Source of the DNA: a virus | Strand: one strand, 5' to 3' | UHGV virus genome: UHGV-0065625 | DNA: 17,531 bases | Shown here: positions 1 through 17,531 of the stretch, one piece after another | Numbering within the stretch: the first letter of the stretch is position 1 | How the letters are laid out: each line of letters starts with the position of its first letter | The notes under the pieces: model-generated | What the model saw: the letters and a program-made list of their open reading frames with translations, nothing else | Told to the model about the DNA's origin: nothing | Database searches by the model: none | Program-made: the position numbers and the translations under genes

Positions 1-1
1 C

Positions 2-21
2 TATCACTTATTTAAGTGATA
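2..21. promoter_or_regulatory. 20-bp inverted repeat TATCACTTA-tt-TAAGTGATA about 40 bp upstream of the endolysin start; candidate operator/activator site
   Basis: Read directly: 9-bp arms at 2-10 and 13-21 are exact reverse complements with a 2-bp spacer. It lies in an AT-rich stretch before the first gene. Function is inferred only. Confidence 0.3.
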
Positions 22-62
22 TTGGTTGTCTGGAGATTCATGGGGCCAGTCTAGGCAACCTG

Positions 63-668
63 GTGATTGTCTGGCTGCTCTGGTGTGGTGGCTTCTTCAG
101 TCAGGCCCGCGCAGCGCAGCCTCCGCAGGCTGCGCTGCAGTATCGCGATGATGTGATCCGTAATGCCCGGCTTGAATGGGGACTGTCTGCGCCGGTGGCA
201 GATTTCGCCGCGCAACTGCATCAGGAAAGCGGCTGGCGACCTGATGCGGTCTCGCCGGCTGGTGCTCAGGGACTGGCGCAGTTCATGCCTGCCACTGCCG
301 ACTGGATAAGTCAGCTGATGCCGGGACTTAACAGCCGTGAGCCGTTTAATCCGGCATGGGCCATCCGGGCGCTGGTCAGCTATGACCGCTGGCTGTGGCA
401 GCGCGTCAGCGCCGCCAACGACTGCGAGCGTATGGCCATGACACTGTCAGGCTATAACGGTGGTCTGGGCTGGGTACAACGGGACAGGCGGCTTGCATCA
501 CAGAAAGGTCTGGACAGCACCCGCTGGTTCGGACATGTCGCCACGGTGAATGCCGGACGCAATGCGGCCAGCTGGCGGGAGAACCGCCATTATCCGCAGC
601 GCATCCTGCGCGAACTGGCACCGCGATATCTCACATGGGGAGGCAGCAGTTGTGTGGCATCTGGTTAA
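63..668 (+). CDS. Endolysin, lytic transglycosylase (SLT domain) with hydrophobic N-terminal segment (possible signal-anchor-release type)
   Basis: Translation contains the SLT-type signature ...HQESGW... followed by GAQGLAQFMPATA (catalytic Glu-Ser then G-L-x-Q-F-M-P-x-T). N-terminus MIVWLLWCGGFFSQARAAQ is hydrophobic and Gly-rich. GTG start at 63 preceded by AGG; the frame is open to the window start, so the true start could lie upstream. Confidence 0.8.
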   Translation: MIVWLLWCGGFFSQARAAQPPQAALQYRDDVIRNARLEWGLSAPVADFAAQLHQESGWRPDAVSPAGAQGLAQFMPATADWISQLMPGLNSREPFNPAWAIRALVSYDRWLWQRVSAANDCERMAMTLSGYNGGLGWVQRDRRLASQKGLDSTRWFGHVATVNAGRNAASWRENRHYPQRILRELAPRYLTWGGSSCVASG

Positions 669-1302
669 AAAGCTGCCGTGGCGCGGCATTCTGCTGGCCA
701 TTCTTATCAATGCCTTTCTGATCGGCCTGTATGCCATGGGATACAGAAGTGGTCATGACTCTGCAAAGCGTGACGGTAATACCGCGCTCAGTCAGTTGCA
801 GTCAGCATTTGACGCGTACAAAACGGCGCAGGCAACGCTTGAGAATGCTGCGCTGCGGGCTTGGGCCAGACGGTATCAGGAGCAGGTGGCCGCCGGGCAG
901 CGGGCTGAAGCCGGTTATCTTGAGCAGATTGCTCAACTGGAGAGCCGGAACAAACAACTACAGGGGCAAATTAACGATGTCACACAGCGCTGGATTGATG
1001 AAAAAGGTAAGAGTCATCCCATTGAGTGCGTGTTTACTCGCGGTTTCGTGCGCCAGTACAACGCCGCACTCGGATATGACAACGCATCCGTCGACACCGG
1101 TCATTCAGACTCAGTTGCCGCCACTGGCACCCGCTCTGGCACAGCGACCGGGCAACCTGAAACCACTGACACCCGGTTACGCGATTCGGGTGTCTCCCAG
1201 CGTGACGTTCTCGCCAACATCATCGACAACGCATGGCAATGTCGTCGCTGGCGGAACCAGATAAACGCGCTGCTGGATGAACGGGAAGGATTACAGAAAT
1301 GA
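652..1302 (+). CDS. i-spanin (Rz-like): N-terminal transmembrane helix plus coiled-coil periplasmic domain
   Basis: Protein from GTG 652 begins VWHLVKKLPWRGILLAILINAFLIGLYAMG (TM helix), followed by a Q/A/E/R-rich helical region. GGGGAGG at 637-643 sits 8 nt upstream of the GTG. Overlaps the endolysin 3' end and fully contains a +1-frame lipoprotein ORF. The ATG at 550 given by the ORF track was not used. Confidence 0.65.
   Translation: MWHLVKKLPWRGILLAILINAFLIGLYAMGYRSGHDSAKRDGNTALSQLQSAFDAYKTAQATLENAALRAWARRYQEQVAAGQRAEAGYLEQIAQLESRNKQLQGQINDVTQRWIDEKGKSHPIECVFTRGFVRQYNAALGYDNASVDTGHSDSVAATGTRSGTATGQPETTDTRLRDSGVSQRDVLANIIDNAWQCRRWRNQINALLDEREGLQK
998..1264 (+). CDS. o-spanin (Rz1-like) outer-membrane lipoprotein, embedded in the i-spanin gene in another frame
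   Basis: ATG at 998 gives MKKVRVIPLSACLLAVSC...: basic N-region, hydrophobic core, Cys in a lipobox-like context, then a Pro/Thr/Ser-rich mature part (TPHSDMTTHPSTPVIQTQLPPLAPALAQRPGNLKPLTPG). It is the internal part of track ORF 731..1264. Confidence 0.65.
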   Translation: MKKVRVIPLSACLLAVSCASTTPHSDMTTHPSTPVIQTQLPPLAPALAQRPGNLKPLTPGYAIRVSPSVTFSPTSSTTHGNVVAGGTR

Positions 1303-1625
1303 CACTGCAGGTTGAATTCTGGACGGTGGTGAGTTTTCTGCTCACCTTCATGGGGTTTGTGGGAGGGCTCGCCAAATGGTTGTTCAGTAAAACAGAAGAA
1401 CGCCAGGCGGCACGATTCGCCTCCCTTGAACAGGCCCTGCAACAATCCGCCTCCAACTGGGGCGAGCTGGAAAAAGAATTTATGCGATTTAAAGCGGATT
1501 TACCGCTGAATTATGTCCGTCGAGAGGATTATATCCGTGGCCAGACAGTCATTGAGGCCAAACTGGACGCGCTTTATAACAAACTGGAAGTGGTACAGCA
1601 GTACCGCAATACCGGAGGTCAATAA
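1299..1625 (+). CDS. Small membrane protein (one N-terminal TM helix plus charged helical C-terminus); lysis-associated, possibly a releasin-like factor as described for Mu gp25
   Basis: ATG 1299 overlaps the spanin stop (ATGA). N-terminus FWTVVSFLLTFMGFVGGLAKWLF is a clear TM segment. Functional label is inference from position and topology. Confidence 0.55.
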   Translation: MTLQVEFWTVVSFLLTFMGFVGGLAKWLFSKTEERQAARFASLEQALQQSASNWGELEKEFMRFKADLPLNYVRREDYIRGQTVIEAKLDALYNKLEVVQQYRNTGGQ

Positions 1626-1936
1626 TGGTCGATATTACCCGAGTACGCCGCGAATCCCTGCGCTGGAGTCTGCTGGTTGCCCTGAACAAGACCCGCCCTT
1701 ACACCGCCAGCGAGACGCTGCTGCTGGATGTGTCCCGTGCCATCTACCCGGACACCACACCGCTGGAGCTGCGCCGCGAACTGGATTATCTGGCTGACCG
1801 TAAAATGGTTGAGCTGGAGAAAAAACCTTCTGGTGACTGGTTTGCTGACCTGACCCGCCTCGGCGTAGACCTGGTGGAATACACCGTGGAATGTGGTCCG
1901 GGTATTGCCCGCCCGGAAAAGTACTGGAGTGAATAA
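1625..1936 (+). CDS. Hypothetical protein (conserved position between lysis genes and terminase in Mu-like phages)
   Basis: 103-codon ORF; ATG overlaps the upstream stop (TAATG); codon usage matches neighbours. No motif recognised. Confidence 0.6.
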   Translation: MVDITRVRRESLRWSLLVALNKTRPYTASETLLLDVSRAIYPDTTPLELRRELDYLADRKMVELEKKPSGDWFADLTRLGVDLVEYTVECGPGIARPEKYWSE

Positions 1937-2481
1937 TGGCCAGACGCAGCACAATAGAAAAGCTGCCGGAAGACGTGCGCCGCTGGCTTGAACGGGCGCT
2001 GACTGAATCCGGCTTCAGCGGGTATAACGAGCTGGAGTCCCTGCTGCGTGAGCGGGGATACGTCATCAGCAAATCCGCTATCCATCGCTATGGACAGAAG
2101 ATTGAGCGCCGCTATGGTGCTATCCGTGCGGCGACAGAAGCGGCCCGCATGCTGACCGAAGGCGCAGCAGACGATCAGGATGCGCGTTCGGAGGCTGTGA
2201 TAGCCCTTATTCAGACCGAGCTGTTCGAGAGTATTGTCCAGTTGCAGGAGGCGGAAGAAGGCGAAGTCGATCCTAAAGAACGCGTGGCCCTGCTGTCGAA
2301 GGTGGCGAAGAATGTGGCTACGCTGTCACGCGCGTCCGTCAACCTCAAAAAGTTCCAGTCTGAAGTGCGGGCCAGAGCGCAGCAGGCAGCCAGCAACGCA
2401 GAGAAAATTGCCCGTAAGGGCGGACTGTCAAGCGACGCAGTACAGGCGCTTCGTCGCGAGATTCTGGGGATTGCCACATGA
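1936..2481 (+). CDS. Terminase small subunit-like DNA-binding protein (Mu gp27-like position)
   Basis: 181-codon ORF immediately upstream of, and overlapping, the large terminase gene (ATGA). Basic N-terminal region (RRSTIEKLPEDVRRWLERAL) is consistent with a DNA-recognition subunit. Assignment by position and composition. Confidence 0.55.
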   Translation: MARRSTIEKLPEDVRRWLERALTESGFSGYNELESLLRERGYVISKSAIHRYGQKIERRYGAIRAATEAARMLTEGAADDQDARSEAVIALIQTELFESIVQLQEAEEGEVDPKERVALLSKVAKNVATLSRASVNLKKFQSEVRARAQQAASNAEKIARKGGLSSDAVQALRREILGIAT

Positions 2482-4073
2482 CAAAATCATCCGGAGTGAT
2501 TTTAAACGCCGCTGGCGGCGGCCCCGAAGGGATGAGTCCCATGGACGGGAGGAATAACCTTGCTCCCGTTTTGCCTGATACCTCGGCGCTGGATGCCCCT
2601 CCCGTTCTGTTGCCTTACCAGCAGCGCTGGGTGGCAGACACCTCTCCGCTTAAGGTGATAGAAAAGAGCCGTCGTACCGGTATTACATGGGCTGAGGCAT
2701 CCGATAACGTACTGACCGCCGCCTCTTCTGCGCCAGCAGGCGGGATGAATGTGTATTACATCGCTTATAACCAGGACATGACCGTCGAATACATTCAGGC
2801 GTGTGCGATGTGGGCACGGGCATTCAACTATGCGGCCAGTGAAATTGAAGAAGGATTCTGGGAAGAGGACGACGACGACAAACACATCAGGACTTACACC
2901 ATCAAATTTCCTGACTCCGGCTTTCGTATTGTTGCGCTCTCCAGCCGCCCGTCTAACCTGCGTGGCCGTCAGGGTATTATTGTTATCGACGAAGCGGCGT
3001 TCCATGAGCAACTGGACGAACTGCTGAAAGCGGCGCTGGCGATGCTTATCTGGGGGGGGAAGGTACACGTTATCTCCACCCATAACGGTGACGACAATCC
3101 GTTCAATACGCTTATCGGGGATATCCGTGCCGGACGTCAGGGAGGCAGCATACATCGCATCACTTTCCGGGAAGCCGTATCTGAGGGGCTGTTCCGGCGC
3201 GTCTGTCTGCGCACCGGGAAGGAATGGTCGGAGGCCTCCGAGCAGGCCTGGATGGCATCGGTGTACAAATTCTACGGTGCCGGCGCATCCGAAGAGCTTG
3301 ACTGTATTCCGGCCAACGGTGGCGGTGCCTGGCTGTCCCGTGCCCTGATAGAGTCCCGCATGTCCGCTGATACGCCGGTATTGCGTCTGACCTGCAAGGA
3401 AGGTTATGAACTGCTGTCTGATGAGGTTCGCTTCCGCGAGACGCAGGACTGGCTTGATGAGTATCTGAAACCATTGCTGGAGGCACTCCCCACTGATGCC
3501 CGCTCTTTCCTGGGGCGCGACTTTGGCCGTAGCGGTGATTTGTCGGTGGACTATCCCCTGCTGCAGGAGAAGAACCTGGTACGACGCGTGCCATTCGTAC
3601 TGGAGCTGCGTAACGTGCCGTTCAGACAGCAGGAGCAAATCACCTGGTATCTGATGGATGGCCTGCCCGGTCTGCTGGGTGCAGCGTTTGATGCCCGTGG
3701 TAATGGTGCCTATCTGGCTGAATACGCCATGCAGCGCTACGGCTCCAGCCGGATTCAGCAGGTGATGCCAACCGAAGGCTGGTACAGGGAGCATATGCCT
3801 CCGGTCAAAGCTGCACTGGAAGACGGTAACCTGGTGGACTTACCAAAGGATGAAGACACACTGGATGACCTGCGGGCCGTTCAGGTGGTGAACGGTGTCC
3901 CCCGCGTACCGGAGCAACGCTCAAAAGCAAAGGCTGACGGTGGTAAACGCCACGGGGATTCAGCCATCGCACTGGCGCTGGCGTATTTCGCCAGCCGTGA
4001 AATTAACAAAGGGCCGGTGAAGGCAAGCTCACGCCGTCGTCGTCAGGCGGCCCGTATGCTGGAGGGATTCTGA
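2478..4073 (+). CDS. Terminase large subunit
   Basis: 531 codons. Walker-B-like hydrophobic run ending in DE (GIIVIDEAAF) and an upstream P-loop-like segment (KSRRTGIT); C-terminal nuclease-sized domain. Sits between the small-terminase-like gene and the portal gene. Confidence 0.8.
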   Translation: MTKSSGVILNAAGGGPEGMSPMDGRNNLAPVLPDTSALDAPPVLLPYQQRWVADTSPLKVIEKSRRTGITWAEASDNVLTAASSAPAGGMNVYYIAYNQDMTVEYIQACAMWARAFNYAASEIEEGFWEEDDDDKHIRTYTIKFPDSGFRIVALSSRPSNLRGRQGIIVIDEAAFHEQLDELLKAALAMLIWGGKVHVISTHNGDDNPFNTLIGDIRAGRQGGSIHRITFREAVSEGLFRRVCLRTGKEWSEASEQAWMASVYKFYGAGASEELDCIPANGGGAWLSRALIESRMSADTPVLRLTCKEGYELLSDEVRFRETQDWLDEYLKPLLEALPTDARSFLGRDFGRSGDLSVDYPLLQEKNLVRRVPFVLELRNVPFRQQEQITWYLMDGLPGLLGAAFDARGNGAYLAEYAMQRYGSSRIQQVMPTEGWYREHMPPVKAALEDGNLVDLPKDEDTLDDLRAVQVVNGVPRVPEQRSKAKADGGKRHGDSAIALALAYFASREINKGPVKASSRRRRQAARMLEGF

Positions 4074-5566
4074 TGGCGAGGGGTATCTGGGTTTCACCCG
4101 ATGAATTTGTTGCTTTTTCTGAGCCTCAGAAATCACTGACCGCGCAGATTGCCTCCCGCAGCCGCGCGATCGACTTTTACGGACTGGGCATGTATCTGCC
4201 CAATCCTGATCCCATTCTCAAGGCTCAGGGACGGGATATCCGTATCTACCGCGAACTGCGCACCGACCCGCTGGTCGGAGGCTGTATCCGCAGACGTAAA
4301 GCAGCGCTCAAATCGCTGGAGCGTGGACTGGAGCGCGGTCACGCTTCTGCCCGGGTCTTCCGTTTCATCCGCGACATGCTCGACGATCTGGATCTGTCCC
4401 GCATCATCGGTGAGATGAGCGATGCCGTGCTCTACGGGTATCAGCCCTGTGAAATCATGTGGGGCCGTTCGGTCAGGGCGTGGGCGGTGACGGATATTGT
4501 CGGCAAACCGCCTGAGTGGTTTCAGTTTGATACGGACAACTGCCTGCGCTTCCGGGCGCGTGATGCGGGTGTGGAGGGTGAGCTGCTGTCACCGTCAAAA
4601 TTCGTGGTGCCGGCACAGGATGCCTCGTATGACAATCCTTACGGTTTCCCGGACCTGTCCATGTGCTTCTGGCCGGTCGCCTTCAAGAAAGGCGGGATGA
4701 AATTCTGGCTCCGCTTTGCCGAAAAGTTTGGCTCCCCGTGGGTGATCGGTAAGCACCCGAGGGGTGCAAATGATGCAGAGATTGAAAAACTGCTGGACTC
4801 CATGGAGCAGATGGTGGAGGACGCTGTGGCCGCCATCCCCGATGACAGCAGCATTGAACTCAAAGCCGCGGATGGCAAGGCGGACAGCAGCGAGGTATTC
4901 CGCGAGCTGATCACGCTGTCACGCAGTGAGATCTCCATTGCATTACTCGGTCAGAATCAGACCACGGAAGCGAACAGTAACAAGGCCTCTGCACAGGCCG
5001 GGCTGGAGGTGACGGCTGATATCCGCGATGCGGATGCGGACATCATTCAGGCGGCAGTGAATCAGGTCATCAGAACGGTGGTCACCCTGAACTTCGGCGA
5101 TGTGCCGTGTCCGGTCTGGGCCATGTGGGAACAGGAGGCCATTGATGACACCCGTGCCACCCGCGACGAAAAACTCACCCGCGCGGGACTACGCCTGACC
5201 CCGCAGTACTTCATGCGGGAGTACCAGCTGCAGGAGGGGGATATTGACCTCTCTGATGCACCGGTTGCGGACGGGGCAGTGCCTGCGGAGTTTGCCGAGG
5301 CGATAAGCGCCGATCATGATGCACAACAGCAGCTTGACGACGCGCTGGACATTCTGATGAACGGAGGTGTGTTAAATGGCACGCTGGAACCCGTCCTGGC
5401 ACCTCTGTTCAGGCGGGTCGAAAACGGGGTTAACCCGTCTGAGCTGCTGGGCGAACTGGCGGAGCTCTACCCTCAGATGAACACGGACGATCTGCAGGAG
5501 CGGCTGGCCCGCATTCTCTTTGTGGCAAATATCTGGGGGCGTCTGCATGAGCGTGACAACGGCTGA
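4073..5566 (+). CDS. Portal protein (Mu gp29-like)
   Basis: 497-codon ORF directly after the large terminase gene (TGATG overlap), followed by the F-like gene. Size and position are typical of Mu-type portals. No sequence motif confirmed. Confidence 0.7.
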   Translation: MARGIWVSPDEFVAFSEPQKSLTAQIASRSRAIDFYGLGMYLPNPDPILKAQGRDIRIYRELRTDPLVGGCIRRRKAALKSLERGLERGHASARVFRFIRDMLDDLDLSRIIGEMSDAVLYGYQPCEIMWGRSVRAWAVTDIVGKPPEWFQFDTDNCLRFRARDAGVEGELLSPSKFVVPAQDASYDNPYGFPDLSMCFWPVAFKKGGMKFWLRFAEKFGSPWVIGKHPRGANDAEIEKLLDSMEQMVEDAVAAIPDDSSIELKAADGKADSSEVFRELITLSRSEISIALLGQNQTTEANSNKASAQAGLEVTADIRDADADIIQAAVNQVIRTVVTLNFGDVPCPVWAMWEQEAIDDTRATRDEKLTRAGLRLTPQYFMREYQLQEGDIDLSDAPVADGAVPAEFAEAISADHDAQQQLDDALDILMNGGVLNGTLEPVLAPLFRRVENGVNPSELLGELAELYPQMNTDDLQERLARILFVANIWGRLHERDNG

Positions 5567-6368
5567 ACTGGCGTACTGCATGACGCTTCCCCCGAAGCGG
5601 GCAGTCAGCTACCTGAAGTCCAAAGGGTATCAGATTACCTGGGACTGGGAGGAGATGTGGCAGGAAGCCCATGCCCGCGCCTTTACCGTCGCTAAAGTGA
5701 CCCGCCTGGATATCCTGGAAGATATTCGCGGGGCACTGCAGCAGGCTGTCGATGAAGGAAAAACCGATCGCTGGTTCCGGCAGGCGCTGGAGCCGGTGCT
5801 GAAGCGTAAGGGATGGTGGGGACCACGTGACACGACTGACCCGGTAACGGGTGAGCCGGTCACCATTCAGCAGGGCAGTCCGTGGCGGCTCGATACCATC
5901 TTTCGCACCAATATGTCCGTACTCTACAGCGCCGGTCGTTGGGCGGAGCAGATGGAAAACGTCGACGACAGGCCGTACTGGATGTATACCGGCATCAACG
6001 ACAGCCATACCCGCAGGAGCCATCTGGCGCTGCATGGTCTGGTGCTGCGCTGGGATGACCCGTTCTGGCAGGCATTTTACCCGCCGAACGGCTGGCGCTG
6101 CCGCTGTAGTGTGATTGCCCTGAGTGCGGCGGATGTACGTGCCCGTGGCCTGAAGGTTATCAGCTCCGGCTCTGTCATGGGCCAGGAACTGAAACTGGTC
6201 TCAGAGAAAACCGGCGAAATGCGGAACGTGGCCACCTTTAATACCGGCACCACGAAGGTGACCACCGACGTCGGCTGGTCTTATGCACCGGGGGCAGCAT
6301 ACCGTCCCGACCTGGCCCGCTATCAGGGTACGTTTCAGCCACTGGCACAACAGGAACTGAGAGGATAA
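5547..6368 (+). CDS. Head morphogenesis protein, Mu F / SPP1 gp7 family
   Basis: Contains the family-typical Cys motif PPNGWRCRCSV. Start set at ATG 5547 (GGGGG 7 nt upstream) rather than the TTG at 5520 reported by the ORF track. Overlaps the portal 3' end by 20 nt. Confidence 0.8.
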   Translation: MSVTTAELAYCMTLPPKRAVSYLKSKGYQITWDWEEMWQEAHARAFTVAKVTRLDILEDIRGALQQAVDEGKTDRWFRQALEPVLKRKGWWGPRDTTDPVTGEPVTIQQGSPWRLDTIFRTNMSVLYSAGRWAEQMENVDDRPYWMYTGINDSHTRRSHLALHGLVLRWDDPFWQAFYPPNGWRCRCSVIALSAADVRARGLKVISSGSVMGQELKLVSEKTGEMRNVATFNTGTTKVTTDVGWSYAPGAAYRPDLARYQGTFQPLAQQELRG

Positions 6369-6370
6369 CA

Positions 6371-6829
6371 ATGGCTTCCGATAACCTGGTCAGTATCACC
6401 ATTAACGATAAATCCCTGCGCCGGAGCCTCCGTGCGCTGGATCTTGCTGCCACAGACCTGGAGCCCGCGATGCGCAAAATCGCCGGAACCCTGCTGGCGG
6501 AAACACAGTTTAACTTTCTTGATGAGGGGCGTCCGGGGTGGATGCCCTCGCTGGCAGCGGAAGAACGTGACGGGCAGACACTGCAGGATACCGGGCGTCT
6601 GATGGGGTCAGTATCAACCGACCATGACGACCGGCAGGCTGTTGTGGGGACCAACGTTGTTTACGGTGCCATTCACCAGTTCGGGGGTAAAACGGGGCGT
6701 AATGAGTCTGTTGAACTTCCGGCCCGCCCGTTCCTGCCGGTGACGGGGGATGGAGAACTACAGCCTGAAGTGGTAATCCCCATCCTCGATACCATTGTCC
6801 GCCATCTTGAATCAGCGGCCCGTCGCTGA
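6371..6829 (+). CDS. Virion morphogenesis protein (Mu G-like)
   Basis: 152-codon ORF two bases after the F stop, with GAGG 8 nt upstream. Assignment by size and position. Confidence 0.55.
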   Translation: MASDNLVSITINDKSLRRSLRALDLAATDLEPAMRKIAGTLLAETQFNFLDEGRPGWMPSLAAEERDGQTLQDTGRLMGSVSTDHDDRQAVVGTNVVYGAIHQFGGKTGRNESVELPARPFLPVTGDGELQPEVVIPILDTIVRHLESAARR

Positions 6830-6871
6830 GTTTTCTCTCTTCAGGCGGGTGATTTATCATTGCCAGCGAAT

Positions 6872-6917
6872 GAGGGGCTGTATTACCTTTATAAAGGCTT
6901 TACAGCCTCTGTTTTAT
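6872..6917 (+). terminator. Candidate intrinsic terminator / composite palindrome downstream of the G-like gene
   Basis: Inverted repeats GAGG(gg)CTGTA (6872-6882) and TACAGCCTC (6901-6909) flank a perfect 12-bp palindrome CCTTTATAAAGG (6886-6897), followed by TCTGTTTTAT. Read directly from sequence. Confidence 0.35.
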
Positions 6918-6929
6918 AACCGCTTCCGG

Positions 6930-7043
6930 TTCACCGCATTGCTTTCCCTGTCCTTCTCCCCTGATGTTTTCTAAAGCAGATTAAAATCGCCGGGCCTGCA
7001 TTTCTCACAAACTGTCTCCGACAACATAACGCGGGACAGCAAA
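6930..7043 (+). promoter_or_regulatory. Candidate late promoter region upstream of the protease/scaffold gene
   Basis: 214-bp non-coding gap in an otherwise gapless operon. TAAAAT at 6982-6987 is a -10-like hexamer with no obvious -35, as expected for activator-dependent late promoters. In Mu the I gene has its own late promoter. Weak, positional inference. Confidence 0.25.
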
Positions 7044-8159
7044 ATGTCAGCCATTCACATTTTTAAAGCCGGTACTCATACCGATATGCACGGCAAAAAA
7101 CTGCCGTTCACGCCAGACGATCTTGCCGCCTGCGTGAAAGCCTATGACCCGTCCGTCCATGAAGCACCACTCGTGATTGGTCATCCCAGAACGGAAGACC
7201 CGGCGTGGGGCTGGGTGAAAGCCCTGTCGCTCAGCGGCGTCGATCTGATGGCAGAGCCTGCCCAGTTGGACCCGCAGTTTGCTGAGATGGTCACCGACGG
7301 ACGATTCAAAAAAGTGTCCGCCTCTTTCTACCTCCCGGATTCACCGTCCAATCCGAAGCCCGGCGTGCTCTACCTGCGCCATGTGGGCTTTCTCGGGGCA
7401 CAGCCACCTTCCGTCAAGGGGCTGAAACAGGTGTCCTTCAGTGAGCAGGAAGAAGGTGTGGTGGAGTTCGCCGACTGGCAGGCCATCACGAATGCCTCCC
7501 TGTGGGGAAAGCTGCGCGATTTTCTGATCGCCCGCTTCAGTCTGGACGAAGCAGAAAAAGTCCTGCCGGAATGGCAGCTCAACAATCTGCGCGAAGAGGC
7601 GTACCGCGACACACCGTCGCAGGATGCAGCAGGTGCACAATTCAGTGAGACAGGCCAGGTGCCGTCTTCCGCAAGTAACGAGGAATCATCAATGACAAAA
7701 GAAGAGATTGAAGCCCTTCAGGAGGAGAACCGCCGCCTGAAGCAGCAGGCTGCTGATCGCGATGCGCGTGATGCACAGGCCAGACAGGAGCAACTGCATA
7801 AGGACAATGTGGCCTTTGCAGAAAAACTGGTCGCAGAGGGGCGTCTGGCTCCCCGCGCCTCCTCCGTGGTGGTTGCCCTGCTGGATGCCGTCGCCGGTGG
7901 CGACAAGCCGGTGGAGTTTGCTGAGGGGGAAAGCCGCACGCCGCTGGCCACCGCCTTCCGTTCATTGCTCTCCGACGGGGAGCCGGTGATGAATTTCGCC
8001 GAACAGGCCACAAAGGAGCGTGTCGGCGACACGGTGAAGGTGGATGTGGCGGAGTTTGCGGAAGCCGATCCTGAGCGTCTGGCCCTGCATCAGAAAGCAG
8101 TGGCCCTGTCCAAAAAAGAAGGCATCAGCTATGAGGCTGCTGTCGCACGCTGCCTGTAA
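7044..8159 (+). CDS. Prohead protease / scaffold protein (Mu I-like)
   Basis: 371-codon ORF preceding the putative major head gene. Acidic, coiled-coil-like C-terminal third (EEIEALQEENRRLKQQAADRDARDAQARQEQL) typical of scaffold domains. Confidence 0.65.
   Translation: MSAIHIFKAGTHTDMHGKKLPFTPDDLAACVKAYDPSVHEAPLVIGHPRTEDPAWGWVKALSLSGVDLMAEPAQLDPQFAEMVTDGRFKKVSASFYLPDSPSNPKPGVLYLRHVGFLGAQPPSVKGLKQVSFSEQEEGVVEFADWQAITNASLWGKLRDFLIARFSLDEAEKVLPEWQLNNLREEAYRDTPSQDAAGAQFSETGQVPSSASNEESSMTKEEIEALQEENRRLKQQAADRDARDAQARQEQLHKDNVAFAEKLVAEGRLAPRASSVVVALLDAVAGGDKPVEFAEGESRTPLATAFRSLLSDGEPVMNFAEQATKERVGDTVKVDVAEFAEADPERLALHQKAVALSKKEGISYEAAVARCL
7692..8159 (+). CDS. Nested in-frame scaffold protein (Mu Z-like) from an internal start within the protease gene
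   Basis: Internal ATG at 7692 (MTKEEIEALQEE...) preceded by GAGGA at 7680-7684 with 7-nt spacing. Mu makes scaffold Z from an internal start in I. Confidence 0.45.
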   Translation: MTKEEIEALQEENRRLKQQAADRDARDAQARQEQLHKDNVAFAEKLVAEGRLAPRASSVVVALLDAVAGGDKPVEFAEGESRTPLATAFRSLLSDGEPVMNFAEQATKERVGDTVKVDVAEFAEADPERLALHQKAVALSKKEGISYEAAVARCL

Positions 8160-8173
8160 TTTAAGGAGAAATC

Positions 8174-8602
8174 ATGTCTGATTACTTAAAAGGTAAACGT
8201 GTCGTTGATCCGGTACTGACCAGTATCGCCCGAGGCTATAAAAATGCCGCATTCATTGGCGAACGTATTTTCCCCGTCGTGCTGACGGACAAGGAAGGCG
8301 TGCGTGTGCCGACCTTCGGGAAAACCGCCTTTGTGGAATATGACACTGAGCGTGCCGTCGGGGCGGACAGCAATGTTCTGGTCCGTGAGAAAACCGGCAC
8401 GCTTGATCTGGTGCTGGGTGAGCACGATCTGGCTGCGCCGGTGGACTATCGCGAGCAGGCGGAGTCCATGTTTAACGAGGAGAGCAAGGCCATCCGTCGC
8501 GCCACGAATGGCGTGAATCTGCGCCGTGAACTTATCGCCGCCCGTCTGGCTCAGGATGAAAAGGTCTACCGTACGCGAGAAGCTGCCTCAGCTGCAGGTT
8601 GA
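8174..8602 (+). pseudogene. Putative major head subunit, N-terminal 142 codons only (frame break or deletion)
   Basis: Strongest ribosome-binding site in the window (AAGGAG, 5-nt spacing to ATG 8174), directly after the scaffold gene where the major capsid gene is expected. The ORF is far too short for a capsid protein and overlaps the next ORF in another frame. Confidence 0.4.
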
Positions 8603-8996
8603 GTACTTCCCGGAAAAGCCGTCCGAATACCGCCTCAATCATTCTGTCGGGGCGTTGCTGCTGAGCTATGCAGGATCGCGTTTCGACAGGCCGGATGATA
8701 CCGGTGCGGTGATCCAGCCTCAGACTATCCAGCTCTGCGTCACGGTGGTCTTCCGACAGCTCAACGGTAAAAAAGGGGCGATTAATGTCCTGGATGCTGT
8801 CCGCCGCATTCTTGGTGGCTACACCCCGCCCGGGTGCCGCCGCCGTATCTGGCTGACCCGCGAGGTGTTTATCGGTGAAGTCAGGGGGCTGTGGCAGTAC
8901 GCCCTCGACTTCGCGACTGAAAGCGTCTTTATCGAAGACAGCGATTTACCGTCCGGCCCGCTGTTAACTGAAGTGAACTATGAGGAAAGCGAGTGA
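8526..8996 (+). CDS. Structural protein, possibly head-tail joining (Mu gp37-like); 5' end uncertain (GTG 8526 or ATG 8556)
   Basis: Frame-3 ORF overlapping the upstream ORF by 77 bp. Contains ...EYFPEKPSEYRLNHSVGALLLSYAGSRFD..., which resembles my recollection of small Mu-like virion proteins. Unverified. Confidence 0.35.
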   Translation: MNLSPPVWLRMKRSTVREKLPQLQVEYFPEKPSEYRLNHSVGALLLSYAGSRFDRPDDTGAVIQPQTIQLCVTVVFRQLNGKKGAINVLDAVRRILGGYTPPGCRRRIWLTREVFIGEVRGLWQYALDFATESVFIEDSDLPSGPLLTEVNYEESE

Positions 8997-9247
8997 TGAA
9001 AGAATACCGCTATTCCGGCCCGGCCAGCGGCGTCACGCTGTCGGACGGAACCGAAATCCTGCTCTGGCCGGGGAAGACTGTTTCCCTGCCGGAGGAGCAT
9101 GACTACGTGAAGGTACTGGTGGCGCTGAAGCATCTGACGCCGGTATCTGAAGAAATTAAACCCGCCGGCACACCGGCTGTGCAGTCACCAAAGCGCAGGA
9201 ACGGCGGTGACAGCGAGGTGAAAACGGAGGACGCCCATGTCAGCTAA
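8993..9247 (+). CDS. Small hypothetical virion-associated protein (Mu gp38-like position)
   Basis: 84-codon ORF between the head-joining-like gene and the sheath gene. The likely start is ATG 8996, preceded by AGGAAAG. Confidence 0.5.
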   Translation: MMKEYRYSGPASGVTLSDGTEILLWPGKTVSLPEEHDYVKVLVALKHLTPVSEEIKPAGTPAVQSPKRRNGGDSEVKTEDAHVS

Positions 9248-10664
9248 CTATCTGCATGGTCCGGAAACCATTGAAGTGGAAAACGGTGCCCGCCCGGTTA
9301 AAACGGTGAAATCTGCCGTTATTGGCCTGATTGGTACCGCACCAATGGGGGATGTCAATACGCTGGTACAGTGCCTGTCTGAGAAAGACGCTGCGGCATT
9401 TGGCAGCCAGTTCACCGGCTTTACCATTCCACAGGCGCTGGATGCGATTTATGACCATGGTGCAGGCACCGTTCTGGTCATTAACGTACTCGATCCGTCT
9501 GTGCATAAAACCGCTGTGGTCAGTGAGAATGTGTCGTTCGACAAGGCGACAGGCAGAGCCCGGCTGGCTAATCCGGTGGTCGCGCAGCTGGTACTGAAAC
9601 CGGACAGCGACGGTCAGCCTTATGTTGAAGGTCAGGACTACTCGCTTGATGCACAGACCGGGGTGATTACTAACCTGGGTAAAAGCATTGCTGCAGATGC
9701 AACGGTGAAGGCCAGCTATAACTATGCTGATCCGACCAAAGTCACCCCGGCTGATATCATCGGTACCGTTAACGCTGCAGGCAACCGTACCGGCATGAAG
9801 CTGCTTAACGACAGTTTTAACCTGTTTGGCTACTTCGCCAAAATCCTGATTGCTCCGGTATTCTGCACCCAGAACAGCGTCTCGGTTGAGCTTATCGCCA
9901 TGGCTGAGAAACTGGGAGCAGTAACCTATATTGATGCGCCGGTTGGTACCACTTTTGCGCAGGCTCTGGCGGGACGAGGCCCGGAAGGCACCATTAACTT
10001 TAATACCAGCTCTGACCGTGTCCGCCTGTGCTACCCGCATGTGAAGGTATATGACCCGGTGACGAACACGGAACGTCTGGAGCCACTGAGCCAGCGTGCG
10101 GCGGGCCTGCGTGCCAAAGTCGACCTGGACAAAGGGTACTGGTGGTCATCCTCAAATCAGGAAATTCTGGGGATCACCGGCGTGGAGCGCCAGCTGTCGG
10201 CAATGATTGACGATCCGCAGAGCGAGGTGAACCTGCTTAACGAACAGGGGATCACCACGGTATTCAGCAGTTACGGCAGCGGCCTTCGTCTGTGGGGTAA
10301 CCGGACGGCAGCATGGCCAACGGTCACCCATATGCGTAACTTTGAGAACGTTCGCCGCACCGGTGATGTGATCAATGAGTCCATTCGTTACTTCAGCCAG
10401 CAGTACATCGACATGCCGATTACTCAGGCGCTGATTGATGCACTGACGGAGTCGGTCAACGCCTACGGTCGCAAAATGACTGGTGATGGCGCGGTACTGG
10501 GCTTCCGTTGCTGGTTTGATCCGGCCCGCAATCCGGAAACGGAGCTGGCCGCCGGGCACCTGTTGCTGAGCTACAAATATACGCCACCACCGCCGCTGGA
10601 GCGACTGACGTTTGAGACTGAGATCACCTCGGAATACCTGTTAACCCTGAAAGGGGGCAACTGA
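9237..10664 (+). CDS. Contractile tail sheath protein
   Basis: 475-codon ORF with GGAGGA ribosome-binding site, immediately followed (1-nt overlap) by a 173-codon tube-sized gene. This sheath/tube pairing and size are typical of Mu-like and P2-like myophage tails. Confidence 0.8.
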   Translation: MSANYLHGPETIEVENGARPVKTVKSAVIGLIGTAPMGDVNTLVQCLSEKDAAAFGSQFTGFTIPQALDAIYDHGAGTVLVINVLDPSVHKTAVVSENVSFDKATGRARLANPVVAQLVLKPDSDGQPYVEGQDYSLDAQTGVITNLGKSIAADATVKASYNYADPTKVTPADIIGTVNAAGNRTGMKLLNDSFNLFGYFAKILIAPVFCTQNSVSVELIAMAEKLGAVTYIDAPVGTTFAQALAGRGPEGTINFNTSSDRVRLCYPHVKVYDPVTNTERLEPLSQRAAGLRAKVDLDKGYWWSSSNQEILGITGVERQLSAMIDDPQSEVNLLNEQGITTVFSSYGSGLRLWGNRTAAWPTVTHMRNFENVRRTGDVINESIRYFSQQYIDMPITQALIDALTESVNAYGRKMTGDGAVLGFRCWFDPARNPETELAAGHLLLSYKYTPPPPLERLTFETEITSEYLLTLKGGN

Positions 10665-11185
10665 TGTCAAAGATTGAGATAAACCGAATCACGAATGCCA
10701 ACATCTATCTGGATGGTACTAACCTGCTGGGACGGGCTGAGGAGGTTAAACTCCCCGATGTCTCCATGATTATGCAGGAACACAAGGCACTGGGGATGGT
10801 GGGTAAGGTGGAACTCCCGGCTGGTTTTGACAAACTGGAAGGCGAAATCAAATGGAACAGCTTTTACCGCGATGCGATGCTGTCTGCCGCGAACCCGTAC
10901 AAGTCGCTGGCGCTGCAGTGTCGCTCCAGCGTCCAGCGCTACAGCTCGCAGGGGCTGATCGACGAAATCCCGCTGGTCACCTTCCTGACAATTATGTTCA
11001 AGAAGAACCCGCTGGGGACGTTTAAACAGCACGAGAACGCCGAGTTCTCCAGTAGCTTCACCTGCACGTATATCAGACAGGTACTGGATGGTGAAGAGTT
11101 GCTGCAACTGGACTATCTGGCCAACATCTTCCGCGTCGGTGGCGTTGATCAACTGACTGACTATCGGATCAATATCGGGGGCTGA
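10664..11185 (+). CDS. Tail tube protein
   Basis: 173 codons; start overlaps the sheath stop (TGATG). Size and position match tube proteins. Confidence 0.75.
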   Translation: MSKIEINRITNANIYLDGTNLLGRAEEVKLPDVSMIMQEHKALGMVGKVELPAGFDKLEGEIKWNSFYRDAMLSAANPYKSLALQCRSSVQRYSSQGLIDEIPLVTFLTIMFKKNPLGTFKQHENAEFSSSFTCTYIRQVLDGEELLQLDYLANIFRVGGVDQLTDYRINIGG

Positions 11186-11187
11186 CG

Positions 11188-11469
11188 GTGAGTGTTGAAC
11201 TGACTGACAAAGGAGGGCGATGTGCGTCACTGGGCATGTCAAATGGTACGTGGTTTACCCTCCTTGATATTCCGGGGGTGGAAACCCTTTTTAATACCCG
11301 TAAAACCAATGACCCGATTGACTGCACACGTTCAAAGGCCCGCAAACTGGCCGATTTGATTGAAGCATGGGAGCCGCCCGACCACTGGTTCTCCGGCATC
11401 GGCAAATCTGAGGGAAAGGCGCTTCTCATCGCTTTCCTGCGTAACTGCAAGGGTTTTCGCACTTGCTGA
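11188..11469 (+). CDS. Hypothetical 93-codon protein between tube and chaperone genes; possible moron
   Basis: ORF from GTG 11188 (GGGGG 7 nt upstream), Cys- and Trp-containing. Followed by a hairpin plus T-rich tract. No equivalent gene is expected at this position in Mu. Confidence 0.35.
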   Translation: MSVELTDKGGRCASLGMSNGTWFTLLDIPGVETLFNTRKTNDPIDCTRSKARKLADLIEAWEPPDHWFSGIGKSEGKALLIAFLRNCKGFRTC

Positions 11470-11475
11470 CATCAC

Positions 11476-11500
11476 AGGGGCTCCGGCCCCTTCTTCTTAA
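11476..11500 (+). terminator. Candidate rho-independent terminator after the 93-codon ORF
   Basis: AGGGGC-tccg-GCCCCT stem-loop (11476-11491) followed by TCTTCTTAATCTCCTTT. Confidence 0.45.
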
Positions 11501-11566
11501 TCTCCTTTAATATCCGTCACGTCCACCGCCAGACATACTGCTCTGAATTTACAAAGGAGTATGATC

Positions 11567-11902
11567 ATGTCACAGACCCAGTCCGATACTTTTACGCTGT
11601 CTTATCCTTTCACCACTGCTGCAGGTACCAGAATTGAACAGATTGAACTGAAACGCCTGACAGTAAAAGACCTGAAGCAGGTGCGCAAAATCAACAAAGA
11701 CCCGGCAGACTGGGACGAACCACTGATTGCCCGTAGCACCGGTATCCTCCCGGAAGACCTCGATAACATGGATCTTGCCGACTATATGGAGCTGCAGAAA
11801 CGATTTCAGAAAATCACTGGGCTGGGCAAGAGCGACAAAAACACTGATGCAGGCGCAGGGCCTGCTGGCGAGATGGTTCAGGTTTCAGCCGGGGGAGATT
11901 GA
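11567..11902 (+). CDS. Tail assembly chaperone (short, unshifted product)
   Basis: Small acidic ORF between the tube and tape-measure genes. Start set at ATG 11567 (AAAGGAG 7 nt upstream) rather than ATG 11561, which has only 1-nt spacing. Ends at TGA 11900-11902 immediately after a G5 run. Confidence 0.6.
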   Translation: MSQTQSDTFTLSYPFTTAAGTRIEQIELKRLTVKDLKQVRKINKDPADWDEPLIARSTGILPEDLDNMDLADYMELQKRFQKITGLGKSDKNTDAGAGPAGEMVQVSAGGD

Positions 11903-11984
11903 TGCCCTCGATACTGACGATCTGGAGATGTGGCTGGAGCAGGCTGAAGAGCAAATCAAAAGCGAGTTCGGCGACAATCAGTAA
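11567..11984 (+). CDS. Tail assembly chaperone, frameshift-extended fusion product (predicted +1 or -2 slip at GGGGG 11891-11895)
   Basis: The +1 frame is open across the G5 run and encodes a protein-like acidic tail EIDALDTDDLEMWLEQAEEQIKSEFGDNQ ending at TAA 11982-11984. The upstream part of that frame (track ORF 11727..) reads as out-of-frame junk. A conserved frameshift in chaperone genes upstream of the tape-measure gene is established. Confidence 0.4.
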
Positions 11985-11997
11985 CAACGTATCACTT

Positions 11998-12020
11998 AAC
12001 AGCCGCCAGTCGCGGCTGTT
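11998..12020 (+). other. Perfect 9-bp-stem hairpin (AACAGCCGC-cagtc-GCGGCTGTT) between chaperone and tape-measure genes
   Basis: Exact inverted repeat read from sequence; no adjacent U-tract, but a T7 run lies about 30 nt downstream. Confidence 0.4.
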
Positions 12021-12076
12021 CTGCATGGGGTTCAGACACTTCCCTTCCGTTTTTTTGCTTTCAGAGGATAGCCACC

Positions 12077-12583
12077 GTGGCCAGTGAATTTTCAGTCGGC
12101 GTCATTATTGGCGGCATTGTCGGGAGCAGCTTCCGCTCAGCCGTCAGTGGCACCCGACGCGCCCTTGATTCCCTTGGTGATACCTCCCGCCGTCTGCAGG
12201 AACGCCAGAATGCCTTAACCCGGGCAACAGAACGTTATGGTCAACTGGGTTCTTCCCGGATGCAGCATCTCAACAGCGAGTTGCTGCGGGTAAGCCGCAC
12301 CATGGAGCAAATTGAACGTCAGCAGCGCCGTCTGTCAGCAGTATCAGCCACCGGTGATGCGTTGAAGGCTAACCGCCTGGCGCTCTATGGTCAGGGTGCA
12401 GAAACCTATGCTATTGGCAGAACGCTGGGCGCACCGGTCATGGCCTCGGTTAAACAATATGCCTCGTTTGAATCACAGTTGCGGGATATCAGTGTCACAG
12501 GAGACCTGGATGCAAAACAGGAACGTGCAATTGGCCTGGCTATCAGACAGGCCTCGCTGAAGGTTACGGTACATTCTCAATAG
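12077..12583 (+). pseudogene. Tail tape-measure protein, N-terminal fragment (168 codons)
   Basis: N-terminus MASEFSVGVIIGGIVGSSFRSAVSG... and the ...YASFESQLRDISVTGDLD... segment resemble tape-measure N-termini. Far too short for a functional ruler protein; terminates 8-10 codons after the apparent junction with hub-like sequence. Confidence 0.55.
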
Positions 12584-13437
12584 ACGAGATCGAAGTGAGT
12601 TCGCCCGCGTCCGTTGTCGCTATCCGTGGGGTGGCCACCTCGGTTAACAGTGCTCTGCGGACTAAATCCAGCCGTGGTTTTGAGAACACCACGCTGGCAG
12701 CTGTTGCGGGTCGGATTGCCAGAAAGCACCGGCTGAAACTGGTGGGCAGCATTGAGTCCATCAGAATCGACCGGGTGACCCAGTATGCTGAAACCGACGT
12801 GGGTTTTCTGCGCCGGCTGGCCAGCGAGTATGGTTATGCAGTGAAAGTGGTCAGTGACCAGTTGATTTTTTCTCATCTGGCCACATTGCGCAGTCAGGAG
12901 CCGGTCAGGCAGTTAAAACCGCAGGATGTGGCCCACTTTTCCCTGCGTGACACCATCAACCGGGTCTATAAATCTGCAAAGGTAAAACACCAGAAAAGCA
13001 GCAGTAAAAAACTGATCGTCTACGAAGCTGATGGTGGTACCCGTGAAAGCGACAAAAAGCTCAAAGGCGGTAAGGTTACCAGCGCTGACTCACTTAAAGT
13101 TAACAGCCGCGTCAGCGACCCGGACAGTGCTCGGATTAAAGCGGATTCAGCACTGGCCAGACATAACGAATACCAGCAGAACGGCTCCCTGACGCTGACG
13201 GGAACGCCTCAACTGACAGCAGGCAACAAAATTGAACTGGTGGGCTTTGGACAATTATCCGGTCCATGGCTGATAATCACTGCCCGCCATGCGTTTGAGC
13301 GTAACAGCGGCTACACCACAGAGCTGGAAGTGGCACGGGGGCCAGTCACAAGAGGGAAAAAACAAAAAACTCAGAAACTCACGGTTTATCACCCGGATGG
13401 CAGTACATCGACGGTGATTAAGGAGAAGAAAAAATGA
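12472..13437 (+). pseudogene. Baseplate hub / late control D-like protein (P2 gpD, Mu gp44-like), 5'-truncated
   Basis: Frame open from 12472 with no start until GTG 12595. Recognisable hub-family similarity begins at ...EGYGTFSIDEIEVS... (about 12559) and continues (TTLAAVAGRIARKHRL, FLRRLASEYGYAVKV). The N-terminal ~75 residues expected for this family are missing. Confidence 0.55.
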
Positions 13438-13946
13438 CTGGTGTCACCCGCCAGGTCGGTACGGTCAGTGCCGTTGATGCCGACAGGGTTCAGGCCCGCG
13501 TTCGTCTGCCTGAATGCGATAATCTGCGCACAAACTGGCTTAACGTGCTGCAGCGCAATACCCAGGATAACAAGGATTACTGGCTCCCTGACGTGGGGGA
13601 GCAGGTTGAGGTGCTGCTCGATGCCAACGGCGAGGATGGTGTTATTCTGGGCGCGGTGTACTCAGACGTCGATAAACCGCCGTTCGGTGATAAAAACGTC
13701 CGGGGCACGAAGTACGCTGATGGCGCGGAGTTCAGTTATGACCGCGCGACCCATACGCTGACGGTCAAAGGAGGTATCGAGCATGTGGTGATCGAGGTTG
13801 CAGTGGGTATTAGTCTGAAAGGGAAAACCATTGATTTGACAGCTGACACTATCATGGTGAACGGCAATCTTGAAATCAAAGGGAGTACCCATGCGACTGG
13901 TAACATATTTGCAGATGGACAGAATTCCAATCATCACTCTCACTAA
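13434..13946 (+). CDS. Baseplate spike / assembly protein V-like
   Basis: 170-codon ORF overlapping the hub stop (ATGA), in the position of the spike gene. C-terminus ends in the His-rich NSNHHSH. Confidence 0.7.
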   Translation: MTGVTRQVGTVSAVDADRVQARVRLPECDNLRTNWLNVLQRNTQDNKDYWLPDVGEQVEVLLDANGEDGVILGAVYSDVDKPPFGDKNVRGTKYADGAEFSYDRATHTLTVKGGIEHVVIEVAVGISLKGKTIDLTADTIMVNGNLEIKGSTHATGNIFADGQNSNHHSH

Positions 13947-13985
13947 TTTTTCAAGTATGTGACTCCATTTCCTCTCCCGCGGATA

Positions 13986-13994
13986 TGATAGAAT
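13986..13994 (+). promoter_or_regulatory. Extended -10 promoter element TGaTAGAAT upstream of the island ORF
   Basis: TG-n-TAGAAT at 13986-13994 followed by an AT-rich tract; no good -35. A GGCGGGGA ribosome-binding site lies 5-6 nt before ATG 14028. Confidence 0.3.
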
Positions 13995-14027
13995 TTTTTA
14001 ATTAACACTAATTTGGCGGGGACTTAA

Positions 14028-14903
14028 ATGCGGTTATCAAGATCCTTATGTAAAGTAGTTGGCGATGTCATTGCTAACTCAGGCTCTCATGCAGCTTTAG
14101 ATACGTTATTTCTTACTTCGGGAGCACCAGGAAACCCTCCGGCAGGATCTCATAGTACAAAATGGAAAGACTGGTTATTTCTTGCAGGGCAAGATCCAGA
14201 TACAGATAGTCTGGCAGTTCTGGGCGGAGTAATTGAGGAGTTTATGGATTTACCTCCAAAAGAAGGTACTCCCGAATATGCAGAATGGAAGGAAAAACGA
14301 GACAGAATTGAAGCTGTGTTACAAGAGAATGGACTTAGATATTATCGTTTTGGTCGAGTGTTGCCTGAAGGCCACATCCCGTCACACAATATGGATTACC
14401 CAGAGACCATAATTACTTATCAACAGCCAGTAATGCCAGAAAAAGTTGAGAACTTACTGGAAAGGCTGGTCAAAGGCTTACAGCGAGCAATGCATCCACT
14501 TACTCATAGGCGAAAAGGAAGCCAGTCATTATCTTTTAGCAATGAATATGACGTGCAAGACCTTCTCCATGCATTGCTCAGACCATGGGTTCAGGACATC
14601 CGCCCAGAAGAGTTTACTCCAAGTTATGCTGGTTCAAGTACTCGAATGGATTTTTTGTTACCTGCGCATAAATTAGTACTGGAAACCAAAATTGTTCGTG
14701 ATCGTTCTCATGCAAAGAAAATCGGCGATGAACTTATTATCGATATAGAGCATTATCGTCGGCACTCTGATTGCAAAAATCTCTGGTGTGTCATCTACGA
14801 TCCGAACCAGCTTATTACTAATTCTGAGGGGCTGAAATCTGATCTTGAGGGGAAGAGAGTTTCTAAAGACGGAGAACTTATCGTCAAGGTTTTCGTAATT
14901 TAA
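14028..14903 (+). CDS. Cargo protein with C-terminal PD-(D/E)xK nuclease-like domain and N-terminal domain of unknown function; candidate defence/abortive-infection effector
   Basis: 291 codons. Motif read from translation: acidic helix NEYDVQDLLHAL (E173/D175), then RMD208FLLP, then LVLE219-T-K221 with 10-residue D-to-E spacing. No Walker motif in the N-terminal ~165 residues. Nuclease assignment is motif-based inference. Confidence 0.6.
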   Translation: MRLSRSLCKVVGDVIANSGSHAALDTLFLTSGAPGNPPAGSHSTKWKDWLFLAGQDPDTDSLAVLGGVIEEFMDLPPKEGTPEYAEWKEKRDRIEAVLQENGLRYYRFGRVLPEGHIPSHNMDYPETIITYQQPVMPEKVENLLERLVKGLQRAMHPLTHRRKGSQSLSFSNEYDVQDLLHALLRPWVQDIRPEEFTPSYAGSSTRMDFLLPAHKLVLETKIVRDRSHAKKIGDELIIDIEHYRRHSDCKNLWCVIYDPNQLITNSEGLKSDLEGKRVSKDGELIVKVFVI

Positions 14904-14957
14904 CAAACGTATCAATAACTCCTTTTTAAATCCCTTTAATATCGTTCTTTTCTTACT

Positions 14958-14973
14958 GGGGCAATACTGCCCC
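14958..14973 (+). other. GC-rich hairpin (GGGGCA-atac-TGCCCC) ending 1 nt before the W start codon
   Basis: Exact 6-bp inverted repeat with 4-nt loop. It occupies the position where a Shine-Dalgarno sequence for W would be expected; no U-tract follows. Confidence 0.35.
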
Positions 14974-14974
14974 C

Positions 14975-15322
14975 ATGAAAACGACCTCAGTATTCTGGCA
15001 ACCGGCTCTGCAGGCTCCCGGCGAAATCGTCCGGGGGCTGGATGATATCCAGCAGTCCATCCAGATCATCCTGCGGACTCCCCGCGGCAGCGACCCGCAT
15101 CGCCCAGAGTTCGGCAGCAATCTGCACCTTTATATCGACTGGCCTGTCGACCGGGCCATTCCGCATGTGGTTCGCGAATCCGTCGATGCCATCAGGCGCT
15201 GGGAACCCCGCTGCCAGCTTATGTCGGTTAAACCCGCCGTCGACGGCGAACATCTTACGCTCCGGGTGAGCTGGAAAGGCTCAGACGGACAACCCCGTAC
15301 TCAGGAACTGCTATGGCGCTGA
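14975..15322 (+). CDS. Baseplate wedge protein W (GPW/gp25 lysozyme-like family)
   Basis: 115 codons containing ...IILRTPRGSDPHRPEFGSNL..., matching the family pattern as I recall it. Followed by an overlapping J-like gene. Confidence 0.75.
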   Translation: MKTTSVFWQPALQAPGEIVRGLDDIQQSIQIILRTPRGSDPHRPEFGSNLHLYIDWPVDRAIPHVVRESVDAIRRWEPRCQLMSVKPAVDGEHLTLRVSWKGSDGQPRTQELLWR

Positions 15323-16416
15323 CAGAACCCGATTTTATTGAACTCGATGCCGATAAAATCACGGCAGAAATGATTGCGAAATATGAAGCGGATACCGGCA
15401 AAACGTTGTACCCGGCACAGGCAGAACGTCTGCTGATAGATCTGTGGGCCTATCGCGAAATGCTGGTCAGGGTGGCGGTACAGGAGGCGGCGAAGCTGAA
15501 TCTGGTCGCCTTTTCCCGGGAGCCGATGATTGATTACCTCGGAGAACTGGTTGGTGTATACCGCCTTCCCGCGCAGCCTGCCACCACCACACTTCAGTTC
15601 TCTGTGGATGAGGCACTGGCCATTGATGTGCTGATCCCGGCAGGCACCCGCGTCAGCGCTTCCGACAGCGTGATTTTTGCCACCGATACAGATGTAGTGC
15701 TGAAGGCCGGTTTGCAACTGGTCAATGCCCCTGCCACCTGTACTGAGCCGGGTACCTCTGGCAACGGCTGGCAACCGGCTCAGGTCAGTCAGCTGCTTGA
15801 TGAGATTGATAACGTTGACCTGCTGGTGACCAATCTGACGGCCAGCACTGGCGGTTCAGAGCAGGAAGACAATGACCGACTCCGGGAGCGTATCAGGCTG
15901 GCCCCGGAGTCATTCACCAATGCCGGAAGCCGTGGTGCATACCGTTTTCATGCCATGGGGGCGCATCCCAGTATTGTCGACGTCGCTGTTCTTTCTCCCG
16001 TTCCCGGTACTGTCGAGCTGTATCCACTGCTCAGCACTGGTCTGCCAGACAGCAGTATCCTCACTCTGGTAGAGAGTTTCTGTTCTGACGAAAAAGTCAG
16101 ACCACTCACTGATACCGTGCGGGCTAAAACACCTGTTCAGGTGGATTACACCATTGAAGCCAGGATTACGATCTATCGTGATCAGGATGCAATGTCGGTA
16201 AAGGACAACGCTAACAGCGCCATACAGAACTGGGTGGCATCACGTGCCGCCACGCTGGGACGCGATATTGTCCCCAGCCAGATTATCAGTGCATTGTCCG
16301 TTTCCGGGGTGTACCAGGTTGAACTGGTGACACCGGCACTGCGGGTGGTTGCAGAAAACGAATGGGCAAACTGTACGGCAATCACTCTTAACGTGACAGG
16401 GGTGTCCGATGGCTGA
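15313..16416 (+). CDS. Baseplate J-like protein (Mu gp47 / P2 gpJ-like)
   Basis: 367 codons, overlapping W at the 5' end and the I-like gene at the 3' end. Size and order match baseplate J proteins. Confidence 0.7.
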   Translation: MALTEPDFIELDADKITAEMIAKYEADTGKTLYPAQAERLLIDLWAYREMLVRVAVQEAAKLNLVAFSREPMIDYLGELVGVYRLPAQPATTTLQFSVDEALAIDVLIPAGTRVSASDSVIFATDTDVVLKAGLQLVNAPATCTEPGTSGNGWQPAQVSQLLDEIDNVDLLVTNLTASTGGSEQEDNDRLRERIRLAPESFTNAGSRGAYRFHAMGAHPSIVDVAVLSPVPGTVELYPLLSTGLPDSSILTLVESFCSDEKVRPLTDTVRAKTPVQVDYTIEARITIYRDQDAMSVKDNANSAIQNWVASRAATLGRDIVPSQIISALSVSGVYQVELVTPALRVVAENEWANCTAITLNVTGVSDG

Positions 16417-16987
16417 GGCGCTACGACTACCGCCACCGCTTGAGGGTGATATCAGTCTCAAAACGCTGGGAAGACTGGCCGAACGGCTGGATAACATCGA
16501 CCTGAGCGTACTGATGGTCTGTCTCGTCGATATCGTCGACAGTTCCGCGCTGCCATGGCTGGGCGAGCAGTTCTCGTTGTTCGGCGATGGCTGGGAACTG
16601 GCGGAATCGGACGATGTACGCCGCATGCTTATCAAATCCGCTATCGAGCTACACCGCTATAAAGGAACGCCGTGGTCAATCCGGGAAATTATCCGCCGTT
16701 TTGGCTTTGGCGAAGTAGAGCTGATAGAAGGTACGGGGCAGATCGGCTACGACGGTAAACACAGTTACAACGGACTTTTCGTCCATGGCGATGCACAAGC
16801 CTGGGCAGTCTATCGGGTCATCCTTCAACAGCCCATCACTAATGATCAGGCAGCGCTGTTACGTCAGACGCTCGCTGCCTTTGCTCCGGCTCGCTGCCAT
16901 CTGGCAAGCCTGGAATATCAGTCTGTCGCCATTCGATACAACAGTACTACCCGTTATGACGGTAGTTACAACCACGGGAGCAGTTAA
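16409..16987 (+). CDS. Tail protein I-like (baseplate/fibre attachment)
   Basis: 192 codons between the J-like and tail fibre genes; start overlaps the J stop. Confidence 0.65.
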   Translation: MAEALRLPPPLEGDISLKTLGRLAERLDNIDLSVLMVCLVDIVDSSALPWLGEQFSLFGDGWELAESDDVRRMLIKSAIELHRYKGTPWSIREIIRRFGFGEVELIEGTGQIGYDGKHSYNGLFVHGDAQAWAVYRVILQQPITNDQAALLRQTLAAFAPARCHLASLEYQSVAIRYNSTTRYDGSYNHGSS

Positions 16988-16989
16988 TT

Positions 16990-17531
16990 ATGGCAAATCT
17001 ACCTGAAACCCCACAGTGGGAAGACGGCATCTACCAGATTGAGGTCTCTGACCCCGTTCTGGGCGGGCCTGACGGAATTTCTAACCGTCAGGGTAAACAA
17101 CTGGCCAGCCGCACGCTGTACCTGAAGCAACAGGTTGAAAAAGGCGGGGCTGACCTTGCGAAACACATCGCGGCAGCAGACCCGCATGCCCAGTATGCAC
17201 CGAAAGCCAGTCCGGCATTCACCGGCACACCAACAGCACCTACACCTGCAAATGGCGATAACAGCAAAAAGCTGGCGACGACGGAGTTTGTGGCCAAAGC
17301 ACTTGCGGCGCTTGCAGGCAGCGCCCCTGAGACACTGGATACGCTTAAAGAGCTGGCTGACGCTCTCGGTAATGATCCAAACTTTGCGACTACGGTACTG
17401 AACAAGCTGGCGGAAAAGCTGGCTAAAGACCAGAACGGCGCAGATATTCCTGATCCTGCGCTGTTTGTCAAAAACCTTGGTTTGGGGGAAGGCTCTGCAC
17501 TGCCCGTTGGTGTGCCCGTTCCGTGGCCCTC
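16990..17531 (+). CDS. Tail fibre protein, 5' partial (runs off the window end)
   Basis: Frame open from ATG 16990 to the window end. Contains the conserved fibre segment ...ASPAFTGTPTAPTPA...TTEFVAKALAALAGSAPETLDTLKELADALGNDPNFATTV..., closely matching the equivalent stretch of P2 H-type fibres as I recall it. Confidence 0.75.
   Translation, partial: MANLPETPQWEDGIYQIEVSDPVLGGPDGISNRQGKQLASRTLYLKQQVEKGGADLAKHIAAADPHAQYAPKASPAFTGTPTAPTPANGDNSKKLATTEFVAKALAALAGSAPETLDTLKELADALGNDPNFATTVLNKLAEKLAKDQNGADIPDPALFVKNLGLGEGSALPVGVPVPWP

Follow-up and report, generated by a model that had tools for sequence, protein, structure and literature searches.

A 1,391-bp deletion interrupts the major head gene of a BcepMu-like prophage of Escherichia coli

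The virus genome UHGV-0065625, a stretch of 17,531 nucleotides that we call the window throughout, poses a question between its head protease and its tail sheath: why is the place of the major capsid gene taken by two short open reading frames (ORFs) that overlap in different frames? The original prediction, made from the sequence letters, placed an ATG-initiated ORF of 142 aa at 8174–8602 and a GTG-initiated ORF of 156 aa at 8526–8996, both on the plus strand and the second one shifted by +1 with respect to the first, and exactly this layout was recovered. It read the head gene as broken by a deletion or frameshift and kept a sequencing indel as a caveat. Alignment to intact relatives reveals that 1,391 bp are missing at a single junction, and we consider it very likely, taking deletion and decay together as one explanation, that the window belongs to a defective BcepMu-like transposable prophage of an E. 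coli lineage, now in decay, and represents its late (morphogenesis) region. The affected region comprises the following features:

7044–8159, plus strand: head maturation protease/scaffold gene, intact, 371 aa, equivalent of Mu I and BcepMu gp32 (phrog_976, E 6e-163; length equal in PhiKM; position of BcepMu32)
8164–8169, plus strand: Shine–Dalgarno motif AAGGAG of the major head gene (read from the sequence; duplex energy with the anti-SD −9.2 kcal/mol)
8174–8602, plus strand: truncated major head gene, with 134 native codons (8174–8575), 8 out-of-frame codons and TGA (DNA alignments; phrog_1005)
8574/8575: deletion junction, 1,391 bp missing (alignments to PhiKM, the KP12 record and the E. 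coli 3-72 prophage)
8574–8996, plus strand: Gp37 remnant, codons 15–154 of 154, native start and coupled gp36 stop/start lost (Pfam Gp37, phrog_209)
8996–9247, plus strand: conserved 83-aa gene, intact, equivalent of BcepMu gp38 (phrog_895, E 8e-35 for the PhiKM homologue; position as in PhiKM, KP12, 3-72 and BcepMu)
9237–10664, plus strand: tail sheath gene, intact, 475 aa (Pfam Phage_sheath_1 and Phage_sheath_1C in the identical gene of sister contig L004; the PhiKM and 3-72 annotations likewise give tail sheath)

The nearest relative of the window is the intact prophage of E. coli 3-72 (NZ_CP155528.1, about 1,768–1,806 kb), which is 99.99 % identical to it at the DNA level apart from the first 53 bases of the window; Escherichia phage PhiKM (PQ738613.1) shares 95–98 % DNA identity. 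The intact form of this prophage family is carried by 639 of the 5,426 complete E. coli genomes, and in strain 3-72 it is inserted at a disrupted SWIM zinc-finger gene adjoining yehP. A segment of the 3-72 prophage (L013, NZ_CP155528.1 1797035–1806342), which lies outside the window, bounded on its left by an insertion sequence (IS), encodes a repressor/HTH region, a DDE transposase, an ExeA (MuB-like) ATPase, Gam, gp16 and Mor, and this confirms the transposable, BcepMu-like lifestyle of the family. In the window itself, a P2-type contractile tail module comes after a Mu-type head module (Gp27, large terminase, Portal_Mu, Mu_F and G), as is characteristic of BcepMu-like phages (genus Bcepmuvirus and relatives), and the gene order of its family matches that of the type phage, Burkholderia phage BcepMu (NC_005882.1). 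Pfam searches on the genes of sister contig L004 that are identical to those of the window returned Phage_Mu_Gp27, Portal_Mu, Phage_Mu_F, Phage_sheath_1, Phage_tube, Phage_GPD, Baseplate_J and Tail_P2_I. A literature search on the PhiKM/BcepMu-like E. coli prophage family retrieved nothing specific to it.

Three further observations concern the tail module and its surroundings. Between baseplate genes V and W lies an intact accessory gene (moron) of 291 aa (14028–14903, plus strand), whose product features a C-terminal DpnII-MboI-type restriction endonuclease domain (Pfam E 4e-47) and resembles the PADLOC 'Aga_Helical-REase' effector models (E 2e-30), making it, by these similarities, a possible defence or exclusion gene of the prophage family. 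The last 61 bases of the window (17471–17531) recur twice, inverted, further downstream in the intact 3-72 prophage (L003 27189–27249 and 27628–27688), where the repeats adjoin a recombinase gene, an arrangement that fits a Gin/Min-type invertible tail-fibre segment. In a public draft contig, an 88-aa ORF on the minus strand (14987–15253) is called over the plus-strand GPW/gp25 baseplate gene (14975–15322) and is probably a mis-call.

In the intact relatives PhiKM, KP12 and 3-72, the genes following the protease/scaffold up to the sheath encode proteins of 317, 112, 148, 154 and 83 aa, the counterparts of BcepMu genes 34–38. The first is the major head protein, the length of which stays within 307–317 aa across PhiKM, KP12, 3-72 and BcepMu: its PhiKM homologue covers positions 2–314 of the 315 in phrog_1005 (E 9e-130), the intact protein aligns end to end with the major head proteins of BcepMu, phiE255, RcapMu and B3, and its residues 8–313 align to PDB 3bjq. 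The original prediction had assumed a head protein of the Mu-like T family, and this assignment has to be replaced by the BcepMu gp34/Phage_cap_E lineage; Phage_cap_E is the sole Pfam match, obtained for the intact homologue at 23.6 bits with a cutoff of 22.9. At E ≤ 0.01 no match to a Mu gpT Pfam family appeared, whether for the window fragment or for the 317-aa intact homologue, and the BcepMu record annotates gp34 as 'Mu T equivalent' by position only. The 112-aa protein is a cement protein (DUF2190, Pfam Phage_cement_2), the 148-aa protein belongs to Phage_Mu_Gp36 and is labelled head–tail adaptor in PHROGs, and the 154-aa protein is a Gp37 family member. The 83-aa gene had been described as an 84-codon gene before the sheath, a count that starts from GTG 8993.

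A megablast search of window positions 7000–9300 against phage records gave three matches, each split into two pieces that together span the entire query. Where the window has 2,301 bp, intact relatives have 3,692 bp (about 3,690 bp per megablast match), so the earlier impression that there is too little room for a full capsid gene together with the head-completion genes was correct. In the alignment to PhiKM (L001), window 7000–8574 corresponds to L001 3001–4575 at 98.2 % identity and window 8572–9300 to L001 5964–6692 at 94.7 %. In the alignment to the 3-72 prophage (L003), the left arm ends at L003 11521 at 99.99 % identity, and window 8574–12566 corresponds to L003 12912–16904. The deletion reading of the interrupted head gene is thus borne out by a clean gap of 1,391 bp against PhiKM, KP12 and 3-72 alike. 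As 1,391 leaves a remainder of two when divided by three, the deletion shifted the reading frame. The two arms share a single nucleotide (C) at the junction when compared with the 3-72 prophage and three (TAC) when compared with PhiKM, and this near absence of homology marks the event as illegitimate recombination.

The 1,391 bp comprised two genes in their entirety, those for the 112-aa cement/decoration protein and the 148-aa gp36-like adaptor, together with codons 135–317 of the major head gene on one side and codons 1–14 of Gp37 on the other. On the capsid side, the first 401 nt of the gene, directly after the phrog_976 protease, are 98–100 % identical in DNA to the relatives: codons 1–133 and two further bases are native, and codon 134 is rebuilt as ACG, encoding Thr as in the parent. 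The last eight codons of ORF 8174–8602 are Gp37 DNA read in the wrong frame, ending with TGA at 8600–8602. The predicted frame change is therefore present, although not after 142 codons as had been proposed, since the break follows codon 134, between 8574 and 8575. The 142-aa product matches phrog_1005 'major head protein' from position 2 to 139 of 315 (E 7e-52), as compared to 2–314 for the intact PhiKM protein, and gave no Pfam match. Judged by these comparisons, the ORF is a fragment of the BcepMu-type major head family (phrog_1005; Phage_cap_E, HK97 fold) and not a complete member. It may still be translated, with most of the HK97 fold predicted to be absent from the product. Its ribosome-binding site is indeed strong, as originally noted, but it is not the best in the window, as five other gene starts have an equal or stronger anti-SD duplex (−9.5 to −11.5 kcal/mol).

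The second ORF mirrors this situation. It opens with 16 codons of capsid DNA read out of frame; Gp37 codon 15 is found at 8574–8576 (CGC), and from there the gene is native to its stop at 8996. The remnant matches Pfam PF09646 over profile positions 6–143 of 143 (E 9e-59; 197.8 bits against a gathering cutoff of 27.3), where the intact protein covers 1–143, and phrog_209 over 14–162, where the intact protein covers 1–162. Gene callers begin the remnant at ATG 8556, giving a 146-aa form that NCBI names 'Gp37 family protein [Escherichia coli]', and the mechanical ORF begins at GTG 8526; essentially no Shine–Dalgarno sequence precedes either GTG 8526 or ATG 8556 (−1.5 and −2.6 kcal/mol, respectively). 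A complete Gp37 protein has its own start coupled to the gp36 stop, and both are missing here. Having lost its translational coupling to gp36, the Gp37 remnant is probably silent.

These alignments also bear on the question whether the locus could be intact after all, the two ORFs being either genuine small overlapping genes or the two halves of a capsid–Gp37 fusion made by programmed +1 frameshifting that is normal in this phage group. An overlap of 77 nt in adjacent frames and a strong ribosome-binding site on the first ORF would suit such an arrangement, but all intact relatives, BcepMu included, encode a single capsid protein of 307–317 aa and a separate Gp37 of 154 aa with two genes in between, and the overlap in the window consists of the DNA of each gene read in the frame of the other. 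For the prediction to fail, both ORFs would have had to align end to end with complete small proteins; the opposite was found, as both cover their family profiles only in part. We therefore give genuine overlapping genes or a programmed frameshift next to no chance.

A deletion of this kind might still have been produced by sequencing or assembly, as a homopolymer indel or a collapsed assembly can mimic a frame change in an intact capsid gene. In favour of such an error, the junction is absent from every complete E. coli genome searched: a 40-mer spanning 8574/8575 was found in none of the 5,426. It likewise had no match in the GTDB species-representative genomes, a result that is expected and uninformative at one genome per species. 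The lesion, however, is no mere indel, and the nine independent assemblies that we fetched (L004–L012) share one and the same junction 40-mer; they comprise one NCBI draft genome (GCA_028634895.1), six Logan read-set assemblies and two ENA gut metagenomes, so that the same junction was assembled independently from at least six Logan read sets, two ENA metagenomes and one NCBI draft. The NCBI contig differs from the full window by one mismatch, and the exact 142-aa product occurs on about 22 contigs in 32 collection blocks (NCBI, Logan and ENA). Because the same junction recurs in nine independent contigs and its product on about 22, the deletion is a real, inherited lesion of an E. coli lineage, the carriers of which are represented by draft or metagenome assemblies only. 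The probability of a sequencing or assembly error is practically nil, and the sequencing indel kept as a caveat by the original prediction is excluded by a lesion of 1.4 kb with one and the same junction throughout. As the sister contigs were found by exact-protein look-up, the unchanged 142-aa sequence in all of them says nothing about selection.

The events at this locus can be pictured as follows. An illegitimate recombination event with 1–3 nt of microhomology joined capsid codon 134 to Gp37 codon 15 in differing frames. The capsid gene lost its C-terminal 183 codons and Gp37 its start, and the genes for the cement/decoration protein and the Mu gp36-like head–tail adaptor disappeared altogether. 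A ribosome initiating at the intact binding site of the capsid gene would then make a 142-aa dead-end product stopping at 8602, and the Gp37 remnant is left without a start signal of its own.

The head region is not the only damaged part of the element, as comparison with the 3-72 prophage uncovers the following additional lesions:

1–53: end of an IS2-like element of the IS3 family, 53 bases (the intact prophage is matched only from window position 54)
12077–12583, plus strand: tape measure remnant, about 163 of 821 codons and then out of frame (gene start at L003 16415; the intact protein matches Pfam PhageMin_Tail)
12565/12566: second deletion junction, 3,343 bp missing, 2-nt 'TA' microhomology (alignment to the 3-72 prophage)
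12595–13437, plus strand: baseplate hub gpD remnant, 280 of 384 codons, N-terminus lost (Pfam Phage_GPD; L003 19964–21118)

Through the second deletion, the first approximately 163 tape measure codons are fused out of frame to gpD codon 95; everything in between is gone, comprising the remainder of the tape measure gene, GpU, tail protein X and codons 1–94 of gpD. Its junction 40-mer is present in seven sister contigs, with no carrier among the 5,426 complete E. coli genomes. The insertion sequence end, by its resemblance to the left inverted repeat of IS2 presumably that of IS2, cuts into the SLT transglycosylase (endolysin) gene at window 63–668, leaving the lysis region of the prophage truncated. 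Positions 1–111 of L004, which include this end, match a multi-copy 'IS3 family transposase' sequence in 4,693 E. coli genomes, and many sister contigs break at the IS repeat. Some sister contigs bear extra, nested deletions, corresponding to window 9267–12216 (2,950 bp; L005 and L007–L010), 2062–5609 (3,548 bp; L007) and 9067–9097 (31 bp; L009), and in L005 and L008 the terminase gene contains a 1-bp indel.

With regard to the gene set of a functional prophage or tailocin, capsid, cement, gp36 and Gp37 are disrupted on the head side and tape measure, GpU, X and gpD on the tail side. A tailocin, in which the head is lost and the tail kept, was considered as well and is ruled out by the deletion of tape measure, GpU, X and gpD. 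Judged from its gene content, the element would as a consequence of the 1,391-bp and 3,343-bp deletions be unable to form capsids or tails and should be neither an inducible phage nor a tailocin. The two ORFs at the capsid locus would accordingly appear to be non-functional leftovers, not genes with a new role.

A retained role of the remnant would be the remaining way to account for its persistence in many isolates. Such a domesticated element would be under selection, either with the capsid fragment acting as a dominant-negative assembly inhibitor against related incoming phages or with the element kept for its nuclease-gene cargo (14028–14903), and it is in line with this proposal that the capsid fragment keeps its strong ribosome-binding site and that the nuclease-domain moron is intact and similar to defence effectors. 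The sister contigs, however, go on losing late genes with differing deletion endpoints, which resembles neutral decay, and the 134-residue fragment lacks most HK97-fold domains, as judged from the 8–313 alignment of the intact protein to PDB 3bjq. We regard domestication as very unlikely. In its most specific form, in which the 142-aa fragment is translated and poisons the capsid assembly of superinfecting PhiKM/BcepMu-like phages, or the element is kept as a nuclease defence locus, it is an extremely improbable speculation. Deletion followed by decay remains our reading of the locus: it is ordinary cryptic-prophage decay in a defective member of a known BcepMu-like group and calls for no new biology.

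For annotation, this means that the ORFs 8174–8602 and 8526/8556–8996 should be recorded as pseudogenes, the one a fragment of the major head gene and the other of Gp37, and the prophage as defective; public records presently list hypothetical proteins, or 'Gp37 family protein' for the 146-aa form. The nested deletions in the sister isolates constitute a small, dated decay series within one E. coli lineage and might be used as a lineage marker.

Compared with its closest intact relatives, PhiKM and the 3-72 prophage, the window agrees in gene order and in the genes on either flank, but it lacks the 1,391 bp spanning the capsid C-terminus, cement, gp36 and the Gp37 start as well as the 3,343 bp spanning tape measure, GpU, X and the gpD start, and it carries an IS end in the SLT gene. 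BcepMu shows the same succession of protease, major head, DUF2190, gp36 adaptor, gp37, gp38 and sheath in its genes 32–39, and its gp34 is 44 % identical over the full length to the intact E. coli capsid protein; the sequence relationship is nevertheless distant, the host is a different one and the copy in the window is defective. Cryptic E. coli prophages, for example those of K-12, are known to decay through out-of-frame deletions at junctions that share few or no bases, through IS insertion and by losing their morphogenesis genes step by step. The element in the window decays in the same mode as this class, from which it differs in belonging to a BcepMu-like transposable family.

Follow-up and report, generated by a model that had tools for sequence, protein, structure and literature searches.

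A probable accessory cargo gene ahead of a conserved terminator-like hairpin between the tail tube and chaperone genes of a BcepMu-like Escherichia coli prophage

Results

Gene order and features of the tube–chaperone interval

The window, that is, the whole stretch of 17,531 nt that was analysed (virus genome UHGV-0065625), belongs to a BcepMu-like myovirus prophage of E. coli, which combines a Mu-type head with a P2-type tail. Its segment 10,664–12,100 is 100% identical to the corresponding sequence of E. coli strain 503025 and 89–93% identical to those of Escherichia phage PhiKM (Bcepmuvirus) and 'Klebsiella phage KP12', and the region was found in 641 of 5,426 complete E. coli genomes (~12%). 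The tail sheath and tail tube genes are followed by a small ORF of 93 codons (ORF93), a GC-rich hairpin and the leader of the tail assembly chaperone gene, arranged as follows:

9,237–10,664, + strand: tail sheath gene (matches to PF04984 and PF17482)
10,664–11,185, + strand: tail tube gene of the gpFII type (PF04985, E 2e-53), the upstream anchor of the slot
11,186–11,475, + strand: segment inserted relative to ORF-less close relatives according to the alignment, comprising ORF93 and its stop codon, preceded by a 2-nt and followed by a 6-nt spacer
11,188–11,469, + strand: ORF93, 93 codons plus stop, GTG start (phrog_1239 match, dN/dS, AlphaFold2)
11,476–11,491, + strand: terminator-like GC hairpin AGGGGC-TCCG-GCCCCT (folding, stem conservation across loci)
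11,492–11,501, + strand: T-rich tail TCTTCTTAAT, interrupted; TTTCTTCTTAAT in most relatives
11,502–11,566, + strand: conserved leader of the chaperone gene (alignments of loci with and without ORF93)
11,504–11,515, 11,532–11,547 and 11,555–11,560: leader motifs CCTTTAATATCC, GACATACTGCTCTGAA and the Shine–Dalgarno sequence AAGGAG, respectively
11,567–11,902, + strand: tail assembly chaperone gene of the gpE type (PF10109, E 1.5e-22), the downstream anchor of the slot
up to 11,984, + strand: overlapping chaperone extension ORF in the +1 frame (ORF list)

The interval between the tube and chaperone genes measures 375–381 nt, because the chaperone ATG can be placed at 11,567 or at 11,561. The former is the likely start; it is the one annotated by RefSeq in strain 503025, and the AAGGAG box lies 6 nt upstream of it. 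Both the ORF and the GC hairpin with a T-rich tail, which the earlier note had described from the letters of this interval, are indeed there. The GTG start of ORF93 is separated from the TGA of the tube gene by only 2 nt, and the ATG at 11,220, which lies behind an AAGGAGG sequence, was rejected as its start since it is out of frame. No Rfam family was detected within 10,600–12,200.

ORF93 is a conserved member of a phage protein family

The length of ORF93 is uninformative by itself because spurious ORFs of like size are abundant in the other frames of the window, and the signal that rises above chance is its conservation. Pairwise Nei–Gojobori comparison of 17 intact copies (91 pairs) gave a median dN/dS of 0.09 with 30–47 synonymous differences per pair, versus a dN/dS of 0.023 for the tube gene, whose product is 91–100% identical across more than 100 related loci. 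As judged from this substitution pattern, ORF93 was shown to be a real gene under purifying selection. Searching a database at E ≤ 0.001 yielded 34 homologues, which come from E. coli, Salmonella, Citrobacter, Serratia, Shigella, Morganella, Photorhabdus and others and are conserved from the initiating residue onwards (MTVEI/L-DKGG...), and the GTG start codon of the window corresponds to an ATG at the same position in the relatives. The base composition of ORF93 is not distinct from that of its neighbour (GC 0.525 vs. 0.529 for the tube gene). RefSeq already lists its product as a hypothetical protein (WP_000110115.1).

The entire ORF93 protein (residues 1–93) aligned with positions 1–96 of the 96-position PHROG profile phrog_1239 (E 5e-48), which was also matched by the homologues from phages Sf6 (gp22), EPP-1 and fHe-Yen8-01. 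The score against DUF7739 (PF24881) was 25.7 bits (E 1.7e-5), confined to residues 12–67 and below the gathering cut-off of 27; at E ≤ 0.01, 12 of 48 representatives of the ORF93 family matched this domain, the best of them with E 7e-19, and two proteins nearly identical to that of ORF93 (P0001 and P0002) carry a precomputed PF24881 match. From the sub-cut-off score of ORF93 itself and the 12 matching representatives, we infer that it represents a divergent branch of DUF7739. A profile search among 1.84 billion representative proteins gave 73 clusters at 50% identity, almost all of which consist of stand-alone proteins of ~93 aa. Longer proteins containing the domain were rejected as true architectures, since they proved to be fused calls with the neighbouring DUF2737, lambda P, YopX or Gp37 genes.

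The predicted protein has a mass of 10.3 kDa and a pI of 8.4, and its AlphaFold2 model is a confident, compact alpha/beta fold (pLDDT 88, pTM 0.80). The family shares the motifs NGTWF, TNDP, W-PP--W and F--C-GF-T. Neither a hydrophobic or transmembrane segment nor a signal peptide was detected in ORF93 (Kyte–Doolittle maximum over 19 residues 0.68; GRAVY −0.28). The pI of the family members spans 4.0–9.7, hence no conserved mechanism based on charge is expected, and DNA mimicry was rejected for ORF93 on the same grounds. Foldseek comparison of the model with PDB and BFVD found nothing significant, the profile of the ORF93 family had no match among PDB sequences, and no hit to ORF93 was obtained with the NCBIfam profiles or, at E ≤ 1, with the defence profiles of PADLOC-DB 2.0. 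Literature searches with DUF7739, phrog_1239, DUF2737, fHe-Yen8-01 and the protein accessions returned nothing useful; in outline, the Tai paper (PMC11364771), which concerns the genes orf63/orf64 of phi80, has no evident link with the ORF93 locus.

ORF93 was probably inserted upstream of a pre-existing hairpin

ORF93 was situated between the tube and chaperone genes in each of the 20 genome loci and 80 IMG/VR loci that carry it. In other relatives, the chaperone gene follows the tube gene directly, as the earlier note had stated for tail operons of this type: the ORF-free gap measures 121 nt in BcepMu and ~140 nt in Ralstonia phage YO107_2, only 5 nt separate the two genes in Pseudomonas phage Bise, and ~50 nt lie between them in an E. 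coli ECO95 contig. The closer relatives were collected by a tube-protein alignment scan of IMG/VR, from which the best 80 of 415 tube relatives (tube identity ≥91%) were taken. Sixty-one of these had ORF93, another 10 had a second small gene followed by ORF93, and nine prophages with 91–97% identical tubes were devoid of ORF93.

An empty junction was found in seven of the nine ORF93-less prophages, and six of the seven have both the hairpin and the same leader. In these six (L242, L255, L257, L258, L259 and L262, tubes 94–97% identical), the tube stop codon is followed by 10–45 nt, the GC hairpin, the leader also seen in the window (TTTCTTCTTAAyCCCCTTTAATATCC ... GACATACTGCyCTGAA ... ACAGGAGCA ...) and the ATG of the chaperone gene. 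The seventh, L268, has kept the leader but the hairpin is absent. When L242, L255, L258 and L259 were compared with the window, the alignment extended to the end of the tube gene, was broken by a single gap of ~290 nt and resumed at the hairpin. According to these alignments, the acquired piece is essentially ORF93 alone, from 11,186 to ~11,475.

ORF93 thus behaves as the insert-like accessory ORF that the earlier note had proposed, being absent from BcepMu, YO107_2, Bise, ECO95 and the nine close tube relatives and having homologues elsewhere in unrelated phages. The hairpin, which had been counted as part of the same insert, is not: since ORF-less close relatives carry it in the same place together with the same leader, it appears to predate ORF93. 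Nucleotide-level homology of the BcepMu and Ralstonia leaders with the enteric leader could not be shown, and for this reason the argument for an ancestral hairpin is built on the close ORF-less relatives. In principle, these could have arisen by precise secondary losses instead of preserving the ancestral state. An inserted gene beside a terminator is in any case an ordinary kind of phage mosaicism.

ORF93 is frequently lost or broken

Broken copies of ORF93 were found in 18 of 103 loci (~17%), as against about six for the tube gene, a target of twice the length. Among the lesions are frameshifts, a 5′ deletion and nonsense mutations affecting W61, C12 and W22; some of the frameshifts may be sequencing errors, which does not apply to the nonsense mutations and the deletion. 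The 5′ deletion is common to four Photorhabdus species, in which the hairpin and the leader are intact, and most of the loci with a broken ORF93 have retained intact sheath, tube and chaperone genes. An essential tail gene is expected to be intact wherever the tail module is intact, and ORF93 departs from this both by its absences and by the 18 broken copies. By this pattern of loss, ORF93 is a dispensable gene. The earlier note had regarded the absence or disruption of the ORF in close relatives retaining the same non-coding sequence as evidence against it; exactly this situation was observed, but it demonstrates that the gene is dispensable, not that the frame is non-coding.

The tube–chaperone slot holds alternative genes

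Across the relatives, the slot is either empty or contains ORF93 alone, ORF93 preceded by a Gp49-family gene, or a phrog_9518 gene. The Gp49-family gene encodes a 97-aa protein related to N4 Gp49 and Sf6 gp66 (PF13876, E 7e-13) and lies between the tube gene and ORF93 in loci L012, L015, L017, L022 and L029; in the tube scan, it accounts for the second small gene upstream of ORF93 in 10 of the 80 loci (best 80 of 415). In L267 and L270, ORF93 is replaced by an unrelated 67-aa phrog_9518 gene, and a version of the hairpin of their own is present. Every one of these cargo genes sits upstream of the hairpin. In Pantoea stewartii, an IS element has been inserted in the hairpin tail. Judged from its varied contents, the tube–chaperone slot is a cargo hotspot in the BcepMu-like relatives.

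The hairpin is conserved as a structure

The hairpin has a predicted free energy of −12.8 kcal/mol (z = −2.75), only two of 200 shuffled sequences folding equally well, and it was the top-ranked terminator-like site of the entire window on both strands. It consists of six base pairs (five of them G–C), a tetraloop and at least five T residues within the following 8 nt, as is typical for the sequence of intrinsic terminators. The GGGGC/GCCCC stem was unchanged in 99 of 101 ORF93-bearing loci, among which the loop varies (TCCG, TTCG, TGCG, TTAG, ATCA). The two exceptions are a C-to-T change in the stem, which retains a wobble pair, and the locus disrupted by the IS element of P. stewartii. Between the same genomes, the synonymous sites of the flanking genes are near saturation (dS 0.5–2.8). 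On this comparison, the hairpin is under selection.

Eight distinct stem sequences occur across the lineages and all of them pair. Besides that of the window, these include GGGGGCC/GGCTCCC, GGGAGC/GCTCCC, GGGGCC/GGCCCC and GGAGGGA/TCCCTCC, as well as CGGGGC/GCCCCG in ECO95, GGCCCGC/GCGGGCC in BcepMu and GGCCCAC/GTGGGC in the Ralstonia phage, each followed by a T-rich run. Because the stems differ between lineages and yet pair, a structural element is favoured over a sequence bound by a protein. The pattern agrees with an intrinsic terminator that closes off the sheath–tube segment. The T run is uninterrupted (T6) in BcepMu and L267 but interrupted in the enteric lineage (TTCTTCTTAAT), which suggests a leaky or partial terminator in the window; termination may be weak or even absent there.

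The hairpin could also serve RNA stability or processing only, or mark a site acting at the DNA level, with TTTAATAT as the −10 box of a separate, activator-dependent promoter serving the genes from the chaperone to the baseplate. An interrupted T tract would be accounted for in this way, and the leader, common to loci with and without ORF93, contains the motif CCTTTAATATCC, which is better conserved than the hairpin and is retained in the hairpin-less L268. We regard such a role as possible but doubtful. Stems that change from lineage to lineage and remain paired point to the structure instead of a specific protein-binding site, BcepMu and L267 possess the uninterrupted T6, and all of these roles would be compatible with partial termination.

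Homologues of ORF93 occupy early regions of other phages

Homologues with 38–54% identity were identified by tblastn in the podovirus Sf6, in CUS-3, in the siphovirus HK75, in EPP-1 and in phages of ~92–100 kb, mostly in early regions. In Shigella phage Sf6, the homologue is gene 22, flanked by a DUF2737 gene and an ead/Ea22-like gene, with abc2, erf and a Lar-like gene nearby; in Edwardsiella phage EPP-1, it is located between rdgC and the integrase gene. Among 80 Sf6-type loci from IMG/VR, ead/Ea22 was present in 70, DUF2737 in 64, abc2 in 49 and erf in 35. This neighbourhood is that of the early-left operon of lambdoid and P22-like phages. Of the matches on plasmids, 102 out of 105 were on non-mobilisable and two on conjugative ones, and among the plasmid matches listed, those of ~91–119 kb look like phage-plasmids of the size of pHCM2 and P1. 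A link to the leading regions of conjugative plasmids was rejected on account of these two observations.

According to the collected matches, the ORF93 family is restricted to phages, and temperate enterobacterial phages of no fewer than five kinds have it in common. In phages other than the BcepMu-like ones, it is located in regions that are transcribed in the course of lytic growth. Its placement in an early operon of lambdoid phages versus a late one here fits a function in the lytic cycle without fixing the time of action.

Discussion

A consensus scan of the + strand between 9,932 and 13,248 revealed no sigma-70-like site, and as only the sigma-70 consensus was used, the scan could have overlooked a promoter within the tube gene that is weak or depends on an activator. 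ORF93 is probably part of the sheath/tube message, since no promoter-like site was found and merely 2 nt separate it from the tube gene. It would thus probably be transcribed along with this abundant message, and its translation would probably be coupled to that of the tube gene, giving a late, high-level product during lytic growth. The hairpin would probably act as a leaky intrinsic terminator, possibly also as a stabiliser of the 3′-end of the message, by which the sheath, tube and ORF93 message would be kept more abundant than the message of the low-copy genes for the chaperone, tape measure and baseplate. This accords with the attenuator suggested in the earlier note, a plausible idea in that the hairpin has been retained across lineages whose differing stems still pair. 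Cargo acquired upstream of the hairpin would consequently fall on the high-expression side.

Considering the presence–absence pattern, the family relationships and the gene order together, we consider it reasonably probable that ORF93 is a mobile accessory gene of the phrog_1239/DUF7739 family, inserted with ORF precision in front of an older hairpin, expressed late in coupling with the tube gene and encoding a dispensable accessory protein of the lytic cycle. A lytic-cycle role is proposed because the homologues reside in the early-left operon, which is repressed in the prophage state. A narrower version, in which the product, a small soluble alpha/beta protein, would act by binding another protein as a host-modulating or counter-defence factor and not as a tail component, is put forward tentatively, with well short of even confidence.

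The nearest competitor as to the function of ORF93 is a lytic factor unrelated to defence, which would act in DNA replication or recombination or on host physiology and would have been brought into the late operon by chance recombination. Its neighbours elsewhere (erf, ssb, abc2 and rdgC), the fused gene calls with lambda P, YopX or DUF2737 and the confinement of the family to phages and phage-plasmids all agree with this reading. Nevertheless, neighbourhood in mosaic early regions is weak functional evidence, late expression in BcepMu-like phages would be odd for a replication or recombination protein, and no nucleic-acid-binding motif or fold was found in ORF93. We judge this explanation rather unlikely.

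A moron expressed from the prophage and protecting the lysogen by superinfection exclusion or anti-phage defence, as Tab of phage JBD26 does, is somewhat less likely again. Such a role would suit a small gene that was added to the late operon of a transposable-phage-like prophage and varies between relatives; Tab sets a precedent for prophage expression from within a late operon (PMC10884400), and the prophage family is common, as its frequency in E. coli genomes indicates. Superinfection exclusion had been offered as an example in the earlier note, but it is disfavoured by the lack of a sigma-70-like promoter upstream together with the 2-nt distance from the tube stop codon, by the lack of a membrane segment or signal peptide in ORF93 and of any PADLOC match, and by the location of the lambdoid and P22-like homologues in the repressed early-left operon beside abc2, erf and ead. 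The disruption of about 17% of the ORF93 copies also weighs against a lysogen-protecting gene.

Immune systems that sense the phage tube, such as DSR2, exist. In a more far-reaching and, in our view, improbable extension of the counter-defence reading, the slot would be a dedicated site for counter-defence cargo produced in step with the tube and sheath, and ORF93 would neutralise an immune sensor triggered by late structural proteins. The company of its homologues in lambdoid early operons, namely anti-RecBCD and anti-restriction genes, would thereby be explained as well.

A role in the tail, either as a cofactor of the tube or as a packaged protein of the enteric BcepMu-like virions, was brought to mind by the fixed position of ORF93 between the tube and chaperone genes in more than 100 loci, its coupling to the tube gene and the homologue of Yersinia phage fHe-Yen8-01, which its depositors labelled 'particle associated protein' (no paper behind this label was found). 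However, prophages with 91–97% identical tubes do without ORF93, copies are broken at loci with intact sheath, tube and chaperone genes, and homologues reside in the early regions of phages without a contractile tail, namely podoviruses and siphoviruses. A tail-assembly function is nearly excluded by these absences, broken copies and early-region homologues. Finally, the idea that ORF93 is an open frame present by chance in spacer DNA without coding function, fed by the many ORFs of similar length in the other frames of the window and by an antisense 97-codon ORF (11,169–11,462) overlapping it, has already been refuted by the low dN/dS over 30–47 synonymous differences per pair, the full-length profile matches and the confident AlphaFold2 fold, and hardly any likelihood is left to it.

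It is well known that phage structural operons take up accessory genes and that terminators follow major structural genes. What is modestly new here is the anatomy of an insertion that is exact to the ORF and lies ahead of an ancestral terminator, together with the different cargoes of the slot and the link to a family of lambdoid early regions. If the interpretation is correct, the locus provides a clean, alignable case of cargo being added without new regulatory signals on the high-expression side of an existing terminator, and marks a single small slot that can take three or more different cargoes. It would also point to the widespread DUF7739/phrog_1239 family as a source of counter-defence or host-modulating candidates that are cheap to test. 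Current concepts are not altered by these findings.

Comparison with known systems

The closest counterparts of ORF93 are the Sf6 gp22, phrog_1239 and DUF7739 proteins, which resemble it in size, motifs and stand-alone form and share 38–54% identity over the full length. Genes of the Sf6 gp22 type belong to the early regions of phages (P22-like, lambdoid and EPP-1) and of phage-plasmids, whereas ORF93 lies in a late tail operon.

With the lambdoid morons (the Hendrix/Juhala concept; reviewed in PMC3594210), ORF93 has in common that it is an extra gene between genes adjacent in relatives, is shared horizontally and is followed by a terminator-like hairpin; like a moron, it is missing from collinear relatives. 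A classical moron is a transcription unit that brings its own promoter and terminator. In contrast, no promoter was detected for ORF93 by the sigma-70 consensus scan, ORF93 adjoins the stop codon of the tube gene, and the hairpin is older and occurs with the leader at empty junctions. ORF93 is therefore better termed an in-operon cargo gene than a classical moron.

Tab (tail assembly blocker) is an 83-residue protein of Pseudomonas phage JBD26, a Mu-like phage; its gene lies in the late operon between the terminase genes and is expressed from the prophage (PMC10884400). ORF93 is likewise a small protein (93 vs. 83 aa) without a domain of known function, and its gene too was added to the late operon of a temperate phage of the Mu-like type; this likeness carries no claim of homology. 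Tab is expressed by the prophage, while neither the PADLOC comparison nor the promoter scan gave a sign of defence or prophage expression for ORF93.

DMP12 of Neisseria is a strongly acidic DNA-mimic protein. Its structure (PDB 3w1o) resembles the ORF93 model in fold only, at 6% identity and a non-significant Foldseek E of 1.7, and the pI of 8.4 sets ORF93 apart from acidic DMP12 and from the acidic surface characteristic of DNA mimics.

Phage late operons are known to carry intrinsic terminators or hairpins behind their major structural genes. The hairpin downstream of ORF93 differs from typical ones in the interrupted T tract of the enteric lineage. Like the known late-operon terminators, it combines a short GC stem, a stable tetraloop and a T-rich tail behind the most abundantly needed tail genes, and its position is conserved across the BcepMu-like family.

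Alternative cargo and disrupted copies in the slot behind the tail tube gene

The slot between the tail tube stop codon and the GC hairpin at 11476–11491 holds ORF93, the 93-codon ORF of the window (11188–11469, +), but in several of the related loci (L-numbers) other genes occupy it, and in one an IS element lies just behind it:

About 3718–4011 in L017: 97-aa cargo gene of the N4 Gp49/Sf6 gp66 family (PF13876, E 7e-13)
About 2027–2230 in L267 and L270: 67-aa gene replacing ORF93 in the slot (phrog_9518, function unknown)
4300–5650 in L017 (Pantoea stewartii): IS element with a DDE_Tnp_1 transposase, directly 3′ of ORF93

In L012, L015, L017, L022, and L029 the 97-aa gene is a second cargo gene, placed after the tube gene and before ORF93, whose start it overlaps; it is present in ten of the 80 closest tube relatives. 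The 67-aa gene is unrelated to ORF93 and is followed in both loci by a different hairpin (GGAGGGA/TCCCTCC) with a run of six Ts.

Disrupted copies of both ORF93 and the hairpin were also detected. The IS element of P. stewartii is inserted at the 3′ arm/T tract of the hairpin. In four Photorhabdus species (L026, L027, L028, and L030; about 4000–4200), one common 5′ deletion removed approximately residues 3–44 of ORF93 and left the start codon out of frame; the hairpin, the leader of the chaperone gene, and the adjoining tail genes are intact.

A homologue of ORF93 in the 92.5 kb Yersinia phage fHe-Yen8-01 (L005, 3001–3309) is annotated as “particle associated protein”, and a neighbouring gene, about 6.4 kb long, carries the annotation “ADP-ribosyltransferase toxin, phage particle associated”. 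The literature search found no publication against which the basis of these labels could be checked.

Integrity of the prophage in the window

Compared with the near-identical prophage of E. coli strain 503025, two segments are absent from the window, while the identity elsewhere is 99.9–100%:

~8572–8574: 1388 nt absent, reaching from the gene of the major capsid protein to the gp36-like gene
~12565–12566: 3341 nt absent, covering the greater part of the tape measure gene and reaching to the gpD-like gene

Since the second segment is absent, the ORFs at 12077–12583 and 12595–13437 represent the N-terminus of the tape measure protein abutting a gpD fragment. Neither junction was found in 5426 complete E. 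coli genomes. The window contains either a defective prophage or a mis-assembled or spliced sequence. IS100 and IS2, which interrupt the prophage in strain 503025, are also absent from the window (at ~14456–14463 and ~14739–14749), and consequently the 291-aa gene at 14028–14903 is uninterrupted.

Leader and extension of the chaperone gene

The leader (11502–11566) of the gpE-type tail assembly chaperone gene (11567–11902, +) contains two motifs, and another stable hairpin lies further downstream:

11504–11515: leader motif CCTTTAATATCC, upstream of the chaperone gene
11532–11547: leader motif GACATACTGCTCTGAA, upstream of the chaperone gene
11998–12022: second hairpin, ACAGCCGC-CAGTC-GCGGCTGT, 3′ of the chaperone extension ORF and 5′ of the tape measure start (12077)

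Both motifs are at least as conserved as the hairpin behind ORF93 and are kept in L268, a relative lacking that hairpin. The TAATAT in the leader might serve as the −10 element of a promoter that depends on an activator. The second hairpin lacks a clear T tract.

Relative to the chaperone gene, the conserved extension (…RWFRFQPGEIDALD…) at 11727–11984 is read in the +1 frame, not in the −1 frame into which frameshifts of tail chaperone genes usually lead. A run of five As at 11837–11841 is a candidate slip site.

Follow-up and report, generated by a model that had tools for sequence, protein, structure and literature searches.

A conserved UUU_C tetranucleotide as the proposed +1 frameshift site in the gpE-like tail assembly chaperone gene of an Escherichia coli prophage

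Frameshifting in phage tail assembly chaperones is textbook biology. For the chaperone gene analyzed here the question is whether an overlapping reading frame is joined to it by a ribosomal frameshift and, if so, at which nucleotides and in which direction. The gene is part of a 17,531-nucleotide stretch of viral DNA (UHGV-0065625), referred to below as the window. The original prediction, made from the window alone, placed a shift in the +1/-2 direction at a run of five G residues (the G5 run) close to the chaperone stop codon. The features that bear on the question are collected in Table 1.

Table 1. Coordinates of the chaperone locus and of neighboring tail genes in the window
Feature	Position	Strand	Remarks
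Sheath gene	9237-10664		Contractile-tail module
Tail tube gene	10664-11185		Contractile-tail module
Small ORF, 93 aa	11188-11469		Between tube and chaperone genes; weak DUF7739 match
Shine-Dalgarno-like AAAGGAG	11553..11559	+	Read from the sequence; serves start 11567
gpE-like tail assembly chaperone, 111 aa	11567..11902	+	Pfam PF10109 Phage_TAC_7; standard-decoding product
UUU_C, proposed +1 slippery tetranucleotide	11804..11807	+	Phe codon TTT and C of the next codon; conserved
E' part of the proposed frameshift product, 58 codons and TAA, RKSLGWARATKTLMQAQGLLARWFRFQPGEIDALDTDDLEMWLEQAEEQIKSEFGDNQ	11808..11984	+	+1 frame; homology
G5 run	11891..11895	+	Within E' codons CCG GGG GAG (Pro-Gly-Glu); not a conserved shift site
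0-frame chaperone stop TGA	11900..11902	+	Position varies among relatives
Tape measure gene start	12077..12583	+	Cut off after ~163 codons; 3341 bp deleted as compared with intact copies

From its closest phage records, Klebsiella phage KP12 and Escherichia phage PhiKM (filed under Bcepmuvirus in the case of PhiKM), and from its contractile-tail gene content, the window is identified as an E. coli prophage whose head is Mu-like and whose tail is P2-like. DNA identical to positions 11480-12100 is present in 32 complete E. coli genomes, and related DNA at an identity of at least 80% in 641 of the 5426 complete E. coli genomes. E. coli B7A and strain 3-72, for instance, have an intact prophage with identical DNA in this region. 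The tail module is arranged in the order sheath, tube, a small DUF7739-like ORF, Phage_TAC_7 chaperone, tape measure start and gpD onward, with gpV, a DpnII/MboI-like ORF, gpW and gpJ following gpD. The DUF7739 match of the small ORF scored 25.7 bits, just below the cut-off of 27. KP12, PhiKM and the E. coli copies all have this ORF at the corresponding position, with the annotation 'hypothetical protein'. The DpnII/MboI-like ORF (14028-14903, 291 aa) is located between baseplate genes V and W and contains a DpnII/MboI-type restriction endonuclease domain (Pfam PF18742, E 4e-47). The intact E. coli copies share this ORF, again under the annotation 'hypothetical protein'. It looks like a moron or a defence gene inside the tail module; no methylase adjoining it was noticed.

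Compared with an E. coli prophage that is otherwise 99.9-100% identical to it (L001), the window lacks two segments. Window positions 8574-12566 match L001 positions 4095-8087, and window positions 12565-15757 match L001 positions 11429-14621. The first missing segment (3341 bp, junction at 12566) comprises most of the tape measure gene, which in intact form is 2466 nt long (RefSeq), as well as gpU, gpX and the first ~94 codons of gpD. The second one (1390 bp, junction at 8574) belongs to the head module. Microhomology at both junctions is limited to 1-2 nt. The 5426 complete E. coli genomes and the IMG/VR loci contain neither junction. The window copy may therefore be a defective remnant whose strain of origin has not been sampled; otherwise, the gaps arose as an artefact of assembly or construction.

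The chaperone itself is readily assigned. It matched Phage_TAC_7 with 80.3 bits (E 1e-22) and 85.0 bits in two runs (cut-off 25), and its residues 10-86 cover profile positions 1-78 of 79. As expected for P2 gpE-type chaperones, its gene is found after the tail tube gene and before the tape measure gene of a contractile-tail module, and the identical gene is named 'phage tail assembly protein' in RefSeq. An NCBIfam scan of the chaperone ORF and the overlapping +1 ORF returned no matches. Translation more likely starts at ATG 11567 than at ATG 11561, which would give a protein of 113 aa. The AAAGGAG element is 7 nt away from the former start and only 1 nt from the latter, and the RefSeq start of the identical gene is equivalent to 11567. 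The 3' end of the gene reads GTT TCA GCC GGG GGA GAT TGA. The original prediction had the stop codon at the right position but placed it directly after GGA, overlooking the intervening GAT.

To analyze the overlapping frame we used relatives of the locus collected from IMG/VR (78 loci), from species-representative genomes (54 loci) and from several annotated phages, which together provided 84 unique sequences. In the window, the +1 frame is open from 11727 up to the TAA at 11982-84 and ends with ...PGEIDALDTDDLEMWLEQAEEQIKSEFGDNQ before the stop, so that it runs through the G run just as originally described. The -1 frame encodes an implausible protein and continues through the intergenic region. 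In all relatives from Enterobacterales, Betaproteobacteria, Moraxellaceae and Pseudomonas that were examined, the extension (E') occupies the +1 frame, as it does in the window, which agrees with the +1/-2 direction originally given. An open +1 frame in relatives had been named as a check, and the ORF is indeed kept, in a fixed frame relation, in all +1-type relatives. Counted from TTC, it is always at least 50 codons long in the 84 unique relatives.

Translations of the +1 frame from the Phe codon are collinear and homologous end to end in 22 diverse relatives, in which a conserved W and then L-W precede LLARWFRFQPSEI. The Trp codon at 11823-25 (TGG) is invariant, and the third base of the codon before it is free (GGC, GGA, GGG, GCA, GCC, GCG). 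Conservation within the extension is strongest in the segment ...TLMQAQGLLARWFRFQP (11841-11891). From AQGLLARWFRFQP onward the sequence is invariant in close Enterobacterales relatives, and the motif GLLARWFRFQP, located upstream of the G run, is little changed in most of the distant ones. A profile built from 18 diverse +1-frame E' sequences matched both P2 E' (probability 92%, E 6e-7, aligned from 11853) and Pasteurella phage E' (probability 97%, E 1.5e-11, aligned from 11832). The Pfam model PF06528 (Phage_P2_GpE) matched E' with 16.5-17.4 bits (E 0.003-0.006), below its cut-off of 23. The view that the +1 frame upstream of the G run does not resemble a protein is thus overturned, as this is the very region that is best conserved and aligns with E' of P2 and Pasteurella phage.

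Substitutions among close relatives delimit the region in which each frame is read. Upstream of 11803 there are 55 synonymous and 27 non-synonymous substitutions in the 0 frame, compared with 12 and 70 in the +1 frame. For 11853-11899 the pattern is reversed, with counts of 14 and 2 for the +1 frame and of 2 and 14 for the 0 frame. Purifying selection on the +1 frame is therefore evident from 11853, and E' is already read well upstream of the G run. Between these regions (11808-11852) neither frame is clearly favoured (7 synonymous and 15 non-synonymous substitutions in the 0 frame, 10 and 12 in the +1 frame). This ambiguous pattern fits a dual-coded linker, but alone it does not fix the shift site.

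RefSeq offers a different reading of the same ORF. In identical E. coli copies PGAP annotates 11847-11984 as a separate 45-aa 'GpE family phage tail protein' (WP_001148841.1), whereas in other identical copies E' is unannotated. According to this annotation, E' would be an independent small protein made without any frameshift, and the window does have an ATG at 11847. However, the Met at this position is not conserved, being replaced by Thr, Ile, Lys or Trp in relatives, and it is not preceded by a Shine-Dalgarno sequence. The +1 ORF has no conserved start codon at all, since in 11 of the 84 unique relatives the +1-frame segment from TTC to the conserved motif contains neither ATG nor GTG nor TTG. 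Moreover, conservation of the +1 frame reaches upstream of 11847, to the invariant Trp codon and to the beginning of the homology with Pasteurella E', and in P2 the homologous E' is produced solely through frameshifting, as an extension. We therefore regard a separate E' protein as very unlikely. The conserved ORF without a conserved start and its homology to P2 gpE' support the originally proposed joining of the chaperone to a +1-frame extension by frameshifting. As far as sequence comparison can tell, the long form of the chaperone very probably needs a +1 ribosomal frameshift.

The position of the shift is bounded by stop codons of the relatives. In Ralstonia, Pandoraea, Verminephrobacter and others, a +1-frame stop is located only 3 codons upstream of the Phe codon TTT. 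At the other side, the 0 frame ends 7 to 11 codons past TTT in Acidovorax, Rivihabitans, a Moraxellaceae MAG, Polaromonas and Pseudomonas phage Bise. Over the 84 unique relatives this leaves an interval from 3 codons before to 7 codons after TTT. The 0-frame stops of these relatives occur 7 to 59 codons after TTT, or 7 to 32 if the in-frame variant L077 is set aside, and in the 22 diverse relatives the 0-frame tails past TTT consist of 6 to 32 residues rich in Gly and Ala. Within the bounded interval, the only invariant nucleotides are TTTC. When 21 sequences from different genera are aligned, no other block is invariant within the first ~60 columns.

TTT_C is found in all 63 unique relatives with a +1-frame E' and in 9 unclassified ones, but in none of the 11 relatives of the -1 type (Pasteurellaceae). 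The +1-type relatives that keep it span Enterobacterales, Ralstonia, Acidovorax and a Pseudomonas phage. The codon before TTT varies (CGA, CGG, GCA, GCG, GCC, TCC, TCG, ACA, AAA, GTG), and TTT may be followed by Q, L, R or H, yet the first base of the codon for this residue is always C. This suggests that the constraint acts on the nucleotide rather than on the amino acid. In most high-GC hosts TTT is the minority Phe codon (TTC is preferred), and yet it is kept; as a rough estimate, the product of the per-locus TTT frequencies over 15 loci is 10^-8.6. The conservation of TTT is partly due to the protein, since this Phe is a conserved residue of the chaperone domain. Conservation combined with 0-frame reachability in all members distinguishes UUU_C from the G5 run, which has neither. 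In two IMG/VR relatives (L048 and L049), a change of CAG to TAG ends the 0 frame 11 codons after TTT (window 11837-39) and leaves E' intact. Such a stop is compatible with a shift at UUU_C and incompatible with any site further downstream. From these comparisons of related sequences, it is likely that the slip takes place at UUU_C, with tRNA-Phe moving from UUU to UUC and gpE+E' of 138 aa as the product.

No element that might stimulate the shift was detected around this site. There is no conserved RNA structure after UUU_C (the alignment fold has -0.43 kcal/mol and 3 pairs only), the window's own fold in this region has a z-score of -0.5, and no Shine-Dalgarno-like element could be read upstream of UUU_C. 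The 0-frame A-site codon after UUU is CAG here, which is not rare. Consequently, the efficiency could be low. Further downstream, between the E' stop and the tape measure start, we observed a stem-loop with a 9-bp stem (11998-12020, AACAGCCGC-cagtc-GCGGCTGTT). The stem is kept in most Enterobacterales relatives and the loop varies freely (CAGTC, CCCTC, TACTC, CACAC, ATCAG and others). No T run follows the stem-loop, which is therefore not a classical terminator.

The events that we infer, including the slip itself, its efficiency and the functions of the products, can be outlined as follows. One chaperone start would give rise to two proteins. Most ribosomes would remain in the 0 frame until the TGA and release gpE of 111 aa. 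A minority would slip by +1 while tRNA-Phe occupies the P site on UUU (11804-06). Its GAA anticodon could re-pair with the overlapping UUC (11805-07), a perfect match, after which decoding would resume at AGA (11808) in the +1 frame and proceed to the TAA. A -2 slip at UUU_C would have no re-pairing option. Counted from ATG 11567, the long product gpE+E' would have 138 aa and the junction ...MELQKRF/RKSLGWARATKTLMQAQGLLARWFRFQPGEID... (also given as ...MELQKRF/RKSLGWARATKTLMQAQGLLARWFRFQPGEIDALD...), the region around it being ...ELQKRF/RKSLGWAR.... A stimulatory RNA structure or a Shine-Dalgarno-like element would apparently be unneeded, UUU_Y being intrinsically prone to +1 shifts in bacteria. 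By analogy with lambda G/GT and P2 E/E+E', the shared N-terminal domain may bind the tape measure protein and the E' domain may recruit the tube protein, while a low frequency of slipping would set the ratio of gpE to gpE+E'. Since the tape measure gene is truncated in the window, this particular copy may no longer need the frameshift product, and its frameshift signal may be inherited rather than in use.

Might the ribosome change frame at the G5 run after all? According to the original prediction, tRNA-Gly would re-pair on GGG_G; a -2 shift at the run, as in phage Mu, would be the alternative to a +1 shift. The product would be ...VSAG(G)-EIDALD... with an extension of 29-30 residues. The run does exist, and the 0 frame of the window reaches it two codons before the stop. 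The idea also had a real precedent in phage Mu, where a -2 chaperone shift on a G5 run (CGG_GGG_CGA) has been verified. As in the window, the Mu chaperone (gp41/Mu_56) is encoded just upstream of the tape measure gene, with an extension that uses the +1/-2 frame. The two chaperones are nevertheless not of one family: Mu gp41 is a member of Gp41_Mu (PF23746, 116 bits) and scores only 23.8 bits with Phage_TAC_7, below the cut-off; conversely, the window chaperone has no PF23746 match, and the Mu extension is without the WFxF...SEI motif. The main evidence against the G5 run comes from the relatives. The 0 frame reaches the run in only 15 of the 84 unique sequences. In another 29 it ends 4 codons before the run at a TAG equivalent to window 11879, even though the run and the whole E' frame are kept, and 38 have no G5 run at all (e.g. 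CCGAGTGAG and CCTGGGGAG). In addition, the product of a shift at this run would miss GLLARWFRFQP, the most conserved E' motif and one homologous to P2 E', and purifying selection on the +1 frame is evident as early as 11853. Nor is a G5 run statistically unusual, with 24 GGGGG matches observed in the window versus 48 expected from shuffles. As a conserved mechanism, a shift at the G5 run is already contradicted by the related sequences, and we find it extremely unlikely as the source of the long form; incidental slippage at the run may occur in the window's own lineage. The proposed UUU_C lies ~87 bases upstream. Accordingly, neither the VSAG-EIDALD junction nor the length of 30 residues can be retained, the E' part amounting to 58 codons from 11808.

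Two relatives are natural variants in which E and E' share one frame. One of them, from IMG/VR (L077), has G4 in place of G5, which fuses the frames exactly at the run (PAG-EIDALD). This might be counted in favor of the G run, but it is a single sequence, and a change in homopolymer length is typical of mutation or sequencing error. The other one, Apirhabdus apintestini (L099), has apparently lost one base ~5 codons upstream of TTT. In both cases mutation or a homopolymer sequencing error is the probable cause; a genuine variant of either kind would produce the fused form only.

A +1/-2 shift could also take place elsewhere in the overlap, either on GGG_N at 11858-61, or on codons around TTT, or through out-of-frame binding in the A site without re-pairing. 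Close relatives seemed to favor the first of these positions, as CAGGG (11856-60) is kept among them and many have GGG_G there; the ambiguous substitution pattern of 11808-11852 would be in line with such a shift as well. GGG_N was dropped as a candidate once distant relatives were compared, since these may have no GGG at the equivalent position (AAT GGC GCT in L082, GAA GCT GCT in L083), and since in others the 0 frame ends far upstream of it, 7-11 codons after TTT (L115, L120, L109, L114, L085, L122). In addition, TTTC is the sole invariant sequence inside the bounded interval. A shift at any of these alternative positions appears improbable. The A-run GAC AAA AAC (11834-42) was also considered as a site and rejected; relatives do not keep it, and the -1 frame runs into a stop immediately. 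We thus retain UUU_C as the proposed site.

Of the characterized systems, P2 gpE/gpE+E' is the one most similar to the window chaperone. Both have the same two Pfam domains, Phage_TAC_7 followed by the GpE' motif (FHWPPSEL in P2, WFRFQPGEI here), and the two genes have corresponding positions, after the tube gene and before the tape measure gene. The products are similar in size, with 91 and 142 aa in P2, and 111 and a predicted 138 aa in the window. In P2, E' is essential. In both cases no stimulatory structure is evident (PMC3091744). The direction of the shift is different. P2 uses a verified -1 site, T_TTT_TTG, whereas the window has E' in the +1 frame and, in place of the U6 heptamer of P2, just UUU_C as conserved motif. 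Both the P2 shift and the one proposed here fall on a Phe codon at the C-terminal edge of TAC_7 (profile position ~77 in P2 and ~74 in the window), but the alignment of the chaperone C-termini is ambiguous by ~3 residues, and therefore we claim only the same domain boundary. Lambda gpG/gpGT follows the same two-product logic, although with a different direction and slippery motif and with no sequence similarity to the window gene.

The Pasteurellaceae homologs are different again. They have a lambda-type G_GGA_AAG ~5-6 codons downstream of the TTT position and E' in the -1 frame. In these relatives (L084 and L118-L138, from Haemophilus, Pasteurella, Actinobacillus and related genera) the region reads ...CAA AAG GGA AAG..., and in some of them E and E' overlap by only 19-25 nt, which pins the -1 site. 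Within one gene family the direction of the shift, -1 or +1, therefore depends on the lineage.

The proposed site has counterparts in unrelated genes. UUU_Ynn has been described as having a particular tendency to shift by +1 in bacteria even when no stop follows on its 3' side, and UUU_Y is the apparent site of the Yersinia YopN-TyeA shift (PMC5009743). Influenza PA-X is produced by a +1 shift on UCC_UUU_CGU (PMC3498833). These sites, along with the error site of E. coli argI, share with the window the tetranucleotide and the proposed tRNA-Phe re-pairing, and the tetranucleotide works there without an adjacent stop codon. In the literature searched we found no use of a UUU_Y site in a tail chaperone of the P2 gpE family and no specific description of a +1 UUU_C site in P2-like or BcepMu-like phages, although a prior description is possible. 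As to the direction, we agree with the original prediction that it is the less common one for tail chaperones; forward (+1) shifts account for 350 of the 2718 annotated chaperone sites in SEA-PHAGES genomes (PMC10885494). Shifts of -1, -2 and +1 in tailed-phage chaperones have all been listed in a review (PMC5009743), and +1 recoding of a chaperone is an ordinary, already known kind of event in phages.

Because tail-chaperone frameshifting as such is textbook knowledge, the value of the present analysis is mainly corrective. The G-run site and its junction peptide would have misdirected a mass-spectrometry or reporter experiment. Beyond the window, the candidate UUU_C lineage includes about 640 of the 5426 complete E. 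coli genomes as well as Beta- and Gammaproteobacterial prophages. We tentatively propose, with somewhat more doubt than confidence, that this lineage of P2-gpE-type chaperones uses a selected, stimulator-free +1 shift on a bare UUU_C, whereas its homologs use -1 heptamers at the same or a nearby domain boundary. If this is true, RefSeq currently mis-annotates the recoded gene as two separate ones, splitting off the long product's C-terminal part as a spurious 45-aa gene in hundreds of E. coli genomes. The UUU_Y 'error' site would then be in natural, selected use, and a single gene family would display a clean switch of frameshift direction, with U_UUU_UUG in P2 and G_GGA_AAG in Pasteurellaceae on the -1 side. 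The chaperone family, comprising +1 (UUU_C) and -1 members, forms a compact natural series that could test the minimal sequence required for a functional +1 site.

Follow-up and report, generated by a model that had tools for sequence, protein, structure and literature searches.

A tape-measure stub joined out of frame to a 5'-truncated baseplate hub gene in a defective BcepMu-type prophage of Escherichia coli

The virus genome UHGV-0065625 contains, within the 17,531-nucleotide stretch analysed here (hereafter the window), a short tape-measure-like reading frame that runs directly into a second reading frame related to gpD-type baseplate hubs. How did these two frames come to lie together? 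They could be the remnants of a deletion, the complete genes of an unusual tail module, or the product of a faulty assembly. An initial annotation, made from the letters of the sequence alone, favoured one deletion that had taken the greater part of the tape-measure gene, the 5' end of the hub gene and the genes that normally separate the two. Our own reading, which we hold with a probability of about 0.93, is that the junction (junction B) is the scar of a single deletion in a defective, vertically inherited BcepMu-type prophage. The deletion would have arisen by illegitimate recombination, leaving pseudogene remnants in an element that is expected to make no tails, no heads and no lysis.

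The late region and its intact relatives

The window covers the late genes of a transposable E. coli prophage of the BcepMu type, with a Mu-like head and a P2-like tail. With the whole window as query, a megablast search of 5426 complete E. coli genomes returns prophages that are 99.9-100% identical, in hosts that include strains 3-72 and 8178, strains DEF2, DEF10 and FEA3 from mice, and several human ETEC strains. The copy in E. coli 3-72 serves as the reference intact prophage and is termed L002 (sequences compared with the window carry working numbers of this form); all L002 coordinates given below refer to that copy. Isolated relatives are Escherichia phage PhiKM, classified as a Bcepmuvirus, and Klebsiella phage KP12.

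All genes of the window lie on the plus strand and form a phage late-gene cluster, according to the map of open reading frames and their translations. Mu-type packaging and head genes (Gp27-like, large terminase, Portal_Mu, Mu F and G-like) precede the sheath gene (9237-10664) and the tube gene (10664-11185). An intact pair of tail assembly chaperone genes of the P2 E / E+E' type is found at 11567-11984 (annotated in L002 at 18905-19240 and 19185-19322; PF10109, matched on L003; PHROG 166), and its position directly upstream identifies the following gene as that of the tape measure. On the far side of the hub-like frame lies an intact gene for the gpV baseplate spike (13434-13946; PF04717 and the L002 annotation), which overlaps the stop codon of the hub remnant in the same way as in the intact relatives. 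It is followed by an extra gene for a protein of 291 amino acids (14028-14903), by gpW, gpJ and gpI, and by the start of the tail-fibre gene. The Mu-type families matched are Phage_Mu_Gp27, Portal_Mu and Phage_Mu_F, and the P2-type families are sheath, tube, GpU, X, GPD, V, W, J and I.

The BcepMu family joins transposition-type replication and Mu-like packaging to a P2-like tail cassette (PMC2771037). In Burkholderia phage BcepMu, PhiKM and KP12 (genus Bcepmuvirus), the terminase, portal and F head genes are likewise of the Mu type and the tail cassette of the P2 type. BcepMu-like phages have a DDE transposase and occupy different chromosomal sites in different hosts. A DDE transposase is present in L002 and PhiKM, outside the region covered by the window, and the near-identical copies occupy three unrelated chromosomal sites: by ppiD/hupB (L001), by yehR (L002), and inside ydcK, adjoining rimL-ydcH-opgD (L003). 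Three different sites are consistent with integration by transposition. None of the complete E. coli genomes searched has a prophage at the ydcK insertion site. The Nef and KingRac prophages of mouse-gut E. coli were considered as relatives, since mouse strains supply the best matches. This lead was dropped: Nef was detected via its xerC integrase gene and, carrying that gene, is not a transposable phage.

The 291-aa gene, intact between gpV and gpW, encodes in the C-terminal half of its product a DpnII/MboI-type restriction endonuclease (REase) domain (Pfam 4e-47; PADLOC Aga_Helical-REase 2e-30), and no methylase gene adjoins it. It is absent from PhiKM, in which the element thus differs from that phage, and is interrupted by IS100 and IS2 in ETEC relatives (L001). 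It is a possible moron, for which Dam methylation would provide the self-protection. At the 3' end of the window (17465-17531), a gix-like crossover site, TTGTCAAAAACCTTGGTTTGGGGGAA, occupies positions 17465-17490 within a 61-bp sequence. This sequence recurs twice downstream in L002 in inverted orientation, and a Gin-family recombinase gene follows. The inverted repeats and the recombinase gene indicate a putative invertible tail-fibre segment in this member of the family, unlike BcepMu, which is reported to be without one (PMC2771037).

The junction between tape-measure and hub sequence

Positions 8574-12566 of the window align to L002 15912-19904 without a mismatch, and positions 12565-17531 align to L002 23246-28212 with three mismatches (blastn with base-by-base extension); over 17.4 kb, the window and L002 differ by only four substitutions. 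Extending both alignments base by base places junction B at 12565-12566, where L002 position 19904 is joined to 23248 across a 2-bp 'TA' microhomology. Exactly 3343 bp, L002 19905-23247, are missing. The left end of the deletion lies within the palindrome GGTTAACC, and the junction alignment contains no insertion sequence, FRT/lox-like scar or other foreign sequence. Comparison with intact relatives, which the initial annotation had proposed, thus maps the breakpoint to the base pair. A deletion junction had been rightly recognised there; its position, put at about 12540-12560, was 5-25 bp off.

In L002, the lost interval holds the rest of the tape-measure gene, a gene for a 294-aa gpU-like protein, the gene for gpX (70 aa) and codons 1-94 of the gpD gene, which agrees with the single deletion first proposed. 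The pattern is not due to chance: the sequence on either side is identical to annotated complete genes. The 294-aa protein, annotated as 'phage tail protein', matches Phage_P2_GpU (PF06995, E=1e-37), and the tail protein X matches PF05489. The gene order TMP-gpU-gpX-gpD is common to intact L002 and phage PhiKM. It differs from that of P2, where gene X lies elsewhere and not between T and D, in that both gpX and the 294-aa gpU-like protein are encoded between T and D.

The tape-measure gene is reduced to a stub of 168 codons with a GTG start (12077-12583, plus strand). Its first 490 nucleotides are 100% identical to the start of the L002 gene annotated as 'phage tail tape measure protein' (CDS 19415-21880, 821 aa). 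Native codons 1-163 (12077-12565) are followed by TVHSQ and a TAG stop codon at 12581-12583, since 3343 is not a multiple of three and the tape-measure frame therefore reads five codons in hub DNA before it stops. The end of tape-measure-like sequence after about 165 residues, noticed at the outset, is explained in this way. PHROG 28 (tape measure) matches amino acids 1-162 of the stub (E=7e-21). No Pfam family matches within its 168 residues, because PF10145 occupies amino acids 160-341 of the intact protein.

Both homology and position, directly 3' of the chaperone pair, assign the stub to the tape measures of the P2 gpT type. P2 gpT, of about 815 aa, occupies the same slot directly after a frameshifting chaperone pair, and the intact relative, at 821 aa, matches both PF10145 and PHROG 28. 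Full-length members in P2-like tails have about 800 aa, including the PF10145 core. The studied copy differs from P2 gpT in ending after 163 native codons: codons 164-821, the distal 80% of the gene, are removed, and with them the PF10145 region.

The hub-like frame is the 3' part, codons 95-384 of 384, of a gpD-like baseplate hub gene without its native start (12565-13437, plus strand; L002 23246-24118 of CDS 22964-24118). It is entered in frame 3 at about 12565, at codon 95 (Y in YGTFSIDEIEV), and no stop intervenes before 13437; the first start codon in frame, a GTG at 12595, gives an open reading frame of 280 aa. The remnant has a single mismatch, C to T at window 13131, to the 'phage late control D family protein' gene of L002. 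It scores 41.5 bits against PF05954 (cut-off 30.1), over profile positions 78-304 of 305. Coverage of the PHROG 52 profile is 262-543 in the remnant versus 173-543 in the intact protein, a loss of 89 positions. The initial view that the alternative frame reads an internal part of the hub family is thereby confirmed.

Among known hubs (P2 gpD, Mu gp44, the R2 pyocin hub and the PF05954 family), the remnant is recognisable by its score above the PF05954 threshold, and its intact relative aligns to the R2 pyocin hub (PDB 6u5h chain C) over gpD residues 40-352. Since this alignment starts at intact residue 40, the deletion removes part of the conserved fold, at its N-terminal side, as well as the start codon. 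Compared with gpD-type hubs, residues 1-94 are missing and about 50 residues of alignable conserved fold are lost, so that the remnant has neither a complete N-terminal part of the fold nor a native start of its own.

Could neither frame be truncated, the 168-aa and 280-aa products being the full proteins of a variant tail module whose tape-measure-like protein is short and whose hub has another N-terminus? Each frame has a start codon and is predicted as an ordinary open reading frame by gene callers, and the hub frame exceeds the Pfam gathering threshold. However, both are nucleotide-identical to fragments of longer genes in prophages of about 100% identity, and the last five codons of the stub are out-of-frame hub DNA. 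The PF10145 core, gpU and gpX are absent, the hub is without residues that align to the solved R2 pyocin structure, and the arrangement occurs in 0 of 638 related complete genomes. The probability of this explanation is vanishingly small. The initial annotation had pointed to a complete 168-residue family member, or a full-length downstream protein with a different N-terminus, as results that would speak against a deletion; the two proteins are instead residues 1-163 of an 821-aa protein and a fragment of the product of a 384-codon gene.

Occurrence of the junction and successive deletions

The exact 168-aa stub was found in 23 contigs from at least seven separate accession series, all of them 100% identical across junction B. 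Its carriers include contig JAPUSH010000030.1 (52.8 kb) of the NCBI draft GCA_028634895.1 and the Logan assemblies SRR7693618, ERR9465232-5, ERR2242491, ERR13984881, SRR34450868 and SRR25445573; runs SRR9333179, ERR1790939 and SRR18844987 are carriers as well. A 40-mer spanning the junction is present in L003-L012, and junction B is also found in human-gut metagenome assemblies. One unbranched Logan contig of 16 kb (L004) spans both this junction and a second one, junction A, described below. By contrast with these finds, the junction occurs in 0 of the 5426 complete E. coli genomes, 0 of the 638 matching genomes cover at least 80% of a junction-spanning query, and the 40-mer has no copy in GTDB representative genomes or JGI metagenome contigs. 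Because it is absent from the complete genomes and from the GTDB and JGI scans, the carrier lineage is known only from draft and short-read assemblies.

The lack of any complete genome with the junction in the E. coli collection would also be expected if a collapse or mis-join had occurred in one assembly while the genes were intact in the real genome, a concern raised when the locus was first described. Against this stands the identical junction in 23 contigs from independent samples and different pipelines (NCBI draft, Logan, ENA metagenome), spanned by long unbranched contigs and kept in descendants with further deletions. The breakpoints have only 2 bp in common and offer no repeat to collapse on. 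Judged by these assemblies, junction B is not an artefact; this explanation appears effectively refuted and retains next to no probability.

Junction B is one of three lesions within the window that make the studied copy defective, unlike BcepMu-like phages. Junction A, at 8574, marks the loss of 1391 bp (L002 14522-15912) with a 1-bp overlap. It leaves a stub of the major head gene (8174-8602, plus strand) with 133 native codons and 9 new ones (142 aa), as defined by blastn and junction extension against L002; the stub matches PHROG 1005 over profile positions 2-139 of 315 (E=7e-52). Besides the remainder of the major head gene (317 aa when intact), deletion A takes the genes for DUF2190 and gp436 and codons 1-14 of Gp37.

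The third lesion is an IS2-like element, the left end of which forms positions 1-53 of the window on the minus strand (51/53 identity to the IS2 copy in L001; 107/111 for the longer end in L014). It is inserted 114 nt into an SLT endolysin gene, the remnant of which runs to 668; homology to L002 begins at window position 54, corresponding to L002 6001, inside CDS 5887-6615. The IS2-truncated endolysin frame (201 aa) had no record in an exact-sequence look-up. The lineage contigs reaching so far upstream (L015-L018 and L023) all break off at L002 6001, 28 nt inside the IS2 end. Junctions A and B occur together on L003, L004, L014 and L016. From their association on long contigs and the contig breaks at the IS2 end, the three lesions travel together.

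Look-ups of the 142-aa head stub and of an internal 107-aa frame of the tape-measure stub identified sub-lineages with further lesions. Deletion C (L002 16605-19556, 2952 bp; window 9267-12218) joins sheath codon 11 to tape-measure codon 48 with an 'AA' overlap in L015, L017-L020 and L024. Deletion D (L002 8009-11559, 3551 bp; window 2062-5612) creates an in-frame Gp27::MuF fusion in L017, and a larger deletion of 7353 bp in L023 (L002 12204-19556) extends from MuF to the tape measure. In L015, L018 and L023, an additional G in a run of eight G's (L002 ~9007; window ~3060; contig position ~3035) shifts the frame of the large terminase gene, which is split into frames of 202 and 273 aa. In total, the late region of the lineage shows at least five deletions, one IS insertion and one homopolymer frameshift, with almost no point substitutions. 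Junction B is kept in every further-deleted variant (L015, L017-L020, L023 and L024) and is therefore ancestral to them.

The deletion in L023 and deletion C have the same right breakpoint to the base, L002 19556/19557, beside the palindrome CCCGGG (L023 6231-6232 and L015 9241-9242; L002 19555-19557; window ~12217-12219). Either the second deletion ended at the old junction, or the site is a breakage hot spot.

Degeneration of prophages by deletion is well documented (PMC6379469). Cryptic or 'grounded' E. coli prophages such as e14, Rac, DLP12, Qin and CP4-57 have likewise been immobilised by deletions and IS insertions, and are vertically inherited and eroding (PMC6379469). The prophage studied here is much younger than these, its remaining genes being about 100% identical to those of active relatives, and it differs from e14- and Rac-type prophages in that its successive deletion states are visible side by side in public assemblies.

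Origin and consequences of the deletion

All four junctions, A to D, have microhomologies of only 1-3 bp, and none of their breakpoints carries an IS, a recombinase scar, an FRT/lox-like scar or a gix-like site. The deletion itself, the limits of the lost segment, the gene families concerned and the inheritance of the scar are established; we infer the recombination mechanism from this 1-3 bp microhomology and from the absence of anything foreign at the breakpoints. One event of illegitimate recombination between two sites with only TA in common, of the replication slippage or end-joining type and at the level of microhomology, would have removed the 3343 bp. The tape-measure frame now runs five codons into hub DNA and stops, leaving a pseudogene, and the hub remnant, deprived of its start and of translational coupling, is a second one. 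The scar is inherited vertically in one bacterial lineage, in which later deletions go on eroding the late region. What favoured the deletion may be selection, acting against an inducible and lethal prophage, or simply a bias towards deletions. A possible imperfect repeat, TGGnTATCAG, occurs at each breakpoint of deletion B, about 30 nt upstream; it was judged too weak and too distant to account for the event.

The same scar might have been made by a site-specific or element-driven process: a Gin-like invertase acting at pseudo-sites, a deletion adjacent to IS2, or laboratory engineering. The element has a Gin-family recombinase and a gix-like site, and enzymes of this kind exchange at a 2-bp core; an IS2 lies 12.5 kb upstream. 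The right end of deletion C that is re-used in L023 beside CCCGGG, and the left end of deletion B within its palindrome, are hints of non-random breakage. Of the 26 positions of the native gix-like site, however, the breakpoints match only 7-9, no better than 17-47% of all 26-mers of the element, so that this likeness is at background level. The junction is free of IS sequence and of recombinase scars, and its presence in human-gut metagenome assemblies argues against a laboratory construct. An origin of this kind is accordingly considered highly improbable. Only slightly less improbable, to our minds, is that the erosion is non-random in a wider sense, through a breakage hot spot, a specific nuclease or end-joining, with stubs and moron perhaps selected for anti-phage functions (dominant-negative head or tail fragments, or Dam-dependent restriction).

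A related question is whether the crippled element is kept because it is useful to its host. The benefit might lie in immunity to superinfection, in the REase-domain moron, or in truncated head and tail proteins by which the assembly of related incoming phages is poisoned. The block from gpV to the fibre gene, including the 291-aa gene, is retained in every variant; the remaining frames are intact, with only the four substitutions to L002; and PADLOC relates the nuclease domain of the moron to defence-associated effectors. Yet near-identity to active relatives means that the lesions are recent, and intact frames are then expected without selection. The ladder of further deletions indicates ongoing loss, and the moron itself is interrupted by IS elements in relatives. 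Retention for such a benefit is unlikely, if less so than the non-random processes just considered. The reading we prefer is that of illegitimate recombination followed by vertical inheritance and continuing erosion.

What has the prophage lost? In P2, T, U and D are required for tail assembly, and the tape measure is required for polymerisation of the tube, from which the studied element is predicted to be unable to make tails. The essential particle and lysis genes affected are those for the tape measure, gpU, gpX and the N-terminus of gpD, which are lost, the truncated major head gene, and the endolysin gene split by IS2. With the head and endolysin lesions added, no heads, no particles and no lysis are predicted. 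The initial annotation had likewise expected a loss of tails and had not linked these two lesions to it. By its gene content, having lost genes essential for particle production, the prophage is classed as defective (cryptic).

Junction B is ordinary prophage erosion, a pseudogene scar of an already known kind and nothing new. In annotations, both reading frames are best labelled pseudogene fragments and the prophage defective. As it would form no particles, the prophage would contribute neither to phage-mediated transfer nor to lysis. Successive deletions in the public assemblies of its lineage constitute a natural ladder, with the intact form still in circulation, and this ladder could be used to study the rate of deletion relative to substitution, and the preferences of breakpoints, in the decay of prophages.

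Follow-up and report, generated by a model that had tools for sequence, protein, structure and literature searches.

A low-GC insertion at the V-W baseplate junction of a BcepMu-like Escherichia coli prophage carries a putative single-protein nuclease defence gene

Why should about 1 kb of visibly AT-rich DNA separate the baseplate spike gene (V) from the wedge gene (W) in a phage late operon, what does it encode, and does it benefit the phage, the lysogen or neither? The question is raised by virus genome UHGV-0065625, of which the whole stretch of 17,531 nucleotides analysed here is referred to as the window, and whose host element is a Mu-like (BcepMu-like, transposable) E. coli prophage. 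A preliminary description, made from the letters of the window, had proposed that a foreign low-GC island lies between V and W, and a calculation of base composition and codon adaptation bears this out, with a strong difference from the flanking genes. The interval 13947-14974, which comprises exactly what lies between the stop codon of V and the start codon of W, has a GC content of 0.414 against 0.565 in the remainder of the window and is the lowest-GC 1028-bp stretch within it, with a deficit of about 7 sd relative to the others (z about -7). The open reading frame that it holds, hereafter the cargo gene, is deviant in codon usage, with a GC3 of 0.33 (0.332) compared with 0.55-0.70 in the 18 phage genes, and a codon adaptation relative to the phage genes of 0.51 compared with 0.65-0.82 for those genes themselves. 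The junction is organised as follows.

13434-13946, + strand: V-type baseplate spike gene, 170 aa, the left flank (PF04717 Phage_base_V, E=3.5e-7; phrog_9992, baseplate assembly)
13953-14922, + strand: inserted foreign segment, 970 bp, bounded by comparison with L028, the closest empty-site relative
14923-14974, + strand: retained ancestral V-W spacer, with the box TTAAAtcCCTTTAATATCG (14926-14944) and a hairpin, GGGGCA-ATAC-TGCCCC (14958-14973), abutting the W start codon
14975-15322, + strand: W/gp25-type baseplate wedge gene, 115 aa, the right flank (PF04965 GPW_gp25, E=4e-12; phrog_43, E=1e-34)

Comparison with the island-free relative L028 delimits the insertion. The blastn match between the two ends at window position 13952 and restarts at 14923; the insert begins just past the V stop codon and the V-W spacer is retained on the W side. 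The island originally drawn as filling 13947-14974 is thus an insertion as claimed, but a shorter one: it measures 970 bp (13953-14922), and ~52 bp at the right-hand end of the interval are ancestral spacer. An apparent AT shift had led us to suspect that the 3′ end of V was transferred together with the island. This was ruled out, since the 3′ end aligns with L028 at 96% up to the stop codon and therefore lies outside the insert. At the ends of the insert we found only T-rich microhomology, with neither terminal inverted repeats nor a target-site duplication. The retained spacer is a conserved feature of the group. In relatives the two genes stand 54-56 bp apart and neither overlap nor are coupled, such that the expected adjacency of V and W holds elsewhere whereas their supposed translational coupling does not, a conserved hairpin spacer of ~55 bp lying between them. 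The box TTAAAtcCCTTTAATATCG and the hairpin are likewise present in more than 60 island-free relatives, the RNA fold here has an energy of -15.2 kcal/mol (z = -3.3), and a 69%-diverged relative carries a different GGGG..CCCC hairpin at the equivalent place. A search for known RNA families in 13000-15600 found none.

The insertion is present in 18 of the approximately 638 E. coli genomes that have the baseplate block, or 18 of 5426 complete E. coli genomes. The window also has two internal deletions, which no complete E. coli genome or IMG/VR copy shares. The cargo gene is missing too from all four of the relatives that were inspected, and a single contig has it among 72 related viral ones, more than 60 of which show the bare ~55 bp spacer. 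A structural role for the product was rejected on the ground that the gene is absent from ~97% of the E. coli genomes with the same baseplate block, and alignment to related prophages agrees that it is no conserved structural component.

Other cargo is found at the same place. In a distant BcepMu-like group (L088-L093), four other low-GC cargo genes lie between V and W and one site is empty (L092); those of L088-L091 comprise three unrelated genes of 267, 247 and 226 aa, and that of L093 matches PD-T7-4 over its full length (E=6e-62). PD-T7-4 is an anti-phage system of E. coli that consists of one gene (zinc finger plus DUF4145/HEPN); the literature treats it as a known defence protein, and among the V-W cargo its family alone has experimental support. 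It resembles the cargo studied here in being a single low-GC gene at the V-W junction, but the protein is unrelated to the V-W nuclease and is encoded on the opposite strand. The junction behaves as a recurrent cargo slot and a new prophage hotspot in the BcepMu-like group. Prophages are known to keep defence systems at hotspots, as exemplified by the antiviral hotspots of P2 and P4 (Rousset et al., 2022, PMC9122126). As in those loci and in the moron hotspots of Burkholderia phages (PMC2920897), a small locus between conserved phage genes shows a high turnover of unrelated cargo with deviant GC. In contrast to both, V-W belongs to another phage family, lies inside the late tail/baseplate operon instead of next to cos or int, and holds a single gene of ~0.75-1 kb each time. 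We use the term moron in Hendrix's definition, as quoted in PMC2920897: the insertion separates genes that are adjacent in related phages, and the base composition of 13947-14974 deviates from its surroundings. If confirmed, this would amount to a defence hotspot inside the BcepMu-like baseplate operon, with the three further uncharacterised cargo genes as candidates.

The island has a single long open reading frame, preceded by its own candidate expression signals and encoding a protein of two domains.

13986-13994, + strand: extended -10-like element TGATAGAAT with no recognisable -35, 33 nt upstream of the ATG; putative promoter
14018-14022, + strand: Shine-Dalgarno-like GGGGA, 5 nt before the start codon, read from the sequence
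14028-14903, + strand: cargo gene, 291 aa, the sole long ORF in the island
14028-14369, + strand: N-terminal domain (aa 1-114), five helices and a beta-hairpin; presumed sensor, regulatory or adaptor module
14370-14444, + strand: variable linker (aa 115-139), the least conserved part of alignment A1, pLDDT <50
14445-14900, + strand: C-terminal PD-(D/E)xK nuclease domain (PF18742 REase_DpnII-MboI)
14607-14612, 14649-14651, 14682-14684 and 14688-14690: catalytic residues E194/E195, D208, E219 and K221, respectively

The product is identical to WP_001371051.1 as annotated in strain JNEC-KY202, and the exact protein occurs on 809 contigs. Its C-terminal part scores 160 bits with PF18742, whose curated cut-off is 27 (E=4e-47; profile positions 2-147 of 150), and E194/E195, D208, E219 and K221 (E...D...ExK) are invariant in 45 homologues; the catalytic residues appear intact, and the protein is predicted to be a DNase of the PF18742 family. 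Full-length homologues number 3375, at 67-91% identity, in Gamma- and Betaproteobacteria. Purifying selection is strong on both domains (dN/dS 0.04-0.09, with dS saturated). NCBIfam gave no match for the protein and PADLOC no system model matching the whole of it, while our literature search found no functional study of WP_001371051.1 or its domain and no paper citing the accession. Were its proposed function confirmed, the gene would stand for a widespread family of single-gene nuclease defences, with more than 3000 homologues across Proteobacteria that are now mislabelled 'transposase' or hypothetical. Strains JNEC-KY202, 8178 and 3-72 are among those with an intact copy, but IS elements disrupt 7 of the 18 E. 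coli copies, which could point to an expendable or burdensome gene and not to an advantageous one.

The N-terminal domain is modelled with high confidence by AF2 (pLDDT 96, pTM 0.89) and has no sequence match in Pfam, NCBIfam or the PDB. It nevertheless occurs in 324 representative clusters, and the effectors to which it is joined in 41 long relatives (Abi_C in 22, TIR in 6, REase in 4 and PNP in 3) show effector swapping. If confirmed, it would be a new modular N-terminal domain coupled with immune effectors of four or more classes and would offer a handle on what such modules sense. Most of these proteins (22/41) thus carry the HEPN of AbiJ type, and they match the PADLOC AbiJ model through the HEPN part only; one of them sits after the integrase, at the accessory end of a P2-like phage. 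The cargo protein is comparable with AbiJ (PADLOC; Abi_C HEPN) in its plan, a single polypeptide whose N-terminal module varies and whose nuclease effector lies at the C-terminus. It differs in that the effector is a predicted DNase of REase fold instead of a HEPN RNase, with no Abi_C match in the protein, and in that the N-domain matches neither the N-terminus of AbiJ itself nor the Pfam AbiJ_NTD families.

The description had also credited the island with a promoter-like element and a ribosome-binding site of its own, and both are there. In the window, TGATAGAAT is the sole match to TGNTANAAT, of which about one would be expected by chance in 17.5 kb. The real support for the element lies in its conservation across carriers: TGATA(G/A/T)AAT is found 29-33 nt before the ATG in five of them (E. 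coli, Yersinia, Salmonella, Enterobacter and a second E. coli lineage) amid flanks that are otherwise unrelated, and other carriers keep GGGGA or GGAGG at the Shine-Dalgarno position. Such conservation suggests that the gene may be transcribed from the TGATAnAAT element independently of the late operon. A classical two-hexamer sigma-70 promoter was rejected, the scan having found none at the cargo gene; TGATAGAAT is not called by such a scan because it has no -35. No intrinsic terminator was found at the gene, so the late operon is likely to read through it without silencing W-J-I. The insertions lie upstream of the conserved spacer element on the W side and carry no terminators, which suggests how cargo can join a late structural operon harmlessly.

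Counting the V-W junction of BcepMu-like phages, where it is present in E. coli and Yersinia, the cargo gene occupies at least 13 distinct contexts with no recurring partner gene. In a phage with lambda-type terminase and portal genes (L019), it lies between TerL and portal, adjoining a Schlafen/AlbA_2 gene and running counter to the late genes; it is also carried by a contig with Dar genes (L017). Further sites are ICEs and other conjugative elements, islands and plasmids. Its neighbours vary by context (TIR with DUF4365-TPR; two HNH genes; a YobI-ATPase; type I HsdR with a reverse transcriptase). Chromosomal islets with no surrounding phage also carry it, and in one Burkholderiales carrier it stands among housekeeping genes. 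The gene moves together with its TGATAnAAT element among unrelated prophages, ICEs, islands and plasmids. The idea that the segment is a moron in a slot for defence or fitness genes gains from this travelling element, from the TIR, HNH, DUF4365, Schlafen, type I restriction-modification and reverse-transcriptase neighbours, and from the four other low-GC cargo genes, PD-T7-4 included, at V-W.

Based upon these observations, we favour a model, to which we would give a probability of roughly 0.55, in which the segment is a moron placed at a new prophage hotspot, the V-W junction of BcepMu-like phages, and encodes a nuclease system that resembles abortive infection and consists of one protein. 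The gene itself is probably an anti-phage defence gene; many validated E. coli systems have PD-(D/E)XK domains. The extended -10-type promoter and ribosome-binding site would drive this one gene, probably in the lysogen, and the late operon would read through it with W-J-I not cut off. The product would join a helical N-module, common to AbiJ-type HEPN, TIR and PNP effector proteins, to a PD-(D/E)xK DNase by a flexible linker. The N-domain might hold the nuclease inactive until an infection cue is detected or self-association is driven, whereupon the freed DNase would degrade phage and/or host DNA. Infection by a superinfecting phage would be aborted, which would protect the lysogen population and hence the prophage. 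Autoinhibition is a conjecture here, since the full-length structure model (pTM 0.48) shows no confident inter-domain arrangement, and we likewise infer transcription from the element, activity against phages, what the DNase cuts, what sets it off and that the infection is aborted.

AgaN is a non-specific effector nuclease. It is the closest solved relative of the cargo nuclease and, in BPAN systems, accompanies a catalytically inactive long-B Argonaute (PDB 23wq EcbAgaN; PADLOC Aga_Helical-REase), with a homologous PF18742-type nuclease domain and the same catalytic core. The matches are limited to the nuclease (PADLOC profile positions 224-362 of 378; 23wq chain residues 231-342), the N-terminal helical region of AgaN is without counterpart in the cargo protein, and no pAgo (long-B Argonaute) gene was found in the window or in any sampled context. 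With no Argonaute nearby and the helical region unmatched, regulation must differ from that of AgaN. Detocs is a three-gene phosphorelay system. Some of its variants use PF18742 as effector (bioRxiv 10.1101/2023.01.24.525353), but its accompanying genes are absent beside the cargo nuclease.

How the N-domain might act bears on the choice between this model and others. A resemblance to the death fold is weakly suggested. We regard as doubtful the more specific proposal that aa 1-114 adopt a fold not yet catalogued, acting as adaptor or sensor and perhaps related distantly to death-like bundles, which self-assembles within a single polypeptide to activate suicide effectors that can replace one another (REase DNase, HEPN RNase, TIR, PNP nucleosidase) with no NTPase or partner, V-W being an unrecognised defence hotspot in a late structural operon. 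Alternatively, the cargo protein could be an orphan effector, inert alone, whose N-domain is a death-like adaptor that tethers the nuclease to a sensor or NTPase with the same domain encoded elsewhere. The effectors found in fusion with the N-domain (REase, TIR, PNP, HEPN) do match the repertoire of the 'EAD principle', and there are relatives in which the domain has a further N-terminal domain (AbiJ_NTD3 or an Hsp70 fragment) on one side and the effector on the other. We nonetheless think this unlikely. Foldseek with the N-domain returned no death fold and nothing significant, and 52 N-domain sequences matched no Pfam family, those of the bDLD, EAD, DD, CARD or PYD kind included (a lone EAD7 match, E=0.034, is at noise level). 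A profile search of the PDB found no match either. Foldseek, Pfam and profile searches give no support for kinship with the bacterial death-like and CARD adaptors (PDB 8ss1, 9frr; bDLD/EAD, Kaur et al., 2021, PMC8195603), and the five helices and hairpin of the N-domain are not a six-helix bundle. No fusion to an NTPase was found among the 150 best representatives, and the contexts, as noted, share no partner. A homotypic partner was sought in a Pseudomonas aeruginosa cassette, where the neighbours (a trypsin-domain protein and a 234-aa protein) are without the N-domain, with an hhalign probability below 1%.

Two other readings accept the nuclease and assign it a different purpose. The gene might serve the phage itself, as a late lytic nuclease against host or competitor DNA or as a toxin-like factor for addiction or competition against other mobile elements. 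Because it points the same way as the late operon and is not followed by a terminator, the cargo gene would also be transcribed late, and the many kinds of mobile element that carry it, conjugative elements and plasmids among them, favour such a role. On the other hand, chromosomal islets hold the gene with no phage, its promoter-like element is independent of phage regulation, the L019 copy runs opposite to the late genes and 97% of related phages do without it, so that we consider a phage-serving role quite improbable. A solo, methylation-sensitive restriction enzyme of DpnII/MboI type is a very unlikely alternative to our favoured defence model: it would cut unmethylated GATC-type sites and need no cognate methyltransferase, host Dam protecting the chromosome. 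The Pfam family is named after DpnII and MboI, no cognate DNA methyltransferase was found in the island or the prophage annotation, and most contexts are without an adjacent methyltransferase; a single distant context (Burkholderiales) has one of small-molecule type nearby. Close carriers are mostly Enterobacterales, which are Dam-positive. However, close full-length homologues (~70% identity) are found in Pseudomonas and Burkholderiales, which to our knowledge are generally without Dam, and AgaN, the closest relative with a solved structure, is non-specific. The N-domain, being common to RNase, NADase and nucleosidase effectors, is also unlikely to be a DNA sequence-recognition domain. Finally, NCBI records of this cluster are often titled 'transposase', and the gene could on that account be taken for a transposase or mobile-element remnant. 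We give this next to no credence: the PD-(D/E)xK nuclease is the only Pfam match, with no transposase or recombinase domain, and the insert has none of the end structures sought above. Genuine IS elements do occur nearby, but they have inserted into the cargo gene, and the current PGAP name of the product is 'PD-(D/E)XK nuclease domain-containing protein'.

The segment between the spike gene V and the wedge gene W is essentially shown to be a moron at a cargo hotspot, and we put at roughly 60% the probability that its gene serves defence, a reading drawn from domain logic, genomic context and site. The features of the region are as follows.

13434-13946: V-type spike gene (PF04717)
13986-13994: promoter-like element TGATAGAAT, 33 nt 5' of the ATG
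14018-14022: Shine-Dalgarno-like GGGGA, read from the sequence
14028-14903, plus strand: the single long ORF of the interval, 291 aa (the cargo gene)
14975-15322: W/gp25-type wedge gene (PF04965)

The interval 13947-14974 runs precisely from the base after the V stop codon to the base before the W start. Sliding-window GC is 0.52-0.59 in the flanks and drops to 0.41-0.43 in the interior; taken whole, the interval has a GC of 0.414 versus 0.565 in the remaining window, the lowest of any 1028-bp stretch and about 7 standard deviations beneath the others. GC3 of the 291-aa ORF is 0.332 (0.55-0.70 in 18 phage genes) and its codon adaptation 0.51 (0.65-0.82, with the phage genes as reference). On these measures the AT-richness and deviant codon preference noted in the preliminary description are borne out, far beyond chance. 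That description took the whole interval as the island, which holds for a foreign insert within it and fails at the 3' end: L028, the closest island-free relative (~96% identical), aligns up to window position 13952 and again from 14923, so the true insert is 970 bp long and the final ~52 bp are ancestral spacer. The insert ends examined show T-rich microhomology alone, with no inverted repeats or target-site duplication, and no recombinase is encoded in the segment.

V and W had been said to be adjacent elsewhere, as they proved to be in the four relatives inspected, with 54-56 bp between them. The spacer is bare in more than 60 of 72 related viral contigs, the cargo gene being confined, among these contigs, to the window's own lineage. 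Among 5426 complete E. coli genomes, ~638 carry the baseplate block and 18 of these the island, always at ≥99% identity; the cargo gene is no conserved part of the phage structure. IS elements break seven of the 18 copies, which implies at least two independent inactivations. Three positions are hit: ISCro1 lies near codon 49, IS100 near codon 145 and IS2 near codon 239 (interrupted genes in L102, E. coli ATCC 43896; L103, strain 503025; and L016, from IMG/VR). The IS2 insertion is common to B7A and the 5030xx strains, and all disrupted carriers are ETEC-type strains. Such disruption speaks against the gene being useful to all its hosts. In Yersinia enterocolitica, a prophage carries the cargo gene at the same junction, with 91% amino-acid identity and collinear flanks. 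Because synonymous divergence between the E. coli and Yersinia copies is high (dS ~1.3, compared with 0.4-0.8 in W, J and I), either the association with V-W is of long standing or the gene was gained from diverged donors.

Other cargo occupies the same junction in a distant BcepMu-like group (W ~55% identical, flanks ~61% GC), where in five of six contigs the V-W gap is filled with 750-916 bp of DNA of low GC (0.45-0.49) and in the sixth it is an 88-bp spacer. Four different proteins, of 267, 247, 226 and 208 aa, are encoded there on the opposite strand. The 208-aa protein (contig L093; DUF4145) matches PD-T7-4 over its full length (E=6e-62); the literature counts PD-T7-4 among the known defence proteins of E. 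coli. For the other three, Pfam and PADLOC gave no match, and they are candidate defence genes:

L088/L089, 3593-4396, minus strand: low-GC single gene at V-W, 267 aa
L090, 3621-4364, minus strand: low-GC gene, 247 aa, N-terminal hydrophobic segment
L091, 3722-4402, minus strand: low-GC gene, 226 aa, N-terminal hydrophobic segment

P2/P4 and Burkholderia phages have well-known cargo hotspots flanked by conserved prophage genes, and V-W resembles them in this respect; the literature searched held no description of V-W as such a site.

Residues 143-286 of the cargo protein match Pfam PF18742 (REase_DpnII-MboI; E=4e-47), described in the literature as an effector domain in some Detocs systems and in CifB. 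The sole PADLOC matches, to Argonaute-associated 'Aga_Helical-REase' models, and the sole solved relative by sequence, EcbAgaN (PDB 23wq), are like it in the nuclease part only, and NCBIfam has no match to the 291-aa protein. The family (3375 matches, from Enterobacterales, Pseudomonas, Alishewanella and Burkholderiales) is unusually uniform, at ~290 aa and 67-91% identity. Its dN/dS is 0.04-0.09 overall, 0.05-0.08 in the N-domain (aa 1-114) and 0.02-0.06 in the nuclease domain, the linker (aa 115-139) being the sole stretch free to vary. A separate 263-aa protein, frequently mis-annotated 'malate dehydrogenase', shares the nuclease domain only (41-46% identity) and occurs on ~319 plasmids, mostly conjugative and enterobacterial; in the one inspected (L105, a K. 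pneumoniae IncFIA/IncFII plasmid) it lies at 3156-3947, just 5' of repE.

By sequence, residues 1-114 match nothing in Pfam, NCBIfam or the PDB. Searching exhaustively with the N-domain alone gave 324 representative clusters, and the longer proteins among them (n=41) join it to Abi_C (HEPN; 22), TIR-type (6), the same REase (4) or PNP/phosphorylase (3) domains, with single cases in which AbiJ_NTD3 or an Hsp70 fragment precedes it. The Abi_C versions, one of which is gp40 of the P2-like phage ESSI2_ev040, directly after the integrase, match the PADLOC AbiJ model through the HEPN part only. Since it is fused to Abi_C, TIR, REase and PNP effectors, the N-domain is an exchangeable module at the N-terminus of effector-bearing single polypeptides of abortive-infection type.

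Beyond V-W, the cargo gene or its close homologues lie in varied surroundings. In contig L019 (3989-6789), a 61%-identical homologue and the gene for a 499-aa Schlafen/AlbA_2 protein, divergently oriented, sit between large terminase and portal of a lambda-type packaging module, the homologue on the strand opposite to the packaging genes; here too, a late operon holds a cargo site. Further contexts are the vicinity of DarA and ddrB-ParB genes, the integrase end of a tmRNA-linked Dickeya island, a Morganella ICE, a small E. coli AlpA/Rep/integrase element, two plasmids, and chromosomal islets adjoining TIR and DUF4365-TPR genes, two HNH genes, a YobI-type ATPase, T6SS toxin/immunity genes, or type I HsdR with a reverse transcriptase; one copy lies amid housekeeping genes. 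P. aeruginosa has a four-gene cassette in several islands and one ICE. The cassette (L006-L009, 3516-7304) is fixed in make-up (234-aa unknown, 483-aa trypsin-domain protein, nuclease, 104-aa unknown) and has at least four distinct genomic surroundings, one adjoining a TraI relaxase. Contexts vary and no partner gene recurs across those sampled, which is the pattern of an accessory gene that is self-sufficient and belongs to the defence or inter-element-conflict class.

The promoter-like element and ribosome-binding site of the preliminary description are present as sequences. By chance about one TGNTANAAT match is expected in the window, so the element alone is unremarkable; it has no -35, and a two-hexamer scan does not call it. 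Nevertheless, TGATAGAAT, TGATAAAAT or TGATATAAT stands 29-33 nt 5' of the start codon in five carriers (the E. coli and Yersinia prophages, a Salmonella island, an Enterobacter chromosomal islet and a small E. coli integrative element). Since DNA farther upstream is unrelated among them, the gene moves together with its own leader. No terminator was found 3' of the gene, because of which late transcription should read through it into W.

In the most plausible form of a defence function, the N-domain would sense or regulate and the DNase would execute, giving abortive-infection-type defence against superinfecting phages. That the nuclease is autoinhibited and then released is conjecture; the full-length predicted model has a pTM of 0.48 and does not give the inter-domain geometry. 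Rival readings make the protein an orphan effector acting in trans, a Dam-dependent solo restriction enzyme or a nuclease serving the phage itself. A further one takes up the title 'transposase', widely given in NCBI records to the exact protein (the cluster of window 14028-14900, on 809 contigs); it has no domain support and is a misleading legacy name. One fragment is titled 'IS4 family domain protein' in NCBI. The kinds involved, prophage morons, modular Abi-like effector proteins and hotspots, are already known; the N-domain of this candidate defence family is uncatalogued, and the V-W site went undescribed in the literature searched.

The window belongs to an E. coli prophage of the BcepMu-like transposable kind, whose head module is Mu-type, whose tail is P2-type and whose tail-fibre segment is invertible; in strain JNEC-KY202 it lies within the pdu operon. 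The window is 99.9-100% identical to that copy apart from two missing stretches: 1390 bp at ~8574 (3' part of the major capsid gene, DUF2190 and start of gp436) and 3342 bp at ~12565 (most of the tape measure, one tail protein, X and the 5' part of D), the latter loss leaving D 5'-truncated (ORF 12595-13437). Microhomology at both junctions is ≤2 nt, and neither junction occurs among complete E. coli genomes or IMG/VR copies; either the window's prophage is defective or the sequence is stitched. The last 61 bp (17471-17531) match an inverted site ~2.4 kb downstream in the reference prophage, beside a serine recombinase gene, and are probably one arm of the invertible tail-fibre segment, of Mu G-segment type.

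Compared with relatives L022-L086, V varies far more than the genes beside it (58-92% identity among phages whose W is 94-99% identical; 170-200 aa), which suggests mosaic exchange or diversifying selection. The V-W spacer (14926-14973) is highly conserved, with a counterpart in relatives L001-L004 and L022-L086, and consists of a box, TTAAAC(G)CCTTTAATATCG, then a hairpin, GGGGCA-ATAC-TGCCCC, ending 1 nt 5' of the W ATG (RNA fold -15.2 kcal/mol, z -3.3). W is without an obvious Shine-Dalgarno sequence, and the 69%-diverged L085 has another hairpin, GGGGT...ACCCC, at the equivalent place; the hairpin may be a translational control element for this gp25-like gene. Every V-W insertion lies upstream of the box-hairpin element.

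Follow-up and report, generated by a model that had tools for sequence, protein, structure and literature searches.

A prophage-borne two-domain PD-(D/E)xK nuclease predicted to act as a single-gene anti-phage defence

Results

A low-GC cassette between two baseplate genes

The window analyzed here is the complete stretch of 17,531 nucleotides from the viral genome UHGV-0065625. Between two baseplate genes it carries an open reading frame of 291 codons on the plus strand, beginning with ATG, just as the initial annotation had described (Table 1). An identical coding sequence is annotated in E. coli JNEC-KY202 as "PD-(D/E)XK nuclease domain-containing protein" (WP_001371051.1). There it sits between genes for "baseplate assembly protein V" and "GPW/gp25" in a Mu-like prophage, whose genes encode a DUF935 portal, a MuF-like protein, sheath, tube, tape measure, D, V, W, J and I. 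Older database entries name homologues of the protein "transposase". This name looks like an annotation error, because the Pfam and NCBIfam searches returned no transposase family and the flanks of the homologues are unrelated.

Table 1. Coordinates of the gene, its domains, candidate signals and flanks in the window
Feature	Position	Strand	Basis
Baseplate assembly protein V, left flank (context, outside the system)	13434..13946	+	RefSeq annotation, identical locus
Inserted cassette (moron), ~975 bp, 41-43% GC, from the gpV stop codon to the conserved V-W intergenic sequence	13947..14925	+	Empty-site alignment, composition
Candidate extended -10 promoter element TGATAGAAT, good -35 hexamer absent	13986..13994	+	Motif search, predicted
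Purine-rich, G-rich Shine-Dalgarno-like stretch GGCGGGGA, 5 nt before the ATG	14015..14022	+	Read from sequence
ORF of the predicted two-domain PD-(D/E)xK nuclease, 291 aa plus stop	14028..14903	+	ORF list; RefSeq WP_001371051.1
N-terminal domain, aa 1-113, five helices and a beta-hairpin, pI 5.3	14028..14366	+	AlphaFold2 pLDDT ~92-96; Abi_C/AbiJ homology
Hypervariable disordered linker, aa 114-139	14367..14444	+	pLDDT; identity across 39 family members
PD-(D/E)xK nuclease domain, aa 140-291, Pfam PF18742 (REase_DpnII-MboI)	14445..14900	+	
Catalytic core codons: D208 (14649-14651), E219 (14682-14684), K221 (14688-14690)	14649..14690	+	Invariant in 83 sequences
GPW/gp25 baseplate protein, right flank (context, outside the system)	14975..15322	+	RefSeq annotation, identical locus

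The composition profile shows a GC content of 0.41-0.43 across the gene and its short flanks, as against ~0.57 in the surrounding sequence. The empty site is represented by the related phages PhiKM (Bcepmuvirus) and KP12, with ~55 bp between V and W. When the locus was aligned with these two phages, the extra DNA was found to extend from the V stop codon to the conserved intergenic sequence (~13947-14925); the right boundary is approximate, as TTTTT(C/A)AA is present at both ends. The flanking genes were found in 636 of 5,426 complete E. coli genomes, and the insert in only 18. A short, empty V-W junction was seen in ~600 of the 636 related E. coli prophages (the sample was spread across the ranking), and the site is empty in ~97% of related prophages. 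The insert is therefore a lineage-specific moron. That the junction serves as a general cargo hotspot was ruled out, because nearly all related prophages are empty there. Thus, the designation of the gene as a prophage moron holds, both for the identical locus in JNEC-KY202 and in view of the empty sites in PhiKM, KP12 and most related prophages. IS elements interrupt the gene in 7 of the 18 E. coli carriers, so the gene is dispensable and perhaps costly.

Candidate expression signals

The gene had been called self-promoted. The elements TGATAGAAT, TGATATAAT and TGGTATAAT precede homologues in Salmonella, an E. coli island and Enterobacter at a corresponding distance. The spacing of TGnTAnAAT to the ATG is kept in these loci, the remaining upstream DNA is unrelated, and the downstream DNA of homologous loci is unrelated right from the stop codon, so that the mobile unit appears to consist of promoter and ORF. 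G-rich or GGAGG-like stretches also occur at the equivalent place in homologous loci. A consensus sigma-70 scan upstream of the ORF, on the other hand, called no site, not even TGATAGAAT. Self-promotion is plausible in light of the recurring candidate element, and the gene is likely to be expressed in the lysogen from this putative promoter of its own. Expression could instead occur mainly late in the lytic cycle, since the gene lies in sense orientation within the late tail operon and a generic scan on both sides of the ORF found no terminator-like site between V, the ORF and W.

This orientation and the missing terminators, together with the partial consensus of the upstream candidate promoter, would also fit a nuclease that serves the phage during its lytic cycle, by degrading host or competitor DNA or by processing DNA. 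We consider such a function decidedly unlikely. The gene is absent from ~97% of related prophages, in which the V-W junction is intact, and is therefore not needed for the phage cycle. Near-identical proteins are encoded in chromosomal islands, on plasmids and beside housekeeping genes, and the conserved candidate extended -10 element travels with the gene. Moreover, Mu is a transposing phage that replicates inside host DNA, and indiscriminate DNA degradation would be self-defeating for a phage of this kind.

The C-terminal half is a predicted PD-(D/E)xK nuclease

The initial annotation had placed a PD-(D/E)xK nuclease in the C-terminal half and had proposed Pfam and PADLOC profile searches, as well as structure prediction followed by a fold search, as checks. 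All of these agree with the assignment. Pfam PF18742 matches residues 143-286 (E=4e-47) with a score of 160 bits, the curated cut-off being 27, and the motifs RMDFLLP and LVLETK are legible directly in the DNA. An alignment of 83 diverse homologues, reaching down to ~30% identity, showed D175, D190, R192, E194, E195, D208, E219, K221, D239, Y243 and D258 to be invariant, including all three residues of the catalytic core. The AlphaFold2 model built on this alignment has a mean pLDDT of 87.4 and consists of two well-defined domains and a disordered linker. The nuclease domain begins near residue 140, includes two extra helices and contains the restriction-endonuclease-like alpha/beta core fold; a fold search with the model matched Type II restriction endonucleases. 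With a first model from a shallow alignment (pLDDT 72.6), Foldseek gave no significant matches in the PDB, and a weak match to the Shedu nuclease appeared with this poor model only. A Foldseek search against viral structures (BFVD) gave nothing significant. Taken together, the C-terminal half is a PD-(D/E)xK nuclease domain, whose activity is predicted from sequence and model.

The PADLOC model Aga_Helical-REase (PDLC02411) matched residues 136-274 (E=1.8e-30), and this match covers only positions 224-362 of the 378 in the profile. The only PDB sequence match was EcbAgaN (23wq, E=2e-5). Residues D208, E219 and K221 align with D298, E309 and K311 of EcbAgaN, with equal spacing of the D...E-x-K residues. 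EcbAgaN is a dimer, and an unstructured link connects its two domains (PMC10620215). As a DNase that depends on Mn2+, it reduces both ssDNA and dsDNA to short products in a non-specific manner, methylated DNA included, and its activity is abolished by the alanine substitutions D298A or E309A/K311A (Song et al. 2023, PMC10620215). In the cell it acts as collateral effector in abortive infection by a system with a long-B Argonaute (PMC10620215). The PF18742 domain itself is found in ~2,000-3,000 clusters at 50% identity, behind varied N-termini that include AbiJ_NTD3 and DUF2321.

A conserved N-terminal domain with two alternative effectors

The N-terminal ~165 residues had been described as one region without a recognised motif. 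Instead, the module comprises residues 1-113 and is followed by a variable, disordered linker (residues 114-139), in which residues 116-133 have a pLDDT <50 in the AlphaFold2 model. Averaged over pairs of 39 family members from many phyla, identity is 59% in the N-domain and 70% in the nuclease domain, as against 21% in the linker. Searches with the N-domain found no Pfam, NCBIfam or PDB sequence match, and the Pfam AbiJ_NTD models did not match the protein. To this extent the earlier description stands; it no longer does in that homology links the domain to the N-terminus of Abi_C/AbiJ-type proteins, as described below. Matches to the N-domain only in the representative library, considered as new fusions, turned out to be frameshifted fragments.

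A tblastn search of phage genomes detected the N-domain in gp40 of the P2-like Escherichia phage ESSI2_ev040 (E=2e-5). This 272-aa "abortive infection family protein" is encoded just downstream of the integrase. In a pairwise BLASTP comparison, residues 2-111 of the N-domain share 32% identity with gp40 (E=2e-12), and a profile-profile comparison of the N-domain alignments of both families with hhalign gave a probability of 99.5% over 107 columns (E=1.4e-22). At its C-terminus, gp40 has the Pfam domain Abi_C (E=4e-21), and this region also matches the AbiJ model of PADLOC in its C-terminal part (E=3e-16). Searching with full-length gp40 yielded 1,579 clusters for this sister family, which occurs in many bacterial groups and is common on plasmids. 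The same N-domain thus carries two alternative nuclease effectors, PF18742 and an Abi_C/AbiJ-type HEPN domain. Considering that PF18742 is also found behind AbiJ_NTD3, two N-domains and two effectors occur in all four combinations.

Effector swapping of this kind was described for AbiJ-NTD1-5 by Anantharaman et al. 2013, who proposed that the AbiJ-NTDs bind components of the virus and keep the toxin at the C-terminus in check (PMC3710099). AbiJ-NTD5 was described as a mostly helical domain of ~100-115 aa with an E. coli prototype, which in some proteins has an extra N-terminal Zn ribbon (PMC3710099). Compared by description only, our N-domain fits, and the fit includes a CxxC...CxxC extension carried by P0126, a distant family member. 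It is probable that the N-domain acts as a sensor or autoinhibitor.

Together, the two families amount to ~5,000 clusters at 90% identity, from Proteobacteria to Planctomycetota, Cyanobacteria and Acidobacteriota. One may tentatively ask whether they form one unrecognised, very widespread defence clan in which the N-domain senses a universal cue of infection and not a phage protein that evolves fast; this is conceivable, and we lean somewhat against it. The same reserve applies to the corresponding mechanism, in which the unusually conserved 113-aa N-domain might activate the effector of its own chain, a DNase in one family and a HEPN RNase in the other.

The properties of the N-domain also bear on a different explanation, namely that the protein is a solitary restriction endonuclease. 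Here, a feature of the DNA would be recognised by the N-domain, either a modified base, as with Type IV enzymes, or an unmethylated site that an orphan methylase of the host, such as Dam, protects; the C-domain would cut foreign DNA directly, and no abortive infection would take place. We regard this as fairly unlikely. The N-domain is mildly acidic and has no detectable DNA-binding fold; given this acidity, direct sensing of DNA is not obvious. In the sister family, the same domain is fused to the HEPN-type (RNase) Abi_C, which argues that it is not a reader of DNA sequence. Proteins of ~70% identity are encoded in Pseudomonas aeruginosa, Burkholderiales, Myxococcota, Planctomycetota and others. 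To our knowledge, these hosts lack Dam, and a constitutive GATC enzyme would therefore be lethal to them. Furthermore, EcbAgaN, the closest characterised relative, cleaves without sequence specificity and accepts methylated DNA, and the Pfam DpnII family was not matched even at E<=10, PF18742 being the only family reported.

An old, mobile gene without a conserved partner

In total, 3,375 homologous clusters were found. Full-length relatives with 50-70% identity occur in Beta-, Gamma-, Alpha- and Deltaproteobacteria, Myxococcota, Acidobacteriota and Planctomycetota, as well as in Verrucomicrobiota-related MAGs, Spirochaetes and one cyanobacterium. One short contig with a relative is binned as Nanoarchaeota, which may be contamination. 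The Salmonella homologue is 89% identical at the protein level, with dS ~1 and dN/dS 0.06; by region, dN/dS is lowest in the C-domain (0.03), followed by the N-domain (0.08) and the linker (0.16). All enterobacterial copies have 40-45% GC. By these sequence measures, the gene is old and mobile, and both of its domains are under strong purifying selection.

The initial annotation had described the gene as standalone, which is borne out by the homologous loci: when all ORFs within 6 kb were compared all-against-all in 39 loci, no neighbour family was present in more than three, and no partner was conserved. A recurrent downstream gene of 230-263 aa in enterobacteria was considered as a partner and discarded, as the proteins are unrelated from locus to locus. 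No methyltransferase gene is present in the window, and one DNA methylase was found among 133 immediately adjacent genes (38 loci). A pAgo gene adjoining the nuclease gene was found neither in the window nor as a conserved neighbour in the 39 homologous loci, and no antitoxin or immunity gene is conserved near the homologues (39 loci).

These data also speak to the possibility that the gene is a selfish element, either a free-standing homing endonuclease for the empty V-W junction or an addiction-type toxin that persists only since losing it carries a penalty, which we hold to be very improbable. Beyond the promoter and Shine-Dalgarno elements, the homologues have no flanks or target in common, and the neighbours vary across the 39 loci. 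A Pfam profile search of the protein found no transposase or HEG domain, and an antitoxin or immunity gene is missing as stated above. The strong purifying selection across phyla is unlike that of homing endonuclease genes, which decay fast. Addiction is opposed by the ready loss of the gene in living strains, where IS elements have interrupted it.

The family is rare in viral contigs, with 4 loci in IMG/VR. In phages, homologues were found in a P1-like element beside darA/ddrB and, on a separate contig, beside a gpA-type terminase gene. Small integrase/AlpA islands carry homologues in E. coli and Dickeya, and two plasmids carry homologues as well. The Salmonella homologue lies in an island with TIR and DUF4365-TPR genes, the Permianibacter homologue has a Shedu gene directly upstream, and the Enterobacter homologue adjoins a gene for a YobI-type NTPase. 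Matches among the adjacent genes included TIR/bSEFIR, Tmn, DUF2290, AbiU, SAVED-HNH and several PADLOC candidate systems; many other adjacent genes are ordinary metabolic or housekeeping genes. The association with defence islands is real but moderate.

Discussion

A proposed N-domain-gated immune nuclease

Since a predicted DNA-cutting enzyme is combined here with a probable sensor domain that is also present on abortive-infection proteins, we predict that the protein is most likely a single-gene anti-phage defence. Several indirect lines of evidence support this interpretation. Members of the same nuclease family are used as effectors by BPAN/bAgaN and by some Detocs variants, and the N-domain is shared with AbiJ-type Abi_C proteins. 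The gene has no conserved partner or methyltransferase, and it is carried on prophages, small integrase islands and plasmids, often beside other defence genes. In its specific form, as a self-contained immune nuclease of the AbiJ architectural class, in which a single polypeptide contains a DNase gated by the N-domain, we consider this interpretation moderately probable. Weighing against it are the moderate degree of association with defence islands, the rarity of the family in viral contigs, the high conservation and the acidity of the N-domain, the sense orientation within the late tail operon and the interruption by IS elements in E. coli carriers.

For such a nuclease, we infer the following course of events. 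The lysogen would probably transcribe the gene from its own extended -10 promoter, and the conserved N-terminal helical domain, tethered by the flexible linker, would hold the protein inactive. A cue from an infecting phage or mobile element would then engage the N-domain, which in turn would free the C-terminal PD-(D/E)xK domain or let it dimerise. Once freed, this domain would degrade DNA, its presumed substrate, via the D208 / E219-x-K221 metal site, and cutting would probably be independent of sequence, by analogy with EcbAgaN. As a result the invader would be lost, and the cell might or might not die as well.

That the N-domain is so well conserved across phyla suggests that the putative cue is generic rather than a particular phage protein. 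A mean identity of 59% is unlike that of arms-race sensors, and a different regulatory logic is possible. If confirmed, a compact single-gene immune nuclease of 291 aa would join the known defence repertoire. The two families would also provide a natural pair with the same sensor and two effectors, DNase versus HEPN, for studying AbiJ-type sensing and gating.

Comparison with known systems

Neither PADLOC v2 nor NCBIfam contains a model dedicated to the family, and a literature search found no experimental or dedicated computational study of it. The building blocks and the general architecture are already known; for the family itself, no description was found in the literature. The initial annotation had matched the protein to no named system. 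This still holds in so far as no dedicated PADLOC model exists, whereas the architectural class can now be given: an AbiJ-NTD-like sensor with a swappable nuclease.

DpnII and MboI give their names to the Pfam domain clade of the C-terminus, and the predicted fold matches Type II restriction endonucleases; in contrast to these enzymes, our protein has no linked methyltransferase and is not a member of the Pfam DpnII family by profile match. Shedu (SduA) is a single-gene defence in which the C-terminal PD-(D/E)xK nuclease stays constant and the regulatory domains at the N-terminus vary, a layout that resembles the one found here. However, the Shedu nuclease is DUF4263/SduA_C, for which neither Pfam nor PADLOC gave a match (the domain here being PF18742), and the N-domains are unrelated. 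The PD-T4, PD-T7 and PD-lambda systems (Vassallo et al. 2022) were discarded as candidates, as no PADLOC model except the Aga REase matched.

For Detocs, PF18742 is listed as an alternative effector domain (Rousset et al. 2023, bioRxiv 10.1101/2023.01.24.525353, Fig. S8), so that some Detocs variants and our protein have this immune effector in common. In Detocs the effector lies behind a receiver domain within a three-gene phosphorelay, whereas our protein has no receiver domain and the gene has no DtcA/DtcB neighbours.

A closer relationship exists to bAgaN (EcbAgaN, PDB 23wq), the effector of the long-B pAgo system BPAN. Its REase domain is homologous to the C-terminus described here, and both proteins follow the plan of an N-domain, an unstructured linker and a REase domain. 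They differ in that the N-terminal helical domain of bAgaN is unrelated to our N-domain and our protein is ~100 aa shorter. Moreover, the long-B pAgo gene of BPAN is absent beside our gene, whose neighbours are gpV and gpW, and in the 39 homologous loci.

Like AbiJ of Lactococcus, our protein is a single polypeptide composed of a small N-terminal domain and a C-terminal nuclease toxin, and its N-domain is homologous to that of the ~272-aa proteins that match Abi_C and PADLOC AbiJ. AbiJ, however, is defined by HEPN/Abi_C, whereas the effector here is a predicted DNase with a REase fold and no Abi_C match. The mechanism of AbiJ itself is still not known (PMC13064643). Seen against these systems, PF18742, the effector of Argonaute (BPAN) and Detocs systems, also exists in a free-standing, probably self-regulated form, which bears on the exchange of effectors between systems.

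The nuclease gene in other strains

Among complete E. coli genomes, 18 contain the nuclease gene, and in 7 of these it is disrupted by insertion sequences (IS). IS2 was found in strain B7A and in a group consisting of 503025, 503440, 504211, 503829 and TW10573, with IS100 additionally present in this group, while the copy in ATCC 43896 contains ISCro1, a member of the IS66 family. The gene has been inactivated independently at least twice in E. coli. A fitness cost imposed by the nuclease could explain these interruptions, as could simply a preference of the elements for AT-rich targets.

Many NCBI protein entries of the nuclease family bear the name 'transposase'. As we found neither a transposase domain nor inverted repeats nor conserved flanks for the family, this name looks like an annotation error that has been propagated.

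Features of the window and comparison with a related prophage

A perfect hairpin precedes gpW. Since it is also kept in phages whose V-W junction is empty, we assign it to the phage itself and not to the low-GC insert that contains the nuclease gene. It could control translation of gpW or serve as an RNA processing site.

Coordinates of features in the window
Feature	Position	Description
IS insertion points from other strains	~14175, ~14463, ~14749	projected onto the window
Hairpin GGGGCA-ATAC-TGCCCC	14960-14975	3' end one base ahead of the gpW start codon
First missing block	8574	1,390 bp
Second missing block	12565-12566	3,341 bp
ORFs at the second junction	12077-12583, 12595-13437	tape-measure-N / gpD-C junction
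Right-end repeat	17471-17531	last 61 bases

The E. coli JNEC-KY202 prophage, which holds an identical nuclease coding sequence, was used as reference. Its identity to the window is 99.9-100% outside two blocks that the window lacks. The first comprises the 3' portion of the major capsid gene, DUF2190, a gp436-family gene and the beginning of Gp37. In the second lie the greater part of the tape measure gene, a tail protein gene, X and the 5' portion of gpD, and its absence leaves a tape-measure-N / gpD-C junction. A comparison with 5,426 complete E. coli genomes found neither of the two window junctions. There are two explanations: a defective source prophage, or splicing of the window. The nuclease ORF itself is unbroken. 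The right-end repeat matches the reference prophage at three places, in both orientations and with 92-97% identity. These places surround the tail-fibre region adjoining a recombinase gene, which fits their being the crossover sites of a tail-fibre segment that can invert.

Neighbours of homologues in other genomes

On an IMG/VR contig (locus L072), a 58% identical homologue adjoins a gpA-type terminase gene. Also next to this homologue is a 438-aa protein (3956-5269) whose 'Development and cell death' (DCD) domain belongs to a family better known from plants. In Pseudomonas aeruginosa (L002/L004, 5516-9304), the homologue travels in a block whose other members are a 234-aa protein of unassigned function, a trypsin-like protease (483 aa) and a 104-aa ORF. 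This block occupies two different chromosomal sites, and the protease pair may represent a separate, uncharacterised defence system.
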